Source: a virus
Length of the DNA: 64,000 bases
Strand: one strand, 5' to 3'
IMG/VR virus record: IMGVR_UViG_3300027791_000007
Location: 84,444-148,443 of that record
A model generated the notes under the pieces. It searched no databases. It saw only the letters and a list, made by a program, of their open reading frames with translations, and was not told the origin of the DNA. Position 1 is the stretch's first letter; each line of letters starts with the position of its first letter. Positions 1 to 64,000 of this stretch are shown one piece after another. The translations under genes and the position numbers were made by a program.

Positions 1-767
1 CTTGATTTGTGATTCTTACAGTGAATAATATTACCGACAACATCTGTACCTTCTTTATCTTTTCTTTTAGATAAGAAGATAATTGATGAGGCTGCATACT
101 TCAATCCAGAACCACCACCCATTTCCTTAGTAGGAAACATAGAACCCATAGAGTCATATGTGTGATTTGTTACAATCATTGGGATACCAGCTTTACCAAG
201 TTTCAAAGTCAACACTCTAAATGCAGCCTTAAGAACTTGTGCTCGTGTCATGTCTCTAGTTTCTTTTCCTGCTTCTGTATCCTCTACTTCCTTTGTAGTA
301 GATAACATACCAAGTGAATCTAAACACATCATCATAGGACGTTTTACATCCACATCTTGCTGAGAAAATCTATCTGCAATTTTAATCGCTTGTGTTCTAA
401 ACTCTTGTACAGTAGTAACTGGCATCATAACCATCCTAGTTGGGTCAATACCCCTATCAACTACCATCTGTTTAGTAATAGCACTTTCTGATTCAAAGTA
501 AACTACACCACCATCTGGATTTGCATCCAAAAAGTTCTTTACCATTCCCATCAAAAAGAATGTCTTACCAGTTGCACTTTCACCAGCAAGAGCAGTAATT
601 TTGTTTGCAGGCAATCCACCATACAAACTACCACTCAATAGTGCATTGAAAATGTAACTACCAGTATCTACAAAGTTTTCTACGTCACCAGCGGCAACAC
701 CATCGGATACTAAATCAGCATACTCATTTCCAGTTATTTTAATTATGTCTTTTAAAAAATCATTCAT
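1..767 (-). CDS. uvsX: UvsX RecA-like recombinase (runs off the left edge; missing from the ORF track)
   Basis: Manual translation from ATG at 767: [16 protein letters not shown]...[13 protein letters not shown]...[11 protein letters not shown] (Walker A)...LDSLGML...[12 protein letters not shown]. Confidence 0.95.
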
Positions 768-1140
768 AAATCACTCCTTCTAAATTAGGTTCTTCATAAT
801 TTGGGCCTTTCATGACCTTACCATCTTTTCGATACATGGGTTGACCATCTTCACCTAATTTTGTCATATTAGATCGTTGAACCTCATCAAAACATTTGTC
901 TAAGTCTAATCCAAATGTATGTCCAGCACCATAAACGACATATAAAATATCAGTTAATGCATCTGCCACATCTACAAGTGTACCACTTTCGCAAGCTTCT
1001 TCTAGTTCATTCAGTTCTTCTCGTATTAAATCAATCCTCAAATCCACTTCTTCATCTGTTGGCCATTGAGGATTTTCTCGTATTTTCTGCTTGAAAGCAG
1101 ACATAAAGTTTTCGACTTTGTTAAAGTTTGTTTGATTCAT
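760..1140 (-). CDS. MazG-like nucleotide pyrophosphohydrolase (DR2231-type dUTPase-like)
   Basis: EELNELEE...[11 protein letters not shown] acidic helices; SNMTK...[11 protein letters not shown]-terminal motif. Confidence 0.8.
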
Positions 1141-1146
1141 TTGTAG

Positions 1147-1175
1147 ATCCTATCATAATTAGCGTTGTTTGTCAA
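1147..1175 (-). promoter_or_regulatory. sigma70-type early promoter for the MazG-like gene and uvsX
   Basis: TTGACA (1175-1170), 17-nt spacer, TAGGAT (1152-1147). Confidence 0.7.
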
Positions 1176-1978
1176 GTAAAAAATTCACTTAATGTTGCAA
1201 CTCCGTGTTTGTCTGCAACTTTATTTACATTACTAGAGTTGTGGTTTGTTACAGTACCATCTATAAATGGTAGTGTCTTTGTGAGAGTATATTTTTCTTC
1301 GCCTGGTTTCTTTATTTTCCATTGTAAATCAACATCTTTGGGATAATTGATATTCCAATCCATAGTGGACTGTTTAAGATACTTCTTAGCCTTTTTATTT
1401 AGTGGGTAAATATATCTAAATTGTTTACCCCATACTCTACTAAATCCTAATTCACCCATCTTCTTATCACTTGGTCTTGGGCCATACTTAGTATCCATAC
1501 GATTCATTTCTTTTTTCATCTTTCTTTGGATAGTTCTGAAATGTACCTTTTCACCAGTTTCACTCAAATATATATCTGTCCAGATGAACCCACCAAATAA
1601 GAAGTTAGCGGCCTGATAAACATATCCTGGCTTACCAACAATTCCATCTGCCCATGTGTAAAGATATTTTATATTAGGTTTATTTTCTTTCAACCATTTA
1701 ATAGTTAAACTCTGCATTTGTGATTCTGAATTTCTGGGCATCTTATCATCCATACACATCTTACCTATTTCAAAATAATCAGCAGTTGTTAACTCTGGAA
1801 ACATCTTTCTTATTGTTCCCATAGGGTTCGTACCCCAACCCAAAGTTAGAACACCAACCAATTCTTCATCTACATATGTACCAAGATAATGTTTAGTTAG
1901 TTTGGGCATCACAGCACTATAGTGTCGTTCTTGAACGAATAGTGTTGCAACTCTCCAATCTATAGGTTTAATTATCAC
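1172..1978 (-). CDS. Mom-family (GNAT-fold) DNA base-modifying protein
   Basis: FVQERHYS...EIGKMC...PRNSES...YTWADGIVGKPGYVYQAANF matches the Mom-like HY / LxR / NxES / AD..G.xYQAxN pattern. Confidence 0.75.
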   Translation of the reverse strand: MIIKPIDWRVATLFVQERHYSAVMPKLTKHYLGTYVDEELVGVLTLGWGTNPMGTIRKMFPELTTADYFEIGKMCMDDKMPRNSESQMQSLTIKWLKENKPNIKYLYTWADGIVGKPGYVYQAANFLFGGFIWTDIYLSETGEKVHFRTIQRKMKKEMNRMDTKYGPRPSDKKMGELGFSRVWGKQFRYIYPLNKKAKKYLKQSTMDWNINYPKDVDLQWKIKKPGEEKYTLTKTLPFIDGTVTNHNSSNVNKVADKHGVATLSEFFT

Positions 1979-2418
1979 CCCTTATGTCTCCTCAAATAAG
2001 CGGCTCCCGCTTCTAAAACTTCTGGACGATCTAGTGAACGTCCTATCATAATATTACAATAGTCACAGATATATTCTCTTGGTGTTTCAGTTTCATGGTC
2101 ATGATCTAACACCCAAACAGTTTTTGATGTTGCAGACGATAATCCTTGAAATGCACCTCTACCTCTGATATATTCTTCATTGTCATTACAAATACCACAC
2201 TTATGATCCGACTCTGGTTTAGCTATTTCTTTTCTAACTTTATTAAGAATTTTTGTTTGGTGATTATTACACACTTTACAAATATTCTTAGTTTCTCTTG
2301 AACCATCTTTTCTGTGTCCTCTGTTTGCAAAGAGGTCTAAATGTTTTACCTCTTTACAAGAATAACACATCTTTGTATGCTCAACTTCTTCTGGGCCCCA
2401 TAATGTTTGAATAATCAT
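1975..2418 (-). CDS. Endonuclease VII-like His-Me finger nuclease with N-terminal Zn finger
   Basis: CYSC...CKVC, CGIC, LDHDHET...ICDYCNIMIG...AYL. Confidence 0.8.
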   Translation of the reverse strand: MIIQTLWGPEEVEHTKMCYSCKEVKHLDLFANRGHRKDGSRETKNICKVCNNHQTKILNKVRKEIAKPESDHKCGICNDNEEYIRGRGAFQGLSSATSKTVWVLDHDHETETPREYICDYCNIMIGRSLDRPEVLEAGAAYLRRHKG

Positions 2419-3182
2419 ATTGGTAACTTTCCAACTTGACTATCTGTATACATTTTCTTCCACTTGATTTTAATCTTCTTGAAATCTCCACCCATAACAT
2501 TCTCTTTAATGCCATTCCATGATACATGGTTAGGATACATCTCAATAAGTTTTGCATGAGTATCATTAATTAAATCTAAAGTTCTCCATTCGTTACATCC
2601 ACCCTCAACTAGAATCTTAGAAATATAACCAAACTCATCCCATATACGATTTGTATGTCCTTTTTCAAACAACTGTAATACCATATGAATATCTTCACAT
2701 ACTGGTAATGACCAATCTAGTTTTGTCTCATCAGGCATTTTATTACCATTGAAAAAGAAACCACAGTTTACAGCAGCGATATCAATAAATGGTTTTCCTG
2801 CTGGTGGTAGATTACCTTGACGAAAACCAGCGAAATCAACTTCATCTAACCATCGACTAGTTTCTGATAACATATAATCCCAATCCTTAGCGTCCATAAA
2901 TCTTTTAGATTTTTCTTTACCAGGCGTTCTACGAATGAATTTTAAGTCATCGTCAAACACTCCGTATTTGATATTCATAGATTTCATATATATCCAGCGC
3001 CTAGTCTCCGTGATCCCAATATCATCATCAGGCAAAACCATTATGGGATAATTTGGGTATAAATGTTTTTCCTTCGGTTGCACTACAAGAGTAGTAATAG
3101 ATTGTGTAGGGCCTGACAAATTATCAAAAGTAATTTGGTTGTGAGATCGGCCTAAGGTCGGTATATAAATCTGATCTATCAT
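2415..3182 (-). CDS. GT-A glycosyltransferase, TAGT/GREB1-like (T-even glucosyl-hmC glucosyltransferase family)
   Basis: IYIPTLGR, GITETRRWI, FDDDL (DxD), CEDIHMVLQL, GGCNEWR. Confidence 0.75.
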   Translation of the reverse strand: MIDQIYIPTLGRSHNQITFDNLSGPTQSITTLVVQPKEKHLYPNYPIMVLPDDDIGITETRRWIYMKSMNIKYGVFDDDLKFIRRTPGKEKSKRFMDAKDWDYMLSETSRWLDEVDFAGFRQGNLPPAGKPFIDIAAVNCGFFFNGNKMPDETKLDWSLPVCEDIHMVLQLFEKGHTNRIWDEFGYISKILVEGGCNEWRTLDLINDTHAKLIEMYPNHVSWNGIKENVMGGDFKKIKIKWKKMYTDSQVGKLPI

Positions 3183-4165
3183 ATCGCAGTGTCCATTCTA
3201 TTTGTAAATTCGTGATAGTAAGCGTCCAGAGATAACAATACTTGTTTGTAGTTGTTTCTATATTCTTCTAACTTACTGTTAAAGAAATCTTCATCTCTTA
3301 ATTGTAAAATCTTTTCTTCTAGTTCTTCAAACTCTTGTACTCGTTGCCATTCATCAATTCTGTATGTATTATTCTTATCATAGTCTCTCCATACAAATGG
3401 CACCATTCCAATTGAAAGTGCTTCTGGATACCTACTAGTTGTGGCATATGGGTCAATCCAGTTAAAACAAAGTGTACTTCTTGCTGGTTCTAACATTGGA
3501 TATAATTGTTTCCAATCTTTAATCCATGCGGCTTGTCGTTTTACCCCACTAGGAAAACCACCCACCATTACAGTAGATAGTTGTGAACGATAGATTTTAC
3601 GAATTGTTTTCTCTCTATCGTTACCATGTTTCATACGACCCCAGTAGGCCCAATCAACAGTTTTACCTTCACTCATCATATCATAAAGAGGATTTTTTAA
3701 AGTCTGAATAAAATGATATTTCATACCGTGGATATTTCCACTAAAATCTATTTCATCTATCGTAGTAAATCTTGTAATTGTAGTACCCTTTAAAGTATGC
3801 ACTCTATACAACTCTTCTGTGTCACCCCTATCTGAACGAAACATAATCACCTTTTTATCTCTAAAGAACGGGCGAATAGTTTCCATATGACTTTCAGACT
3901 TTGCAAGGTCTTTTGGATTCATCTGTAACTCACCATGATACCTAAACTCTGAATCACTAGGTATGACAATTACATCGGCCCACTCAATATTCTCTGGTGT
4001 TCGTTTGGGTCTACTTTCATCAAACGATACGTTATATGTTCTGTATTCATGTTGTGGGTTTGCTTTCATCCACTTGACATAGTTTTCAAAGAAACTATCT
4101 AGGACAGTTTCTAATGGGCCATTATACTTTACGTTACTTCGTAATCTTGCAATTGTTATTTTCAT
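3179..4165 (-). CDS. T4 beta-glucosyltransferase-like GT-B DNA glycosyltransferase
   Basis: MKITI start; YWGRMKHGNDREK resembles BGT YGGSFRSGQRE; TSRYPEAL...FVWRDYDKN resembles BGT TLRVWETM...IDEEFDTK; similar length. Confidence 0.65.
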   Translation of the reverse strand: MKITIARLRSNVKYNGPLETVLDSFFENYVKWMKANPQHEYRTYNVSFDESRPKRTPENIEWADVIVIPSDSEFRYHGELQMNPKDLAKSESHMETIRPFFRDKKVIMFRSDRGDTEELYRVHTLKGTTITRFTTIDEIDFSGNIHGMKYHFIQTLKNPLYDMMSEGKTVDWAYWGRMKHGNDREKTIRKIYRSQLSTVMVGGFPSGVKRQAAWIKDWKQLYPMLEPARSTLCFNWIDPYATTSRYPEALSIGMVPFVWRDYDKNNTYRIDEWQRVQEFEELEEKILQLRDEDFFNSKLEEYRNNYKQVLLSLDAYYHEFTNRMDTAI

Positions 4166-5376
4166 TACATATCTTCTAAAGAGTTTTTGATCTTATATTC
4201 TAATGAAATCACCTCTACATTAAAACCCTTAGGCGCAATCCAAAACTCAATGTCATCCATCACCTTAGGCAACCACTTCTTGTTCCACTCTTGCATGGTC
4301 TTCCAATTGGGATGGGTGATGTAAATAGTTGCATACTTCTTCTTTGACTTTGCCTTTACAAGTAACTTTAACTCATCTTGTAACGAATGTAAGTTAAACT
4401 TTCCAGATGAAGCGTGCATTGAAATTGAATCCTTATCAGTAGCATTTTCAAGAATAGTAGCTAATTCAGACTTGTATAGTGACCACTTCTTCCAAATCCA
4501 ACCATCAGGCAACTTATCATTTAGAGTAATCGTTGTCTGTGCCTTATTGATAATCCAGTTGATTTGTCTTGTGCTCCAATTCATATCTTCCAAGTATTTA
4601 ATATTATCTGTTGAGTCGGCCGGAACACCTTTCTTATTAAATGCAGCAACAATCCATGCTACTTGGTCGTCTGGATGACCAACCTTTGTAGCCTTTTTCT
4701 GCTGAGGATTTAACAGATTAGCAAGAATTTGTAACTGTGTGACATCAAACTGATTCCAAATCTTCTTTGAGATATACATAACTGGCACCTTAATTACATG
4801 AGAAACCCTCTTTGCGGCCGCAGTAGTGTGATTACCATCAAGAATGATATCATCACCATTCTTTCCATATCCCTTTAATACAATAATTGGATCAAAACTA
4901 TCAATCTTTCCATGTAAGTCAATCATAGCATCTGCAAGAACTCCAACATGATTAGTGTCAGTATTTTCTACCCTTGTCTGATACCTCGCAAGTTCAGTAA
5001 TTATTGACTTCTCAATCAACTCAATAGGTAATTCCTTAGTCTTAATCATTTGAGATAATTCCCTCAATTCTAAATTCTTACCTACTGTCTTGAGGTACTT
5101 ACCACCACCATTTGACTTGTTGTAGTATTCTTCATTGTTGTTCGCATCTACTTCTAATAACATATTTCTCTCCAATGTCGCCATATTAATTTTAGTTCCT
5201 TGTTTCACAATCTTGTATTCATTATCACCCTCAGCAAAATCTTCCATGAAAATAGGACACTTACTTGAATGAATATAATTAGAAATAGTTTCTCCTTTTT
5301 TTAAAACATGATAACCAATATACTTCTTTCCAGTTCCATTAACTGTGATTTCGTAAACATAAGCTTCTTGATTCAT
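4165..5376 (-). CDS. GIY-YIG-like N-terminal domain fused to a ParB/Srx-like domain
   Basis: AYVYEI...KKYIGYH...YIHSS...ERNML...YYNKS (Seg-like GIY-YIG); PIIV...ILDGNHT (ParB-like). Confidence 0.6.
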   Translation of the reverse strand: MNQEAYVYEITVNGTGKKYIGYHVLKKGETISNYIHSSKCPIFMEDFAEGDNEYKIVKQGTKINMATLERNMLLEVDANNNEEYYNKSNGGGKYLKTVGKNLELRELSQMIKTKELPIELIEKSIITELARYQTRVENTDTNHVGVLADAMIDLHGKIDSFDPIIVLKGYGKNGDDIILDGNHTTAAAKRVSHVIKVPVMYISKKIWNQFDVTQLQILANLLNPQQKKATKVGHPDDQVAWIVAAFNKKGVPADSTDNIKYLEDMNWSTRQINWIINKAQTTITLNDKLPDGWIWKKWSLYKSELATILENATDKDSISMHASSGKFNLHSLQDELKLLVKAKSKKKYATIYITHPNWKTMQEWNKKWLPKVMDDIEFWIAPKGFNVEVISLEYKIKNSLEDM

Positions 5377-5408
5377 ATTTTTTCTTTCTCTTGATTGTTT
5401 ATACTAAT

Positions 5409-5437
5409 AGTATAACAGCCAAAAGTGCATTTGTCAA
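5409..5437 (-). promoter_or_regulatory. sigma70-type early promoter heading the DNA-modification operon
   Basis: TTGACA (5437-5432), 17 nt, extended TGT-TATACT (5414-5409). Confidence 0.8.
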
Positions 5438-5510
5438 GTAGGGCAAAAATCTCCAGTAAAAACAAAGACTTAAATTTAACGTAAAATTTGTGTTTTAGCA
5501 CAACTGCGAA

Positions 5511-6623
5511 TCACCTTATTATATCAATCTTATCCATAGTATCTTTATTCCAGACTTCAAGTTCTTTTCTTAACTTGTCCTCTCTAATCATTTTAGTGTA
5601 TCTTTTAGTAGAAAGCTTCTTCCACCACTGTACTACATTTTCAAGTTCAAATCTATCATAGTTTTCTGCTTTTGTCAAGGTATTTGTTTCACCTAGTAAA
5701 ACATTTCTTGCATTTTCATATCCATATGTTGACATATAAAATCTTTTCTGTGTGGTCACTTCTCCTGCTTTATTCATTGCATCTGTAAATAACTGATAGG
5801 CCTTTGAGTCATGTTGTTTTAATGATGCCTTAACCGTTCCCACCATCTTGGTCTGCATCTTTAACTTTCTTGAACTTGCACCTTTATGTATTAGGTCTTC
5901 ACCACCGTTTCTTTCAGTAAACCAATCTCTCATCTCCATATAGATTTCTTCTCCAAGTGTCAATAGAAACTTAGATTGAGTATCACCTTTGTATCTTAGA
6001 TATGGGCGCATACCATCATACATACTACCACCTTTGATATTACCATAAAGACTTGTAGTTTCAAATAGACAGAACTTTGTATTATACTTCTTATTCAACA
6101 TACGTCTAGTTGCATGAGAACAACAAATAGCTGCAAGTAACTTACCACCAAGATAATTATACCCAAATGGTTGTGCAGGCACAATATTAAATCCCATGAT
6201 AGCACGTTTGTTAAAGATATCTAAATCTGGAACACCACCAAGAAAATCATTTCTAGGTTTAGAGTTAATTAGTGGACTACCATAACGTATAAATCCTACA
6301 ATAGTATTTGTAGTTGTTTCCTTAACAACTAGTTTCAAAGTCTTGCCTGGGTTTTCATCTGGACTGAATGATGCAGTCTTTTCTAATAGTGTATCATATA
6401 CCTTGTTTGGTATTTCTACAACTTGAAAGTTCATATCCTCTGGATGCATATCAAAGTCTTGAAACAAATCATCTTCAATTGACATGCCAGGCAGTGGTGA
6501 CGGAATATCTTTAACTCTTTCAATCTTTCTTACACGAAAGTAATCATCAATGCGATTAAAATCTTTGAAGTATTTCATCAATTTTGTAGCAGCGTATATT
6601 GAGTCTTGTCTGTCTAGTATCAT
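5511..6623 (-). CDS. DUF4338 (DruA-like) protein of T4-like marine phages
   Basis: PAQPFGYNYLGGKLLA, FETTSLYG, YDG motifs; overlaps the gp43 stop codon. Confidence 0.7.
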   Translation of the reverse strand: MILDRQDSIYAATKLMKYFKDFNRIDDYFRVRKIERVKDIPSPLPGMSIEDDLFQDFDMHPEDMNFQVVEIPNKVYDTLLEKTASFSPDENPGKTLKLVVKETTTNTIVGFIRYGSPLINSKPRNDFLGGVPDLDIFNKRAIMGFNIVPAQPFGYNYLGGKLLAAICCSHATRRMLNKKYNTKFCLFETTSLYGNIKGGSMYDGMRPYLRYKGDTQSKFLLTLGEEIYMEMRDWFTERNGGEDLIHKGASSRKLKMQTKMVGTVKASLKQHDSKAYQLFTDAMNKAGEVTTQKRFYMSTYGYENARNVLLGETNTLTKAENYDRFELENVVQWWKKLSTKRYTKMIREDKLRKELEVWNKDTMDKIDIIR

Positions 6624-9106
6624 AGAAAATCCATTAAGTTACCTTGTTGGCCATATGTGCGATCCACTGTCCATTTAAGTTTGGACACAATAAAGTTTAG
6701 TGGTTCAACAAATGACTTTTCAAATTGTTGTTCATAATCAATCATACTCTGTAATCCAAACTCATCAGGCATTTTTGTAATGAATGAAATAGAACTTGAT
6801 TGGTGAGCATTTGGTATTCGTAAGTGCAAGAATTTAATCTTATCCCCTTCTTGAATGTATGGGTATTTGTTTACTAGTTTCTTTTGTTTGAGAAGATGGT
6901 TGTATAGAATTGCTCCCTTACAATGAATAGGGGCTCCTTTAGCAAATAGGGAACTAGGATCACTCCATTTCGTCAAACCGTTTACACTTCTAGGATATGC
7001 AATCATCTCTGCTGGCATGTTCATAAACTCTTCTCTAAAGTCTCGTATAAACTTATTTAGCATTTTCTCATCACCACTCATGATGATTTTCAAACCTTCT
7101 TTAATTTTGTTTCTACAAGGTTCTGGCGTAGAAGATTTTACTGCTTCAATACCCATAATCTTTAGTTTAGGTTCTTGATAACGAACACCCTCATTATCCC
7201 ACACATTAAGAATATATCGTTTCTTAGCAGTCCATATACCCTTGTCAGCGATGACTTCTCTTGACATCTCCATCTTCTGTTGGTATGCTTTCATGTAAGT
7301 AGCGAGTTCTTCATAACATGAACTGATATATGGTTCTATCTTATCCTTTGCAATGCTGTCTAGAAAATCAATTGGACTAGATGGATTAAACTTTTCTACC
7401 AAAGAACCGAATGTAACATAGATGGAATCTGTATCAGAAGCAACCACATAATCTTGATTATCAGTTTTGAGTAAATTGTTCATATAACTATTAATCTTGT
7501 TTTCAATCCAACGAATAGATAATTGTCCAGAAGTTGTAACAGCCTCTGCCATTGCAAGGGAGTAGTATCTGAAATACTGATTACCGATAGCACCATAAGC
7601 ACTGTTCAATGCAATCTTTCTTGCCATCTGAATATTATCATACTTAGAAATCTTTTTAAGTAGTTTTGGTTCTTTGGTATCTTCATATTCTTGTTTTGCC
7701 TGTAACATCTTCTTCTTGAATACGACACGATCATTGTACATGTTTTCCATCAACTCTGGAAGAAAACCTTTTGTATCTGTTCTGAACAATGCACCGTTTG
7801 GTGTCATAGTGGTATCTTTGAAAATAGATGTATCAACTTCCTTGTTTAGAAGTTTGTCCACCTTCATACCTTTTACCGTATCCAGAGATTTTAATGTTTC
7901 TGGGGAAATATTATATTGCATCATTAAGTGTGGATACAAAGAGTTCAAGTCAAAAGACATAATCCATTTATGTTCACCGACTATAGGGTCTTTGACATAT
8001 GCACCCTCAAACTTCTCTGCCTTTTCTGAATGACGTTTCTGTGGAATTACAATATTCTTTTTCTTTAGATAATTGTAAATCAGAACATCCCAATATTTAA
8101 CCGAACCAAGAACATCCATGTAATTAACTTTGGCTTCATATGCCATAGTCAAACACAATTCAATAAGTCTCATCTTATCTTCAATACGATCAACTAGTTC
8201 CACATCAAGAATGTTATAGTCAATAAAAGATTGAAAGTCTTTTGTATACCACTCACTGAAAGTTTCATATGGATTTGTATCTTTCTTTTGTCCAAGTTCT
8301 ACATATGCGATATGAGTAAGTGCATATGACTCTTGACTTGTGTATGTAAACTTGTGATATAAGTCCAAGTAATCCAAGTGAGCAACACCTCTAATATCGT
8401 AGAGTTGATGATTCCTACCATTTCTGAAAACTTCTTTATCTTGAACCATACGCCATGGTGATAATCTTTTTAGTTCATCCTCACCAAACAAGTTCTTCAT
8501 ACGATTACATAGATAAGGAATATCAAAAAATTCTGTATTCCAACCAGTGATAATATCTGGTGGGCTGTTTTCCCAAAAGATAAGAAACTCTTTAAGTAAA
8601 TGTATTTCACTCTCACATTCAATGTAAGTTACATCGTCACGACTATTAGTATATTTACCAACACCCCAAACAATAATTTGTTTGTTAGAATGGTTCTTTA
8701 AAGTAATTGATAGAAAAGGTTCTGCAGCCTCTTGTGGATTAGGAAACCCATTCTCACATTTAACCTCAATGTCAATAGTGTATATTAGAATCTGATCTAA
8801 ATCCCAATTGACATCATTAGGATATTCTTCTGAAAGATAAGTATATGGATATTGGTTTAACCCCAATACCAACGATTTTTGATTCTCGTATGATTTTTGC
8901 CACTCTTTCGCATCTTTGATATTATCAAATTTGATTGGGGCAGCATTCTTGCCAGTAAGAGTTTTGAAACCGCTTACCTTTTCGCAGGGCGTGTACAAAG
9001 TTGGTTGGTATTTAACCTTACGAACTTGTCGTTTGCCGTTTACAACTTCTCTTAGAAAAAGTTGGTTTCCCCACTGTAAAATATTTGTGTAAAAGTTTAT
9101 CATCAT
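6620..9106 (-). CDS. gp43: Family B DNA polymerase gp43
   Basis: DIEV exonuclease motif, SFDLNSLYPH, KIALNSAYG, SDTDS, KKRY; C-terminal clamp-binding NLMDFL. Confidence 0.98.
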   Translation of the reverse strand: MMINFYTNILQWGNQLFLREVVNGKRQVRKVKYQPTLYTPCEKVSGFKTLTGKNAAPIKFDNIKDAKEWQKSYENQKSLVLGLNQYPYTYLSEEYPNDVNWDLDQILIYTIDIEVKCENGFPNPQEAAEPFLSITLKNHSNKQIIVWGVGKYTNSRDDVTYIECESEIHLLKEFLIFWENSPPDIITGWNTEFFDIPYLCNRMKNLFGEDELKRLSPWRMVQDKEVFRNGRNHQLYDIRGVAHLDYLDLYHKFTYTSQESYALTHIAYVELGQKKDTNPYETFSEWYTKDFQSFIDYNILDVELVDRIEDKMRLIELCLTMAYEAKVNYMDVLGSVKYWDVLIYNYLKKKNIVIPQKRHSEKAEKFEGAYVKDPIVGEHKWIMSFDLNSLYPHLMMQYNISPETLKSLDTVKGMKVDKLLNKEVDTSIFKDTTMTPNGALFRTDTKGFLPELMENMYNDRVVFKKKMLQAKQEYEDTKEPKLLKKISKYDNIQMARKIALNSAYGAIGNQYFRYYSLAMAEAVTTSGQLSIRWIENKINSYMNNLLKTDNQDYVVASDTDSIYVTFGSLVEKFNPSSPIDFLDSIAKDKIEPYISSCYEELATYMKAYQQKMEMSREVIADKGIWTAKKRYILNVWDNEGVRYQEPKLKIMGIEAVKSSTPEPCRNKIKEGLKIIMSGDEKMLNKFIRDFREEFMNMPAEMIAYPRSVNGLTKWSDPSSLFAKGAPIHCKGAILYNHLLKQKKLVNKYPYIQEGDKIKFLHLRIPNAHQSSSISFITKMPDEFGLQSMIDYEQQFEKSFVEPLNFIVSKLKWTVDRTYGQQGNLMDFL

Positions 9107-9111
9107 GTTCC

Positions 9112-9140
9112 ATTGTATAGTAAATTGTTGGCATTGTCAA
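9112..9140 (-). promoter_or_regulatory. sigma70-type promoter for gp43
   Basis: TTGACA (9140-9135), 17 nt, TACAAT (9117-9112). Confidence 0.75.
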
Positions 9141-9145
9141 GTCTT

Positions 9146-9394
9146 TTATTCAAATAATTCTATTTGTTTTTTCTTGTTAACTGGTTTCATTGGGAAATAA
9201 ATATTAATCATTTCTAGTCTATCATGTGCGGCAGATAGTTTATCTAGTTCAGCCATAACTGCTTCTGTTACATCTGAATGCTCTCCAATTCCTGCCGGCA
9301 TTGTTTGATACACTGCAATATTTGCCTTGTGAACTTCAATTTGTCCTTCTGCATGTTTTTTTGCAGCAAAAATAATTTGTTCGCCTACTTTCAT
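9146..9394 (-). CDS. Small conserved phage protein of unknown function
   Basis: KHAEG...HKANIAVY...GIGEHSD pattern of a small ORF seen in marine T4-like phages; coupled to the upstream ORF. Confidence 0.6.
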   Translation of the reverse strand: MKVGEQIIFAAKKHAEGQIEVHKANIAVYQTMPAGIGEHSDVTEAVMAELDKLSAAHDRLEMINIYFPMKPVNKKKQIELFE

Positions 9395-10863
9395 TTTGTA
9401 CTCCTTTTATTGAGTTTTTGGGGTAAATCGTCCTCATCTGTTTTATCGCCTCTTTCAATCCAATCGGATAGAACGAATCTCCTATTTGGATTGACACTTA
9501 CTTGAAACAAAGTCATAATATCTCTGTTAGCAAGAAAAGTACTTCTTGAATCTTTTTCAGTAAGTCCTATTGGTACATCTAAATATTTTCTATTATTAAA
9601 TGTTATGTTTACGTTAACAATAGGTCTTTCATCTATTTTTCCAACATGTTCTGGTTTGGAAACACCTTGTAAGGCACTTGTAAATTTCTTTCCGTCTTTT
9701 TCCCACTTAACTGTTCTGCCGTTAATATCTACTTTGTCAACAACAAACATTGATGCATGTGTTCCATTTCCAGTATCGAACTTTGCTCTTAGTGGGCCGT
9801 AACCATCTATTTCAATTCTTTCTACATATCCAGATTCAGTAGGAAATGAATGTCTACGATTATTTGGTATCATAATAAACTCTAATAACTTTTCTACAAT
9901 CTTAGATGGATTTGCATCACCAATATATGCATTGTTGTCTGATTCTGTATCAGTAGCATCATACAATGCAAAATTAGAACCAATACCAGCAGAACCATTA
10001 CACTCTAAAACGTAAACATCTCCACTTACAATAGCATGGTCAACACCAACAACATATGCACCAACTGAACGAGATGCCCTTAGAATCACTTCTCTTTCTC
10101 TATCATTCAATTTATATGGTTCTGTTGTAGCACCTCTATGTCTATTAGACCTAAAATCTTTCTTTGCAGAAATCCTCTTTGTTGATGCTAGTATTTTACC
10201 ACCAACTACAATTGTTCTTATATCACTATCGAATTTAAAATATTCTTGAATTAAAAGTTCAGCACCAAATTTCCATAATGACTGAACATTAGAAACTAAA
10301 CTCTCGTAATCTTTAGCAATAGAAACACCAATACCTTGTGTACCAGTAATTGTTTTAATGATAACTGGAAACTTACCACCAATTCTTTTTAATCCATCTT
10401 CTAGAGACTTTTCATTTGAAACTATTGATGTTCTAGGAGTCGGTATACTGTTTCTTTCAAAAGATAAGAACGCTGACATTTTATTATCACATGTCAACAT
10501 ACCTTCTCTATTGTTAATCATAAACGAACCAGACTTCTCAAAAGATGTTAGTAGTGCGAGTCCGATTTCATCTTCTAAAACTCCAGCACGAACAAAACAC
10601 ACAGTCTTTCTAGTGTTAAATTCTACATCATTATCGTTACCATCAAAATTAGATACTGTTATTATTCCAGTTTCTAAATCATTAGCAGCGATCCATGCAT
10701 CTCTAACATTAATGATGTGACATTTAATATTACGTTTTTCGCAAGCTTTCTGTAAAAGATTGCTTACTAGTTCTGGTTTTTTAGATTTAACTTTGGTTAG
10801 AATTGCTACTTCAATATCAGTGTCAACTTTGGCCTCAGTAAAAAAATCGGCAAATTTTTCCAT
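9391..10863 (-). CDS. RimK-like ATP-grasp glutamate ligase fused to a RimB-like retropepsin protease
   Basis: FPVIIKTITGTQGIGV, LIQEY, DIRTIVVG, FRSN, GVD, LECNGSAG; C-terminal AKFDTGN...ERPIV...GLTEKD...NP. Confidence 0.85.
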   Translation of the reverse strand: MEKFADFFTEAKVDTDIEVAILTKVKSKKPELVSNLLQKACEKRNIKCHIINVRDAWIAANDLETGIITVSNFDGNDNDVEFNTRKTVCFVRAGVLEDEIGLALLTSFEKSGSFMINNREGMLTCDNKMSAFLSFERNSIPTPRTSIVSNEKSLEDGLKRIGGKFPVIIKTITGTQGIGVSIAKDYESLVSNVQSLWKFGAELLIQEYFKFDSDIRTIVVGGKILASTKRISAKKDFRSNRHRGATTEPYKLNDREREVILRASRSVGAYVVGVDHAIVSGDVYVLECNGSAGIGSNFALYDATDTESDNNAYIGDANPSKIVEKLLEFIMIPNNRRHSFPTESGYVERIEIDGYGPLRAKFDTGNGTHASMFVVDKVDINGRTVKWEKDGKKFTSALQGVSKPEHVGKIDERPIVNVNITFNNRKYLDVPIGLTEKDSRSTFLANRDIMTLFQVSVNPNRRFVLSDWIERGDKTDEDDLPQKLNKRSTK

Positions 10864-10880
10864 ACACCATCTCCAAGGCT

Positions 10881-11303
10881 TTATATTTCTTTAGTTTCTT
10901 CTTTTTTCTTTCCAATATTATATTTTGTCTCTAAAACCCACTCATTCTTTTCTTTGAATGAAATGATTTTGATTTGACTCAATGGTGTTATTGGTTCAGC
11001 CTCACCCTTTAGTGTTACCAGACCCCAATCACTTAATAGTTTACCGATTGTATTACGTCTTGCAACATCATTCTCACTTAAATTAGTTTCCTTACCATCT
11101 AGGGCAAAGAGTTCTTTAAAGTGAACTAAGTAATATTTACCTTGTTTATGTAGTATGTGGCAAGATTGATAGAGTTTCCTATCTTTTCTACTTGCAACAC
11201 CAATTCTGGATAATGTCTCTCTCACTTTTAGAAAATCATCCGGCTCTTTTAAGACGATTTCTAACATATCGTCTTGCTTCCAATTCAGTTTAACCTCTTC
11301 CAT
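10881..11303 (-). CDS. regA: RegA translational repressor
   Basis: DDFLKVRETLSRIG, QSCHILHKQGKYYLVHFKELFALDG. Confidence 0.97.
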   Translation of the reverse strand: MEEVKLNWKQDDMLEIVLKEPDDFLKVRETLSRIGVASRKDRKLYQSCHILHKQGKYYLVHFKELFALDGKETNLSENDVARRNTIGKLLSDWGLVTLKGEAEPITPLSQIKIISFKEKNEWVLETKYNIGKKKEETKEI

Positions 11304-11682
11304 TTTTTCCACCTTTATTCAAACTATCTTTAATAGTCTTTATCTGTTCATCATTAAGTATACTTAGAGCGGACTTTGCCTTTTCATTACTATATCCATA
11401 ATACTCTTTTACATACTCTAGATCTTTAAGTTTACTTGCTTTCAACCAAGGATTAAATCGTTTCCTTGGTCTTAGACTATTTAGTAAAAAGTCAAACTGC
11501 AACTTATTGTCTAGGTGATGTTGACGGTTCATCTCATTTGCGAGATGTATGGTTTCTTGGTCTAATAAACATTTATTTATAATGAATGGTGCATACTTCT
11601 TTTCCCAAGTTTCGTCACCACTATCCATAAGACGTTCTTTAGTATAGTTTATAGCATTTAGGTATTCTTTCAATTCATACAT
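11290..11682 (-). CDS. gp62: Clamp loader small subunit gp62
   Basis: YAPFIINKCL, ANEMN, VKEYYGYSNEKA. Confidence 0.93.
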   Translation of the reverse strand: MYELKEYLNAINYTKERLMDSGDETWEKKYAPFIINKCLLDQETIHLANEMNRQHHLDNKLQFDFLLNSLRPRKRFNPWLKASKLKDLEYVKEYYGYSNEKAKSALSILNDEQIKTIKDSLNKGGKNGRG

Positions 11683-11684
11683 GA

Positions 11685-12236
11685 CTAATCTCTATAATCA
11701 TCTAGACGGTTTGGATTAGTTATTTCTCCACCCATGTCCATTGTTTTAAATACAATACAAGTCCTTAGTTTATGGCACATCCTTGAAACAGGCAAAGCAC
11801 CATGTGTAGTTTTCGCTGGGAAACAAATTAATCTATTACCCACATATTCTGCAACTTCATTACCCACGATTGTTCCACCCATGAAATCTTTTTCCCAATC
11901 CATTCTAGGATAATATATCAAGGTATAATCACCGTCATCTTTGTGTGTTAGTGGTTCTATACCATGAGTGTGGGCATTTAGGTAAACTCTTACCCATTCT
12001 AGTTTCAATTCAATCTTTCGCATGGCTGCATCCCAGATAGGTAAAAGCCAATCCATATTTGCTGAAAGTACCTCATCACGATTATGCATACCAGCAACAT
12101 GCCAGTGTTTACTTGCACCACCTTTTCTAGAATTATAATCATACTTCCATGAAAGAGAATTTACTTCTTGGTCTATAAGTTCAGCGATATGTGGTTCAAC
12201 CAGATTATCTACAATATTTAATTTATCATATCTCAT
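11685..12236 (-). CDS. 2OG-Fe(II) oxygenase
   Basis: HKD (HxD), GGT, NRLICF...HG...R; likely start MRYDKL overlapping the gp44 stop. Confidence 0.8.
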   Translation of the reverse strand: MRYDKLNIVDNLVEPHIAELIDQEVNSLSWKYDYNSRKGGASKHWHVAGMHNRDEVLSANMDWLLPIWDAAMRKIELKLEWVRVYLNAHTHGIEPLTHKDDGDYTLIYYPRMDWEKDFMGGTIVGNEVAEYVGNRLICFPAKTTHGALPVSRMCHKLRTCIVFKTMDMGGEITNPNRLDDYRD

Positions 12237-13168
12237 TTGAATTTCACAGCCCCCATAATCTCTGTTAGACAAGCCAACAAGTTAATCTCTTGATCTGCAA
12301 CAAAGGCAGACTTATATTGATAATCACCTAGAATAACCACAGCATGAGGAATAGTACTAGGATTAAGATAATCGTATAGCGCATCGTAAACCCTACGATA
12401 AATCCTAATAGGGTCATTATCGAGATTAGCAACAATCCATTTTCTGACATTTGTAAATTCCTTTCCTTTTAGTGATGACATCAAGTCACCAATATTCTTT
12501 TCAGATATATTGACTAGAACACCAGCATCAATTTGACCAGTAACAGAGTATCTTTGAAGTTCATTTATCACTCTACGCCAGTCTGGAAAGTGTTTGTTGA
12601 TTAATTCAGCAACAGCCTTAGGTTCATTTTTAATATCTTCTATTACTAGAATCTTTAGGATTCTTTCAAAGAACTGTTCTGCAAGTTTTACTTTGTCACT
12701 ATTATTAATAGAGAAATCAATACCAGAACACCTTGAGTGTAACGGTTCAATTAATCTATTCTTATAATTACAAGTAAGAATAAATCCACAGTTATTGTGA
12801 AACTCTTCCATAAACCCACGAAGGGCAGGTTGAGTTGATTGTGGATTTAGATAATCAGCCTCATCTAGAATGACGTATTTTCTACCACCCTCTAGACTTA
12901 CAGTTGAAGCAAAGTTTTTGATTTTTGTTCTAAGAACATCAATACCAGATTCTTCCGAACCATTTATCAACATATAAGTAGCACCGATTTCATTTAACAT
13001 CGCTTTTGCAACTGTAGTTTTACCCACACCAGCAGTACCAGATAATATTAGATTTGGTATTGATTTGTTCTTAACAAATTCTGTGAATGTATCTTGTAAA
13101 CCTTTTGGTAAGATACATTCAGCAATAGTCGTTGGGCGGTATTTCTCCACCCACAAGAAGTTTTCCAT
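12233..13168 (-). CDS. gp44: Clamp loader large subunit gp44
   Basis: LWVEKYRP, GTAGVGKTT, LDEAD, HSRC. Confidence 0.97.
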   Translation of the reverse strand: MENFLWVEKYRPTTIAECILPKGLQDTFTEFVKNKSIPNLILSGTAGVGKTTVAKAMLNEIGATYMLINGSEESGIDVLRTKIKNFASTVSLEGGRKYVILDEADYLNPQSTQPALRGFMEEFHNNCGFILTCNYKNRLIEPLHSRCSGIDFSINNSDKVKLAEQFFERILKILVIEDIKNEPKAVAELINKHFPDWRRVINELQRYSVTGQIDAGVLVNISEKNIGDLMSSLKGKEFTNVRKWIVANLDNDPIRIYRRVYDALYDYLNPSTIPHAVVILGDYQYKSAFVADQEINLLACLTEIMGAVKFK

Positions 13169-13183
13169 AATATAATTCCTAAA

Positions 13184-13852
13184 TTAAACTTTGTAAGAGG
13201 ATTCTGGTTCAAGAGCAATCCAATACTCAACTTTATTAGTTACGTTTTGAAAGTGACTAATATTTTGAGAAGATACTGTAACATCATAGTTACCAGATAA
13301 CAATTTCATATTTTCTACTTTGAAATAAAAATTATAGTCTGCACCCTCTGGAGCAGTACAATCAACATCCATAGAATAATTGTTAGCAGTATCGTTTTTC
13401 TTATCCTTTACTGTCAATGAATTATTTTTCAACGCCATATCTGGTGAAGAAATAACTCCAGCAGCACGTTTAAGTTGATTGATTGTATCTTCTTGTAAAG
13501 AAAATGTAACATCACTTGAAGGCATAGTTATCATTTTAGTAGGACTAGTTACTACACTAGGATCAGAATAGAAATACTTCAAAGATTTCTTTGGATTACT
13601 TTCTTCTGCCATCATTACAAACTGTTCTTGGAAATCCAAAACTGGTGTTGTAAATAAAGATAAAGCAGCAAGAAATTCATTCAAGTCATAGATTGCAACT
13701 TCTTGTGGAAATGATTGATCTACTTCTGCTTTTGCAACGATATTCTTCATCGCTGACATTGTTGTAAGTGTATTACCCTCTTTTATAATCAAGTTCTGAT
13801 TAATAGTTGAAAAGTTTTTTAGTACACTGATAGTTTGACTACTTAGTTTCAT
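13184..13852 (-). CDS. gp45: Sliding clamp gp45
   Basis: MKLSSQTISVLKNFSTIN, IYDLNEFL, YWIALE. Confidence 0.95.
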   Translation of the reverse strand: MKLSSQTISVLKNFSTINQNLIIKEGNTLTTMSAMKNIVAKAEVDQSFPQEVAIYDLNEFLAALSLFTTPVLDFQEQFVMMAEESNPKKSLKYFYSDPSVVTSPTKMITMPSSDVTFSLQEDTINQLKRAAGVISSPDMALKNNSLTVKDKKNDTANNYSMDVDCTAPEGADYNFYFKVENMKLLSGNYDVTVSSQNISHFQNVTNKVEYWIALEPESSYKV

Positions 13853-14132
13853 TGGTTTCAATCTCCGTTTCATTAATATAAAGTGCTATTATACCATAAT
13901 GTATAATTTTAAGCAAGTCATTTCGGTCTTTACCGTTCTTTTTTCCATATCGTTGTGCATACTTTAGTATGTTACCCATACAGAAACCTTCACCGTGTCC
14001 ACCGTCTATAATAAACTCTGTCGCTTGGTACTTACCATCACTGTAGTGTTTATTATAAGTTTTGTCTACATAATCTTTAAGTTCATTTAATATTTTACCT
14101 TCCATAAACTTATATTCAATATTCTTTGCCAA
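13839..14132 (-). CDS. DUF3310-like protein
   Basis: HYS...GFCMGNILKYAQRYGKKNG...DLLK. Confidence 0.75.
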   Translation of the reverse strand: MAKNIEYKFMEGKILNELKDYVDKTYNKHYSDGKYQATEFIIDGGHGEGFCMGNILKYAQRYGKKNGKDRNDLLKIIHYGIIALYINETEIETNETK

Positions 14133-15101
14133 CTAAGACCTCCGTAGTGTTTTAATATATTTTGATTGATCTTCTGGACTAGTGATACCCAATTTCTTTA
14201 ATGTAAGTTTATCAACTACATTAATATTTGCAGAAAATGTTCTACGTTCACCTTCACCAAAAAATGGCATTACGGAATGTCTTAACCAATTAGGGAATAT
14301 ATACATAGCCCCAACTTCTGGTTTAACATATTCGTCTGTAGCAGGTCTAAGAATCTTAGTATCTGCCCTTCCATTATTACCCCATGAGAAATAAGTGAAA
14401 CCATCAACACCACCAGAATTATTATTCAAGTTGACTTGATCTCCACTAACCTTTTTCTCAATCGCCTCTGGAACTTTTAGATACAGAATACACGACAACC
14501 CATAAGGTGTAGCAACACCGTGGTCGTGTAAAGGATTATAATCTCCAGAGTAACTATGAACTGACCATGCTTCAAATGTATCTACTTCTGCATCAACTTC
14601 ATGTCCATTCTTTAAATAAGTTCTTGCACACTGGTCGATAATAGTTTTTACTTGTGATGGTATAGAAAGAGTCTCTGGTGTTTCTGGTTCATGAGTAATT
14701 GGAAAGACAAGTTGTGCTGATTTATTATCTTGTTTGATTTGTCCTACAAGTCCACCGGCCAAACTATTGTTTGCAGTTGTATTACCAGCAGTTTCACCAA
14801 ATGATTCGTCTTGTGTTACAATAGTTTCATCAATGTATCTATTAATTTCAGTTATAGCATCAACTGGAATTTCTACTCGCATCATATGTAGTGCAAGTTT
14901 AGTTTTCATAGAAATTCTTAAACCAGAATTTTTCTGTGTATGTTCTTCATCAGCATCAGCCATAGCCTGTCCATCTTCAATTGCTTTTTCAGCATCTGTT
15001 TTAGGAATTGGTTCGTTTGAAGTCCAATGATTTTTGTCTGTTTTTGCGACACCACCGTCTTTGAATTGGTCTGGTGCAACATCAAATGTTTTTAAACCCA
15101 T
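14133..15101 (-). CDS. 2OG-Fe(II) oxygenase-like protein (TIGR02466-like) with N-terminal extension
   Basis: GDYNPLHDH, LSCILYL, IFPNWLRHSVMPF, RRTFSAN. Confidence 0.8.
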   Translation of the reverse strand: MGLKTFDVAPDQFKDGGVAKTDKNHWTSNEPIPKTDAEKAIEDGQAMADADEEHTQKNSGLRISMKTKLALHMMRVEIPVDAITEINRYIDETIVTQDESFGETAGNTTANNSLAGGLVGQIKQDNKSAQLVFPITHEPETPETLSIPSQVKTIIDQCARTYLKNGHEVDAEVDTFEAWSVHSYSGDYNPLHDHGVATPYGLSCILYLKVPEAIEKKVSGDQVNLNNNSGGVDGFTYFSWGNNGRADTKILRPATDEYVKPEVGAMYIFPNWLRHSVMPFFGEGERRTFSANINVVDKLTLKKLGITSPEDQSKYIKTLRRS

Positions 15102-15128
15102 AATATATCTCCTTGGATTAAGTGAATA

Positions 15129-15153
15129 GGGGTGGCGAATGACTCGCCACCCC
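15129..15153 (-). terminator. GC-rich hairpin, probable terminator of the HTH gene
   Basis: GGGGTGGCGA-ATGAC-TCGCCACCCC perfect 10-bp stem; the U-tract is weak. Confidence 0.55.
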
Positions 15154-15168
15154 AGAAATTAATACCGA

Positions 15169-15429
15169 TTAGGCTTCGTAACCTTGAGCACCAAATAGTG
15201 CAGTTTGTCCAGCTGCAATCACAGCTTTACTTGGAGTACCAACTCGATACGAAACACCAGCAGTTCCACGATTTTCATAAATCATCATACCTTCATTTCG
15301 TAGTTTACCAACCATCCCAGCTGGGGATGCAAGGTCAAATTTAGTTCGCAAACTTTTCCAAGTTACAGCATTGCCTTTTGCAAAAAGGTTTCGGATTTTT
15401 GCAGTCTTAGTCATTTTAGTCTTAGTCAT
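15169..15429 (-). CDS. Small basic winged-helix-like DNA-binding protein
   Basis: VTWKSLRTKF...VGKLRNEG...YRVGTPS; has its own promoter and hairpin. Confidence 0.55.
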   Translation of the reverse strand: MTKTKMTKTAKIRNLFAKGNAVTWKSLRTKFDLASPAGMVGKLRNEGMMIYENRGTAGVSYRVGTPSKAVIAAGQTALFGAQGYEA

Positions 15430-15477
15430 ATTGTATTATACCTTTCATAGTATATTTGGTAATTTGTTAGTATCTAT

Positions 15478-15506
15478 ATACTAACATAGATTAGAGGCAT
15501 TGTCAA
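15478..15506 (-). promoter_or_regulatory. sigma70-type early promoter
   Basis: TTGACA (15506-15501), 17 nt, TGT-TAGTAT (15483-15478). Confidence 0.7.
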
Positions 15507-15531
15507 CCCCTAAAATTCTTTTATTTGGATT

Positions 15532-15604
15532 TGGAGCGGGCAGATGGAATTGAACCACCTTCTTCAATTTGGAAATTGACATAATACCTTTATACGATGC
15601 CCGC
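15532..15604 (-). tRNA. tRNA-Gly(TCC)-like gene; anticodon loop is one base short as sequenced
   Basis: GCGGGCA/TGCCCGC acceptor stem, T discriminator, encoded CCA, GGTGG-TTCAATT-CCATC T arm, TCAAT-TTCCAA-ATTGA anticodon arm; collinear with E. coli glyT. Confidence 0.85.
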
Positions 15605-15611
15605 ATTTTTC

Positions 15612-16790
15612 CTAGAATGATGGTTCTTCTTCATCATCACTATCCATATCAGATAACATATTATCCAATTCAGTTTCGTTGTTAGTAGAATCAATCTCGA
15701 TTCCACTGTCAATTTTGGTGTACAAGTCCATGAAAGAGTCTTTGGTCTCTTCATCGAATCTTGCAACACAAAGTTCGATAGACTTCATCTTGTCATTGAA
15801 AATGGCAAATGCCTTTACAATGTGGTCTAACCTTCTGGTCGAAATCACTTCATCGACTCCACCGTCAAAGAAAGTCTTTCTGATAACCTCGGCCCACTTG
15901 ACAAGATTATCTGCAAACACTTCATCAACAGTTCCATACTTTTTCATAGAACCGATAACAATCTTCTTTTCGGTTTTTGTGGTAGCGTATGGTTGTTCAA
16001 TAGTGATTGCAAATCTTTCGAGGAAGGCCTCATTCAATACGTTAGTACCAATAAATCTACCGTCATCAGAACCTTTACCTTTAGTGTTAGCAGTCGCCAT
16101 CACATTAAAACCAGTTTTAGGAGTAATCCACTTGTTTACTTTTTTCAAGTAAACACCTTTACCCTCAAGAACTGGTTGGAGTGCAAGTAACTTGTTTGAA
16201 CCCAAATCACACTCATCAAGCAAAAGAGTACAACCTCTTTGCATGGCCTCAATGACTGGCCCAGGAACAAACTTAGTTTCTCCATTCACCAATCTGAAAC
16301 CACCAAGTAAATCATCTTCATCAGTTTCGATTGTGATGTTCACTCTGATCAATTCTTTTTTCATCTCAGCGTGAATCTGTTCAATCATCAATGTTTTACC
16401 ATTACCAGATAATCCAGTAACAAATATTGGATAGAACAAACCAGACTTTACAATCTGTTTGATTGTAGTGTAATGACCCCAAGGTACGAAACCTACAAAT
16501 GTCTCTGGAACTAAATTTTGTTTTTCCATATTTGTTGCAACTAAATTCATAACAGTATTCTCCACTGGAGCAGTAGTATTAACTTGAACTGTCTCAGCAA
16601 CATACAAATCTTCATTAGGAAGTTTGAACTGATTATAACCAGTTTTACACTGACCTAGAAACCAACCAGCAAGTGGTAGTTCTAGTTTTTCACAAACCTC
16701 TTTTACTTGAGTCTTGTTTAGAATAGAACCAGCACCGAATTGTTCAGATGCAGAATCTACAAACTTCTGTTTTCTTGGACTTAAATACAT
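15612..16790 (-). CDS. CobS/MoxR-like AAA+ ATPase
   Basis: GLSGNGKT, LLLDE, ATANTKG, NEAFLERF, ISTRRL. Confidence 0.9.
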   Translation of the reverse strand: MYLSPRKQKFVDSASEQFGAGSILNKTQVKEVCEKLELPLAGWFLGQCKTGYNQFKLPNEDLYVAETVQVNTTAPVENTVMNLVATNMEKQNLVPETFVGFVPWGHYTTIKQIVKSGLFYPIFVTGLSGNGKTLMIEQIHAEMKKELIRVNITIETDEDDLLGGFRLVNGETKFVPGPVIEAMQRGCTLLLDECDLGSNKLLALQPVLEGKGVYLKKVNKWITPKTGFNVMATANTKGKGSDDGRFIGTNVLNEAFLERFAITIEQPYATTKTEKKIVIGSMKKYGTVDEVFADNLVKWAEVIRKTFFDGGVDEVISTRRLDHIVKAFAIFNDKMKSIELCVARFDEETKDSFMDLYTKIDSGIEIDSTNNETELDNMLSDMDSDDEEEPSF

Positions 16791-16824
16791 AATATAACCT
16801 CTTTTTCAATTTTCATCATACCTT

Positions 16825-16875
16825 AAAGTAACACATCTTTAACCCATTGTCAAGTCTTTTTTTAAGTCCTTGATT
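16825..16875 (-). promoter_or_regulatory. sigma70-type early promoter with upstream IHF-consensus site
   Basis: TTGACA (16853-16848), 17 nt, TGT-TACTTT; AATCAAGGACTTA (16875-16863) fits WATCAANNNNTTR. Confidence 0.65.
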
Positions 16876-16890
16876 TTAAAGGGTTTTTCA

Positions 16891-19155
16891 TTAGGCAATC
16901 ATTCCCACAAACTTGTTTAATACTGGGCGATTCGCCATCTTATTATTCGCAGATTTCATGAAGGCCTTTTTCAATTCACCAACTTTAGCGTTTGGTGATA
17001 CTTCAAACTCCTCTGATTCTTTCATTGCACCAGCACCAGGCAAGATATAAAATTCATCATAACCTTCCTCTTTACAAACTACTACGTTTTCTTTCTTTAG
17101 TTTTCTGTAAATATCCTTTATAGCATTATAGTCTGTATAACTATGTAGATCGAATTTATCAGAAATAATATTCTTATGAACCATACCTCTTTTTCCAGAA
17201 CCAGCAATAAAGAAACCTACAATATTCATATTAGGCACTCTTTTCTTTAATAACTTGAACATGGCAACAGTTTGTTCATTCCTATATCCATTAGACTTAC
17301 CAATTACAATTTTTGCATTTGTAACTGGGTCAGTGATATGAGTAGTACTTCTACTCCAACCTTGCACTGGTCTAGTAGTTTCAATATCATTACCATCTCT
17401 ATTAGTTATGATTGTGAAAGCATCATCCATTCTGTGACTATATCCATCAGTAAGAAAAACGGTGTGTATTTTTTCAACACCATGTTTTTTCTGAAAGTCT
17501 GGAACAATTTTCATTGCAGCGACAATAGCGTGATTAAGTGGTGTACCACCTAACTGAAACTTGTATGGTGGTGAAATAGGATAACCCTCTTGACTCCAAT
17601 TCCTATAACCCTTCCAAGCCTCGGCCATCATAAACATATAATGCATCATCTCAAACTGTTCTTTTTTCTTCATTGAAGAACTCAAAAAGTTAAACAATTT
17701 CAAATCTTCAATTGATAAATCACCAGACTTAAATTCTTGTTTAAATTGTCCTTCTCTTTTATTTCTAGAACACCTATCTGAAAAAGCATAAACGTCAAAA
17801 GGAATTTTAGTTCTCATACAAAATTCAGTAAGATTAAACAACTGTTTCATAGTACCACTCATATTTTCTTGCATTGATCCAGACCAATCCAAAAAGAAAA
17901 CTAAACCGTGATTTGTCGCACCAGGCACTGTAGTGACTTTAGCGAATAAATCCTCATTGAATTTGTAAGTGTGTAACTTACCCATATCAAGAGTTCCAGT
18001 TTTTGAAGTAGTAGCACGATTATACTGACTTGCAGCTTTTTTCATCTCAAATTCTTTAGTAATATAAGAAACTGTCTTTTTAGAACTTGTAAGAAAATCT
18101 TTCAACTCATCTTGAGTATAAGAGAAAAACCTATCTTGATGATCATTTTTATATTCTTCTCTCAATTCTAGTAGAAGATCAGTTGGTGTTTCAATCAAAT
18201 CTTTAATATTGTTTAGTTTTGGTATCCAAGCATATGTTCTATCTGTTGCAGTACCATCTATAAATTTCTTAGATGCACTCTGATAAGCACTATCTGTAGA
18301 AGCAACAAATGGTTTATCATCAGACTTACCACCTTCTCGACCATTAGATACGACTTCTTTTTTATCGTCCTTTTTGTCCTCTGATTCATTGTCTGCACCA
18401 GAACTACCATTTGGAGTTTGTTCCTCTTGGTCGTCCTTCTGGTCGTCTCCAGCCTCACTCTGGTCATCAGATTCACCGTTTTCTTGGTTATCTTCTTTAC
18501 CTTCACCAGCGTCTGATTTCTGTGGAGTCTGTTCACCAGACTCATTACCGTCACTAGGCATCTGACTCATCTTACCGTCAGCACCAGCACCATCTTGGTC
18601 TGGATCACCTTGGGATTCTTCGTTTTGTTCAATATATTCATATAACTCTTGAGCAAGTTTTAATACTTGTTTAGGAGTCTTAGTTTCATTTGCTTTTTGA
18701 ACCCACTCCATCTCTGCATCAGAAAATGGAACATCAGACACATGTTTAAAATGAAGATTAATTCTATCAATCAAGTTCATTGATTTTAGATGTTTACCTT
18801 GGAGTTTGAAAAAATCCATTTGTAATAATTCAGTATATCCTAGATTGAAACACCTAACACCGCCTGGGTATCTAGATTGTATCATCTTTTCAATTCTAAC
18901 ATCTTCTAGGACATTGACAAAAGAAAAATCAATATTTTTCTTTCTAGCGGTTTCCAACATATCTAATGGAGTCCAAAATGCATGACCTACCTCATGAAGT
19001 GTAAATAAGTCTTGAACACTTTCACTCATATCTTTCCAGATAGGTAAAACCAATTCACGATTTTTAACGTCAAAAGCAGCAGTTTCTACTTTTTTATGAA
19101 CTACATGGATATCTTCTTCTGCAAGTAACTTCGCAAGTCTCGATTTATCTTTCAT
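16891..19155 (-). CDS. HExxH metallopeptidase-like domain, acidic linker and VWA domain (CobT-like partner of the AAA ATPase)
   Basis: HEVGH, NVLEDVRIE, D/E-rich linker, LDWSGSM, GGTPL, FLTDG (MIDAS). Confidence 0.85.
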   Translation of the reverse strand: MKDKSRLAKLLAEEDIHVVHKKVETAAFDVKNRELVLPIWKDMSESVQDLFTLHEVGHAFWTPLDMLETARKKNIDFSFVNVLEDVRIEKMIQSRYPGGVRCFNLGYTELLQMDFFKLQGKHLKSMNLIDRINLHFKHVSDVPFSDAEMEWVQKANETKTPKQVLKLAQELYEYIEQNEESQGDPDQDGAGADGKMSQMPSDGNESGEQTPQKSDAGEGKEDNQENGESDDQSEAGDDQKDDQEEQTPNGSSGADNESEDKKDDKKEVVSNGREGGKSDDKPFVASTDSAYQSASKKFIDGTATDRTYAWIPKLNNIKDLIETPTDLLLELREEYKNDHQDRFFSYTQDELKDFLTSSKKTVSYITKEFEMKKAASQYNRATTSKTGTLDMGKLHTYKFNEDLFAKVTTVPGATNHGLVFFLDWSGSMQENMSGTMKQLFNLTEFCMRTKIPFDVYAFSDRCSRNKREGQFKQEFKSGDLSIEDLKLFNFLSSSMKKKEQFEMMHYMFMMAEAWKGYRNWSQEGYPISPPYKFQLGGTPLNHAIVAAMKIVPDFQKKHGVEKIHTVFLTDGYSHRMDDAFTIITNRDGNDIETTRPVQGWSRSTTHITDPVTNAKIVIGKSNGYRNEQTVAMFKLLKKRVPNMNIVGFFIAGSGKRGMVHKNIISDKFDLHSYTDYNAIKDIYRKLKKENVVVCKEEGYDEFYILPGAGAMKESEEFEVSPNAKVGELKKAFMKSANNKMANRPVLNKFVGMIA

Positions 19156-19271
19156 AGTTTTTCCTCTCAATCATCATCATATATATAAGCTGACACACTT
19201 TTGAGGCAAAGTCAAGTCTTTTTTTCACTTTTTTTCAATTTAAATTTCGCTGTAAAATCAGTGGCTTACTA

Positions 19272-20138
19272 TCACGCCCACTGTTTATTCCATGCCTTAT
19301 ATAGGTATTCTGCCAGATATTTGTGGCCTGATTCGTTTGGATGCGAATCATCTACTCCCATTCTATACTTTTCATGGTGAATTATTGATGATGCTGTATT
19401 TCCACCAATATCTCCAAATATAGGCCAACCAACAAATGTTTCATTATTTATAGAAAGCATATAATCTGTAGTCATTAAATGATCTATTACTTTTCTTCTT
19501 TCTACATTATAATCTTGTTCATCAAACCAAGTAAAAAATGGATTAGTTCCCATAATCTGTAAATATGGTATTTTCTCATTTTCACAAATACTTTGAATTG
19601 CATACCAATATCGTAGACTTTGATTCCACGATGTTTCAATTTGCCATATACCTAACTTTAATGTATTATCTGCAAGGTGGTCAAAATCTGTTGGTGATCT
19701 TTGTAATTGTCTTTGAACTATGCCTGTTATGCCTGTTTCAAAAAATGTTCTATAATGCTGTTCTAGTGGCATATGTGTTTGTCTTTTATTACCAAGAGAT
19801 CGTCTAGGACTCCAATGGAAAAAAGCGCTGTCCGTTATTGAATTATAACCTTTTAAAGCTTTATTATTATGAACTTCAAAATCAATTCTATCTGGTTCAC
19901 TCCACATACAAACCACACCACCAATATTATCAGCATAATTTGTGACATCCACAGCTTTATTGAATATCTGTTGATTACCAGATCCAGATTGACCAAGATT
20001 TATTAAATCCATATCTAAATATTTAGCAAGATGTTCAGGCCATTTGGGCCAATTAGTATCCATATCTGGATAAACAGAACTGTTAAAATTATCATCTGTC
20101 CAGCTATCACCAATACAGACTAAAACTTTTTTCGCCAT
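19272..20138 (-). CDS. SGNH/GDSL hydrolase-fold protein
   Basis: GDSWT, NLGQSGSGN, DSHPNESGH. Confidence 0.8.
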   Translation of the reverse strand: MAKKVLVCIGDSWTDDNFNSSVYPDMDTNWPKWPEHLAKYLDMDLINLGQSGSGNQQIFNKAVDVTNYADNIGGVVCMWSEPDRIDFEVHNNKALKGYNSITDSAFFHWSPRRSLGNKRQTHMPLEQHYRTFFETGITGIVQRQLQRSPTDFDHLADNTLKLGIWQIETSWNQSLRYWYAIQSICENEKIPYLQIMGTNPFFTWFDEQDYNVERRKVIDHLMTTDYMLSINNETFVGWPIFGDIGGNTASSIIHHEKYRMGVDDSHPNESGHKYLAEYLYKAWNKQWA

Positions 20139-20671
20139 TATTTTCTTCCCACAAATTGAATTAGTTGTGAATCACCCTTACTAAACAAATACCAACAACA
20201 ATTATCTTTGCCTGTGGAATTACTGTCTGGTATCCATTGCACTCTACCAATACTTACTATCTTTTTTAAAAGTGGTAGATATTGAACACTCTGTTTAGTA
20301 TGTATCCAATCAGCATCAAACAATAACCATGTAGGTCTAAATGCAGTAAAGTATTCAATCATAGGATGTAATAGTTTTCTATCCCAAGGCGGATTTGTAA
20401 TGATATAATCAGCTTCTAAAAACTCATGTTCACCTAAATCTCTAAAGTGTTTATTAATAATACTTTTTTTCTGTGGTTCAATATCTGATGCCCATGAACA
20501 CCAACCACCTTCCATCAAAGTTTCAATATGATTTACCAATGCACCATCACCAGCACAAGGTTCAGCAAATGCAAACTCCTCTGGTAAATGTGGAACAAGA
20601 GGTTCTACTGCTTGCCAAGGTGTAGGATAAAAATCCCTCTCGACTCTTTCAAAATCACTCCTCTTACCCAT
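20138..20671 (-). CDS. Small DNA amino-methyltransferase (N6-adenine type)
   Basis: DFYPTP, EPCAGDG (SAM binding), ITNPPW (catalytic). Confidence 0.85.
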   Translation of the reverse strand: MGKRSDFERVERDFYPTPWQAVEPLVPHLPEEFAFAEPCAGDGALVNHIETLMEGGWCSWASDIEPQKKSIINKHFRDLGEHEFLEADYIITNPPWDRKLLHPMIEYFTAFRPTWLLFDADWIHTKQSVQYLPLLKKIVSIGRVQWIPDSNSTGKDNCCWYLFSKGDSQLIQFVGRK

Positions 20672-22377
20672 TAAGTAGCAACATGACTAAAGTTTCTTAT
20701 CTTTTCAAATCTTATTGAGTTTCTAAATTTGTCTGTTAATTGGTCACCCTTATGTGATATAACAAATATGTTTTCATTTTCTAAAGTTCCCAGTATTTTT
20801 AAGAACTCTTCTGTTCCAGTTCCATCTAGTGAACTATCAAATATTTCATCAAGTATTAATAGATTAGTATTCGTAGAGTTTTTCATTTTTGCAATTGCAC
20901 GCCAAGTAAATAGTAATGCGAGGTCTATTCGCATTTTCTCACCCTCACTAAATGAAGCATAATTAAAATCATCACGGAATCTAGACTTAATAGTTTCATT
21001 AAAGTTTTCATCTAAATTAAAGTTTACATAAAATTCCATAGATTGTAAGTAAGCATTAATTAGTTTATTCATGATAGGAAGATACTGTTTAATAATCTTA
21101 GTCTTGATTCCAGTATCTTGTAACATTGCTTTTGCAGCTTCATTATATTGTTGTTCATCTTTTAAAGATGATTGTTGTTTATCTAACTCATCTAATTTAG
21201 TCTGTAAATTATCTAGATTAGATTCATCTGCTGACTTTTCTTTGTTGTCCAGTTGTGTTAGTTCAGTTTCCAGTTTAATATTAAACTTCTCCAATTCAGA
21301 TTTAGAATATCCTATTGATGAAATCTCCACATCCAACTCTCTAATTTTATTAGAGTTAGACTCTATTTCTGATTGTCTCTTTTGTGTATTCTCCATCTCT
21401 ACTTTAAGCTGTTTCATACCATCTTCTAATTCTTCAAGTTGTCCTTGTTTATTAAACAGTACTTCGTCCTTAAACGATTGACTAATTTCTTGGTCACATG
21501 TTGGACAACTTTCATTATCTTTGAAAAATTGAGCAGAGTTACTATGACTTTTGTGTTTTTCTACTAATGTAGCCCGAATACCCAACATCTTTTGCAATTT
21601 TTGTTCTATCTTACTTGCATCTGAAATCTTTACTAGATATTCTTCTTTTGTAGATTTTAAACTATTAATTTGACTTTCTCTTCTAACTATCTCTTTTTCG
21701 TTTTGTTCTATCTGTCTCTTCTTATCAGTTCGTATCTTTGCTTTCTCGCTTTTACTTTCATTGATATACTTACTAGATAAATCAAATTCTGTTTGTGTAA
21801 CCTCAAACTTATGTGAAACTTCTCTAGTTTCATCTACAATATTCTTTATGTGTGTTTTTACAATCATATTCATCATTGAAAAGATTTTTATATCTAATAT
21901 CTCTTCAACAACTTCTCTTCTTTTCATTGCTTTAAGTTGCATAAACGGAGCCCATGATGCACTTCCAAGAATAACTACTTGTGTAAATGAACCATAGTTT
22001 AGTTTTAGAATTTGTTGTTCTAGTATCTTTTGATAATCTCTAGCATGCGCTTCTTGATTCACCATTACATCATCACAATAGATTTCAAACTTATTTGGTT
22101 TGATACTTCTAAATATTTTGTAGTTTTTTGTTCCGATTTGAAATGTAACTTCTACTTCTGTACCACTACCATTAATAGAATTAATCAATTGATTTTTACT
22201 AATCACTCTAAATGGTTTACCAAACAAACCAAAACATAGTGCATCCAGTATTGTAGACTTACCAGCACCGTTATCTCCAACAATAAGTGTTTGTGGGTTT
22301 CTGTCTAAATCAATACTTGTACTAGTATTGCCAGTTGATAAAAAATTCTTCCACTTCACATTCTTAAATATAATCAA
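20671..22377 (-). CDS. gp46: Recombination exonuclease ATPase subunit gp46 (Rad50/SbcC-like)
   Basis: WKNFLSTGN, GDNGAGKS, CPTC hook, FSEGEK, LDE. Confidence 0.97.
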   Translation of the reverse strand: MIIFKNVKWKNFLSTGNTSTSIDLDRNPQTLIVGDNGAGKSTILDALCFGLFGKPFRVISKNQLINSINGSGTEVEVTFQIGTKNYKIFRSIKPNKFEIYCDDVMVNQEAHARDYQKILEQQILKLNYGSFTQVVILGSASWAPFMQLKAMKRREVVEEILDIKIFSMMNMIVKTHIKNIVDETREVSHKFEVTQTEFDLSSKYINESKSEKAKIRTDKKRQIEQNEKEIVRRESQINSLKSTKEEYLVKISDASKIEQKLQKMLGIRATLVEKHKSHSNSAQFFKDNESCPTCDQEISQSFKDEVLFNKQGQLEELEDGMKQLKVEMENTQKRQSEIESNSNKIRELDVEISSIGYSKSELEKFNIKLETELTQLDNKEKSADESNLDNLQTKLDELDKQQSSLKDEQQYNEAAKAMLQDTGIKTKIIKQYLPIMNKLINAYLQSMEFYVNFNLDENFNETIKSRFRDDFNYASFSEGEKMRIDLALLFTWRAIAKMKNSTNTNLLILDEIFDSSLDGTGTEEFLKILGTLENENIFVISHKGDQLTDKFRNSIRFEKIRNFSHVAT

Positions 22378-22706
22378 ACTGGTATCCCCCTAATCTCTGT
22401 TGCAGATATACTTTCAATTTCTTCATCAAGTTTTTCTTGTTCAATCTTATAACCAACATCTCTGCCATATGTAATATTAACAATATTAGGAACATTCATA
22501 ATAATATAGTCAACATCATATAAGAAACCAGCATTAGATAGTTTGATTTTTACATCCACACTGTCATGATACCCTTCACCAGTATCACGAACCATTATTG
22601 CAACTTGGCCAGTCTTTGAATGAGCTCTTTTGAAAAGCTCTGTGTGTCCATCGTGCCAAGGCTGAAACCTTCCAAGCATTTGTACAGTTGGTTTTCGGCT
22701 ATCCAT
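22374..22706 (-). CDS. HxGH-type nucleotidyltransferase (cytidylyltransferase-like)
   Basis: LGRFQPWHDGH, ISATEIR. Confidence 0.85.
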   Translation of the reverse strand: MDSRKPTVQMLGRFQPWHDGHTELFKRAHSKTGQVAIMVRDTGEGYHDSVDVKIKLSNAGFLYDVDYIIMNVPNIVNITYGRDVGYKIEQEKLDEEIESISATEIRGIPV

Positions 22707-23053
22707 TTTGTTATCCTTATGTCTGCTATTTTAATAGGTGGTTTGAACAGAGCATCAGTATCTTTATACGGTGATGCTTGTACGGTATCCATCCAGATCA
22801 ATATATCTGGTCTAAAGTTATTTCTTAATGCTGGTAGTGGACAAATAAATGCACTAATACTTACTGGGTCTAACTCTGCAAGTGTTCTCATCCTATTAGC
22901 TTGAATGGCTCTTCCTTGAATAGAAAAATCCCAATCATTGTATATTTTTCTTACTACATCAGCATCCCAAGTAGGAACAGATAACTCTTTTCCCAATCTA
23001 TTTGCTAACCAAGTTTTTCCACTATTGGGTAAACCCATAATCAAAATTTTCAT
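22595..23053 (-). CDS. Adenylylsulfate (APS) kinase-like P-loop kinase
   Basis: MGLPNSGKT, DADVVR, WDFS..GR..QANRM, FICP, WMDT. Confidence 0.75.
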   Translation of the reverse strand: MKILIMGLPNSGKTWLANRLGKELSVPTWDADVVRKIYNDWDFSIQGRAIQANRMRTLAELDPVSISAFICPLPALRNNFRPDILIWMDTVQASPYKDTDALFKPPIKIADIRITKWIAENQLYKCLEGFSLGTMDTQSFSKELIQRLAKLQ

Positions 23054-23063
23054 AATATTTTTC

Positions 23064-24125
23064 TCATATTTCTAAGTCTTGTGCTTCTGTGTATAGTTGT
23101 TTCATAATGTATTTTAGTTTCTTTTTATTTAAGTCAATTGATAAGTCATCTACATACCTATCCAAAATTGTAAGTGTGTCTTGTGTTCCTTCTACAATTT
23201 CATCTGATACATTGTTAGCATTTAATTCTGAAAAATCTTCTACAATTTTTACTTCGTGAGCATCTGCTTTTAAAAGTTTCTCCGTAAACTTATCAAATGT
23301 ATACAAGTCTTTCTTATTTACAACAATCAATTTTACATACTTACTTGCATATTGTGTGAAATCGTGATTATCATAATCCTTCATAGAATCATCATAGTAA
23401 ATCTTTTGGAATATCTGAAAAGGGTTCTCTATTCTAGTTAGTTCTCTAGTTTCAGTATCAAAAATATGAAATCCTTTCGGACACCCATAGTCACTCCATG
23501 TCATCTGATATGGTGTTCCCAAATAAAATACTTGTCCATCATCTGATTTCTTGTGAAAGTGACCAGAAAATACAGTATCAAATTTCTTAAACTCTTTCTT
23601 TTCCCATCCAGTTTCCGATACATGTCCAGCATGCATTTCAAAACCTTTAAGTTCTAGATGAGACATACAAACTGTTGCTGGTGTTTTATCAATCATACCA
23701 AAAGAATATATTTCATTTTGTGGATTAATCCAAGGCAACATGAGAATAGGCATACCATCAAAGTCCACTGTTTCTGCTTCTGAATACATTTTAATATTTT
23801 TATAATGTGTGCCTATAAGTTCTTGTAAAGAATTTACTTCGTTTGTATTTTTGAAATAAATATCATGATTACCAACCAACATATGTAAGTTGACATCTAA
23901 AACATTGAATGGTAAAAGAAATCTCTCTCTAAAGTTCTTTGCAGTTCTATAAGAAATATATTTTCTTCTATCCATTACATCGCCGAGATGGATACAATGC
24001 TTTATGTTATGTTGTTGCAGATATGGGAAAAATATTCCTTCATAAAACTTGTAGAAATATTCATCAAAAAATATATTATCATTTCTTGCACCAAAATGAG
24101 TATCAGTTACTAAAGCGATTTTCAT
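23064..24125 (-). CDS. gp47: Recombination exonuclease nuclease subunit gp47 (Mre11/SbcD-like)
   Basis: TDTHFG, HLGD, GNHD, SGHFH. Confidence 0.97.
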   Translation of the reverse strand: MKIALVTDTHFGARNDNIFFDEYFYKFYEGIFFPYLQQHNIKHCIHLGDVMDRRKYISYRTAKNFRERFLLPFNVLDVNLHMLVGNHDIYFKNTNEVNSLQELIGTHYKNIKMYSEAETVDFDGMPILMLPWINPQNEIYSFGMIDKTPATVCMSHLELKGFEMHAGHVSETGWEKKEFKKFDTVFSGHFHKKSDDGQVFYLGTPYQMTWSDYGCPKGFHIFDTETRELTRIENPFQIFQKIYYDDSMKDYDNHDFTQYASKYVKLIVVNKKDLYTFDKFTEKLLKADAHEVKIVEDFSELNANNVSDEIVEGTQDTLTILDRYVDDLSIDLNKKKLKYIMKQLYTEAQDLEI

Positions 24126-24286
24126 ATATTGAAGGGCCCTTCTATTTCTTTTTTACGATATACTAATACAAATGCATCACAGTTTTTACATGAAAGATTT
24201 GTTTCCATATCATATTCATCCTCTAAATCATCCATATCATTATCTCCACCCCATATTAATTCGGTGTTACAGAAATAACACTTCAT
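24122..24286 (-). CDS. 54-aa zinc-ribbon protein (below the ORF-track cutoff)
   Basis: MKCYFCNTELIWGGDND...LSCKNCDAFVLVY; ATGA overlaps with both gp55 and gp47. Confidence 0.75.
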   Translation of the reverse strand: MKCYFCNTELIWGGDNDMDDLEDEYDMETNLSCKNCDAFVLVYRKKEIEGPFNI

Positions 24287-24837
24287 ATCTGGGTTTCCTC
24301 TTCTTCATCCATAAAATTCTCTAATCCAACTCTTTTCTTATCAGATTCATCTTTTTTCTTCTTTGGTTTGTATACTGCTTCTTCTGGCACCATTACATTT
24401 GGGTCAAATCCTACAACGCTGTACTTTGAAGTATCTCCGTCAATAGTATCAAAAGGAACGTACTCTTGTTTTGAAATTAATTGGTGTTTAACATGTGTCT
24501 GTTTTTTTTCTTTTGCAATTCGTCTAAGAAATGCATAGTAGATAATTTGTGTAAAATATGCAAATGGGTTGCTTGATTTTTCTGGATTGAAATTGTGTAA
24601 ATATTGTAAACAATTTTCAATGCCGTCTGCAACCATTTCATCTTTATATGTGTAATTGATAAAGTTAGGACGATATGATAACCCTTGTGCTATCTTTAAA
24701 AAGCATGTTCCAATGTAATTGGATATTGCTGGTTTATCATCTGTTTCTTCCATCTCTAAACATAGTTGCTTATATTCCTTCATCGCTTGAAGAAACTTCT
24801 TATTGTCTACATAGTGTGGTTTTTGTTTTTTAATCAT
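24283..24837 (-). CDS. gp55: Late-transcription sigma factor gp55
   Basis: HYVDNKKF, PNFINYTY, NPFAYFTQIIYYAFLRRI. Confidence 0.97.
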   Translation of the reverse strand: MIKKQKPHYVDNKKFLQAMKEYKQLCLEMEETDDKPAISNYIGTCFLKIAQGLSYRPNFINYTYKDEMVADGIENCLQYLHNFNPEKSSNPFAYFTQIIYYAFLRRIAKEKKQTHVKHQLISKQEYVPFDTIDGDTSKYSVVGFDPNVMVPEEAVYKPKKKKDESDKKRVGLENFMDEEEETQI

Positions 24838-24864
24838 CCTAATATATCCTTGTAGTTAGGTCTT

Positions 24865-24893
24865 ATACTACATCAATTTGGGGCTGTTGTCAA
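24865..24893 (-). promoter_or_regulatory. sigma70-type promoter for gp55
   Basis: TTGACA (24893-24888), 17 nt, TAGTAT (24870-24865). Confidence 0.7.
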
Positions 24894-24903
24894 GTCTTTT
24901 TTG

Positions 24904-25326
24904 TTAATGGAGTGTTTTTTTTGTGACTAAATCACCATACAAATCTTGCCACTCTTCTGTAGTATCAAACTCTTCAAAAGCTTCTTCTGCTAACAAGTCT
25001 GAATCTTTAGGGGGGCCCCATTCTTCTGGTTTCATATTATCCATTTTTGCTACAACATACTCGTAATACTTACTCAATCCAGCTGAGGCGTCTATTCGCA
25101 TAGTAACCGAATCACTTGGTATGATATGTGTTTTGTCATCTGAAAATGGTTGTAACCATCTAGACAATCCTAAAGTTTCCATGAATCCCTTTGGGGAATG
25201 TTTAGAAAATAAATCCATTTTCATTGGGTCAGAAATCTCATAATGATCGTCTGTAGTTTCGATTACTTTACATATTACATCTTCACCATTATTTAATTTA
25301 AAAATATGATATATCTCATTACTCAT
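24904..25326 (-). CDS. Sm-like conserved phage protein downstream of uvsW
   Basis: FKLNNGEDVICKV...P...W pattern; conserved position. Confidence 0.6.
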   Translation of the reverse strand: MSNEIYHIFKLNNGEDVICKVIETTDDHYEISDPMKMDLFSKHSPKGFMETLGLSRWLQPFSDDKTHIIPSDSVTMRIDASAGLSKYYEYVVAKMDNMKPEEWGPPKDSDLLAEEAFEEFDTTEEWQDLYGDLVTKKTLH

Positions 25327-26767
25327 GTAATTTTACCTTTTCTACTGTATAATTTAATTGTTCTGTCTTGTATATATTTAGTCTCTGTTGAAAATGTCTA
25401 TAAGTGAAATTCTGTCTGCTTAGATATGATATATCGTCTGCAATATCAAAGATTAAAACGGAATCTTTATTATCGCCCTTACGCAGCCCACGTCCAATTG
25501 ATTGGAGCACTCGTACCCTACTTTTACTTGGTGATGCGAACACGATGTTGTGAAGATTGCGAATATTGATGCCTGTAGAAAACGTACCATAAGAAGCAAT
25601 AATGATTGCGTTCTTTTCTTTTTCAACAATGCCTCGTATACTTTCTCTAGTTTTAGTTTCTGTATTACCATAAACAAAAAATACCTTCTTATCTCCATCC
25701 TTCATCATATCATAAAGAGGTTTACCGTGTTTCTCTACAAGTTGAAAAAGGATTAATGTGTTACCCTTTACAGTTTCGCCTAATGTTTTAATAAAATTAT
25801 TTCGTTTTGCATGTGAAACAATATAATTCATTTCTTCTTGATAATCGTATTTTTTAACTCGCTTACAATCTTCCTTATCATGTTTCAAGACAATACAGTT
25901 AATATTTAGTTGTGAAAGAGTTCCTTTATCAATTAATTCTTTAGTGGTAGTCACTTTATTAACAGTACCAAAAAGTCCTTCTAAAATTAATTGATGTGTT
26001 TCCATACCATCTAAAGTTCCAGTAAATCCAAATCTATATTTACATTCTGTAAGAAAAGTCATAATCTTAGTAAGACTTTTAGATTTAAACAAATGGGCCT
26101 CATCCCCTATCACACAACCAAATTGATTAAAGTAGGTTCTAGGCATCTTGTAAATTGACTGCCAAGTTGAAATAACTATAGGTAACTCTGTATCTTTATC
26201 GTGTCCAGAATATATCTTATGTAGTTTAGTTCTATCCATACCATAAGAAACAAAATCTCCATACATTTGTTCTACTAAAGATGTGGTTGGAACTATGATT
26301 AATATCTTCTTTTCTTGTAATAATTGATAATATCTAGTTAAGATATATATTATTAATGATTTGCCCGAAGCAGTAGGACTAACAAGAAAACACCTATTTT
26401 TTGATATAGCATGTTGGATAGCATCAAGTTGATAGTCTCGCATAACGATGGTCTTTGGTAGTATGGAGGTGGCAAATTTTCCCACATCCTCACGAATAAC
26501 ATTCCGTTCATTGTCGAATCCTTCCAATGTTAAATTAATTTGATTATTATCACAAAAGCGCTTGACATAGGCCACTAAGCCAGTATATAATGAACTTGTT
26601 CTTAGTTCATATAACCTTATCTTTCCATCCCATAACCTTCTTCTGTAATGTGGCATATACCTTGCGCCTGGTACGTCAAAGGTAAAAAAGTCTTTAAGGT
26701 TGTGTTCAACATCTTCATCAACTTCACTTACTTTCATAAACACTTCATTCTTTTTAATTAGTTTCAT
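25319..26767 (-). CDS. uvsW: UvsW SF2 helicase
   Basis: RDYQ, SPTASGKS, GDEAH, QSIGRGLR. Confidence 0.97.
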   Translation of the reverse strand: MKLIKKNEVFMKVSEVDEDVEHNLKDFFTFDVPGARYMPHYRRRLWDGKIRLYELRTSSLYTGLVAYVKRFCDNNQINLTLEGFDNERNVIREDVGKFATSILPKTIVMRDYQLDAIQHAISKNRCFLVSPTASGKSLIIYILTRYYQLLQEKKILIIVPTTSLVEQMYGDFVSYGMDRTKLHKIYSGHDKDTELPIVISTWQSIYKMPRTYFNQFGCVIGDEAHLFKSKSLTKIMTFLTECKYRFGFTGTLDGMETHQLILEGLFGTVNKVTTTKELIDKGTLSQLNINCIVLKHDKEDCKRVKKYDYQEEMNYIVSHAKRNNFIKTLGETVKGNTLILFQLVEKHGKPLYDMMKDGDKKVFFVYGNTETKTRESIRGIVEKEKNAIIIASYGTFSTGINIRNLHNIVFASPSKSRVRVLQSIGRGLRKGDNKDSVLIFDIADDISYLSRQNFTYRHFQQRLNIYKTEQLNYTVEKVKLHE

Positions 26768-27306
26768 TTCATCTTAGGCCCTAATACCCAACCCACAAGA
26801 CTTCTTCTTATTCCGTTTGTAATTGGACGAACTCTGTGCCACTGGTCAGATTTAAAGAAGAGTGCTGTATCTGGTAATGAACGAAATGTTTCATATCTAT
26901 TTTCAACAGCAGGCGAGTATATTTCCAAATCAAACTCTCCACCCTCAAAAGTATCGTTTAAAAAAACAGAGAATGACATCTTTCTTACTCTACCATCTTT
27001 GTATGGTTTATCATGAACATCTTGATGCCAACCATATTCACCACCTATAGGATACTCTCCATATTGTAATGGTTCAATTGTATCTATATCAAATCCCCAA
27101 CCCACATCTTGATTAACTTTTTTAGCAATATGTAGAAAATGTTCTCGTATATCTGCATCTTCGATAAAAGAAACATAGGAGTCTCTTTGAGTTTTTCCAG
27201 TTTGGTTGTGAGTTTGAGCTGCTTTTACACCTCTAACTCTATCCATAGTCATTACTAATAAATATGATGGGATTTCTCTAGTTGTGTATGGCCATCCGTA
27301 AGACAT
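26764..27306 (-). CDS. 2OG-Fe(II) oxygenase (PKHD/prolyl-hydroxylase-like)
   Basis: YGWHQD, RKMS, FEGGEF, HRVRPITNGIRRSLVGW. Confidence 0.85.
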   Translation of the reverse strand: MSYGWPYTTREIPSYLLVMTMDRVRGVKAAQTHNQTGKTQRDSYVSFIEDADIREHFLHIAKKVNQDVGWGFDIDTIEPLQYGEYPIGGEYGWHQDVHDKPYKDGRVRKMSFSVFLNDTFEGGEFDLEIYSPAVENRYETFRSLPDTALFFKSDQWHRVRPITNGIRRSLVGWVLGPKMK

Positions 27307-27731
27307 TACATTCCATGCTCCCATTGTCTAAATGCAATAGCGTTTTTAATATCCCATCCTCTACCTTGGATTGATTTTAAAACACCATCAATATATTTGA
27401 CAATTGTTTCAAGGTACATAATCTTATGTTCCATCTTAATGATATCTTCATCGGATTCTATGTATATTGATAAGTCTGTTTTTAATACTTTTAAGTCAAA
27501 TGGTTTTGTTGCATAAATTTTTGCATCAGCTTTACCACCGTAATATTCCCATTTGTCTCTGTAAATAACTTTATACTCACCCTTTGATTTCCATAAGAGT
27601 AGTTCATATCTAGTTTTGTGATCTAGATATTTTGCATATAGTTCTTGGTTTTTGAGGGATTCGGTGTCTAACTTTTCATCATTTACTACCAAGTCACTTG
27701 CGACTTGAATCTTCAATTCATCTAGTGTCAT
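27306..27731 (-). CDS. uvsY: UvsY recombination mediator
   Basis: LDTESL, WEYYGGK, RGWDIKNAI. Confidence 0.92.
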   Translation of the reverse strand: MTLDELKIQVASDLVVNDEKLDTESLKNQELYAKYLDHKTRYELLLWKSKGEYKVIYRDKWEYYGGKADAKIYATKPFDLKVLKTDLSIYIESDEDIIKMEHKIMYLETIVKYIDGVLKSIQGRGWDIKNAIAFRQWEHGM

Positions 27732-27751
27732 AATATATCCTTTGTTAATAC

Positions 27752-27759
27752 TATTTATA
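27752..27759 (-). promoter_or_regulatory. T4-type late promoter (uvsY/uvsW)
   Basis: TATAAATA on the minus strand. Confidence 0.65.
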
Positions 27760-28336
27760 TCTTATTAATAGTATATATTTTGTATCTAAAACTTACGTCT
27801 GCTGTTAAATATTCCACATCTGTAGCACCTTGAGTAAATGATAGTGCTCCAACAGCTACTGGAAATATATCTTCAAATCTCACCTCTACGATTGGGTTAT
27901 TCTTATTTGACAAAATTGTTAATGTTGCATCAGAGTACATTGATTTATCAGCAACAGCACGTCCAACTTGATCAACTGATACATTACTTGGAGTAGATGG
28001 TGTCACAGAAGTACTATTTCTAAAAAATGCAAATTGGTCTCTTTGTTGTGGAAAACCAATACCAGTTAACCAACCGTGTATCTCTCTATAGTTATCTAAT
28101 TCTTCATCAACAATAAAAGTAATATCTAAATTACCATATGTTATATTTGTGCCTGGGATAGGAATATCTTTAAATGGTGTGGGTATGACTGCCTCACCTA
28201 AAGTCAAGTCTGGTATAGTTACTGCTGTAGTATTAAATTGCACCTTTGGAAGTTGCAAGATATTAAAAGCAAATTGTGTAGGACTTAGATAGTCCAAATT
28301 AGTTGGTTGTCTTGACAGTGGATTTGTTTCGGCCAT
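27755..28336 (-). CDS. gp3: Tail tube terminator/completion protein gp3
   Basis: YLSPTQF, FIVDEELDNYREI, SDATLTILS. Confidence 0.9.
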   Translation of the reverse strand: MAETNPLSRQPTNLDYLSPTQFAFNILQLPKVQFNTTAVTIPDLTLGEAVIPTPFKDIPIPGTNITYGNLDITFIVDEELDNYREIHGWLTGIGFPQQRDQFAFFRNSTSVTPSTPSNVSVDQVGRAVADKSMYSDATLTILSNKNNPIVEVRFEDIFPVAVGALSFTQGATDVEYLTADVSFRYKIYTINKI

Positions 28337-28361
28337 TACAAACTCCTTACAGTTATATTTT

Positions 28362-28369
28362 TATTTATA
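28362..28369 (-). promoter_or_regulatory. T4-type late promoter (gp3)
   Basis: TATAAATA. Confidence 0.7.
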
Positions 28370-28374
28370 ACGCT

Positions 28375-28401
28375 AAAAAAAGGGGGAGCGAACTCCCCCC
28401 T
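28375..28401 (-). terminator. Rho-independent terminator after gp23
   Basis: GGGGGAG-TTCG-CTCCCCC hairpin followed by a T7 tract. Confidence 0.85.
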
Positions 28402-28420
28402 CTAATATTATTTTCAAATA

Positions 28421-29752
28421 TTACATTAAGTTTGAAACTTTAACTTTTCTGTAATACTGGTTAGTCGCAGAAGATACGGAAATCGCACCGTTAGCAGCAG
28501 CAGCAACCGTTCCAGTGTGGAATGGGTTAGCAGCAATACCGTAACGAGTTTTGAAACCAATCTTTGGTTGGAATGTATTTTCACCAACTGCACGAACCAT
28601 TTGTAGTGGAACGTAAGGGCAATAGAACATACCAGCGTCATAAGGTGATGTACCTTTATATCCAACAATGTAGTATTGTGAGGAAGATACGTTTGCAGAG
28701 TATGGGTCTACATAGACTTTAAATCTACCGTTCATAACACCAGCGAAAGTAGTTGATGTGTCATCTACGTTCAAGTTGTTATTTAGAGCAGGAGTATAGT
28801 CTAGAACACCAGCCATTTGAAGGGCAGATGCGACATCAGCGGAACAGATAATCATGTTACCTTTTCCTCTTCTTGTCTGTTGACCGATTGCGTTTGCATC
28901 TCTTTCAAGAGCGAACATCAAACCTTTAAACTTCTCAACACTCCAACGTCCGTTAGAATCTGTGTCTAAGTCAAAGATACCAGCGTTAGTTGTATTTGTT
29001 TGAGCACCTTTTACAGCAGAAACATAAATGTTTCTTACAACTTCTCTGTTGATTTCAGCAAGGATTTCAGCAGATAGGATGTTTGCAAGTTCTGTCTCAG
29101 CGTCTAAACCATGAATTGCTTTTAAGTCTTGTGCAAGTTCCATAGTGTATTCTGCTTTAAGAGCACGTGTTACAGCAGTAACAGTATGCTTCTCAATTGA
29201 GAACGCCATTTCAGCAAACTGATTTCCAGCAGCGTCACCTAATGCTTCTGCCTGTGCAGTTGTCATACCAGTTGCACTAGTATAAGTTCCAGCAGGACTG
29301 TCATTAAGAACAGATGGATTAGTTTCACTTGAACCAATATCTCCACCACCGACATCGCCAGCAGCATTTTGGTTTGAATGATCTGGTAGTGCTTCATCGA
29401 CAAGTGCTTCTGCACCGTCCATTGATGCAAATCTTGCTCTCATTGCAAAGATTAAACCAGTTGGCCCAGTCATAGGTTGCACACCACAAATGTCATATGC
29501 AATAAGATTAGGCATTGATCGTCTTACTAGGGAAATCAAGATCGGATCCCATGTGTCTAGAGAAGCGTTACCACCAACAAAGTTTGTTGGAGCGGCTTCT
29601 GTCATGAAGGCTTTATCTTCTTTTAAAGCTTTCTCTTGGTTCTCTAGGATAATTGTAGTAACGGCCCGTCTGTAACTATCCGAAATTTTTGGTAATTCTG
29701 GATGTTCTAGGACTGGCTGCCACTTTTCTTGTAAATGTTCTGTTTGAAACAT
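28421..29752 (-). CDS. gp23: Major capsid protein gp23
   Basis: EKWQPVL, GVQPMTGPTGLIFAMR, RALKAEYTMELAQDLKAIHGLDAE, FQPKIGFKTRYG. Confidence 0.99.
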   Translation of the reverse strand: MFQTEHLQEKWQPVLEHPELPKISDSYRRAVTTIILENQEKALKEDKAFMTEAAPTNFVGGNASLDTWDPILISLVRRSMPNLIAYDICGVQPMTGPTGLIFAMRARFASMDGAEALVDEALPDHSNQNAAGDVGGGDIGSSETNPSVLNDSPAGTYTSATGMTTAQAEALGDAAGNQFAEMAFSIEKHTVTAVTRALKAEYTMELAQDLKAIHGLDAETELANILSAEILAEINREVVRNIYVSAVKGAQTNTTNAGIFDLDTDSNGRWSVEKFKGLMFALERDANAIGQQTRRGKGNMIICSADVASALQMAGVLDYTPALNNNLNVDDTSTTFAGVMNGRFKVYVDPYSANVSSSQYYIVGYKGTSPYDAGMFYCPYVPLQMVRAVGENTFQPKIGFKTRYGIAANPFHTGTVAAAANGAISVSSATNQYYRKVKVSNLM

Positions 29753-29784
29753 GTGTTCCTCCTTATTTAAACAATTTTACGTTA

Positions 29785-31083
29785 TTATTTCGTATTCGCA
29801 CTCTTGACACTTCTACCTATGGCAGACATGTAGACATTCATAGTATCAGTTGTGTCAATGTCCTTTACGGTGCCAGTTTCTACATCATCAAATGCGCCAA
29901 CCACCTCTTTAATGGTTCTTGGAAAGTAACTTTCTTTCAAAGTATCAATTTTCTCTCTAAATGATTCTTCGTCAGTGAAGTCAACTTCTCTAACCAGCGA
30001 TTGAAACTTTTCAATTTCAGTTTCAGCCAAATCAGTAACACTCTCTGATATGACCTTTTCCCTCACTAGTTTAGCATTCTGTTCTTTAGACTCGACTACC
30101 TTTTGGATAGTTTCGTCCAGTTTGCTTTCTAGTTTAGAAATCTTGTCTGATTGTGCCTCAAGTACATCGTACTTTTCGTCAGGCACGTCTACATAATGAT
30201 CTTCAAAGAGTTGTTTCAATCCAGAGATAAAGTCCTCAGCAATTTCACCTTTTAGTCCTCGTTCAATTGCAAGTGTATTCTCTTTCATCCATTCTTCGAC
30301 AACATAATTCAAGTAGTTGTCAACTTTTTCCGATAGGTCGTCTTTGGTTTCATTAATTTCAGAAGTAAGTTCGTTCTTATATTCTTCTTCAAGACGTTCT
30401 ACTTCTTCTCTTACCTTAGATTTAACTGCAGCTTCAAATACTGTTGCAGCTTTTTTCTTAAATTCATCTGTTAGTTCAGAATTTTCATCGTTCATAAGTG
30501 CATCGACATGTTCTTTAACATCTATGTCTGCAACTCTTTTCTCGATTTTTTCTGATTTTTCTTTAGAAGCTTCGTCCATGTCCATTTCGTCCATCTTATT
30601 GTACATGGCCATAAGTTTTTCCATCTTTGCCTTAGGCATAGATGCCATCGCATTAATCATCTTGTCTTTCATTTCCATTTTAGTCATTTCTGCGATTTCT
30701 TCTTCACCTTTTACGTTCTCATCGCCTGCAGCGAGAGACTTAGCAACTTTACCTTCTCCATCATTTGGTGTATCCATTTTATCTGCACCACCTTGTGATT
30801 TCTGTTGAGCGTCGCCTGAAACTTGTTTAGCTTTAGCAGCTGCTTTTTTACCAACATCTGCACCAGCAAGATTACTTGCTTTAACTGCATCTTTAGTTAC
30901 AGTTCCTTCTGGTTTTGCACCACCAACATCGTCTTTGCCAGTTGCACCATCAGTTGGAACAGATTCTTGTTTTTCTGCTTTCGCAGCGTTTTTCATAGGA
31001 GCATCGGCACCGTTGGCTTCTTCTAATTCACCAAGTACTTCAGCTTCCAATTCCTCAATGGTTTTGTCTAATTGATCAGCCAT
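29785..31083 (-). CDS. gp22: Prohead core scaffold gp22
   Basis: FKKKAATVFEAAV, YLNYVVEEWM, LKESYF; located between gp21 and gp23. Confidence 0.93.
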   Translation of the reverse strand: MADQLDKTIEELEAEVLGELEEANGADAPMKNAAKAEKQESVPTDGATGKDDVGGAKPEGTVTKDAVKASNLAGADVGKKAAAKAKQVSGDAQQKSQGGADKMDTPNDGEGKVAKSLAAGDENVKGEEEIAEMTKMEMKDKMINAMASMPKAKMEKLMAMYNKMDEMDMDEASKEKSEKIEKRVADIDVKEHVDALMNDENSELTDEFKKKAATVFEAAVKSKVREEVERLEEEYKNELTSEINETKDDLSEKVDNYLNYVVEEWMKENTLAIERGLKGEIAEDFISGLKQLFEDHYVDVPDEKYDVLEAQSDKISKLESKLDETIQKVVESKEQNAKLVREKVISESVTDLAETEIEKFQSLVREVDFTDEESFREKIDTLKESYFPRTIKEVVGAFDDVETGTVKDIDTTDTMNVYMSAIGRSVKSANTK

Positions 31084-31125
31084 GGGATTCTCTCCTTTTT
31101 ATTTAACTCTATGGTTATTAACTAT

Positions 31126-31133
31126 TATTTATA
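31126..31133 (-). promoter_or_regulatory. T4-type late promoter (gp22/gp23)
   Basis: TATAAATA. Confidence 0.7.
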
Positions 31134-31135
31134 AA

Positions 31136-31780
31136 TTACAACATTTTGAGGAACTTAGCAAATTCTAATGCTTGATTTGCAGCTTTCCCCTTCTCAAGTC
31201 TTTGTTTCATCTCCACCAAATGTGGTTCAAGATAACTTCCATTATCCCACACCCACTCTTTTCCTTCCATGATACCTTCCACGAAAGCGGATGGAGCCGA
31301 TGGATCAGCAACGATATCAGCCGCAGTTGCGAGCATGAAATCTTTGTTTACATAGTTTGCACCACCTTTTGATACTAAACTACCCATACCTCTTGATGAA
31401 ACACCTAATGTAGCACCCTCATCCATAAGACTTTTTACAATCTTACCCATAGGGGTGTCCATTATTTTTGCCTCTCCGATAAAATTTTTACCTTCGGGCA
31501 CTAATGATGTTATCAAATGAGATGCTCTTTCGAGATTTACAGTCGGCCCTTCTGGGTGACCTAATTCTCCAAAAGCTCTCTTTTTCGCTATGAAGTTTTT
31601 ATTATACTTACCTACTTCATTAGTCAATACTTCCATAGGATAAACACGGCCATTTCGGTTCTTTATGTCCGCCTGCATGAAAACACCACGAATTTTATAG
31701 TTCTTCTTACCATCAGCAGCTTCTTCTGCGATAAAATGAACATCTTGGATATCTTCTGTAATTAATTTTACTAAGCGCAT
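31136..31780 (-). CDS. gp21: Prohead protease gp21
   Basis: NRNGRVYP, GELGHP, GVSSRGMGS, DIVADPSAP. Confidence 0.97.
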   Translation of the reverse strand: MRLVKLITEDIQDVHFIAEEAADGKKNYKIRGVFMQADIKNRNGRVYPMEVLTNEVGKYNKNFIAKKRAFGELGHPEGPTVNLERASHLITSLVPEGKNFIGEAKIMDTPMGKIVKSLMDEGATLGVSSRGMGSLVSKGGANYVNKDFMLATAADIVADPSAPSAFVEGIMEGKEWVWDNGSYLEPHLVEMKQRLEKGKAANQALEFAKFLKML

Positions 31781-31811
31781 TTGTTTACCTTTTCCGAAAT
31801 CTTATTACTTT

Positions 31812-31819
31812 TATTTATA
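31812..31819 (-). promoter_or_regulatory. T4-type late promoter (gp21)
   Basis: TATAAATA. Confidence 0.7.
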
Positions 31820-31842
31820 ATTATAAAATGTTCTATAATTAT

Positions 31843-32436
31843 TTAAATTCCAGTTTGTCCTAGAATGATTTCTTCTACATATATTTTGCTGTTAGAACCA
31901 GCAGTCTCGTTAATATGTGATATACTGTAACATGATCTTGCAGTAGCATCACCAGTAAATGTTGCAGTACTACTACCATCAACAGCACCAAGTGTGATTG
32001 TTGTAGAACCCACAGCAGATACATTAACATTTGTTAACAGTGTATTCCATGCAGCAACATCAGCATCCACTACAGATATTTGATCACCTACAGCAAAAGG
32101 ATGATTTACACCACCACCGCCTGGGGAGTTACCACCACCTTCTCCTCTTTGTGCAACTGTTAATACCACTGGATCAGCAGAAGTTGCAGACAAAATTTGA
32201 ATTGCGTTTGGTCTTTCTTCTGGTATCATAGTGATTACAGTACCCCCATCTATATAACTTCCGTTGGTTGCTGTAACTGTTGTACCCTCTTGTGTTATTT
32301 TGACAAAACCATTCTCTCCACCATGTTCCGAAATTCTGATAGCAGAACTTGGCCCTAATGGCCCCAGAACTAACGAAGCCGCGGCATTGTTGGCTTGAAC
32401 GATTTTACCAATGTGTCGTAACATTTTAAACGCCAT
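31843..32436 (-). CDS. Putative virion/head-associated protein
   Basis: G/T/V-rich beta-type sequence inside the head module. Confidence 0.5.
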   Translation of the reverse strand: MAFKMLRHIGKIVQANNAAASLVLGPLGPSSAIRISEHGGENGFVKITQEGTTVTATNGSYIDGGTVITMIPEERPNAIQILSATSADPVVLTVAQRGEGGGNSPGGGGVNHPFAVGDQISVVDADVAAWNTLLTNVNVSAVGSTTITLGAVDGSSTATFTGDATARSCYSISHINETAGSNSKIYVEEIILGQTGI

Positions 32437-32445
32437 TTTATTCTC

Positions 32446-32688
32446 CTATATGTCTAAAATCTCTCGTTCAAAGTACTTGATTAAATCTTTCTCTGGAACG
32501 CTATTTTTTTTCGCTACATTTTTAATTGTTTTTTCAAAAGTATTTAGGAAATCAGAAGGTTTGTCATCCATAACTTGAAAAATTCCGTCCACAGCTTTCT
32601 TCATCCTAGGCGACAATTTCTTGTACTCCTTAGATTTTTTGTGTTCGTCCTTTTCAAGAACTGTATTATACATACCTTCAAATATCAT
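32446..32688 (-). CDS. Small prohead-core-region protein (possibly gp68-like)
   Basis: Position between the gp67-like gene and gp21; coupled ORF. Confidence 0.45.
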   Translation of the reverse strand: MIFEGMYNTVLEKDEHKKSKEYKKLSPRMKKAVDGIFQVMDDKPSDFLNTFEKTIKNVAKKNSVPEKDLIKYFEREILDI

Positions 32689-32867
32689 TATTCTTCTGTC
32701 TCATCTGCATTTGGGAGTCCATCTCTAACAAAAGTCTTTGCAACTTCTTTTCTTTTTGCTTCAAGAGCATCCCCTACTTTGGTTTGAATAGCGGCCTTAA
32801 AAGCATCTTCTGCCTCAAGGTTATTCTTATTCACAACTGCATCAACAAACTCTTTACTTGTCGCCAT
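32688..32867 (-). CDS. Prohead core protein gp67-like
   Basis: MATSKEFVDAV...AEDAFKAAIQTKVGDALEAKRKEVA directly after gp20; start chosen at MAT. Confidence 0.65.
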   Translation of the reverse strand: MATSKEFVDAVVNKNNLEAEDAFKAAIQTKVGDALEAKRKEVAKTFVRDGLPNADETEE

Positions 32868-34512
32868 TTTCATCTCCATTTGGTTTAGGTTTCGGTTTAT
32901 CTTTGGATTTATCATCCCCACCTTCTGGTGGCACCTCGCCTCTAAATTTCGCAACATCATCAGCAGGAAGAGCACCACCATCTACTTGTGGATATCTAGT
33001 AATACCATCTGTTGCAGTTGGAACATTAACTCCACCATCTTCAACATCCATACCAGCCTCTTTCTTAATTTGAAGTTGCATCTCATCTACTTCAGCATCA
33101 GTCATATTCAACACATTTCTCAATACATATTCTTTTGAAAAGAATGTGCCGATATAAGGTTCTATCGTTGATAAAGAGTTTAACCTACCCTCTAATAGTT
33201 CTGCTTTCTTTAGTTCTGCAAAATGTCCGTCTTGTAGAAAATCATATTGAATATGTTCTACCATTTTCGGCCAATCTTCTATACCAATTACTCCTTTTAA
33301 GAGTAGTTGTGTTTTTAGAAGATCTGTTAGTAGTGGTGTAAACCTCTTCCTCATTCTCTGAACAAACTTAGTAAATTTAAGTTCATCCCTTGTAATCTCT
33401 GTACTTCTACCTAAACTAAATCCTTCTTCTGCATTTAATCTAGCTTGTGGAACATTTAATGATTGATACAATTTCTTTTTAAAATATTCAATATCATCAA
33501 TCTCTCCAAGATTAGAACCGCCTGGTAATGTAGTAATTTCTGTTCCTCTACCACCTTCTCTTCGTGGCAACCAGAAATCTTCTAGCATTGACATGTGATT
33601 TCTATCATCTTTAATTTCACCAGTTTGAGCATCATATACCAGTTTGTTACGATATCTGTTCATAACATCTTTTAGGTATTGTTCTGCTTTAATTTTAGGT
33701 AAGTTACCCACATCAATATAGAATATACGTCTTTCAGGCGCCCTTGATATACGATAGATAACAAGTGCATCCTCAATCATTCTAAGTTGATTAACTGGTT
33801 TGATTGCTTTGTGTAAGTATGAAAGTACATGACCTTTGTTTTGGTCAATTAATCCAGATGGACAGTAAGCGATTGAATCTCCAGCGACTTTAATACCTTG
33901 ATTAGAACCACCTCCTACACCAATACCCTTTTCATTATACATGTAGTAATCTTCTACATCTGTAATGAGTTCCATTGATTGATGAGCGCCTTTGCCTTTA
34001 TCTTTTTTAATCTCTCTTACTTTTTTAATCTTTTTGGGATCAATGTATCGTAATTCTACAATACCTTGTCTGGGATTCTTTTTATCAATTACTTTATGAT
34101 AAAACAATCTTCCATCAACATACCAACGTCTGAATATGTCGTGACCTTTAGCTTCAAAGTCTAGTAGTTGTAAGACTTGTGAAAACTCTTCCCTAATTCT
34201 TCTTTTGATTTTGTCTGAATAACCAAGGTTATCAAGTGTGACTTGAATCGCTTGATCTCTTTCGTTAGAGACAATGGACTCGTTAACAATATCTTCAATC
34301 GCAGCATCGCACTCTGCCTGTTGGGCAATGTCTCGATATCTACGAATAAGGTCTTGTTCAGTCCGTTCTCTACCGTCTGTGTCTAAAATTTGAGCAAAAT
34401 GTCCACCACCAGCGACTTCAACAGTTCCGTCATCGGTTTTTGGTGGGGTAAATTTCTCTACCCCACCAGTATCTTTTATTTTCTCAAATTTAAATCCAAA
34501 TAGTTCCGCCAT
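32854..34512 (-). CDS. gp20: Portal protein gp20
   Basis: FRRWYVDGR, YRISRAPERRIFYIDVGNLPK, EDFWLPRREGGRGTEI. Confidence 0.99.
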   Translation of the reverse strand: MAELFGFKFEKIKDTGGVEKFTPPKTDDGTVEVAGGGHFAQILDTDGRERTEQDLIRRYRDIAQQAECDAAIEDIVNESIVSNERDQAIQVTLDNLGYSDKIKRRIREEFSQVLQLLDFEAKGHDIFRRWYVDGRLFYHKVIDKKNPRQGIVELRYIDPKKIKKVREIKKDKGKGAHQSMELITDVEDYYMYNEKGIGVGGGSNQGIKVAGDSIAYCPSGLIDQNKGHVLSYLHKAIKPVNQLRMIEDALVIYRISRAPERRIFYIDVGNLPKIKAEQYLKDVMNRYRNKLVYDAQTGEIKDDRNHMSMLEDFWLPRREGGRGTEITTLPGGSNLGEIDDIEYFKKKLYQSLNVPQARLNAEEGFSLGRSTEITRDELKFTKFVQRMRKRFTPLLTDLLKTQLLLKGVIGIEDWPKMVEHIQYDFLQDGHFAELKKAELLEGRLNSLSTIEPYIGTFFSKEYVLRNVLNMTDAEVDEMQLQIKKEAGMDVEDGGVNVPTATDGITRYPQVDGGALPADDVAKFRGEVPPEGGDDKSKDKPKPKPNGDENGDK

Positions 34513-34553
34513 TATATTACTCCAAATTTCCTACTACTATTTAGTAGGTTTCA

Positions 34554-35084
34554 TTATAAGATATTTGAGGGTTCAAAATGTTGATATCTCCAAGTAACCT
34601 CAAATGTTTCAATTTCTGTTGCTTCAGCAGTTGTTAAGTCAATCTGTGAAACAGTCAGTGGAAACGCATTTCTAAAAATGTAAGATTTAAGGATTGTATC
34701 ATCTCTGTCTAGTTGTTCAACTGTTAAATCAGTTTGATAACCAGCAGGGGTAATTAATCCAGTAGCATCGGCATAATTGTTAATACCGTTCTGCCATCTT
34801 TCCATTGCGTTTCTAATCATAAAGTCAGTATCATTATAAAAAGTAGTTGTCCAAGTTTCTGGAGCAGGTCTATCACCAGCCATATAAATGGTTCTACCTC
34901 TGAATGGTACAGCAATCTCACCTAAAGTACTTGCAGGCAAGTTAGTTGCAGTTACCAAGAATGAAGTTCTACGAACATCCAATCCAGTAGTAATTTCAGA
35001 AGGTGGAGTTAACGTCACTTTAAATTGGTTGGCACGAGCACCACCACCGATAAGATTTGCTTTGAAATCGTCTATTTTAGCCAT
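34554..35084 (-). CDS. gp19: Tail tube protein gp19
   Basis: GGARANQF, PFRGR, AGDR, WTTTFYND. Confidence 0.95.
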   Translation of the reverse strand: MAKIDDFKANLIGGGARANQFKVTLTPPSEITTGLDVRRTSFLVTATNLPASTLGEIAVPFRGRTIYMAGDRPAPETWTTTFYNDTDFMIRNAMERWQNGINNYADATGLITPAGYQTDLTVEQLDRDDTILKSYIFRNAFPLTVSQIDLTTAEATEIETFEVTWRYQHFEPSNIL

Positions 35085-35086
35085 GA

Positions 35087-37261
35087 TTAACCTCCTACCT
35101 CTGTAAATGCGACACCAGTTCTTACGGCGACAAAGTTAAGAGTAATAAAGTTGATACTTCTGTTAGGTTTAACATAGATATCTGCAACAAACTCATTTCT
35201 GTCAATTACTTGTCCAGTATTATTAGTACCGTCAGCAACAACCTTAAAGTCTGTTATTCCTCTTCTTCCTTGTACATCTCTAAGGAATGGTTCTACTAAG
35301 TTTCTAAATTGTGCCCTCGTAAATTCATCGTTGAACTCAAAGAGTTGGAACTTAGCAGCAGTTGCGATTGCTTTTTCTAATACCAAGAACAACCTTCTAA
35401 CATTAATTCTGTCGAAAGCACTTGGTTTTGATAATGCAGTCTTATCACCGAATAGTACAACACCTTGGCCTGGGAAGTTAACAACTGGATTAATCCTTGC
35501 ACGATACAATATATCTCTTTGAGATTTACTTGGATTGTAAGCAAGTTTTACAGCGCCTCTAACATTTCCTCTATTGAAACCGCCTGGTGAAAACCAAGGA
35601 TCAGCAACATTGTCTGTGTTTGCACATAGTCCAGCAGTATCTCCGTTCAATGGAACGAATCTAAACTGGTCGTTGTATTTGTCATACATGTACTTGTAAC
35701 CACTGTCAAACACCATGTAAGATGATGATGGGCAGTTATCAAATGCAGATTTAACATTATCAGTTTGTGTTACCGAATCTGCAATACCAACTACAGCATT
35801 TCTGTGGGGTGATACAAATCCTACACAATCTTTTCTAAACTCAACCAAATCTGTAATCATAGTAACATGTGTGTCCATACCAGTTTCAGTATCAGCAGCG
35901 ATACTTGACGGCCCACCTAATACTAGGTTGATGTCAATACTCTCTACATCTTTGAACTTATCGTATGCAAGTGCAATTTCACCAGCAGATACACTAAAAT
36001 CATCTGCACCACCGTTAAGTTGTGATTCATATGCACTAGTAACAGCAGTGTATGCACCACCTTCTTCTAGTAGAATATCACTACCAGCATTAGTTGATGA
36101 ACCATCTGTACCGTCTAAGATAACATTGTCACCTTCGTTAGTACCAGAAGCATCTGTTCCGTTCAATAATATTTCGTTACCAGTTTGTAAATCTGTTCCC
36201 CAGTTAGTACCAGATGAAGTAATTTCTTCAGCTTTACTTGTTGGGATATCAGAAGTTACTGGATGATCCATCCAATAAATCAAAGTTGATTGTCTGTAGA
36301 CTACATCTGGATAATAGTTACTCTGTCCTTGAGCAGTTTTTCCATTTACGTTTTTAGAAAGACTTGCAAAAATTTCAAGCACACCTAGAGTTCTTTGTCC
36401 TGCTGTATCACTATCAAAACCAGCAATAGTTCCAGTTGTGTCGAAAACTACAATGTGTAGTTCATCGCCTGTACCTCTACCATTTTGAGTTGCCCAAGCA
36501 GATGTGCCTGGGGCACCATCAAACAAGTCATAAAATTTCCACCTACGTCTGATAAATGTACCAGTAGAAAGTGCGGCAACCAAACCAGTTCCGTTTACGT
36601 TGTCAAGTTCTCTGATTGTTGCAGTGTTGTTAGTAATATCAATTGCAGTCACTTCATATTGTTTATCTTCATGTCCACTTACTTGTGTAGTAAATGCAGA
36701 AGATGTGAAGAACGAAAGTATATCTCCAATATTAATTTCGTTATCTGCAACATCAACATCGTCTAGTGTAATTGAAGTTGCACCAGAAGCAGCCGGTGCA
36801 GCGACTTTATTTGCAGTAGTTAAATTTTGTTCGTAAGCACTTGCACTAGGACATACAGAAACAGCAATACTATTTCCTTCTGATCCAGAAGTTCTTGATG
36901 CCCACAAACCAACAGTTCCTTGCCCTTCAGCAAAAGATGTTGTATAGTGGTCAGTTGATCTTATTAGTAGTCCACTCGCCTTTGATGTTGCGTTTAAAAC
37001 ACCAGATTCGATACGAACCACTCTTAGAGCATCTGAATATTGTAAAAAGTTTGCGGCTGTAAACCAAGTTTCGTAGTTACTAGAATTAGGTTTTCCAAAG
37101 ATTTTTAATAGTTCTTCTTCCGATCCAATTGCAGTAACCTCACCGACAGGCCCCTTTTCAAATGGCCCAGCAATTGCACCAATAGATGTTGCAACAGCAG
37201 GAACTACATTTGTTAAGTCGACCTCTTTAACTTGGACGCCAGGTGATACTAGAAATGCCAT
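35087..37261 (-). CDS. gp18: Tail sheath protein gp18
   Basis: SPGVQVKEVD, PWFSPGG, FDRINVRRLF, FEFND, INFITLNF. Confidence 0.98.
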   Translation of the reverse strand: MAFLVSPGVQVKEVDLTNVVPAVATSIGAIAGPFEKGPVGEVTAIGSEEELLKIFGKPNSSNYETWFTAANFLQYSDALRVVRIESGVLNATSKASGLLIRSTDHYTTSFAEGQGTVGLWASRTSGSEGNSIAVSVCPSASAYEQNLTTANKVAAPAASGATSITLDDVDVADNEINIGDILSFFTSSAFTTQVSGHEDKQYEVTAIDITNNTATIRELDNVNGTGLVAALSTGTFIRRRWKFYDLFDGAPGTSAWATQNGRGTGDELHIVVFDTTGTIAGFDSDTAGQRTLGVLEIFASLSKNVNGKTAQGQSNYYPDVVYRQSTLIYWMDHPVTSDIPTSKAEEITSSGTNWGTDLQTGNEILLNGTDASGTNEGDNVILDGTDGSSTNAGSDILLEEGGAYTAVTSAYESQLNGGADDFSVSAGEIALAYDKFKDVESIDINLVLGGPSSIAADTETGMDTHVTMITDLVEFRKDCVGFVSPHRNAVVGIADSVTQTDNVKSAFDNCPSSSYMVFDSGYKYMYDKYNDQFRFVPLNGDTAGLCANTDNVADPWFSPGGFNRGNVRGAVKLAYNPSKSQRDILYRARINPVVNFPGQGVVLFGDKTALSKPSAFDRINVRRLFLVLEKAIATAAKFQLFEFNDEFTRAQFRNLVEPFLRDVQGRRGITDFKVVADGTNNTGQVIDRNEFVADIYVKPNRSINFITLNFVAVRTGVAFTEVGG

Positions 37262-37323
37262 GATTTACTCCTTGTCCTTTAAGTTATGCCCGTTTAGCAT
37301 TGTTCTTACTTAATCATTACTTT

Positions 37324-37382
37324 TATTTATAATTTACCGTTTCTTAAAAACCCACATTTATATGTATTTAATCATATAAATA
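37324..37382. promoter_or_regulatory. Divergent pair of T4 late promoters
   Basis: TATAAATA on minus (37331-37324, gp18) and on plus (37375-37382, HNH-like gene). Confidence 0.7.
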
Positions 37383-37387
37383 GTAGT

Positions 37388-37687
37388 ATGACAACACACT
37401 ATGAAAAATACAAAGACACTATTAAAAAGGTTGCAAGAAGAAACTATCGCAAACGAGGCGTTTGGTTAAACAATATTCTAGCAAATCAGTCTTGTACACA
37501 CTGTGGTGAATCAGAAACAGTCTGTCTCAAATTCTATCCTCACGATAATGTAATTCGCTCTCAAACCAAAAGAAAAGGTATGAACGATGATAGCAGAGAA
37601 CAAATACAAGAATTGATTGATAACTCTAAGGTTGTTTGTTCTAACTGTTGGATTAAACTAGATAGTGATTTGATAGAATTTCTCTAA
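37388..37687 (+). CDS. Small HNH-like zinc-finger protein (possibly degenerate nuclease)
   Basis: CTHCGE...CLKF...VVCSNC; the only credible plus-strand gene, with its own late promoter. Confidence 0.7.
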   Translation: MTTHYEKYKDTIKKVARRNYRKRGVWLNNILANQSCTHCGESETVCLKFYPHDNVIRSQTKRKGMNDDSREQIQELIDNSKVVCSNCWIKLDSDLIEFL

Positions 37688-38235
37688 TCAATATTTCCAG
37701 CAACCATTACTCTGTCATGTTCACATTCTTGTGGTGGTACACAATGCATGTTATATTGATATTTATCATTTGCAAGTATTCCATTCCAAAAAATTAAAGT
37801 ATCTTCTTCTGGTATAATTTCTAAATTTCTTTGTTCAAATACTAAGGGTGAACACTTAGGACAACATTCTGCATAGTAAGTCCATGCCCATACAACACTA
37901 TGTATATGTGCTGTCGCTTCATCACCCCTCTGATATATTGCACCCCAACAATCTTTTGTTTCCCATCTTCTAGCATGTCCAGTAAAATAGTTTAATACAT
38001 CTATTACTGAGTCTGATATTTCCCCAAAGATTGGATTAAAATGATTCATATGCCAACTAGTTCTGTGTTCAGCGACTATATTGGTAGACTTGCCTGGATG
38101 ATTTTTTAAATTAAATGCATCATCTTTTATTATACTTTTGATTAGAAGTCTTTTATCCGTAGGTATATTTAACTTAACTTTACCAATTGGATGAATAGTC
38201 TCTAACAATTGGAGCCCACTTTGTTCCATATTCAT
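37684..38235 (-). CDS. 2OG-Fe(II) oxygenase-like protein
   Basis: WGAIY..GD....HIH, HCVPP, RVMVAGN. Confidence 0.75.
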   Translation of the reverse strand: MNMEQSGLQLLETIHPIGKVKLNIPTDKRLLIKSIIKDDAFNLKNHPGKSTNIVAEHRTSWHMNHFNPIFGEISDSVIDVLNYFTGHARRWETKDCWGAIYQRGDEATAHIHSVVWAWTYYAECCPKCSPLVFEQRNLEIIPEEDTLIFWNGILANDKYQYNMHCVPPQECEHDRVMVAGNID

Positions 38236-39817
38236 CTACCATCTCCCCAATATTTTCATCTTCTAAACCATCTACTATAAATCCGAAAGGAGCCATATCT
38301 TGTTCTATTTGGTTTTTATTTTCTTGTAACATGCGTTCTCGCATATCCATGTTAGTTAATTCTTTAAAATACGTTTGGTCAATCGACCATGCAAACATAA
38401 ACAAACATGCAACCAAATCATCGTTACATCCATCGTCTGCTTGAAAAGACGATCCTTTTACTATGAATGTTGATAATTCGTTTATCATATCATAATCTTG
38501 TACTATCATTTTATTATCTTCGATCATCTGTTTTAGATTAGAACAACCAATCTTCTTAACTGCTTTAGTTGTTCTTACCCCCAACTGTGCCTTACCACCA
38601 CTAAATCCACCACCCATGATTTGTCCAGCACGACCTCTCATAGATGCCATAACTAGATTATCATATTCTAAATCAAACTGTAATGTATTAGCAACTTGTT
38701 CACCGATATCATTTACCTCTACCAAAACAAATGCTTGATTATATGCTCTTGCAACATCATATATTTTTTGTGGGAACAATAGTGGTTTTATTTCGTTATC
38801 TCTGTACTTCGCACATATTTTATATGGTATCTGTGTTACGTCAAAAACAACAAAGGCAGAGTAATCACTCTCTACTCCTCTTGCAACGTCCACCGTCATA
38901 AAATAAGTATGATCTTTTTCTGGTGGATAATAAACATCCAAACCTTTATTAGATTGTATCGGAGTCTTATATGCAAGTTCTCTTAGTTTGCGTGGCGAAA
39001 TAAGTGTATCAATAGAACCTAAAAACTCACACTCAAACTCTGTGTTAAACTGTTGTTCACTTGTATTCGCAATAGTTTCTTTCTTCCATTTCTCATCTCG
39101 GCCTGGTACTTCTGACCAATGAACCTCAATAGGTATATAACTATTTCGTTTTTCTTCTGCTTCTGTCCATATCTTATAGAACATGTTCATACCGTGTGGT
39201 GTGGAAACAATCATAACCTTTGTTGTTTTACCAGAAGAAATGGTAGGATACACAGAACTAAAAAATTGTTCTGCTACGTTGCTGGGTACATATGCAAACT
39301 CATCCAAGAAAATAATATTATAAGAACCACCACGAACGGCAGATGCTGAAGTAGATGACGCCAAAATTTTAGAACCGTTTTCAAGTTCAAGACTCCCTTT
39401 GTTCCAAGACATAACTCCTTGTTGTAACCACTTGGGAAGATGTTCATACGCAAGTTGCAGTCTCCCCAATAAATCTCTCGCAGTTGCGGCCTTGTTTGCA
39501 AGTATAGCAATATTAACTGCTGGATTAAATAAAGCATAGTGTAACAAATACGACACCATTGTTGTGGACTTACCAGACTGTCTAGGTAATTTACATATAG
39601 TAAAACGATTACTGTGGAATGTACCAACCATTTCTTTTTGAAAAGGATACATCGTAAATGGTACTAAACCTTCATCAAGATTAATAATCTTCACATAGTT
39701 TTGAATAAAGTATAGTGGGTCTTCCATACAACTAGCATATTCTTGCAGTTCTTTCTTAGTCCAGTTCTGCTGTACATTGGCCTTTTTAAGATTTGGATTA
39801 CCTAGATAAGTTTCCAT
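38180..39817 (-). CDS. gp17: Terminase large subunit gp17
   Basis: YLGNPNLK, PRQSGKST, FLDEFAY, STPHG, DDLV. Confidence 0.98.
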   Translation of the reverse strand: METYLGNPNLKKANVQQNWTKKELQEYASCMEDPLYFIQNYVKIINLDEGLVPFTMYPFQKEMVGTFHSNRFTICKLPRQSGKSTTMVSYLLHYALFNPAVNIAILANKAATARDLLGRLQLAYEHLPKWLQQGVMSWNKGSLELENGSKILASSTSASAVRGGSYNIIFLDEFAYVPSNVAEQFFSSVYPTISSGKTTKVMIVSTPHGMNMFYKIWTEAEEKRNSYIPIEVHWSEVPGRDEKWKKETIANTSEQQFNTEFECEFLGSIDTLISPRKLRELAYKTPIQSNKGLDVYYPPEKDHTYFMTVDVARGVESDYSAFVVFDVTQIPYKICAKYRDNEIKPLLFPQKIYDVARAYNQAFVLVEVNDIGEQVANTLQFDLEYDNLVMASMRGRAGQIMGGGFSGGKAQLGVRTTKAVKKIGCSNLKQMIEDNKMIVQDYDMINELSTFIVKGSSFQADDGCNDDLVACLFMFAWSIDQTYFKELTNMDMRERMLQENKNQIEQDMAPFGFIVDGLEDENIGEMVDEYGTKWAPIVRDYSSNW

Positions 39818-40775
39818 AAAATTTATTTTCTCTTTCTATTCTTTCTTCTAATATATCAGTTGTTACTCTTTGGTAATAATTACTCTCTTTGCACCATTCA
39901 TTATATCTATCAACACATTCAGAAAAATTCTCTATCTTATTTCTTTTATCAAGTAAAGTATTCATTTTTAATGGAACACCCCACAAGAGTCTTTTCTGTT
40001 TTACTAGACTACTTATGTATTCTTCAAACCTTATAGATTTTAACAGTGAACCTAAACCAATATTATCAACACCAATATTACTAAGATTGTATGTTGTCTT
40101 ATTATATTCATCAAAACTTATACCTTTCATTTCATGTTCTATTCCAGTTAATTTCCAAAGCATATGGTCTGTATTGTATGCAAATTCATTATAATCAACT
40201 TCAATAGCTGTAGGAAAATACTTATCTACCCACCACTTATATCTAAGATACATTTTTAATTTTTTATTAAATAAATTTAAATCAACTTTGTAGTTTTCAT
40301 CTTTGACATTATTTCTATGTTCGTCTACACTAAAAACATTTCTAATCTTATTAGTATCCCTAATACCCCAACTTAAAGCGTATTCAAATGGATCTCTTGT
40401 ACAATAAAAAATCTTTTGATAATGTCTGTTTAAAAAAGGATACCACTCTCTTGTACCACCAGCTTTTTTACCAGCCATTACAGCTCTTTCTTTCATCACA
40501 TAATGTGCTAATCTAGAAACTAAAGAACTTCCAGTATTGTTTTCTAAAAGTTGTATAACTCTTTCTAGTGGTTGTCCATATCGTATATATGTGTAATCAG
40601 GGCCTCTAGGCACTTTGTGTACAATTTTTACAATATTATTATTGTATAATTCTAATCCTGCAGCTATTTCATGTGTATTAGTATAATCTAATCCAGCACT
40701 ATTTAAAAATACTGTAAGACTTCTTTGTAAGTAGGTTGAACCTACTCCATCTGGAGTCAATATCAAATAATTCAT
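39798..40775 (-). CDS. Sulfotransferase-like P-loop protein
   Basis: LILTPDGVGSTYL (5'-PSB-like loop); TRDPFEYALSW (3'-PB-like). Confidence 0.6.
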   Translation of the reverse strand: MNYLILTPDGVGSTYLQRSLTVFLNSAGLDYTNTHEIAAGLELYNNNIVKIVHKVPRGPDYTYIRYGQPLERVIQLLENNTGSSLVSRLAHYVMKERAVMAGKKAGGTREWYPFLNRHYQKIFYCTRDPFEYALSWGIRDTNKIRNVFSVDEHRNNVKDENYKVDLNLFNKKLKMYLRYKWWVDKYFPTAIEVDYNEFAYNTDHMLWKLTGIEHEMKGISFDEYNKTTYNLSNIGVDNIGLGSLLKSIRFEEYISSLVKQKRLLWGVPLKMNTLLDKRNKIENFSECVDRYNEWCKESNYYQRVTTDILEERIERENKFYGNLSR

Positions 40776-40778
40776 GCA

Positions 40779-41171
40779 TCACTTTCCCTTTAACATCTTT
40801 TGTAATTCAGCAGTTGAACCAACAAACAATGCATTAGTAACATTCTTAGGAGCATTACTGGGTACTTCTTTAAGTTTTCTCATCTTCTCTTGTAAGTCGC
40901 CCAACTTCTCTGTTACTTCTGCTACTTGTTTTATAAGATTACCAGCAACTTCATATGCTCTTGGATGATCAGATTCCTTTGCAAGTTCTAATATACCATC
41001 AATTGCATGAGAACCCTTTTCTACAAGATTATAAAAGTTCTCTCGTTGATACTTGTAATCATTGTCAACGTCACCCCAATCTTCTCTTTGACTTTTCTTT
41101 GGTGTAACATCTATAAGGTCTTTACCTTCTTCGATAGGTATACCCAGAGATTCTGCTATTTCAATACTCAT
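40779..41171 (-). CDS. gp16: Terminase small subunit gp16
   Basis: DYKYQREN, HPRAYEV, FVGSTAELQKML. Confidence 0.95.
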   Translation of the reverse strand: MSIEIAESLGIPIEEGKDLIDVTPKKSQREDWGDVDNDYKYQRENFYNLVEKGSHAIDGILELAKESDHPRAYEVAGNLIKQVAEVTEKLGDLQEKMRKLKEVPSNAPKNVTNALFVGSTAELQKMLKGK

Positions 41172-41173
41172 AA

Positions 41174-41968
41174 CTAACTACTAGGTTCGCCGTCCTCAAA
41201 GAATGAGGTCGTTTCATTAAATCCAAAATCATCATCATCTGCACTTGCAGTTGCTGGTGCTGGGGTAACACTATATTTCTGTTGTCTAGTTGGTGTATTC
41301 TCTGGTAAGTCAGTATACTGGTCAACTGTTGCAGTTTTGATAACTGCCTGTGACGTAACTGGGCCATATAAGTAAAATTTACATGTGAAAGATAAGTTAT
41401 AGATAACTGCCCTTCTCTCTGCAAAGTCTCCTTGATAACTATCCTCGTAACTGATATCGTTTAGAACAATAGGTACATCTCTTTTGATTCCCATATCAAC
41501 CATATCATTGATTGTCAATGTGTAGTCTGGTTGAAAGTATGGTAAAATTTGTTCTACGATTTGTAGTGCATCGTCTGATTGTTTTGCCATAATGTATAGT
41601 GTAAAATTCAAATTATATGGAACAGGCATATATTGCATATCCATTCTATTTGACTTATCATCACTACCACTATCTTTTACTCTTTTGAATTTCTGTACAC
41701 GATTTAATTTTCGTGTGGGATCATAAGTCATTCCAGTAATTTCAAATCCAATTCTAGGTAAAGTAATTGCAACCTTGGATGCTAAACTTGGGTCTTGATT
41801 AAGTCTAGATAAAAACTTTTGTTGTGGGCCATATGCCAATGGCACCTTCATTGATTGAGTCACTTTTCCGGCATTGTCTTTTCTAACAATACTAATATTA
41901 TTAAATAATGAACCGAAAGAGACTACCACTTTTCGCATACTTTCGTGGTAAAATTGTTGTCCTAACAT
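41174..41968 (-). CDS. gp15: Tail sheath stabiliser gp15
   Basis: FGSLFNNI, VPLAYGP, LPRIGFE, QIVEQILPYFQP. Confidence 0.96.
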   Translation of the reverse strand: MLGQQFYHESMRKVVVSFGSLFNNISIVRKDNAGKVTQSMKVPLAYGPQQKFLSRLNQDPSLASKVAITLPRIGFEITGMTYDPTRKLNRVQKFKRVKDSGSDDKSNRMDMQYMPVPYNLNFTLYIMAKQSDDALQIVEQILPYFQPDYTLTINDMVDMGIKRDVPIVLNDISYEDSYQGDFAERRAVIYNLSFTCKFYLYGPVTSQAVIKTATVDQYTDLPENTPTRQQKYSVTPAPATASADDDDFGFNETTSFFEDGEPSS

Positions 41969-41970
41969 AT

Positions 41971-42870
41971 CTAAGCTCCTGCATCACCAAATGGGTTTCT
42001 CTCACTGAAATCAAGAATATTCTCATTGGTTATTTGTTGTGTTATAAATTCATTTTGTGCCGACTTATCACTATCCATGTCACCTACTATATATTCTTCT
42101 GAAATTAAGTAACTGGTTGTTCCAGTATCAGCATCATTCTCTAACTGTAGAGAACCTATTTCATTCTCTAGTGTAAATTGATACACTAGAGCATCAGTAC
42201 TATTGACATCTTCGATAGAATCAATTGCTTCAATACCAGTATCTAATCTACTCATATCGTATTCGTACTGTCTGCATCTTAGTTTGTAAATAGGATTGTT
42301 ATCTAGTTGATGAAATGGAGCATCATGGTCAACAAAACCAATCTCAAACATTTTACCCAATACTGGATGATAAACCAAATCGCCTTCTAAAGGTCTATCT
42401 GCATCTGTAGCATCGGTTTCGTTTAGAAGATAATGATAATTTGATCCAAATGTTTCAAACTGTGTTCCATCGGTAATTGTTCTGGTTGCATCTTCCAGTT
42501 CGATTGAACCACCAGTAGTATCTGTACCATCTTCTATTGTAAACTGTTTAGTTAATTCTTGAAATCTTTCTTTATGGACAACAAATGTAATTTCATTTCT
42601 ATTGTCCAAACCAAACTGTGTCATTAATTCTTTATCACCAGCATATCCACTTTCGGCATCCTCAACATACATCTCTATGGGTTGTTGATTTCTATACTTT
42701 GCAAGAGAATCTTCACCAAGAACATTGTCTAAAGCTACAGCTGTTCTGTCCACATAATACACATCATGACCGTGTATTTGGATTGCTTCTTTTATCAAGT
42801 CTTTATATAGGTTTCTCTCACTTGCAATACTTGTTAAGTTACTCGTATGAAATGCCTTATTGACTGCCAT
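41971..42870 (-). CDS. gp14: Neck protein gp14
   Basis: EAIQIHGHDVYY, RPLEGDLVY, DFSERNPFG. Confidence 0.94.
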   Translation of the reverse strand: MAVNKAFHTSNLTSIASERNLYKDLIKEAIQIHGHDVYYVDRTAVALDNVLGEDSLAKYRNQQPIEMYVEDAESGYAGDKELMTQFGLDNRNEITFVVHKERFQELTKQFTIEDGTDTTGGSIELEDATRTITDGTQFETFGSNYHYLLNETDATDADRPLEGDLVYHPVLGKMFEIGFVDHDAPFHQLDNNPIYKLRCRQYEYDMSRLDTGIEAIDSIEDVNSTDALVYQFTLENEIGSLQLENDADTGTTSYLISEEYIVGDMDSDKSAQNEFITQQITNENILDFSERNPFGDAGA

Positions 42871-42873
42871 AGT

Positions 42874-43686
42874 TTATCCTATCATATAGTTAACTGGAGT
42901 TTCAAACATTAACTGTATTGTTTCTTCGAGTTTATTGATTTCTTCTTGGGCTTGTGAATAAATTGTTTCGCCATTCATAGTTACACCACCCAACATTGCG
43001 ACACCACTAAATTTTGAGAGGTTTGCACCCCACTGCCTTTTTATCAAAGCCGTTGCATATCTTTTTAGATAGATGTCATCGAATATATCTGTATAGGTTG
43101 ATGGATCTAGTTTACGATAACACTCAATGATTAAAAACTCATCTTTTGTTACTGCCTGAACATCCATATCCAGATATAATCTATTCTGGTGTTGGTTAAA
43201 TCTAATTGGAACTTCTCCTACCAATATGTGTGATAGATGATCTAATTGTTGCATAGTCATTTCATATGATATAATAGAAGTAGAACTAAAATCAAAAAGG
43301 TCATTTAATCTCATTTGATATCTAATATCAAACATACTGTTTGTGGATGAATCATCAAATGGAAAGATGTTTAAAACTGAAACCACAGAAGATGGCATCG
43401 GTATAAAATTTTGGCCTTCTAGAAAAGAACTAGTAATAGTACTGTCTACTGAATCTGTTCCAGTAGTGCTTGCATTAGTTGACCATCTTGTGATATCAGC
43501 AGATGTAATTTTATATTTTAAATACATTCTTTCAATACCATCGTAATGATACTGTGCAAAAAATTGTAGTGCTTCGTCTATTCTATCATCGCCTTGGTCA
43601 TCACTAATATTAATATCAATTACACCCTTACCCAGATTTCTAAGGCAATATTCTTTAAATGTAGATTTACTTGTTGGTATTGCCAT
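42874..43686 (-). CDS. gp13: Neck protein gp13
   Basis: YCLRNLG, YHYDG, KRQWGANLSKF, GGVTMNG. Confidence 0.95.
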   Translation of the reverse strand: MAIPTSKSTFKEYCLRNLGKGVIDINISDDQGDDRIDEALQFFAQYHYDGIERMYLKYKITSADITRWSTNASTTGTDSVDSTITSSFLEGQNFIPMPSSVVSVLNIFPFDDSSTNSMFDIRYQMRLNDLFDFSSTSIISYEMTMQQLDHLSHILVGEVPIRFNQHQNRLYLDMDVQAVTKDEFLIIECYRKLDPSTYTDIFDDIYLKRYATALIKRQWGANLSKFSGVAMLGGVTMNGETIYSQAQEEINKLEETIQLMFETPVNYMIG

Positions 43687-43688
43687 GT

Positions 43689-44045
43689 CTATTCCTCTAT
43701 ATTTAATATCTCTGTTACAGCATCATCAAAATGTGATGGATGCCCAGGGCCATCATGTCCATCTGGTTTTAACTTAAATGGTTGTGTTCCATTTGTCGCA
43801 GTTCTTCTAGCGGCTGTATCCCAAACTAGAGTACGCCACTCTTTTTTTTCATCTTCATCTCTGAACTTTATGACAATCCAAATGGCACCATTAGATAAAG
43901 TTTCAATACCCCATTTTACATAGTCATCGGATTTGCCATTCATAAAAGTAGTGGTTCTTCCTTTTTCAGCATCTGAAACAGCAGCATCTCCGCTCAATCC
44001 ACCTAAGTATCTGACCTGCATAGGATGAGTATATTTTTTTGCCAT
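43689..44045 (-). CDS. Hypothetical late protein
   Basis: ORF with GGAG RBS just downstream of late promoter 44070-44063. Confidence 0.55.
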   Translation of the reverse strand: MAKKYTHPMQVRYLGGLSGDAAVSDAEKGRTTTFMNGKSDDYVKWGIETLSNGAIWIVIKFRDEDEKKEWRTLVWDTAARRTATNGTQPFKLKPDGHDGPGHPSHFDDAVTEILNIEE

Positions 44046-44062
44046 GTAATTCTCCTTTATAC

Positions 44063-44070
44063 TATTTATA
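44063..44070 (-). promoter_or_regulatory. T4-type late promoter (neck module)
   Basis: TATAAATA. Confidence 0.7.
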
Positions 44071-44109
44071 AGAAAATATCACTCGTATTTTCTCCTACTG
44101 ATGGAAGTT

Positions 44110-44619
44110 TCATGGTTGTACACTCACTTCCCTTATTCTGTGTGGTTGTTTAATTATCCACTCAATAATATCAACAATATAATCTGGCGACATCTTTTTC
44201 TTTTCATTCCATTTTGGTTTGTCGACTCTAGGTGTGTCTACTAAACCCAATCTTAGATTCGTGATGTCGTGACCAAGGTGAAATAATTGTTCAGATGCTT
44301 TGTCTAATGCACCTTTCTCTACAGCATAAATATGTTTTTTATTTTTTATCCCATCACTAGAATTAGAACTTATATTAATAATTTTACCATCGTGTATATC
44401 CACAAGTTTATATAATAAGTTTACTTGTGAAAAACCATCATGTGCATTGTTAATAAAAATATCTGGTTCATATTCTTGTATTGCAAAAAGTATTTCCTCT
44501 CTATTATAATCATCTGATATGTCATGATCATTACTTCTTGAAAACCCCACAGTGTTTGGAAATCTTTTGCATATTGCTTTGCCTATGCCTGATGTATGTC
44601 CAGTTAATGCTATCTTCAT
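44110..44619 (-). CDS. Short-chain dehydrogenase/reductase (compact)
   Basis: TGHTSGIG, INNA, NISS, YAVEK. Confidence 0.85.
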   Translation of the reverse strand: MKIALTGHTSGIGKAICKRFPNTVGFSRSNDHDISDDYNREEILFAIQEYEPDIFINNAHDGFSQVNLLYKLVDIHDGKIINISSNSSDGIKNKKHIYAVEKGALDKASEQLFHLGHDITNLRLGLVDTPRVDKPKWNEKKKMSPDYIVDIIEWIIKQPHRIREVSVQP

Positions 44620-45062
44620 TACAAAACTCCTACTATGTGTGTTCTTACTTTGTGTCTGTGGGCATTTACTGCCGTATGTTCTCTTGTTGTGTCTAAAATA
44701 TAATGATTACCATTTGCTGGCATTTGTATTATTTCTTTCATCTCTACTACGAAAAAACATTTCATATTTGTTTCTATGGGTAAGTGAAATCTTTTTGTGG
44801 GGTCTTTATGATACGAATAGTTCTCTTTTGGGTCTAATCTTAAAACTCTAGTTCTAACTAAACTATGAACTTTCATAATTTCATTTATAATTGGTAGGTC
44901 AAAGATAGGATATGTTAGTTCACTTTCTTCTATAGACATGTCTTTTATTTTACCACATCCTAACATATAATCTTTATTACCTTTGTAACTCTGTAAACAT
45001 ATTTGTTTATCCCACTCTGGTAATGTTGATAATTCTTTTTTTATCGATTCTAAATCATGCAT
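44619..45062 (-). CDS. Aspartyl/asparaginyl beta-hydroxylase-like 2OG-Fe(II) oxygenase
   Basis: YSYHKD, RFHLPI, HTAVN, RTHIV. Confidence 0.8.
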   Translation of the reverse strand: MHDLESIKKELSTLPEWDKQICLQSYKGNKDYMLGCGKIKDMSIEESELTYPIFDLPIINEIMKVHSLVRTRVLRLDPKENYSYHKDPTKRFHLPIETNMKCFFVVEMKEIIQMPANGNHYILDTTREHTAVNAHRHKVRTHIVGVL

Positions 45063-46553
45063 AATCTATCCTAGCGTTTTTATTTAGTAAACCAAATAAT
45101 ACAATACCTATTCCCACGATTATACAGATACTAAGTGTGGGATGGTTAAACCAAATGTCATTACTAAAGTATTTATTATTATAAAAATACATACCTTGTA
45201 GTTTTTCTACGCCAGATAAAAACTGATCGTATATGATAAAGGATAAAATAAATGCCGGTCTACTAAATTTATATGTCCTCATACCCCAACCAATTATGGA
45301 CAAAATAAACATCAAGAATAAATCCTCCTCCCATGTAATCCACCCACTGTACGACAATGCTGTGTAGATGGTCAGTAGTGTCAGAGGTAATATCCACCAA
45401 TATGGGTTTATATATAAAACTTTTGAAAGATACCTTGCACCCCATATTAATGCTATACCAGCGAATATAGTTCCAAGAATATATCCCCAGAAGATTGTTC
45501 TAAAAAACTCTTTATCTTCTAATAGAGATGTAGTACCTACATCAAAACCTAAGTATACCCATAGCGCAGTTAAGTATGCATACATTTTATTGCCTGGGAT
45601 ACCAAAAAATAATGTGGGAAGTAATGCACCGATCTTACCAGAATTATTTGCCCCCTCTGAGCCTATTACACCTTTGATATTACCATTACCAAACTTCTCT
45701 GTTTTGTGAATTGAGCGTGTGATTGAGTATGACATCCAATCGCCAGTTCCACCACCACCACCAGGCATGATACCACCAATGAAACCTACCCATCCACCAA
45801 TCATTGCTGTCCATTTATATTTCCAGACATCAACAATACCTTCCCAAGTTTGTTTATTATGTTCTTTAATTTCTATCTTTTTAAATTCATGTTTTACGAT
45901 AAGTGTTTCAACCATCTCTGGTATAACAACAATCCTACACCCACAAGAACAAGTTTAACCCCATCGTTTAAATAAGTCCAACCAAGATTGTATGTTTCAT
46001 TTGTCCATTCGTTCAAACCAATTTGAGATAACCAACATCCAAATAGTACTGCAGCGATACTTCTCACTGTATACTTACTTGTTATGACAGCGACTAAACA
46101 AAAGGATAAGAATAAAATACCAGTTAACTCTGGCGTTCTTACAGCGTCATTGATTTCCATGTACAGAGGAAAGAATGAGAACCCTATAAGTCCAAAGATT
46201 AGTCCGTTCATCATTGATGTGAAGAGTGCAGAAGATAAAGCATAAGATGCTCTACCTTGTTTTGCAAGTGGATATCCATCCACCATTGTTGCAGCCGTTC
46301 CGTTTGCTCCAGGCACACCTAGTAGAACACTTGCATAAGAATCACCTATGGAACATGCAACAACTGTAACCATAGAAAAAAGGACAAAGAGATACTCTGC
46401 CCCATCAAAAAAATTTACTACACCGAATAGTAAGAGAATTGCTTTACCAGCACCAGCAGATGGTACAAGTCCAATAAGACCACCATAAACACAACCTAAT
46501 GTGATTATGATGGCCCATTGATAAACTTCTTCTAGTTGAAGAATGTACTCCAC
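45055..46553 (-). CDS. tctA: TctA tripartite tricarboxylate transporter permease, split by a single-base frameshift near 45928 (ORFs 45894-46553 and 45055-45915)
   Basis: GLVPSAG, SVLLGVPGANGTAATMVDGYPLAKQGRA, GVIGSEGANN, PTLFFGIPG, SRPAFIL; restoring one T gives GLFVIPE, like canonical GLFAIPE. Confidence 0.88.
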
Positions 46554-47608
46554 TTGATAGTCACCTTCTCACCAAAAACTTCTCTTGTAGTTTTGATATC
46601 ATTAAGCAATTCTTTACTGTTGATCGCACCAAAGATTGCAAGTTTAGAGTTGTTAGCATCAACACCAAGTGCCCATGGATATTTACCTAGTTTCTTATCT
46701 AATGACTTTCTACTAGTTTTGTTTTTCAACATAGCATCAAACGTCTTGATTAGAACATCAGTATGTGGATTATTTTTTGGAAAAAATACAGTTTTACCCA
46801 AACCACTTCTTGTCTTTAGAATAATTGCATATGCATCATAATAACGACCAGACGGTACTTGACCCCACTTCTCTTCATAGACAGTATTAAACCATTTCTC
46901 TGGCATAGCAGGATCTGGATTAATCTCTCCATTTAAAGAAACCCCATGAGTGTACCAGACTTGAGTTTTCCCAGATTTGATACCACCTTTATAGGTTTTA
47001 ATCATATGAGAAAACCCATCTCTTGTGACATCAATCTCACCGTTAAGAAATGCCTTTCGTCTATCTCCAGACCCTTTCCATCCCTTAACTTGTCTCATGT
47101 TAGACTTAGAACATTCGACTAACTTATCGAAATCCATCGGCCCACATAACATCATAGCAATTGACATTGCATCGACAATCGTTTCTGAACCACCACCAAT
47201 ATGAATGGCTGGTAACTCTGGAATAACTTTCTTTGCAAAAACAAAAGTTCCTTGGTTTTGTGCAATGATTGTTGCAAATGCTTTAGGGTCAAATCCACCC
47301 CAACCATTACCAGAAGTAATGTATTTAATCATACCACGACTTTGAATCATAGTCTTACCATTTTTTGCAAAGTTATTATTAAACTCAGCAAATGTTTTCT
47401 TTGGGTCACCAGGCATGTATCTAATCACAACCTTATGTCCTTCAGCTTTAAGAAATATGTTCCACTCTTTTACAACTCTTTGAGCCCATTTAGCATTACC
47501 ACCCTCTGGCCCTGCTGGAACGATGTATGTAAAGGTTTCTGCATGTGCCGTAAGAGACATAACAATCAACCCATAACAAAACAAAATAGATAATAGTAAA
47601 CTTCGCAT
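46532..47608 (-). CDS. tctC: TctC/Bug-like periplasmic substrate-binding protein
   Basis: Signal peptide, YIVPAGPEGG..KWAQ, YMPG, GWKGSGDRRKAFLNGEID; adjacent to tctA. Confidence 0.75.
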   Translation of the reverse strand: MRSLLLSILFCYGLIVMSLTAHAETFTYIVPAGPEGGNAKWAQRVVKEWNIFLKAEGHKVVIRYMPGDPKKTFAEFNNNFAKNGKTMIQSRGMIKYITSGNGWGGFDPKAFATIIAQNQGTFVFAKKVIPELPAIHIGGGSETIVDAMSIAMMLCGPMDFDKLVECSKSNMRQVKGWKGSGDRRKAFLNGEIDVTRDGFSHMIKTYKGGIKSGKTQVWYTHGVSLNGEINPDPAMPEKWFNTVYEEKWGQVPSGRYYDAYAIILKTRSGLGKTVFFPKNNPHTDVLIKTFDAMLKNKTSRKSLDKKLGKYPWALGVDANNSKLAIFGAINSKELLNDIKTTREVFGEKVTIKWSTFFN

Positions 47609-47627
47609 TTTAAATTTTCCTTTTCAA

Positions 47628-48014
47628 TTAGAATGTATATTTAATTTCAACTTTTAGATTGTCTCTAGTCTTGTCACCAATACCACTGTCTTGTCCATCC
47701 CAACGTCTTGAAAATGAAGGAATGATTTTAAAAGAAGTTTTAGTGTCACCAACATTGAATTTAAAATCTCGATCAATCTTTAATTCGTTGAAGTTAGTTG
47801 TACTTGAAGAAGCATCTTGTGAGTGAGTTGCCTTAGTACGAATATCACCAAGTTGTTCCCACTTATGCGATATATATGCATAGTTGTAAGTTTTGGTTGT
47901 GCCCTCATTGGAACTATTATATTTGGTTTCACGGTCAATACCCATACCGATATCTGTAGCATTTGCCGTAGTTGTCATTGCCATTAGGGCAACTGCTGTT
48001 AGTACTTTTTTCAT
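47628..48014 (-). CDS. Small exported outer-membrane beta-strand protein
   Basis: MKKVL...ANA signal peptide; alternating beta pattern; C-terminal VEIKYTF. Confidence 0.6.
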   Translation of the reverse strand: MKKVLTAVALMAMTTTANATDIGMGIDRETKYNSSNEGTTKTYNYAYISHKWEQLGDIRTKATHSQDASSSTTNFNELKIDRDFKFNVGDTKTSFKIIPSFSRRWDGQDSGIGDKTRDNLKVEIKYTF

Positions 48015-48046
48015 TCTTATATCTCCGTTAGTTAAAATGAATATAC

Positions 48047-48075
48047 ACTATAACATTAATTTTCATCATTGTCAA
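48047..48075 (-). promoter_or_regulatory. sigma70-type early promoter of the OMP-tctC-tctA operon
   Basis: TTGACA (48075-48070), 17 nt, TGT-TATAGT (48052-48047). Confidence 0.75.
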
Positions 48076-50422
48076 GTGTTTTTTTGTTTAAAATCACAAT
48101 ATAATTCTTATCTTGGGTAGTTACTATTTCATCACTCCTTTTGATAAATCCAATGCTTTCGTAAGATTTTATTGAAGCTGTTTTGGGAACAGACCATACA
48201 TATTGAGTATCAGCTGAATCCACAACGGCATTCAGTAACATCTTACTAATTCTTCTTCCTCTATAATCTGGATGTACCCACAGCCCTCTAGAGCGCCATG
48301 AGATTTGGCAGGTTTTATGTCCACTGTTCACACCGATTAACTTTTCGTTTTCATACACTCCATAGTAGTTGACATCTTCTGTTGTCTTTATATTTATATC
48401 ATGGTCAATCATGTCTTTTACAATAACTACATTGTCATAGAAAAAACATTCCTTCATCAAAGTCCAAGTACTTACATTTGGGGTATCTTTCCTATCAGGC
48501 CAGAGTTGTTTCCAACCCTCAAGTATATCCTCAAATGTTATTTCCTTGACAGTATATATAAGATCTGGGTCTACACCTAAAGATAAAATACTTTTCCAAG
48601 AAGGTTTAACTGTATTATATTTTCTATCATATTCCCACATATTAAAATTACCGTAAAGGTCATCATAAACTGGTAATGTTGTATTTTTTAAATGATCTGG
48701 GTCTTTAATATTTAATCCGATAAATTCTGCTAACACCATTAAGTTTTGTGGTGTAAGATTTAGATGAAATGAATCTTTCATTGATTGATTAATTATTTTC
48801 ATAGAATTAACAAGTGGTAAAGGAGTAGGTAGTTTTTTGTCACCTTCCTGCCAATCAGCATATCCAATCTGTGATTTTATTAAATTATTAAATACAGACA
48901 TTACATTTGGACTTTTTACATTGTTGAATAATTCTGTATTTGTTATACCAAGAGGTATTATCATTAATGTTTTATTTTCTCTAATTTCCTTCCACAACTT
49001 ATCTCTAAGTTTTTCATTTTTGGGAAACTCATAATCTTCTGATACGATATCAAATTTAGCATTTTGTATCCAAATGTTATTTGCAAAATACTGTGCTGTT
49101 TTAGCATCCTTTAAAATAAATATTCCTAGTGGGTTCATGCCACTATTCGTTACTCGTAATCCCTTTTCTTTTTTGGATGTGTATATTTTTCTTTGTAGCA
49201 TCTGTTCTGTATCAAATGGTATACCCATTCCTACAATATCATAATCCCACGAAAGTCCACTCCACTCTTTACCAAAATATTTTTCACCCATATTATACAA
49301 TTTCTTTTTCTTCATAGAATTTGAAAGATTAGATTGTCTAGTTTCTTTTTTGAAAATATTAATTTTTTGTAGTTCACGATCTGCAAATGGGGCAAACCAT
49401 TCGTTTCTATGGTCTTGCGACTCTTGATATAATCTTGAAGATTGATAAGATGGTATCCAAAAGATATTGTGTTTTAAAGGATGGTCTTTTAATTCTTTTA
49501 ATATTTTTCTATAGTATTCATAGATGTAATCCATAGATTCATCTTGTACTTTCCATACTTTTGTGTCAAAATTTTCCATACCTCTACCGTAATATGTATC
49601 ATTATTGAACATACGTTTGATATATTCTGTAATATAAATGTCATCATCTACAACACCCATGTCTTTCATCCATTGAATTTTTTTTGAATGATCTGATTCA
49701 CTGGATTCGCCAGACATTTTTATACCTTTGTGTTTTGATACTGAATGACTTTTAAGTGGATAAATTGAATCAGACCAAAACTCTGTAAACACTTTATCCT
49801 CTTCATCATAAACATCATGTATAAAGTCTACCTCAAAGTTTTCTATTTCCCAACCCATCTCTTTTCTATATCTATCACAGCATATGTCATCTATTCCGTT
49901 ATAATTATTAGGACTTGTGATATGAATTAAATTAGGATTGAATCCTCTGTGTTTTAAAAACATAACTAACCAAGCGCTATCTCTACCACCACTTAGTCCA
50001 ACTGTTATTTCCTTACCTTTGTGTAAATCTAACAGATAACAAAATCTTTCATACTCCTCTTCTATATCATACTCAATCAAATCTTGATTTAGAAAAGGTT
50101 TCCAATTCTCCTCAACTCTTTTGATTTGATTATAGATTGTGCCTGGGCCTACTGTATGTCGTTTAAGATATTTTAATTGTCCAGTTGTAATTCTGTCAGT
50201 AGTTAGTTTTGTTCCCAACTCTTTTTCTGCATCAACTATCTCTTTAAAAGATGGTGATATAAAATTGTCTGAATAGAATAATTGTGTGGTAGCAAAATGA
50301 TCTACAGTTGCTGACCACCTACCGTCTTTCATAAAGACAGAAGCAGATTGACCATCATACCCATAAGTATAATAGTTTCCTTTCTTAACAAACTTTCTAA
50401 TACCATTATTTAAAAATTTCAT
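48056..50422 (-). CDS. Multidomain protein: asparagine-synthetase-like N-type ATP pyrophosphatase, unknown middle domain, C-terminal GNAT acetyltransferase
   Basis: VDHFATTQLFY (AsnB D..G..PLFY-like), VGLSGGRDS, SGE, APFAD; C-terminal RSRGLWVHPDYRGRRIS...YESIGF. Confidence 0.7.
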   Translation of the reverse strand: MKFLNNGIRKFVKKGNYYTYGYDGQSASVFMKDGRWSATVDHFATTQLFYSDNFISPSFKEIVDAEKELGTKLTTDRITTGQLKYLKRHTVGPGTIYNQIKRVEENWKPFLNQDLIEYDIEEEYERFCYLLDLHKGKEITVGLSGGRDSAWLVMFLKHRGFNPNLIHITSPNNYNGIDDICCDRYRKEMGWEIENFEVDFIHDVYDEEDKVFTEFWSDSIYPLKSHSVSKHKGIKMSGESSESDHSKKIQWMKDMGVVDDDIYITEYIKRMFNNDTYYGRGMENFDTKVWKVQDESMDYIYEYYRKILKELKDHPLKHNIFWIPSYQSSRLYQESQDHRNEWFAPFADRELQKINIFKKETRQSNLSNSMKKKKLYNMGEKYFGKEWSGLSWDYDIVGMGIPFDTEQMLQRKIYTSKKEKGLRVTNSGMNPLGIFILKDAKTAQYFANNIWIQNAKFDIVSEDYEFPKNEKLRDKLWKEIRENKTLMIIPLGITNTELFNNVKSPNVMSVFNNLIKSQIGYADWQEGDKKLPTPLPLVNSMKIINQSMKDSFHLNLTPQNLMVLAEFIGLNIKDPDHLKNTTLPVYDDLYGNFNMWEYDRKYNTVKPSWKSILSLGVDPDLIYTVKEITFEDILEGWKQLWPDRKDTPNVSTWTLMKECFFYDNVVIVKDMIDHDINIKTTEDVNYYGVYENEKLIGVNSGHKTCQISWRSRGLWVHPDYRGRRISKMLLNAVVDSADTQYVWSVPKTASIKSYESIGFIKRSDEIVTTQDKNYIVILNKKTLDNDEN

Positions 50423-51113
50423 AATCAATCCATTCGTGAGGTTTGTTTGAAGAATGTGTAAAGTGAACAAATTTTATATCTTCGTGAAACTCTCCCCCCA
50501 TGTATGCAAATTCATTTCCAGTTAGTTCTGTATATTTCTCTGTCATTTTTATCATAAACAATTTTTCTGATTGGTATTCTTGCAACGGTTTTGTGCTTGC
50601 AACCCATCTAATAAACCATGCTTTTGGTAAAAGTTTTAGTTTTAATTTTTCCTTAACACTATCCTCAACAAAGTATTGTTCTCCGTTTACAGGCCCACTT
50701 GTAACTCCATTATCAATGTAGTGTCTCTGCCATTTACGAATATCAGACATAAACTTATCATAGATGTATCTACAATCTTTTGGATAGTATTTAAAGAACC
50801 CACCATTAATTTTATAGTTCTCTGAATTAGTATCTCTCCACCAACCAGGCATTGCAAGAAACTCACCTTTCTCTATAGGATAGTCAAACACTTTCTTATA
50901 ATCATTTGTAAGTAATATGTCAATATCCATAACACAGATAGGTTCATCAATGTCGAGTTGCATACCCCACATTTTATTCCACTGTAAAGTAACCTTATCG
51001 TGATACGGTTGTCGTATCCAGATAAATTCATGTTCTGGTAATTTATTCTCTAGATATGTTTCATACTCTGGGCCGTACTTTTCACCTATTCGTACACATA
51101 ATATTTTTGCCAT
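50406..51113 (-). CDS. GT-A glycosyltransferase-like protein
   Basis: CVRIGEKY, WNKM, MDIDILL (DxD), NGGF, GEQYF, VHFTH..NKPH. Confidence 0.75.
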   Translation of the reverse strand: MAKILCVRIGEKYGPEYETYLENKLPEHEFIWIRQPYHDKVTLQWNKMWGMQLDIDEPICVMDIDILLTNDYKKVFDYPIEKGEFLAMPGWWRDTNSENYKINGGFFKYYPKDCRYIYDKFMSDIRKWQRHYIDNGVTSGPVNGEQYFVEDSVKEKLKLKLLPKAWFIRWVASTKPLQEYQSEKLFMIKMTEKYTELTGNEFAYMGGEFHEDIKFVHFTHSSNKPHEWIDYEIFK

Positions 51114-52648
51114 TATTTTACCTTTATAGTTTCACCTTTTGGATTTTTTATATATCCATCTTTACCCATTAATACTGGTATTTTATTTGGATATGCCCCC
51201 TTAAAAATATATCCCTTTGTTGAATCTTGTAGAAAATTCTGTAGGAGATTATATCTTGTCATGATTTGAGGTAGTCTATAAATTATATGAGTTTTCACAA
51301 ATGAAAATATGTTACTAGCGTTCCACAACACTTTTTTACCATCTGTATATTTTGAAAACTCACTAAAATGATCCTCTAGTAAATCAAACTTTATATAATC
51401 TATTCTACAATTATTTCTTGCCCATTCTAAATTTTCAAGTTGCTGTTCTAAAGTTCCATTCCTTATTGTAAGTTCTCCCTCAGCACCGTATAATTGTTCA
51501 CCTTGTTCGTTAGGATTTTTAATAGTTTTCCTTGGCACTAGACCATCTTTTGGTGGTAATTGAGATATTATCTTCGGCCGAGTGCCAATGTGTTCAATAG
51601 CAGAAGGATCTATTTGTGTTTTTGACTTCCAGTTTTTTACCCACCATTCAAATTCATCAGCAGAAGTAATAAGTTCAACTATTTGTTTCTTTAGTTCTAT
51701 GTGCATATCTGTTATATCATAGAATACTATATGTTTAATGTCAAGTTCTTTTGCTAAAAATTCTGTGATGAGACCAGCAGTTGGTGATACAATAACATCA
51801 AACCCACCCAACTTTCGTTTATATTCTTTAATGTCTCCTATAAATGAGGACATAGTTTCTGTATTTACTGGATAGTATTTGTCACTATTTCTCACATCGT
51901 TAAAAGATGTATATCTTTGAGGTATTCCAGTTTTTTTTGTCACTGGTTCGTTAGGATATCTATTATAAGAAAACGCCTTTATCTTTCTTTCTTCTTCTGA
52001 AAAGTTTCTAATTATTGGATAGTCTTTCGGTTTTAACCAATGTGGTGTATAGTCATCATGAAAGTTTGTATCTGCTCTTTCGTAGTCTGTAAATCTCAAT
52101 TTAAATATGTTAGGCGAACCAAGTTTGTTCCACCATTCTCTATTAAGAACTATATCTTGGTCATGTAAGTTTGCTGGTTTATCTGGTTTTGCAATTATAT
52201 GTCCTTTAACCCAATAGTCATTTTCATTTCTCTCCCATCTTGCAATGTCCTCAAAGAAATATGACATTGGTGTTTTATCTGCATGTCCAGCAAAGTTCAT
52301 TCCACATCTAAGTATTCTAATATATTTAATATGACTAGGTAAATTTAATATCGTGTCATGAACTTCATCTTTCCAACAACATACAGTAAAAGCACCACTA
52401 CCACATCCAGTAAGTCCACCACCAGTATTAAACCAAGTGGTGTGAGCATTCTCATGAATATTCCAATCCCATTTAATATTTTTAGGAAGATGAACTATGT
52501 GACAAAAGATATTTCCCCCACCCCTATCTTTATCACCAAAAACTATTTCTGGATATTTTTTATGCCTGAATCCACTAACATACCGTTTTTGAATGCTGAT
52601 CTCATTTACAAATTTACAAAAATCATCGTAACTTTCAAAGTCATTCAT
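51113..52648 (-). CDS. Hypothetical enzyme, possibly GT-like N-terminus plus Rossmann/MTase-like C-terminus
   Basis: Long coupled ORF; GHI...LHDQ...FHDDYTP; VFYDI, KFDLL, ASNIF; fold is inferred. Confidence 0.4.
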   Translation of the reverse strand: MNDFESYDDFCKFVNEISIQKRYVSGFRHKKYPEIVFGDKDRGGGNIFCHIVHLPKNIKWDWNIHENAHTTWFNTGGGLTGCGSGAFTVCCWKDEVHDTILNLPSHIKYIRILRCGMNFAGHADKTPMSYFFEDIARWERNENDYWVKGHIIAKPDKPANLHDQDIVLNREWWNKLGSPNIFKLRFTDYERADTNFHDDYTPHWLKPKDYPIIRNFSEEERKIKAFSYNRYPNEPVTKKTGIPQRYTSFNDVRNSDKYYPVNTETMSSFIGDIKEYKRKLGGFDVIVSPTAGLITEFLAKELDIKHIVFYDITDMHIELKKQIVELITSADEFEWWVKNWKSKTQIDPSAIEHIGTRPKIISQLPPKDGLVPRKTIKNPNEQGEQLYGAEGELTIRNGTLEQQLENLEWARNNCRIDYIKFDLLEDHFSEFSKYTDGKKVLWNASNIFSFVKTHIIYRLPQIMTRYNLLQNFLQDSTKGYIFKGAYPNKIPVLMGKDGYIKNPKGETIKVK

Positions 52649-52766
52649 CGTATATCACACCCTTTTCTTGTCGTTCTTTTTTAGTTTTAAATGTTGATAG
52701 GAATAAAAGGAATCTCATTTTCCATTTACTAAAAAACTTTAACTTTTGTTTCTTTTTCAAAATCAT
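52641..52766 (-). CDS. 41-aa basic peptide coupled to the carbamoyltransferase
   Basis: MILKKKQKLKFFSKWKMRFLLFLSTFKTKKERQEKGVIYDE; fills the gap and overlaps both neighbours. Confidence 0.4.
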   Translation of the reverse strand: MILKKKQKLKFFSKWKMRFLLFLSTFKTKKERQEKGVIYDE

Positions 52767-54075
52767 TAGCGTGTTCCCATGTGTTAACCATTGGTTTTCC
52801 TCTTATATTTAGGGATGTGTTTAACAACATAGGACAACCAGTTTTATCATACCACTCTTCTAGAATAGGTCTAATTACAGATACACAATCTTTTTCTACG
52901 ACTTGAACTCTTGAAGTTCCATCTACATGTGTTACTGATGTGTAATCATGTTTGGATTTCGATACAAATTGCATGTAGCGATTCATTGGGCCTTCAAAGT
53001 ATTCCTCTGCATATTCTTCTAGTATTGCTGGAGCAAAAGGTCTGAACTTTTCTCTTCGTTTTATTTCATTAACTGTATCTTTAATTGGTTCTCTTGGGTC
53101 AGCAATGAGTGAACGATTACCTAACGCTCTTGGGCCGAACTCTGCCCTACCATTTGCCACACCACACATTTTATGTTTAAGTAAATGTTTGACAACTTCT
53201 TTAGGATTTATTTCTCTTTTTATATCATATCCTAAATATGGGTGCCTCCAGTTTAGTTTCTGTTGAAACACCATTGCAGCCGCACCTAAAGAAGACCCAG
53301 CATCACTTGGGGATGGCATTATCCATATATTCTTACCTTGTATTTTACTATTTGCAACACAGTTTAAAGCACAACCACCCATTATAACAAGGTTTGGTTC
53401 TGGACACTTATCTACAAGTTTTAGTAATTCCTCTTCATATACTGCTTGAACTGATGCAGCCAAATCTTCTGGTTTACCAGTAAACTTTATATCTAACCCA
53501 TAGTGATTATTGTTGTTGTCTAATCTTCTTTTTAACATTGTCTTGTGTTTAGGTTCTCCAAATGCAGCCATACCCATAACAATATATTCTTCTTCGTTTG
53601 GTTTATATCCCAACATTTCTGTAACGGCTGAATATAACAATCCTAAAGACCAAGGATATCTACGAGAATATATCTTCTTTAGTGTTTTATATTTGGAAAG
53701 ATTACCTTGATCAGCGTACCATATTGAAGTAGTATCCCATTCCCCTATTGCATCTACAACTATAACATTTGCTTTTCTGAATGGTGATGTGTAGAAACCA
53801 GCAGCTGCATGTGTTTTGTGGTGGGGGAAACACATATCAAACTTTGGTTTTTTGGTTATCCATTTCTGTCCAGCATACAATCTTCTAGTATTTTTCCAGA
53901 AAGGACTTTCAAAGTAACTTCTCACATCTGAAACACGACTCATGCTTGGGTGTATTCTACTATCACCTTTTATTTGTGAATATCGCTCACTGTGTGATGC
54001 AAAGATAATTTCTCTATCTTCTATGAGACAATAGGCAGCATCATGACTACCTTCACTAATTCCTGCTATTCTCAT
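52729..54075 (-). CDS. NodU/CmcH-family O-carbamoyltransferase
   Basis: HDAA, HHKTHAAAG, VDAIGE, GGCALNCVAN, EFGPRALGNRS, FRPFAP, LNTSLN. Confidence 0.95.
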   Translation of the reverse strand: MRIAGISEGSHDAAYCLIEDREIIFASHSERYSQIKGDSRIHPSMSRVSDVRSYFESPFWKNTRRLYAGQKWITKKPKFDMCFPHHKTHAAAGFYTSPFRKANVIVVDAIGEWDTTSIWYADQGNLSKYKTLKKIYSRRYPWSLGLLYSAVTEMLGYKPNEEEYIVMGMAAFGEPKHKTMLKRRLDNNNNHYGLDIKFTGKPEDLAASVQAVYEEELLKLVDKCPEPNLVIMGGCALNCVANSKIQGKNIWIMPSPSDAGSSLGAAAMVFQQKLNWRHPYLGYDIKREINPKEVVKHLLKHKMCGVANGRAEFGPRALGNRSLIADPREPIKDTVNEIKRREKFRPFAPAILEEYAEEYFEGPMNRYMQFVSKSKHDYTSVTHVDGTSRVQVVEKDCVSVIRPILEEWYDKTGCPMLLNTSLNIRGKPMVNTWEHANDFEKETKVKVF

Positions 54076-54802
54076 TTCCGAACTTCTCTAAATCTTTTTC
54101 AACATCGTTACCAACTAATTTTTTCAATGCATATAACATCAAGTCATGTCTTTGTTGATTACCACCACCGTGAATAATAAAATGAAATCTATTTTCTTTT
54201 GAACCATTGTATGCTTCATGTGCTACACCGTTGTCAAACCAGTAGCCTGTACACTCCTCAAAAGGCAATTCTTCTTTTGTATCTGCTCTTCTTAGATAAC
54301 ATCCTTTTGGTTGTGTTATCGCAATATTAATTGCTGATGCAATAGTCCGTGTTCTACCCTCTGAATCTCTTTTAGCATTTGAATCGTTGTGGGCCGTAAT
54401 AACACCTTCAGGCTCTAATAACATAAATCTACATCTTCTATAACCGCCAGGCTTATGTGGAAATCTATCCCTCAACCATCTTTTCATCTCTGGAGCGTAT
54501 TCATTTACTTCTGTCCACCCCCACCAAGCATCTTCCTCTCGGCAACCATGTCCATCTGGATTCATAGTGTGATGCCAACCCATGTTTTTATCTTCACCCC
54601 TCTTAACCCAACTATGTATAGCTGCAGATTTCCAACCACCAGTTTCAGCAGTGTCTCCGTATCTGTGTTCTACAAAAAATCCATTGTCATACACATCATG
54701 AACTTCTTTGATAATTTCTTTTGGAATATCTAAAGGTATCTTTAAATACCATATATCGTGATGAGCACAATACTGTCTTATTTGATGTTGTATACCCTTC
54801 AT
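54056..54802 (-). CDS. Aspartyl/asparaginyl beta-hydroxylase-like 2OG-Fe(II) oxygenase
   Basis: RFMLLEPEGVITAHND, NIAI, HEAYNGSKENRFHFIIH. Confidence 0.8.
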   Translation of the reverse strand: MKGIQHQIRQYCAHHDIWYLKIPLDIPKEIIKEVHDVYDNGFFVEHRYGDTAETGGWKSAAIHSWVKRGEDKNMGWHHTMNPDGHGCREEDAWWGWTEVNEYAPEMKRWLRDRFPHKPGGYRRCRFMLLEPEGVITAHNDSNAKRDSEGRTRTIASAINIAITQPKGCYLRRADTKEELPFEECTGYWFDNGVAHEAYNGSKENRFHFIIHGGGNQQRHDLMLYALKKLVGNDVEKDLEKFGNENSRN

Positions 54803-55485
54803 CTTCCTATCACCATAAACCTTTCTAATCCGTTATCTAATATTTTACTACCAGAGAATAACACATCCATAAGATTACCTTGTTCTGCAAGTTCGTCAGC
54901 AGATTGAACAGTATTGATATGATCTTCAAATCTTTCATCACTAGTTGATTGTAAAACAATAAGTGGATTCTCAACAAATCCTACATGATTTTTTAAACCC
55001 TCTTCATTTCGTTTCTTCCATTGTTTCATAGGAAACATGTGTTCGCATGAAGTATTTATTATTGTGTCAAAGTCTATTAGTTTGTCATCTAAATGAAATC
55101 CTTTTGAACCACCAGTTTTTTCTGTCAATACATTTTTTCTTTGACATCTAAATTTATTATTATCTTTATAGTGTCGATTAAATTTAAATGATGCCCATTT
55201 TACATCCTCATCTATTTCATAGTTCATAACAAACTCTGCACCCATACCATCTATCAAAAGGTTGGTTGCAATGTGTCCAAACCACCCACCTAGTAAAACA
55301 CAATTTTTTGGTTGGTGTCCAATATTGATAAGTTCATTTATCATCCAAAGTTTTGTCTGTACTTGTGATGTAGTAAAAGAATCTACTAGTCTTTTTACTA
55401 ACCAAGGACGATACCTTGATGCTTCATACCAACCCCTAGACCAGTTATTTGATATTTCTGGCGTGTAGATTACATTGTCTACCAT
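54799..55485 (-). CDS. Class I SAM-dependent methyltransferase-like protein
   Basis: LLGGWFG, NYEID, INTSCEH, RFMVIG. Confidence 0.7.
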   Translation of the reverse strand: MVDNVIYTPEISNNWSRGWYEASRYRPWLVKRLVDSFTTSQVQTKLWMINELINIGHQPKNCVLLGGWFGHIATNLLIDGMGAEFVMNYEIDEDVKWASFKFNRHYKDNNKFRCQRKNVLTEKTGGSKGFHLDDKLIDFDTIINTSCEHMFPMKQWKKRNEEGLKNHVGFVENPLIVLQSTSDERFEDHINTVQSADELAEQGNLMDVLFSGSKILDNGLERFMVIGR

Positions 55486-56291
55486 AATTTTTTTATCTCT
55501 TCTATATCAGGCATTTCATCATCATCACTTTTGTAACTATTATTAAATAAACATATCTTCAAGTCTTTTCTTAGTTTCTTAGTTTCCATGTCATCTGGAA
55601 AGATATTCCCTTTGTACCAAGAATATATCCATCCTTTTGGAAATGATTGTAATAGGTTTGGTGCATAGTGTTCATGAGGAAGTTCATGAGTTTTACTGCT
55701 TTGTTTTACATGACATCTTTCTTGATACTCTATATCCTCTTCCCAGATATTATACCAGAAGTGATTAAAATAATTATCTATAGTTCTGTAGGAAAAAAAT
55801 ACCACCTCTCTATTCTTATGAATATGCCTCTCTATTATATCTAACTGTCCTCTATTCCATCTTATGCAAGAAGAATTTAGTGGTGTTGATTTTACAGTAC
55901 CAAAATTTTTTCTACAGTTAGTGATGTCATTCCACCATCCTCTTACAATGTAAGGACGATACATATCTAATTCAAACATACAATCTATATTATTATGAAT
56001 AAGAATATCTATATCAAAATATAAAAAATTAGTTCCTTTTATTTGTGGAAAATGTTTATCTATGTTAAACATGTAACATTTACGATATGCCCAGAACATA
56101 TTCTTATCTGCTCTATAATGTTCATCCCACACTGTAGGAAGTTGTATATCATACTCTTCTTTTGGATTATCTGTAAGACAGTAAAAATTAAAAGGAACTG
56201 TAAGGTGTCTTTCTAATTGTTCTTTAAGTTTTTTAACATAGGTGTCATCATACTTATCACCCCAGCGTACACACAGTACTGTGTTTTCCAT
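55479..56291 (-). CDS. GT-A glycosyltransferase-like protein
   Basis: CVRWGDKY, FYCLTD, YFDIDILI (DxD), NSS, YSW. Confidence 0.78.
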   Translation of the reverse strand: MENTVLCVRWGDKYDDTYVKKLKEQLERHLTVPFNFYCLTDNPKEEYDIQLPTVWDEHYRADKNMFWAYRKCYMFNIDKHFPQIKGTNFLYFDIDILIHNNIDCMFELDMYRPYIVRGWWNDITNCRKNFGTVKSTPLNSSCIRWNRGQLDIIERHIHKNREVVFFSYRTIDNYFNHFWYNIWEEDIEYQERCHVKQSSKTHELPHEHYAPNLLQSFPKGWIYSWYKGNIFPDDMETKKLRKDLKICLFNNSYKSDDDEMPDIEEIKKLW

Positions 56292-56327
56292 AATATCCTC
56301 ACTTTAAATAATATAATTATAACAGAA

Positions 56328-56930
56328 TTATTTGCCGTTGTCAAGTATTAATTTGTAATAGTAAAAAACATCTAACGGATTATCAGCCTTACGAATACCA
56401 GACTTTAATTTTCTATCATCACTATCTTTTACTATTTGTAATTCAAAAACCTTTAGTTTTAGTTTAAATAGGTCTTCTTTATCTTCCTTAGAACTACCAT
56501 CATATTCAAAAATCATTTGGTTAATATTAGACGTAATGACTTCACTTTTAGTTAATGGATTTTCTGCATAGTTATATAAACCATTTTCTTTCGCATATTT
56601 GTCAAAAGCAAATCTAAATTCTTCTCTAACTGCTTCATGGTTTTCTAAAGTTCTTCGTTCTAAATCCTCATAGGAAACTTCTTTAAGTAAATCTTGAAAC
56701 TGTTGATCATTTTCATCTACTACAACATAGTGTGAAACAACATGAGTTTTTATCTTATACGTTTCGATATTACCTTTTTTTAGATAAAATTCTTTTTTGA
56801 TTTCAGCATCTGTTCCAGAAGGTTCATCTGGAGCTACTTTTCTGTATAGAACTTCTACAGTATCATGCTCTGGATTAGTATATGCTGCATCGCATATTCT
56901 TCCAGAAAAAATTGAGTTACCTATTGACAT
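56328..56930 (-). CDS. Hypothetical late protein
   Basis: First ORF after late promoter 56955-56948. Confidence 0.5.
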   Translation of the reverse strand: MSIGNSIFSGRICDAAYTNPEHDTVEVLYRKVAPDEPSGTDAEIKKEFYLKKGNIETYKIKTHVVSHYVVVDENDQQFQDLLKEVSYEDLERRTLENHEAVREEFRFAFDKYAKENGLYNYAENPLTKSEVITSNINQMIFEYDGSSKEDKEDLFKLKLKVFELQIVKDSDDRKLKSGIRKADNPLDVFYYYKLILDNGK

Positions 56931-56947
56931 TTGTTTTCCTTTATCAT

Positions 56948-56955
56948 TATTTATA
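56948..56955 (-). promoter_or_regulatory. T4-type late promoter heading the tailoring-enzyme cluster
   Basis: TATAAATA. Confidence 0.65.
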
Positions 56956-56959
56956 CGTT

Positions 56960-57955
56960 CTAACCTTTGGCTATTCGCAGATTATTTGTTGTGATTGTAG
57001 CAGCAGAACCGTTAGGAAATTCTTGTGAACGATAATCGTTACCAACTTGTAATGTTTGGTAGTTACCAGCTCCATTTAATCGTGTATCTACGACAGCACT
57101 TCCCCTAGTGCTTCCACCAGAGCCTGCAAAGGTGTAAATTATCTTGTGAGAATTGGAGTTACTTCCACCACCAGCAGCGACATATTGAATAGCGTTTTTA
57201 AGTATTGCCTCAATGTCAACACCACTACCCTCTGCATATTCTCTTAAATTATTATCACCGTCAATGTACAAAAGATTTGTTGATGGATTAGTATCAACAG
57301 CATCTCTTTGATGTAAAAAATAACTTGTTATTGTAGTAGGTTGGTCTACTGTTTCTGGAATACCACCAGCAGCATATGCACCAACATTTGCCCTTGTATC
57401 TAAAAAGAAAGCTGCACCACTTGAAACTTGTGTATAGTTACTTGCGGCAGTTGCTGAAGTTGTAACGGTATAAGTTCCACCAGTTGTAGCACTCTCTGTT
57501 GCAGTAACTAGCAAGTCAATTGCTGGTTTACAGAATGTGTCTACCAAATCTTGTGCTGTCATTGATCGAATTGTTCCACCAGTATCCTCTTGGTATACTG
57601 GAAAAGCTTTACTATTGGTATCAGCAGTAAAGGTTGGTATAGTATATGCGAGATTAATTTTATCGTATGCCACTGTAACAGTGCCTGGTTCAGCAGTACT
57701 ACCTTCTGCAACAAAGTCAGCAGCGTCCGTTGCACCACTTTCGTTACCATCACTGGTTGAAGCAGCACCAGCCGTTTTTCTAGTATCATTCATGCCTGTC
57801 ATGTTTGCACCACTAGATGATACAACCGTTAGAACAGCAGATGGTGCTGTTGCGTATTGAAAGGCAGTTTGTGTTACCCATTCAGTAATTTCAGTGGAAG
57901 TCATCTCTTGTAGATTTCCACTACCATCATATTTTAAGGGTGTTCTTGCTGTCAT
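56960..57955 (-). CDS. Virion structural protein (tail/baseplate-associated)
   Basis: T/A/G/S-rich; internal repeats PLKYDG.GNLQEM, PVY....GTIRSM, LYIDGDNNLREY. Confidence 0.6.
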   Translation of the reverse strand: MTARTPLKYDGSGNLQEMTSTEITEWVTQTAFQYATAPSAVLTVVSSSGANMTGMNDTRKTAGAASTSDGNESGATDAADFVAEGSTAEPGTVTVAYDKINLAYTIPTFTADTNSKAFPVYQEDTGGTIRSMTAQDLVDTFCKPAIDLLVTATESATTGGTYTVTTSATAASNYTQVSSGAAFFLDTRANVGAYAAGGIPETVDQPTTITSYFLHQRDAVDTNPSTNLLYIDGDNNLREYAEGSGVDIEAILKNAIQYVAAGGGSNSNSHKIIYTFAGSGGSTRGSAVVDTRLNGAGNYQTLQVGNDYRSQEFPNGSAATITTNNLRIAKG

Positions 57956-57957
57956 AA

Positions 57958-59139
57958 TTAAGCTCCTGCGCCGTGTACCGTTTTTAGAGTTGATCCAGCA
58001 CTATTTTTAATTAACAGAGTTGACAATGTTTTTAGTTGTACCGAACCAACTGAATCATCTGCCATCATTGCCTCTGCTACTAAATCAACTGATCCAGTAG
58101 TTATTATTGTACCAGTATTATCTTGGAATGTCAAGGTTCTATTTGCAGTGGGTTCATTAAAAGTTATTGTACTTGAAAATTTAGTGTTTGCAGCTGTATC
58201 ATTTGTTTCACGAAAAACGATATTACCTTGTGTAGTAATATTTCCCACAGAGGTTACTGAATTAAAATCTGTGTTCTGTCCGAATGTACCATCTTCTAGT
58301 TCTATACCTTCATCATTTGCAAAGGTAAATTCTAGTTCATTTGTACCATTAACTCTATTTGCATTTTCTACTATAATTCTTGATTTCTTTTCTACATTAT
58401 CAAACTTCGTAAATGGAAATTCTTGTTCGGCAAAAATATCAGACGTTCCATCTTCCATAAGAATGTCGTCAAATTGTTCTCCAATTAAATATAATGCTCT
58501 ATCTTGTGTGGATCTTTCTGCTAAAAATCTATGAACTTTTTGTAACTGTCCATCTATACTTGGTAAAAATCTATATGAGAATACATCCTCTGTAGTATCT
58601 TCTAAGTTAATTTTATCGTCAGCATTAGCTGCAGTATCTTGAACAACATTATCACCAGCGTTTGCACTACCGTTAGTACTGTCTAACACAACTGAACCAA
58701 CAACTGCGATACCATTAACACCGTTATTAAAAGTTACAAGACCATCTGAAGCGATAGTCATTGAAGTATTAGCAGATGCCGAACCGATATTACCATCGTC
58801 AGCAACAATAAGATCTTGGCGTTGTAACTGAATCGTACCAGACAAGTCTGGAATTGTAACAGTTCTATCAGCAGTAGGGTTGGTGGCACGAATAGTTGTT
58901 TCAAATGCATCAGCAACAGAACCTTCAAAAATAAGGTCTGAACCGTTGATTTGGAAAGTAGACACAGCAAATGTACCAGTAACAGCAAGAGAACCGAAAG
59001 AACCAGTTGTTGCAGCTAAGGCCGTATAGTTAATCGTTCCTGCTTCTAGACTAGAAACGTCATTTCTTAATTTGTTAAATTCTACTCTAAATTGTTCTAG
59101 AGTATTATTTGTTCCGACTTGATTAGACGTTATTGCCAT
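57958..59139 (-). CDS. Tail fibre-like protein
   Basis: NTLEQFRVEFN N-terminus; PTADRTVTIPD and PTANRTLTFQD repeats. Confidence 0.65.
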   Translation of the reverse strand: MAITSNQVGTNNTLEQFRVEFNKLRNDVSSLEAGTINYTALAATTGSFGSLAVTGTFAVSTFQINGSDLIFEGSVADAFETTIRATNPTADRTVTIPDLSGTIQLQRQDLIVADDGNIGSASANTSMTIASDGLVTFNNGVNGIAVVGSVVLDSTNGSANAGDNVVQDTAANADDKINLEDTTEDVFSYRFLPSIDGQLQKVHRFLAERSTQDRALYLIGEQFDDILMEDGTSDIFAEQEFPFTKFDNVEKKSRIIVENANRVNGTNELEFTFANDEGIELEDGTFGQNTDFNSVTSVGNITTQGNIVFRETNDTAANTKFSSTITFNEPTANRTLTFQDNTGTIITTGSVDLVAEAMMADDSVGSVQLKTLSTLLIKNSAGSTLKTVHGAGA

Positions 59140-59371
59140 CTGCGTTTCCTACTAATTGTTTCAACATAGATTTTATCTCATGTATTTCGCACTTTAAAGT
59201 ATTTATCTCCCTTTGAGCATTGCGAAATTCATCTCTTTGTTGTTGTGCTTCATTTGATCTAGCGACTGCTTTATCATAAGCAGTCTTGTTAGTATTAATT
59301 ATAGCACCACTGTTGGGGTCTCTTGCAAGATTATTATATCCTTCTACTTTTTGATATGTTTGTTCACTCAT
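59123..59371 (-). CDS. Small coiled-coil protein following the VrlC-like gene
   Basis: KVEG..NLARDPNSGAIIN...EINTLKCEIHEIKSML. Confidence 0.65.
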   Translation of the reverse strand: MSEQTYQKVEGYNNLARDPNSGAIINTNKTAYDKAVARSNEAQQQRDEFRNAQREINTLKCEIHEIKSMLKQLVGNADGNNV

Positions 59372-59372
59372 T

Positions 59373-62300
59373 TTATGTTGCCAATGCTAATGCTCTAAAG
59401 TCTTTAAGTCTTGGTGGTTCAGCAGCATTTGTTCCTTGTATTACAACCTTAATTGCAAACTGAATAAATGATGGTAATGGTTCACCAATTCCATCGTCTG
59501 TTACACCAGCAGTATACTTATACTCTTGAAAGTCATCATCATCCAATGAAGCGCCCACAGTACTATCTGGTGAACCGTCTGTGTTAAAGAAGTCAAACGC
59601 TATTTCGTCAAAGTCAGAAGCATCATCTGTTCTCAATACTTTAAATAATACTTTAATTTCTGCACTAGAATGTCTGTGTGCCGCAAAGATAACTTTCAAT
59701 GCAGTAGCAGGATTTTCTAATGCAACTTTTTTAGTAATATAAATTGCAGCGTTCTGATCACCCTCTGGACTTGTCATAGGATTATAATCAGTAGTTGGGT
59801 GAACATCACTTGAACTGTCAATATTATTTATTGAGTTTGCAACACAAACTATTGATGCCCTATCTAAATCAACTACTGGTGATAAAGTATCTGTATCAGA
59901 AGTCATTCCTAAAGTTAGGAAAGTTGATTTAGTTGCATCCATTTCATTTGTCTCATTGACAGTTGATGCAATCATTCTAGTACTATCAAACTTAAAATTC
60001 TCATTTAAAGAAACTTGTTGTTCATTACCAGCAGCAGTTATTATGAAAGAACTTTCACTACCACTTGGACTTCTAGAAGAAGTTGTTCTTGAGTTTGCTA
60101 CAATCTTTGTTCTAGGTAATTCTAGTGTTGATACAACTGGTTTCATTAATTCAAATCTATAGTTTTCTGTTGCGAATACTGATACCCCACCAACATCAGC
60201 AGTTGTCGAGTCTCCATCAATTGCGGCGTTGGTTGATAAGGCGACAGTAAAAGTATTCAAACCTATATTTGCAATTGCAGTGTGTGTCTTATTAATTTCC
60301 GTTAATGGAACAGAGTGTATCATATATAATTCAATTACAACCCCAGCGTTATGTACAGTTGCAGTACCCTCTACACCCCTAGTGACAGAAGTTACATTTG
60401 TTCCACTTATTGAACCACTTAAAATCTCACTACCAATCTTCAAGAAAACTGTACCACTAGATGGGAAGTTTGATGAAGAAGCAAGAACCACTGTAGTATC
60501 TTCAGCCGTTAGAGCAGTATTCAATGTAGTTTCAATACCAGAGTCTACACCAGTTACAGTAACATTATTTGTAGATTGATACATACCATGATCTTGATGT
60601 TTTATTATTGCAATAGCAGAACTGTTTGTTAGTGTAATAGGATTTGGTTTTAATCTCTTGCTATCTAGTCCAGTGTTGTGTAAAGTTACATTTCCTTTAT
60701 TTGCAAAATCAAACTTTGCACGATACATAGTAAATTTAGCATCTTGCATAGGTGTAGGTGACCAAGCACGATTGTTTTGTGACTTGAATAATACACCCAG
60801 TGATGGTTGTTTAGATACAACTCTATTAGAACCAGAAACATCCAATTCACCCAATTGTGATATCCACATCAAGTAATCTAAACTTGCTGTTTGAACTACG
60901 AAACAATATTCTACACTTGGTTTAAGAAAAACTGGACTATCAAATGTAAATTGGGTTGCTGTTGTAGCATTATCAGATACATTTACCTCTGATGAATTTA
61001 ATACTTTTCTACCAAAGGGTAAAATCTTACCGCCTGGATAACCATTTACAACATTTCTAACTTCTATCCATACTGGTAAATCTGTATCTTTCTTTTGAAA
61101 ATATAAATCTATCTTAGTCAAGAAACATCCAGTGTCTTTTAAACCATCATGATTAATCATGATTGTCTGTGCAAGTGGATCACCACTGTTACCATCATCA
61201 CCTTCATCTGGTCTCATTGATCTACTGGTTGTAGTTGATGTAGAATTTCTACTTGTTGTTTGTGAAACGCCTTGTTGAACAACAATAGCATTTCTAGTTG
61301 CAATAATAGTTTCTTGTTCAGTTTCTAAAATACCTTTTGCACTGTAAATTGATTGTCCAGCAGTTATAGGTAGAGGAATTTTAGTATTCGTATCACTGGC
61401 AGTTAACCTAAATTCTAGTTCACCAGTTTTAAATCTTGGGTTAGAACCTTGTCCAGCAAATCTAGATTCTGGAATACCAAATGTTCCTTCTACAGAACCA
61501 ACGGCATCTGTAAATAATGGTGAACCAGCAATTGGTGTGACAGCTGTAGTAAAGTTTGTATTCTTTGGTGTAATAAATTTACTTACATCTACACCATCAA
61601 AGAAAGCATAAACTCTAGTCTTTGGTTTAAATGCTTTACCCTCAAACTCAACAGCGTTGGCTCTCAACCAAGGAATCATTGCCCTTGATATAACTTTAGT
61701 TCCTTGTGATTCTTCATCAATTTGTTCAACCACATTTGTAGTCAAACCAGTTCTTCTTAAATCTGTTCTTGTTGTTTGAATTGTTCTTGTAACATCAAAG
61801 TTATTGTTTCTCCAACCATCTGTTCTTGTAGCAACAACACCACTCCATTGAGTTTCCCATGAGTTCCAAATAGTTCCCAATGCATTTCCTACACCAGCAA
61901 GAATTGTATCATAGTTACCCTCAACATTAACGATTAATGGTGGAGTAAGTTCTGTTTCAAACCATTCGTCACCAGATGGCGAAAGAACAACTTGTCCTAC
62001 CCACTGATATACTAAGTGTGGTTGTACATTTTCAACTCTTGTTGCATATGGGTTATCTGTAAATGCAACACTAGTATAAGGAAGAGTAATTAAGTCACCA
62101 GTTTTTTGATAATTAGCGGCTGATCTTTCAGCGTCTGTAGATACTGATTCAGATAACTTTGCATTTCTCATAACACATTTAGGTCTCAATTCATTGTTTT
62201 CTTGATCTACTGCAATTTTATAATCTTGATGTTTTGCATCTCCAACTCTGTGTCCACCAAAGTTATCAACTACAAATCCAGACTTAAATCTATTCAATCC

Positions 62301-64000
62301 GTTTTTATCTGTAATCTCAAATGACTCTGCATCCCTTTCTAAAAGAGATAATGCAGTATAATATTCTACAGTTTCAAGTCTCTTCTTCAATCTACCAATA
62401 TCAGTCATGGTAAATCTCTGTGTCTTGTGTCGAACTATTATGGCATCTTCTGGTGTAAACGTATATGGATTTAATGTGATAGTTGCAAGTTTCAATGCAT
62501 TTTCTAATGGTTTTGGTTCTTGTGGTCTTTCAGCAGACACACCATTTTGTATTCTAAAACTACCTTGGTCATCTAAGAAAATCAAAGCCATCCTTCCAAG
62601 ATAATACTCAAAATCTATAGAGACATTACTAGCTGGTTTTGGTGTATCAATAGGTGATGCACCAGTTCCGTCATACTGTCTTGAAAAGAAATCAAATGAG
62701 TTACCAGTAATTTCATCTACAGCAGCAACTGATTCGGATGTTCCAGCAATATTTTCTACAGTAGGTCTAAAGTCAATTGAATCTGTTAATGGAAACAAAC
62801 CAGTTGGTTCTGGTTCATCTGGATCAACTCTTGTTGCAGTATAAGATGGAATATTTCCATAACCCATTTGAGCAGAAGCATCTGAATATGAATCTACACT
62901 GAAAAATTCGCCTGCACCGTGACCAAAGAAATCATATACTACAAGTAGTTTACCTCTTGGTGACGATACTCCTACTTTTCTTACAATTCTAGAAATATCA
63001 TAAAAGTTATCTCTCTGTCCAGTATCAAGAACATAGTTTGAAGTAATAACTTTATCACCAGCAGATATAGTTCCTACGGTTGCAGTAGCACCACTACTAT
63101 CTCCAGTAACAATTTCACCACTTGTAAAATCTGTTGCACCGACACCTTGTATTAGTACATATTGTATTGGTGAAGATGTACTTATATTTCTTGCGACAGC
63201 ACCACTAAGTTTACCTCTAATAATTTCACCCCTAGTAAAGTTTCCTACCGTTGCAGTAATTGTCATTTGTGGAGCAACAGCATCATCAGTAGTTTCTGAG
63301 TCATACACAGCAACTAATTTAAATGCATCGGCACGTCCTAGTGAAATTTCTTTATCACCCGGCCTTGTTCCAAATGCATCTGTTCCTCCAGTTACAACTT
63401 TAACTTGTTTCATTAAGTTAGTTGTTTTAATTCTTTGGTTAACATTTGATTTAAATATGGTTGCAGTAATTTTTACTTTTGCACCGTTACCTAAAACTGT
63501 ATTATCTGTAACTGTTATTGAAGCAGTTCCAGTTCCAGCAATGTTACCGTCAACACTTACTATTTGTCCTTGGACACCACTTCCAGCACCAGCAGTAAGA
63601 ATTGATAGTGTGTAATCTTTTTCGGCAAAAGCAGCAAAGGTTTCATTTGAACCAGCAGTAAATGACACAGCACCAGACGATGAACAAGTTCCTATAAACT
63701 GTCTACGAACTGTCAACGAGGTATCCGTTGCACCATTATTTGATGTGGTTAAAAGAGTTTTAATAACTCTCTTTGGTAGTTTAAATATTGAAATATTTTT
63801 TTCTGTATTTTGTAGAGTTGCAATCTTTTCAACTTCCAATGCAATTGTAGTTGAGTTATCTTCTTCTAGAACGATATTGTCGTTAGAGTCTGCACCATTA
63901 GCATCCGAAGCATTAAATACAATTTGTCCAGTTGAAATTTCTGATGGTATCAAAACAGCATCTGCTGTAAAATCTTGTCCAGCATCTGCATCATCCATGA
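59373..64000 (-). CDS. VrlC/DUF4815-like giant virion structural protein (probably continues beyond the right edge)
   Basis: DTGQRDNFYD, IDFRP, RFTMTDIGRL..R...EYYTALSLLE, RFKSGFVVDNF, DPLAQT, GVLFKSQN, PRLKDFRALAL. Confidence 0.88.
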   Translation of the reverse strand, partial: MDDADAGQDFTADAVLIPSEISTGQIVFNASDANGADSNDNIVLEEDNSTTIALEVEKIATLQNTEKNISIFKLPKRVIKTLLTTSNNGATDTSLTVRRQFIGTCSSSGAVSFTAGSNETFAAFAEKDYTLSILTAGAGSGVQGQIVSVDGNIAGTGTASITVTDNTVLGNGAKVKITATIFKSNVNQRIKTTNLMKQVKVVTGGTDAFGTRPGDKEISLGRADAFKLVAVYDSETTDDAVAPQMTITATVGNFTRGEIIRGKLSGAVARNISTSSPIQYVLIQGVGATDFTSGEIVTGDSSGATATVGTISAGDKVITSNYVLDTGQRDNFYDISRIVRKVGVSSPRGKLLVVYDFFGHGAGEFFSVDSYSDASAQMGYGNIPSYTATRVDPDEPEPTGLFPLTDSIDFRPTVENIAGTSESVAAVDEITGNSFDFFSRQYDGTGASPIDTPKPASNVSIDFEYYLGRMALIFLDDQGSFRIQNGVSAERPQEPKPLENALKLATITLNPYTFTPEDAIIVRHKTQRFTMTDIGRLKKRLETVEYYTALSLLERDAESFEITDKNGLNRFKSGFVVDNFGGHRVGDAKHQDYKIAVDQENNELRPKCVMRNAKLSESVSTDAERSAANYQKTGDLITLPYTSVAFTDNPYATRVENVQPHLVYQWVGQVVLSPSGDEWFETELTPPLIVNVEGNYDTILAGVGNALGTIWNSWETQWSGVVATRTDGWRNNNFDVTRTIQTTRTDLRRTGLTTNVVEQIDEESQGTKVISRAMIPWLRANAVEFEGKAFKPKTRVYAFFDGVDVSKFITPKNTNFTTAVTPIAGSPLFTDAVGSVEGTFGIPESRFAGQGSNPRFKTGELEFRLTASDTNTKIPLPITAGQSIYSAKGILETEQETIIATRNAIVVQQGVSQTTSRNSTSTTTSRSMRPDEGDDGNSGDPLAQTIMINHDGLKDTGCFLTKIDLYFQKKDTDLPVWIEVRNVVNGYPGGKILPFGRKVLNSSEVNVSDNATTATQFTFDSPVFLKPSVEYCFVVQTASLDYLMWISQLGELDVSGSNRVVSKQPSLGVLFKSQNNRAWSPTPMQDAKFTMYRAKFDFANKGNVTLHNTGLDSKRLKPNPITLTNSSAIAIIKHQDHGMYQSTNNVTVTGVDSGIETTLNTALTAEDTTVVLASSSNFPSSGTVFLKIGSEILSGSISGTNVTSVTRGVEGTATVHNAGVVIELYMIHSVPLTEINKTHTAIANIGLNTFTVALSTNAAIDGDSTTADVGGVSVFATENYRFELMKPVVSTLELPRTKIVANSRTTSSRSPSGSESSFIITAAGNEQQVSLNENFKFDSTRMIASTVNETNEMDATKSTFLTLGMTSDTDTLSPVVDLDRASIVCVANSINNIDSSSDVHPTTDYNPMTSPEGDQNAAIYITKKVALENPATALKVIFAAHRHSSAEIKVLFKVLRTDDASDFDEIAFDFFNTDGSPDSTVGASLDDDDFQEYKYTAGVTDDGIGEPLPSFIQFAIKVVIQGTNAAEPPRLKDFRALALAT

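What the first reader, a model, noticed from the sequence alone, without database searches (positions are those of the whole stretch)
1172..5472. Five-gene operon pairing three DNA-modifying enzymes with two nucleases: candidate phage modification-restriction system
Seen: one sigma70 promoter (5437-5409, with an IHF-like site upstream) precedes five ORFs joined by start/stop overlaps (TAATG at 4165; 4-nt overlaps at 3179-82, 2415-18, 1975-78). The order is GIY-YIG/ParB, BGT-like GT-B, TAGT-like GT-A, Endo VII-like nuclease, Mom-like GNAT. A separate promoter then starts the MazG-like gene and uvsX. Known: T4 BGT glucosylates 5-hmC, TAGT-family enzymes add sugars to modified bases, and Mu Mom modifies adenine. 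Inference: the phage may build a disaccharide or acylated-sugar base, or modify both C and A, while the co-transcribed nucleases cut unmodified host or competitor DNA. I am not aware of this combination being described as a unit.
Basis: partly seen in the sequence, partly recalled or inferred. Interest (0 to 1): 0.85.

Follow-up and report, generated by a model that had tools for sequence, protein, structure and literature searches.

The report
Mosaic DNA-modification island in marine phage
In an uncultured ocean T4-like phage, the slot where T4 keeps its DNA-glucosylation genes holds two sugar-adding enzymes, a Mom-type adenine modifier and two nuclease genes that look self-inserting; these are separate modules rather than one modification-restriction machine, and the sugar enzymes lack the usual hydroxymethyl base to act on.

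Summary
Five minus-strand ORFs with 1- and 4-nt overlaps follow the best sigma70-like site in the region. All five domain calls are confirmed: GIY-YIG+ParB/Srx, a GT-B whose nearest solved structure is T4 BGT, TAGT, Endonuclease VII and Mom.

- TAGT is present in about a third of loci. EndoVII and Mom occur only in this narrow lineage.
- Both nuclease genes are precise insertions relative to close relatives. The GIY-YIG-ParB gene brought the promoter with it.

The island sits between gp43 and uvsX, where T4 has 42, b-gt and segA.

No ThyA-type hydroxymethylase turned up in the phage or four relatives; the TET/JBP search of the phage's own record was uninformative. The sugar acceptor is therefore unknown.

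Most likely the BGT-like enzyme and TAGT glycosylate DNA, perhaps on the product of the DruA-type enzyme. Mom modifies adenine independently, and the nucleases are homing-type passengers.

Other agents of this scan reached similar readings on other genomes.

The parts
6620..9106 (-). gp43 DNA polymerase. It forms the upstream boundary of the variable slot, and its stop overlaps the start of the DruA-like gene.
   Evidence: PF00136/PF03104 and phrog_262, E = 0; ORF coordinates.
5511..6623 (-). DruA-family (DUF4338, GNAT-type) gene. It is a conserved replication-module gene, the recurrent neighbour of the BGT-like gene, and occupies the position of T4 gene 42.
   Evidence: phrog_19197, E 6e-155. 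PF14236 hits 31 of 31 family members, best E 2.6e-9; the window protein itself scores 22 bits, under the 27-bit cut-off. Orthologues follow gp43 or the clamp loader in HTVC008M and about 20 cyanomyophages. DUF4338 is called a GNAT domain in PMC10853773.
5377..5510 (-). Spacer that entered with the ORF1 cassette. It holds the sigma70-like promoter at 5437-5409.
   Evidence: Relatives without ORF1 have the DruA stop overlapping the ORF2 start (ATGA), with no spacer. Promoter scan scores 11/12.
4165..5376 (-). ORF1: a GIY-YIG nuclease domain (about residues 1-95), a ParB/Srx-like domain with a helical DNA-binding part (about 113-288) and an unassigned C-terminal domain (about 295-400). It is a freestanding, position-variable, homing-endonuclease-like gene.
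   Evidence: AF2 model, pLDDT 95. I-TevI catalytic domain: Z 7.3, rmsd 2.7, 78 aligned. KorB/PadC/Srx: Z 8.2-8.6. ParB/Noc by Foldseek: E 4e-6. Invariant Y8, Y19, G21, Y34, E69, N86, Q133 and R135 in 77 homologues. Variable insertion sites and presence/absence.
3179..4165 (-). ORF2: a compact GT-B glycosyltransferase. Its nearest solved structure is T4 DNA beta-glucosyltransferase, and its position matches T4 b-gt.
   Evidence: AF2 model, pLDDT 92. Foldseek top 12 hits are all T4 AGT/BGT. VIA: BGT Z 18.3 (294 aligned) against AGT 15.6 and generic GT-B 15.3 or less. Atlas features point to PF09198 clusters at 0.96-0.97. No Pfam hit. T4 map.
2415..3182 (-). ORF3: a TAGT-family GT-A glycosyltransferase with a DDD motif at residues 77-79. 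It is a candidate second-sugar transferase and is accessory.
   Evidence: PF20691, 56.4 bits against a cut-off of 27.5. phrog_842 'beta-glucosyl-HMC-alpha-glucosyltransferase', E 1.2e-20. Present in 20 of 58 loci with enough flank. Absent from G001, G002, G003 and HTVC008M.
1975..2418 (-). ORF4: an Endonuclease VII / HNH-type (beta-beta-alpha-Me) nuclease with N-terminal CxxC pairs. It is a precise insertion between TAGT and Mom.
   Evidence: PF02945, E 8.5e-11. PADLOC REase_II, E 4e-10. L027 has TAGT abutting Mom without it; the insertion captured Mom's ATG. Homologues at 90% identity or more occur only in 5 loci of this lineage, and the next best is 36%. Absent from G001-G003 and HTVC008M.
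1172..1978 (-). ORF5: a Mom-family GNAT (DNA adenine N6 aminoacyl-type modifier) and an independent module.
   Evidence: PF25680, E 7.7e-51. The family profile hits Mu Mom 8bv8 at E 6e-26. Residue mapping. 79.5% identical homologue in Melnitz phages in an unrelated context.
1147..1175 (-). Second sigma70-like site, ahead of the MazG-like gene.
   Evidence: TTGACA-17-TAGGAT, 10/12 with TG.
760..1140 (-). MazG/PRA-PH-like nucleotide pyrophosphohydrolase. It is the last gene of the extra block before uvsX.
   Evidence: PF01503, E 2e-22; phrog_671, E 2e-41. It travels with Mom in L009, L027, L103 and L104.
3..767 (-). uvsX (partial in the window). It forms the downstream boundary of the slot.
   Evidence: phrog_97, E 2e-83.

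Best explanation
The stretch is a mosaic island in the variable slot between gp43 (with its DruA-like neighbour) and uvsX of an uncultured marine T4-like myophage, of the HTVC008M/Kyanoviridae type. T4 itself carries gene 42, b-gt and the GIY-YIG homing gene segA in this slot. The island holds three kinds of cargo that have separate evolutionary histories.

(1) A glycosylation pair. ORF2 is a BGT-like GT-B that most likely puts a first sugar from a nucleotide-sugar onto a modified base in phage DNA. ORF3 (TAGT) extends that sugar to a disaccharide, as the second glucosyltransferase of T2/T6 does. The phage and its relatives have no dCMP/dUMP hydroxymethylase, so the acceptor is not made the T4 way. 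The best candidate for the enzyme that supplies or partners the acceptor is the DruA-family GNAT-type enzyme that recurrently abuts ORF2.

(2) ORF5, a Mom homologue. It most likely modifies adenine N6 post-replicatively and independently of the sugars.

(3) ORF1 (GIY-YIG-ParB) and ORF4 (EndoVII/HNH). These are freestanding nuclease genes that behave like homing endonuclease genes inserted between the other genes. They do not behave like the restriction arm of a system.

Shown here: the folds and families, the synteny, the indel structure and the absence of a ThyA-type hydroxymethylase. Inferred: DNA as the target of the two glycosyltransferases, the link to the DruA-type enzyme, and the selfish nature of the nucleases.
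For: Identities.
- ORF2: the model's top structural matches are T4 BGT (Z 18.3, 294 of 351 residues aligned) and AGT, about 3 Z units above other GT-B enzymes.
- ORF3: TAGT scores above the Pfam cut-off and matches the PHROG named for the T-even second glucosyltransferase.
- ORF5: homologous to Mu Mom, 8bv8 at E 6e-26.
- ORF1: I-TevI-like N-domain plus ParB/Srx domain.

Position.
- T4 has 43, imm, 42, b-gt, segA, uvsX.
- HTVC008M has gp43, DruA-like, a small ORF, uvsX. The block at window 760-5510 is therefore extra DNA in that slot.

Linkage of ORF2 with DruA-family genes in two separate contexts.
- In 57 of 67 loci with enough flank, a DruA-like gene lies directly upstream of ORF2, and in several the stop and start overlap.
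- In the HTVC008M-type clade (ORF2 37-40% identical) the order is gp46, pdf, ORF2, then sometimes a JmjC or 2OG oxygenase, then a second DruA paralogue.

Modularity.
- TAGT is in 20 of 58 loci. EndoVII is in 3 and Mom in 3.
- Mom stands alone after gp43 in other T4-like contigs and in Melnitz.

Indels.
- ORF1 plus its promoter sits exactly between the DruA stop and the ORF2 start here. A 45%-identical homologue with its own TTGACA promoter sits after ORF2 in L009.
- ORF4 is inserted in frame at the TAGT/Mom junction that is intact in L027.
- ORF4 has no close relatives outside this lineage. Its cultured-phage relatives are scattered podoviruses and siphoviruses, some in or beside DNA polymerase genes.

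Relatives fill the same slot with sugar-nucleotide enzymes, a GT1, an FkbM methyltransferase and a DNA N6/N4 methylase. This fits a diversifying modification island.
Against: - No acceptor pathway was found. PF00303 is absent from the phage (84% complete), from a 95%-complete relative, from two other relatives and from HTVC008M. The Tet_JBP search of the phage's own record found nothing, but nothing rang in that search's control genomes either, so it does not show absence.
- ORF2 has no sequence-level match to PF09198 or to any PDB chain. GT-B fold similarity does not fix the acceptor.
- A published analysis of pelagimyophages reads their glycosyltransferases as host-surface modifiers (PMC7029224). 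The sugar-nucleotide genes in relatives' cassettes fit that reading as well.
- DruA-like orthologues occur in about 20 cultured cyanomyophages that have no ORF2. Part of the DruA/ORF2 adjacency therefore simply reflects the insertion hot spot next to gp43.
- hhalign found no DruA/Mom similarity.
- ORF1 homologues as diverged as 26-33% identity still sit inside this island, between ORF2 and TAGT or sugar genes. That could mean a functional tie rather than pure selfishness.
- The marine Mom clade has K for R111 and I/L for R151, residues reported as essential in Mu Mom (PMC13219725). Its chemistry may therefore differ.
Confidence: 0.55

Rival explanations
1. One reading: one co-transcribed modification-restriction system. 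The three modifying enzymes mark phage DNA, and the two nucleases destroy unmarked host or competitor DNA, much as T4 EndoII/EndoIV degrade cytosine DNA.
For: - All five genes are tightly packed behind one strong promoter-like site.
- T4 EndoII is, from established knowledge, a GIY-YIG enzyme that attacks unmodified host DNA.
- A ParB/DUF262-like domain joined to a nuclease is the architecture of type IV enzymes such as GmrSD. The atlas lead to GmrSD_N+GIY-YIG viral clusters scored only 0.77.
- ORF1's N-domain also resembles the 5hmC-specific GIY-YIG nuclease PD-T4-3, Z 5.8.
- ORF4 matches a PADLOC type II REase model at E 4e-10.
- ORF1-family genes recur inside this island even at 26-33% identity.
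Against: - The genes do not co-occur. The full set is found only in L003 (the same phage) and L009 out of 79 loci.
- G001 (95% complete) and HTVC008M keep ORF2 but have no ORF1, TAGT, EndoVII or Mom.
- Both nuclease genes are clean indels with their own promoter or a captured start codon.
- ORF1 changes position: before ORF2 here, after it in most loci, and 11 kb away in G002.
- An ORF1-like gene exists in Melnitz phages, which lack ORF2.
- T4 has a GIY-YIG homing gene (segA) at the very same spot.
Confidence: 0.12
2. The two glycosyltransferases do not act on DNA. They modify host surface polysaccharide, a protein or a small molecule, and their place in the replication module is an accident of an insertion hot spot.
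For: - No hydroxymethyl-pyrimidine pathway was found.
- Relatives carry GT1, UDP-glucose dehydrogenase, epimerase/dehydratase, cytidylyltransferase and FkbM methyltransferase genes in the same slot. These are typical of polysaccharide synthesis.
- The pelagimyophage literature favours O-chain modification (PMC7029224).
- Many GT-B enzymes score Z 14-15 against the ORF2 model.
Against: - The nearest structures to ORF2 are the two T4 DNA glucosyltransferases, over the full length and ahead of all others.
- The compact 328-aa size is like BGT's 351 aa.
- TAGT is a family defined by DNA-modification contexts, and ORF3 scores above its cut-off.
- The gene occupies the same map position as T4 b-gt. 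In relatives it is translationally coupled to gp43 and the DruA-like gene.
- DNA methylase and Mom genes share the slot.
Confidence: 0.2
3. ORF4 is simply the phage's gp49-type Holliday-junction resolvase for recombination and packaging, and ORF1 is a ParB-like DNA-handling protein. Both would be ordinary replication-module genes with no link to modification and no mobility.
For: ORF4 matches the Endonuclease_7 family and the endonuclease VII PHROGs over its full length. It lies in the replication/recombination module beside uvsX.
Against: - PF02945 and the ORF1 family are absent from the 95%-complete relative and from complete HTVC008M. They are therefore not core functions.
- No T4-like phage is among ORF4's cultured-phage relatives.
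- Both genes show a precise indel structure.
- GIY-YIG motif residues are invariant in ORF1's family, which argues for a working nuclease.
Confidence: 0.08

Closest known systems
T4 region 43 - imm - 42 (dCMP hydroxymethylase) - b-gt - segA - uvsX
   Same: The map slot between DNA polymerase and uvsX is the same. It holds a BGT-type GT-B and a freestanding GIY-YIG endonuclease gene beside it. ORF2's best structural match is T4 BGT.
   Different: There is no gene 42 or any ThyA-family enzyme; a DruA-family GNAT-type gene stands in that place. ORF2 has no sequence match to PF09198. The GIY-YIG protein carries a ParB/Srx domain that Seg proteins are not known to have. The extra cargo is TAGT, EndoVII, Mom and MazG.
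T2/T6 two-step glucosylation (first GT plus beta-glucosyl-HMC-alpha-glucosyltransferase), and the TAGT family of TET/JBP-associated GT-A enzymes
   Same: A GT-B is followed by a TAGT-family GT-A with a DxD motif. ORF3 matches PF20691 above the cut-off and the PHROG named for the T-even second transferase.
   Different: No hmC supply was found, and no TET/JBP partner turned up in an uninformative search. TAGT is dispensable in most relatives that keep ORF2. Sugar and acceptor are unknown.
Phage Mu Mom (Gly-tRNA-dependent N6-adenine modifier; PDB 8bv8; PMC13219725)
   Same: Clear homology (E 6e-26). Equivalents of H58, Y59, S124, D149 and Y159 are conserved.
   Different: R111 is K and R151 is I/L in all 30 marine homologues aligned. 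There is a C-terminal extension of about 60 aa. The gene sits in a T4-like lytic phage rather than at the end of a Mu-like genome. A 79.5%-identical copy is present in the cultured Melnitz phages but is not annotated as Mom there.
GIY-YIG homing endonucleases (I-TevI, T4 Seg proteins)
   Same: The N-terminal fold matches the I-TevI catalytic domain (Z 7.3, 78 of 92 residues aligned). Tyr, Gly, Glu and Asn motif residues are invariant. The gene is freestanding, has its own promoter, and shows presence/absence and variable sites between conserved genes.
   Different: The DNA-binding part is a ParB/Srx-like domain plus an unassigned C-terminal domain. The canonical catalytic Arg was not identified. 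Homing was not demonstrated. Diverged family members stay within the same island.
Type IV restriction enzymes of ParB/DUF262 + nuclease architecture (GmrSD, SspE, BrxU) and T4 EndoII (GIY-YIG)
   Same: A ParB/Srx-superfamily domain with QxR and DG(N/Q)H-type motifs is joined to a nuclease domain.
   Different: The domain order and the nuclease type differ. There is no Pfam DUF262/GmrSD_N match. The gene is encoded by a phage. The atlas lead scored only 0.77.
Druantia type I DruA (PF14236, DUF4338)
   Same: The neighbouring gene at 5511-6623 and its 30 aligned relatives all match PF14236. The HTVC008M paralogue scores 65.6 bits against a cut-off of 27.
   Different: The gene is phage-encoded and lies in the replication module, with no DruB-E. 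The window protein itself is below the cut-off at 22 bits. No function is known for either protein.

Membership tests
T4 beta-glucosyltransferase family (PF09198, GT63) | Sequence match to the family model | tested here: not met
   No Pfam family at E <= 0.1 for ORF2. The family profile of 56 sequences finds no PDB chain at E <= 10.
T4 beta-glucosyltransferase family (PF09198, GT63) | Compact two-domain GT-B fold closest to BGT | tested here: met
   BGT: Z 18.3, rmsd 4.1, 294 aligned over residues 1-326. AGT scores 15.6 and the next GT-B 15.3. The Foldseek top 12 are all AGT/BGT.
T4 beta-glucosyltransferase family (PF09198, GT63) | UDP-binding Arg/Glu of the C-terminal domain (BGT R269/E272, recalled from the BGT structure papers) | tested here: inconclusive
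   hhalign places invariant R245 and E248 of ORF2 on BGT R269 and E272, but at E 0.037 and probability 1.4%.
T4 beta-glucosyltransferase family (PF09198, GT63) | Supply of 5-hydroxymethylcytosine by a gp42-type hydroxymethylase | tested here: not met
   PF00303 is absent from G000, G001 (95% complete), G002, G003 and HTVC008M. Controls ring in 10 of 14 genomes.
T4 beta-glucosyltransferase family (PF09198, GT63) | Transfer of glucose to DNA | not testable with these tools
   Needs biochemistry or nucleoside mass spectrometry.
TAGT (PF20691) | Match above the curated cut-off, and a GT-A DxD motif | tested here: met
   56.4 bits against 27.5, covering 2-200 of 205 profile positions. DDD at residues 77-79 in the translation.
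TAGT (PF20691) | Association with a TET/JBP dioxygenase | tested here: inconclusive
   No PF12851 match in the phage's own record, but nothing rang in the control genomes either, so absence is not proven.
Mom (PF25680) | Homology to Mu Mom over the GNAT core | tested here: met
   173 bits against 27.1. 8bv8_A at E 2e-19 for the single sequence and 6e-26 for the profile.
Mom (PF25680) | Residues reported as needed for Mu Mom activity (H58, Y59, R111, S124, D149, R151, Y159; PMC13219725) | tested here: not met
   H, Y, D and Y are kept in 30 of 30 homologues and S124 is S/T. R111 is K in 30 of 30 and R151 is I/L in 30 of 30. The paper reports R111K as drastically reduced and R151A as inactive in Mu Mom.
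Endonuclease VII (PF02945) / T4 gp49 | Family match | tested here: met
   42.1 bits against 23.6. phrog_2633 covered in full length, E 7e-18.
Endonuclease VII (PF02945) / T4 gp49 | Conserved core resolvase of the phage group | tested here: not met
   Absent from G001, G002, G003 and HTVC008M. Homologues at 90% identity or more occur only in five loci of this lineage.
GIY-YIG homing endonucleases (I-TevI/Seg) | GIY-YIG fold and motif residues | tested here: inconclusive
   I-TevI: Z 7.3, which is in the range that can be a common arrangement. Invariant Y8, Y19, G21, E69 and N86, but no invariant Arg. Only sub-threshold Pfam hits: SegE_GIY-YIG in 7 and GIY-YIG in 3 of 77 members.
GIY-YIG homing endonucleases (I-TevI/Seg) | Freestanding gene that is present or absent between conserved genes, with its own expression signals | tested here: met
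   Junction comparison; positions; genome counts.
GIY-YIG homing endonucleases (I-TevI/Seg) | Cleavage of the empty allele and gene conversion | not testable with these tools
   Needs nuclease and co-infection assays.
ParB/Srx superfamily | N-domain fold | tested here: met
   ParB, Noc and KorB by Foldseek at E 4e-6 to 1e-3. KorB, PadC and Srx at Z 8.2-8.6 over residues 113-283.
ParB/Srx superfamily | GERR-type CTP-binding motif of ParB | tested here: not met
   The corresponding stretch reads DGNHT, and only G181 is nearly invariant.
Restriction-modification unit (modification genes with a cognate nuclease inherited together) | Co-occurrence of the modifying genes and the nucleases across relatives | tested here: not met
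DruA (PF14236) | Family match for the neighbouring gene at 5511-6623 | tested here: inconclusive
   The window protein scores 22 bits, under the 27-bit cut-off. All 31 aligned relatives hit the family, best E 2.6e-9. The HTVC008M paralogue scores 65.6 bits. PADLOC DruA1, E 4e-4.

The most novel reading that the evidence does not exclude
Abundant ocean T4-like phages make a sugar-bearing DNA base by a route that needs no hydroxymethyl pyrimidine. A DruA-family (DUF4338) GNAT-type enzyme, possibly working like Mom with an activated acyl or aminoacyl donor, first decorates a base. In some clades a JmjC or 2OG oxygenase helps. The BGT-like GT-B then glycosylates that group, and TAGT or other cassette enzymes extend or vary the sugar. 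This would also give the first biochemical role for the DruA family of Druantia.
Probability: 0.22. Interest if true: 0.85.

Novelty: new variant of a known kind. Interest (0 to 1): 0.6.

Why it matters
The BGT-like family has no Pfam model, yet the searches returned 918 and 757 protein clusters for its two clades in marine metagenomes. It sits in phages related to those of SAR11 and marine cyanobacteria.

If it glycosylates DNA without a hydroxymethylase, there is an undescribed DNA base in some of the most numerous viruses in the sea. That would have consequences for sequencing bias, for restriction evasion and for enzyme discovery.

The recurrent pairing with a DruA-family gene offers a handle on a defence-system protein of unknown function.

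The marine Mom clade, with its changed key residues, is a ready test of how Mom's newly found tRNA-dependent chemistry varies.

The negative result also matters. Tight packing behind one promoter did not mean one system here. Two of the five genes are insertions.

Tried and rejected
- DruA-like gene as a direct Mom relative. BLASTP and hhalign of the two family profiles gave nothing significant: probability 0.4%, and only a 12-column overlap at the 'vGxxxxG' strand. I keep only 'GNAT-type', on the word of PMC10853773, and note the 'methylcarbamoylase mom' annotation of the S-SCSM2R orthologue.
- Complex prediction of the DruA-like protein with ORF2. The answer was no verdict: score 0.01 against a mark of 0.32. 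It is not used either way.
- PDB sequence and profile searches for ORF1, ORF2 and the DruA-like family found nothing useful.
- PADLOC found no defence-system model for ORF1, ORF2, ORF3 or ORF5.
- The HTVC008M JmjC-like gp105 has no homologue in this phage. The small genes that sit between DruA and ORF2 in some relatives (c79, c91, c34) have no Pfam family.
- The IHF-like site is at chance level.
- The weak second 'Mom' hit at G000:33399-33572 (E 0.004, two TAG stops) is treated as noise.
- Three literature searches using the word 'Mom' returned mostly irrelevant papers. The 2013 Iyer et al. paper on DNA-modification systems is not held.
- The C-terminal domain of ORF1 (about residues 295-400) got only Z 5-6 matches, so it remains unassigned.

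Full report
WHAT THE WINDOW IS. The window is the last 64 kb of a 148-kb IMG/VR virus record that CheckV rates 84% complete. DNA-level matches are only to cyanomyophage core genes at 70-79% identity. Protein-level relatives are Pelagibacter phage HTVC008M, the OM43 phage Melnitz and marine cyanomyophages. It is therefore an uncultured marine T4-like myophage.

THE OBSERVATION. The five minus-strand ORFs lie at the stated coordinates. The junctions read TAATG, ATGA, ATGA and GTGA.
- The site at 5437-5409 (TTGACA-17-TATACT with TG) is the best sigma70-like match in the region. A second site sits ahead of the MazG-like gene.
- Promoter-like sites as a class are not enriched over shuffles.
- The IHF-like site is at chance level.

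WHAT EACH GENE IS.
- ORF3, ORF4 and ORF5 pass the Pfam cut-offs for TAGT, Endonuclease_7 and Mom. PHROGs agree and name ORF3's family after the T-even beta-glucosyl-HMC-alpha-glucosyltransferase.
- ORF5's family profile finds the Mu Mom crystal structure 8bv8 at E 6e-26.
- ORF1 and ORF2 have no Pfam family, so both were folded from alignments of homologues.
- ORF1 was modelled from 77 diverse homologues taken from a search of 1.8 billion representatives, with pLDDT 95. Residues 4-88 superpose on the I-TevI catalytic domain (Z 7.3). Residues about 113-283 superpose on KorB, PadC and sulfiredoxin (Z 8.2-8.6) and on ParB and Noc by Foldseek. The GIY-YIG motif residues Y8, Y19, G21, E69 and N86 are invariant, as is a QxR pair. 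The ParB GERR motif reads DGNHT.
- ORF2 was modelled at pLDDT 92. Its best match is T4 beta-glucosyltransferase over the full length (Z 18.3), then T4 AGT (15.6), then ordinary GT-B enzymes. Language-model features point the same way.

IS IT A UNIT? I fetched 80 IMG/VR loci through ORF2 and mapped the window's genes on them.
- The recurrent neighbour of ORF2 is none of the other four genes. It is the gene just outside the finding, at 5511-6623. This gene is directly upstream of ORF2 in 57 of 67 loci with enough flank.
- Of 58 loci with at least 2.5 kb downstream, 18 have an ORF1 homologue, 20 have TAGT, 3 have EndoVII and 3 have Mom.
- All of them together occur only in L003 (the same phage, 99-100% identical) and in L009. 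In L009 the ORF1 homologue is only 45% identical and lies after ORF2, not before it.
- Whole-record searches agree. A 95%-complete relative (G001) and the complete HTVC008M genome have ORF2 but no ORF1-family gene, TAGT, EndoVII or Mom.
- Mom homologues are very common in marine metagenomes (1698 hits) but in other contexts. Some sit directly after gp43 beside a DNA methylase. Others sit among small early genes, and in cultured Melnitz phages a 79.5%-identical copy stands far from any glycosyltransferase.

THE TWO NUCLEASE GENES ARE INSERTIONS.
- In L007, L020, L033 and L038 the stop of the upstream gene overlaps the ATG of ORF2. In the window, a 134-bp spacer carrying the promoter plus ORF1 lies exactly there.
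- In L009 an ORF1 homologue with its own TTGACA promoter lies after ORF2.
- In L027 TAGT abuts Mom. In the window ORF4 is inserted in frame just after Mom's original ATGATTAT, which leaves Mom with a GTG start.
- ORF4 has homologues at 90% identity or more in only five loci of this lineage, and the next best is 36%. Its relatives in cultured phages are unrelated podoviruses and siphoviruses, some in or beside DNA polymerase genes.
- This is how homing endonuclease genes behave. It is not how the conserved arm of a restriction system behaves.

THE SLOT.
- HTVC008M has gp43, the orthologue of 5511-6623 (54% identical), a small ORF, then uvsX. The block at window 760-5510 is therefore extra DNA between two conserved genes.
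- T4 has, in the same slot, imm, gene 42 (dCMP hydroxymethylase), b-gt and the GIY-YIG homing gene segA. ORF2 thus matches T4 b-gt by position as well as by structure, and a GIY-YIG gene beside it has a direct precedent.
- Relatives fill the slot with other cargo: a GT1, an FkbM methyltransferase, UDP-glucose dehydrogenase, an epimerase/dehydratase, a cytidylyltransferase, an N6/N4 DNA methylase and an IMPDH/GMP-reductase-like gene.

THE NEIGHBOUR AT 5511-6623.
- All 31 aligned family members match Pfam DruA (DUF4338). The window protein itself is under the cut-off.
- One paper calls DUF4338 a GNAT domain (PMC10853773). The orthologue in Synechococcus phage S-SCSM2R is annotated 'methylcarbamoylase mom' on structural grounds (PMC12801897). 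The Phold preprint notes DruA-like proteins in six Synechococcus phages.
- My own profile comparison of this family with Mom was negative.
- The gene occurs in about 20 cultured cyanomyophages that have no ORF2. Part of its adjacency to ORF2 therefore just reflects the hot spot.
- However, in the HTVC008M-type clade ORF2 (37-40% identical) lies elsewhere, after gp47, gp46 and a peptide deformylase. There it is followed by a second DruA paralogue, sometimes with a JmjC-like or 2OG-Fe(II) oxygenase between them.
- Two different contexts with the same pairing argue for a functional link.

THE MISSING SUBSTRATE. No ThyA-family hydroxymethylase is present in the phage, in three relatives' records or in HTVC008M. 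The Tet_JBP model found nothing in the phage, but nothing rang in that search's controls either. The T4 route to a glycosyl acceptor is therefore absent, and what ORF2 glycosylates is open.

MOM DETAILS. Residues were mapped onto Mu Mom through the 8bv8 alignment, using residue roles from PMC13219725. The marine clade keeps H58, Y59, D149 and Y159, and has S or T at S124. It has K for R111 and I or L for R151 in all 30 sequences. It is a clear family member but may differ in donor or efficiency.

VERDICT. The 'five-gene modification-restriction system' is not supported by its own test.
- What is there is a mosaic island with three kinds of cargo: a probable DNA glycosylation pair (ORF2 with accessory TAGT) tied to a DruA-type enzyme, an independent Mom module, and two homing-type nuclease genes.
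- The interesting residue is the hydroxymethylase-free BGT-like/DruA pairing.
- Notes from other agents of this scan report the same pairing on other genomes. I checked only the part that I could reach through my own loci.
- The DNA target, the role of the DruA-type enzyme and the selfish nature of the nucleases are inferences. Mass spectrometry of HTVC008M DNA and nuclease assays on the empty junctions would settle them.

Noticed in passing
window 5511-6623 (-): A DruA/DUF4338-family gene whose start overlaps the gp43 stop. Orthologues (42-54% identical) sit in the replication module of HTVC008M and about 20 cultured cyanomyophages, mostly annotated 'putative cytoplasmic protein' and in S-SCSM2R 'methylcarbamoylase mom'. 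It is a conserved phage homologue of a Druantia defence protein, and its function is unknown.
   Followed up: partly
L001:8001-10711 (HTVC008M gp104-gp106); L099 and L101 5001-7270: In the HTVC008M-type clade the BGT-like gene lies after gp47, gp46 and a peptide deformylase. It is followed by a second DruA paralogue. A JmjC/cupin-like gene (HTVC008M) lies between them; in L100 a 2OG-Fe(II) oxygenase follows the BGT-like gene, but no DruA paralogue was found there.
   Followed up: partly
window 1172-1978 (-); alignment A4: All 30 marine Mom homologues aligned have Lys at the Mu Mom R111 position and Ile or Leu at R151. Both residues are reported as essential in Mu Mom. The other key residues are kept.
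   Followed up: yes
L092:5998-6807 (Melnitz EXVC044M gene 129): The cultured OM43 phage Melnitz carries a 79.5%-identical Mom homologue annotated 'protein of unknown function DUF465'. This looks like a mis-annotation.
   Followed up: no
L083-L085 6001-6780: In cyanophage-like 140-164 kb contigs a Mom homologue overlaps the gp43 stop, which is the position the DruA-like gene has here. A 156-aa ORF, an N6/N4 DNA methylase and a radical-SAM/SPASM pair follow it before uvsX.
   Followed up: no
L046/L047/L050 (genes c47-c48-c49); L080:1215-1610; L056:3053-3685; L014:10608-11780: Relatives carry other genes in the same slot: UDP-glucose dehydrogenase, NAD-dependent epimerase/dehydratase, a cytidylyltransferase placed between DruA and the BGT-like gene, an FkbM methyltransferase and an IMPDH/GMP-reductase-like gene. 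This suggests that the sugar or the base chemistry varies between closely related phages.
   Followed up: partly
window 1975-2418 (-): The EndoVII-like ORF also matches a PADLOC 'REase_II' model at E 4e-10. Its cultured-phage relatives include genes lying in or next to the DNA polymerase genes of cyanopodoviruses SS120-1 and S-CBP2.
   Followed up: partly
window about 14226-14840 (G000:98669-99283): A homologue (25% identical, E 6e-9) of the HTVC008M 2OG-Fe(II) oxygenase gp102 lies about 9 kb from the island. It is the nearest candidate hydroxylase, but it is not linked to the island.
   Followed up: no
window 4165-4491 (-), ORF1 residues about 295-400: The C-terminal alpha/beta domain of the GIY-YIG-ParB protein is confidently modelled but has only weak structural matches (Z 5-6, for example CdiI-type immunity proteins). 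It is unassigned.
   Followed up: partly
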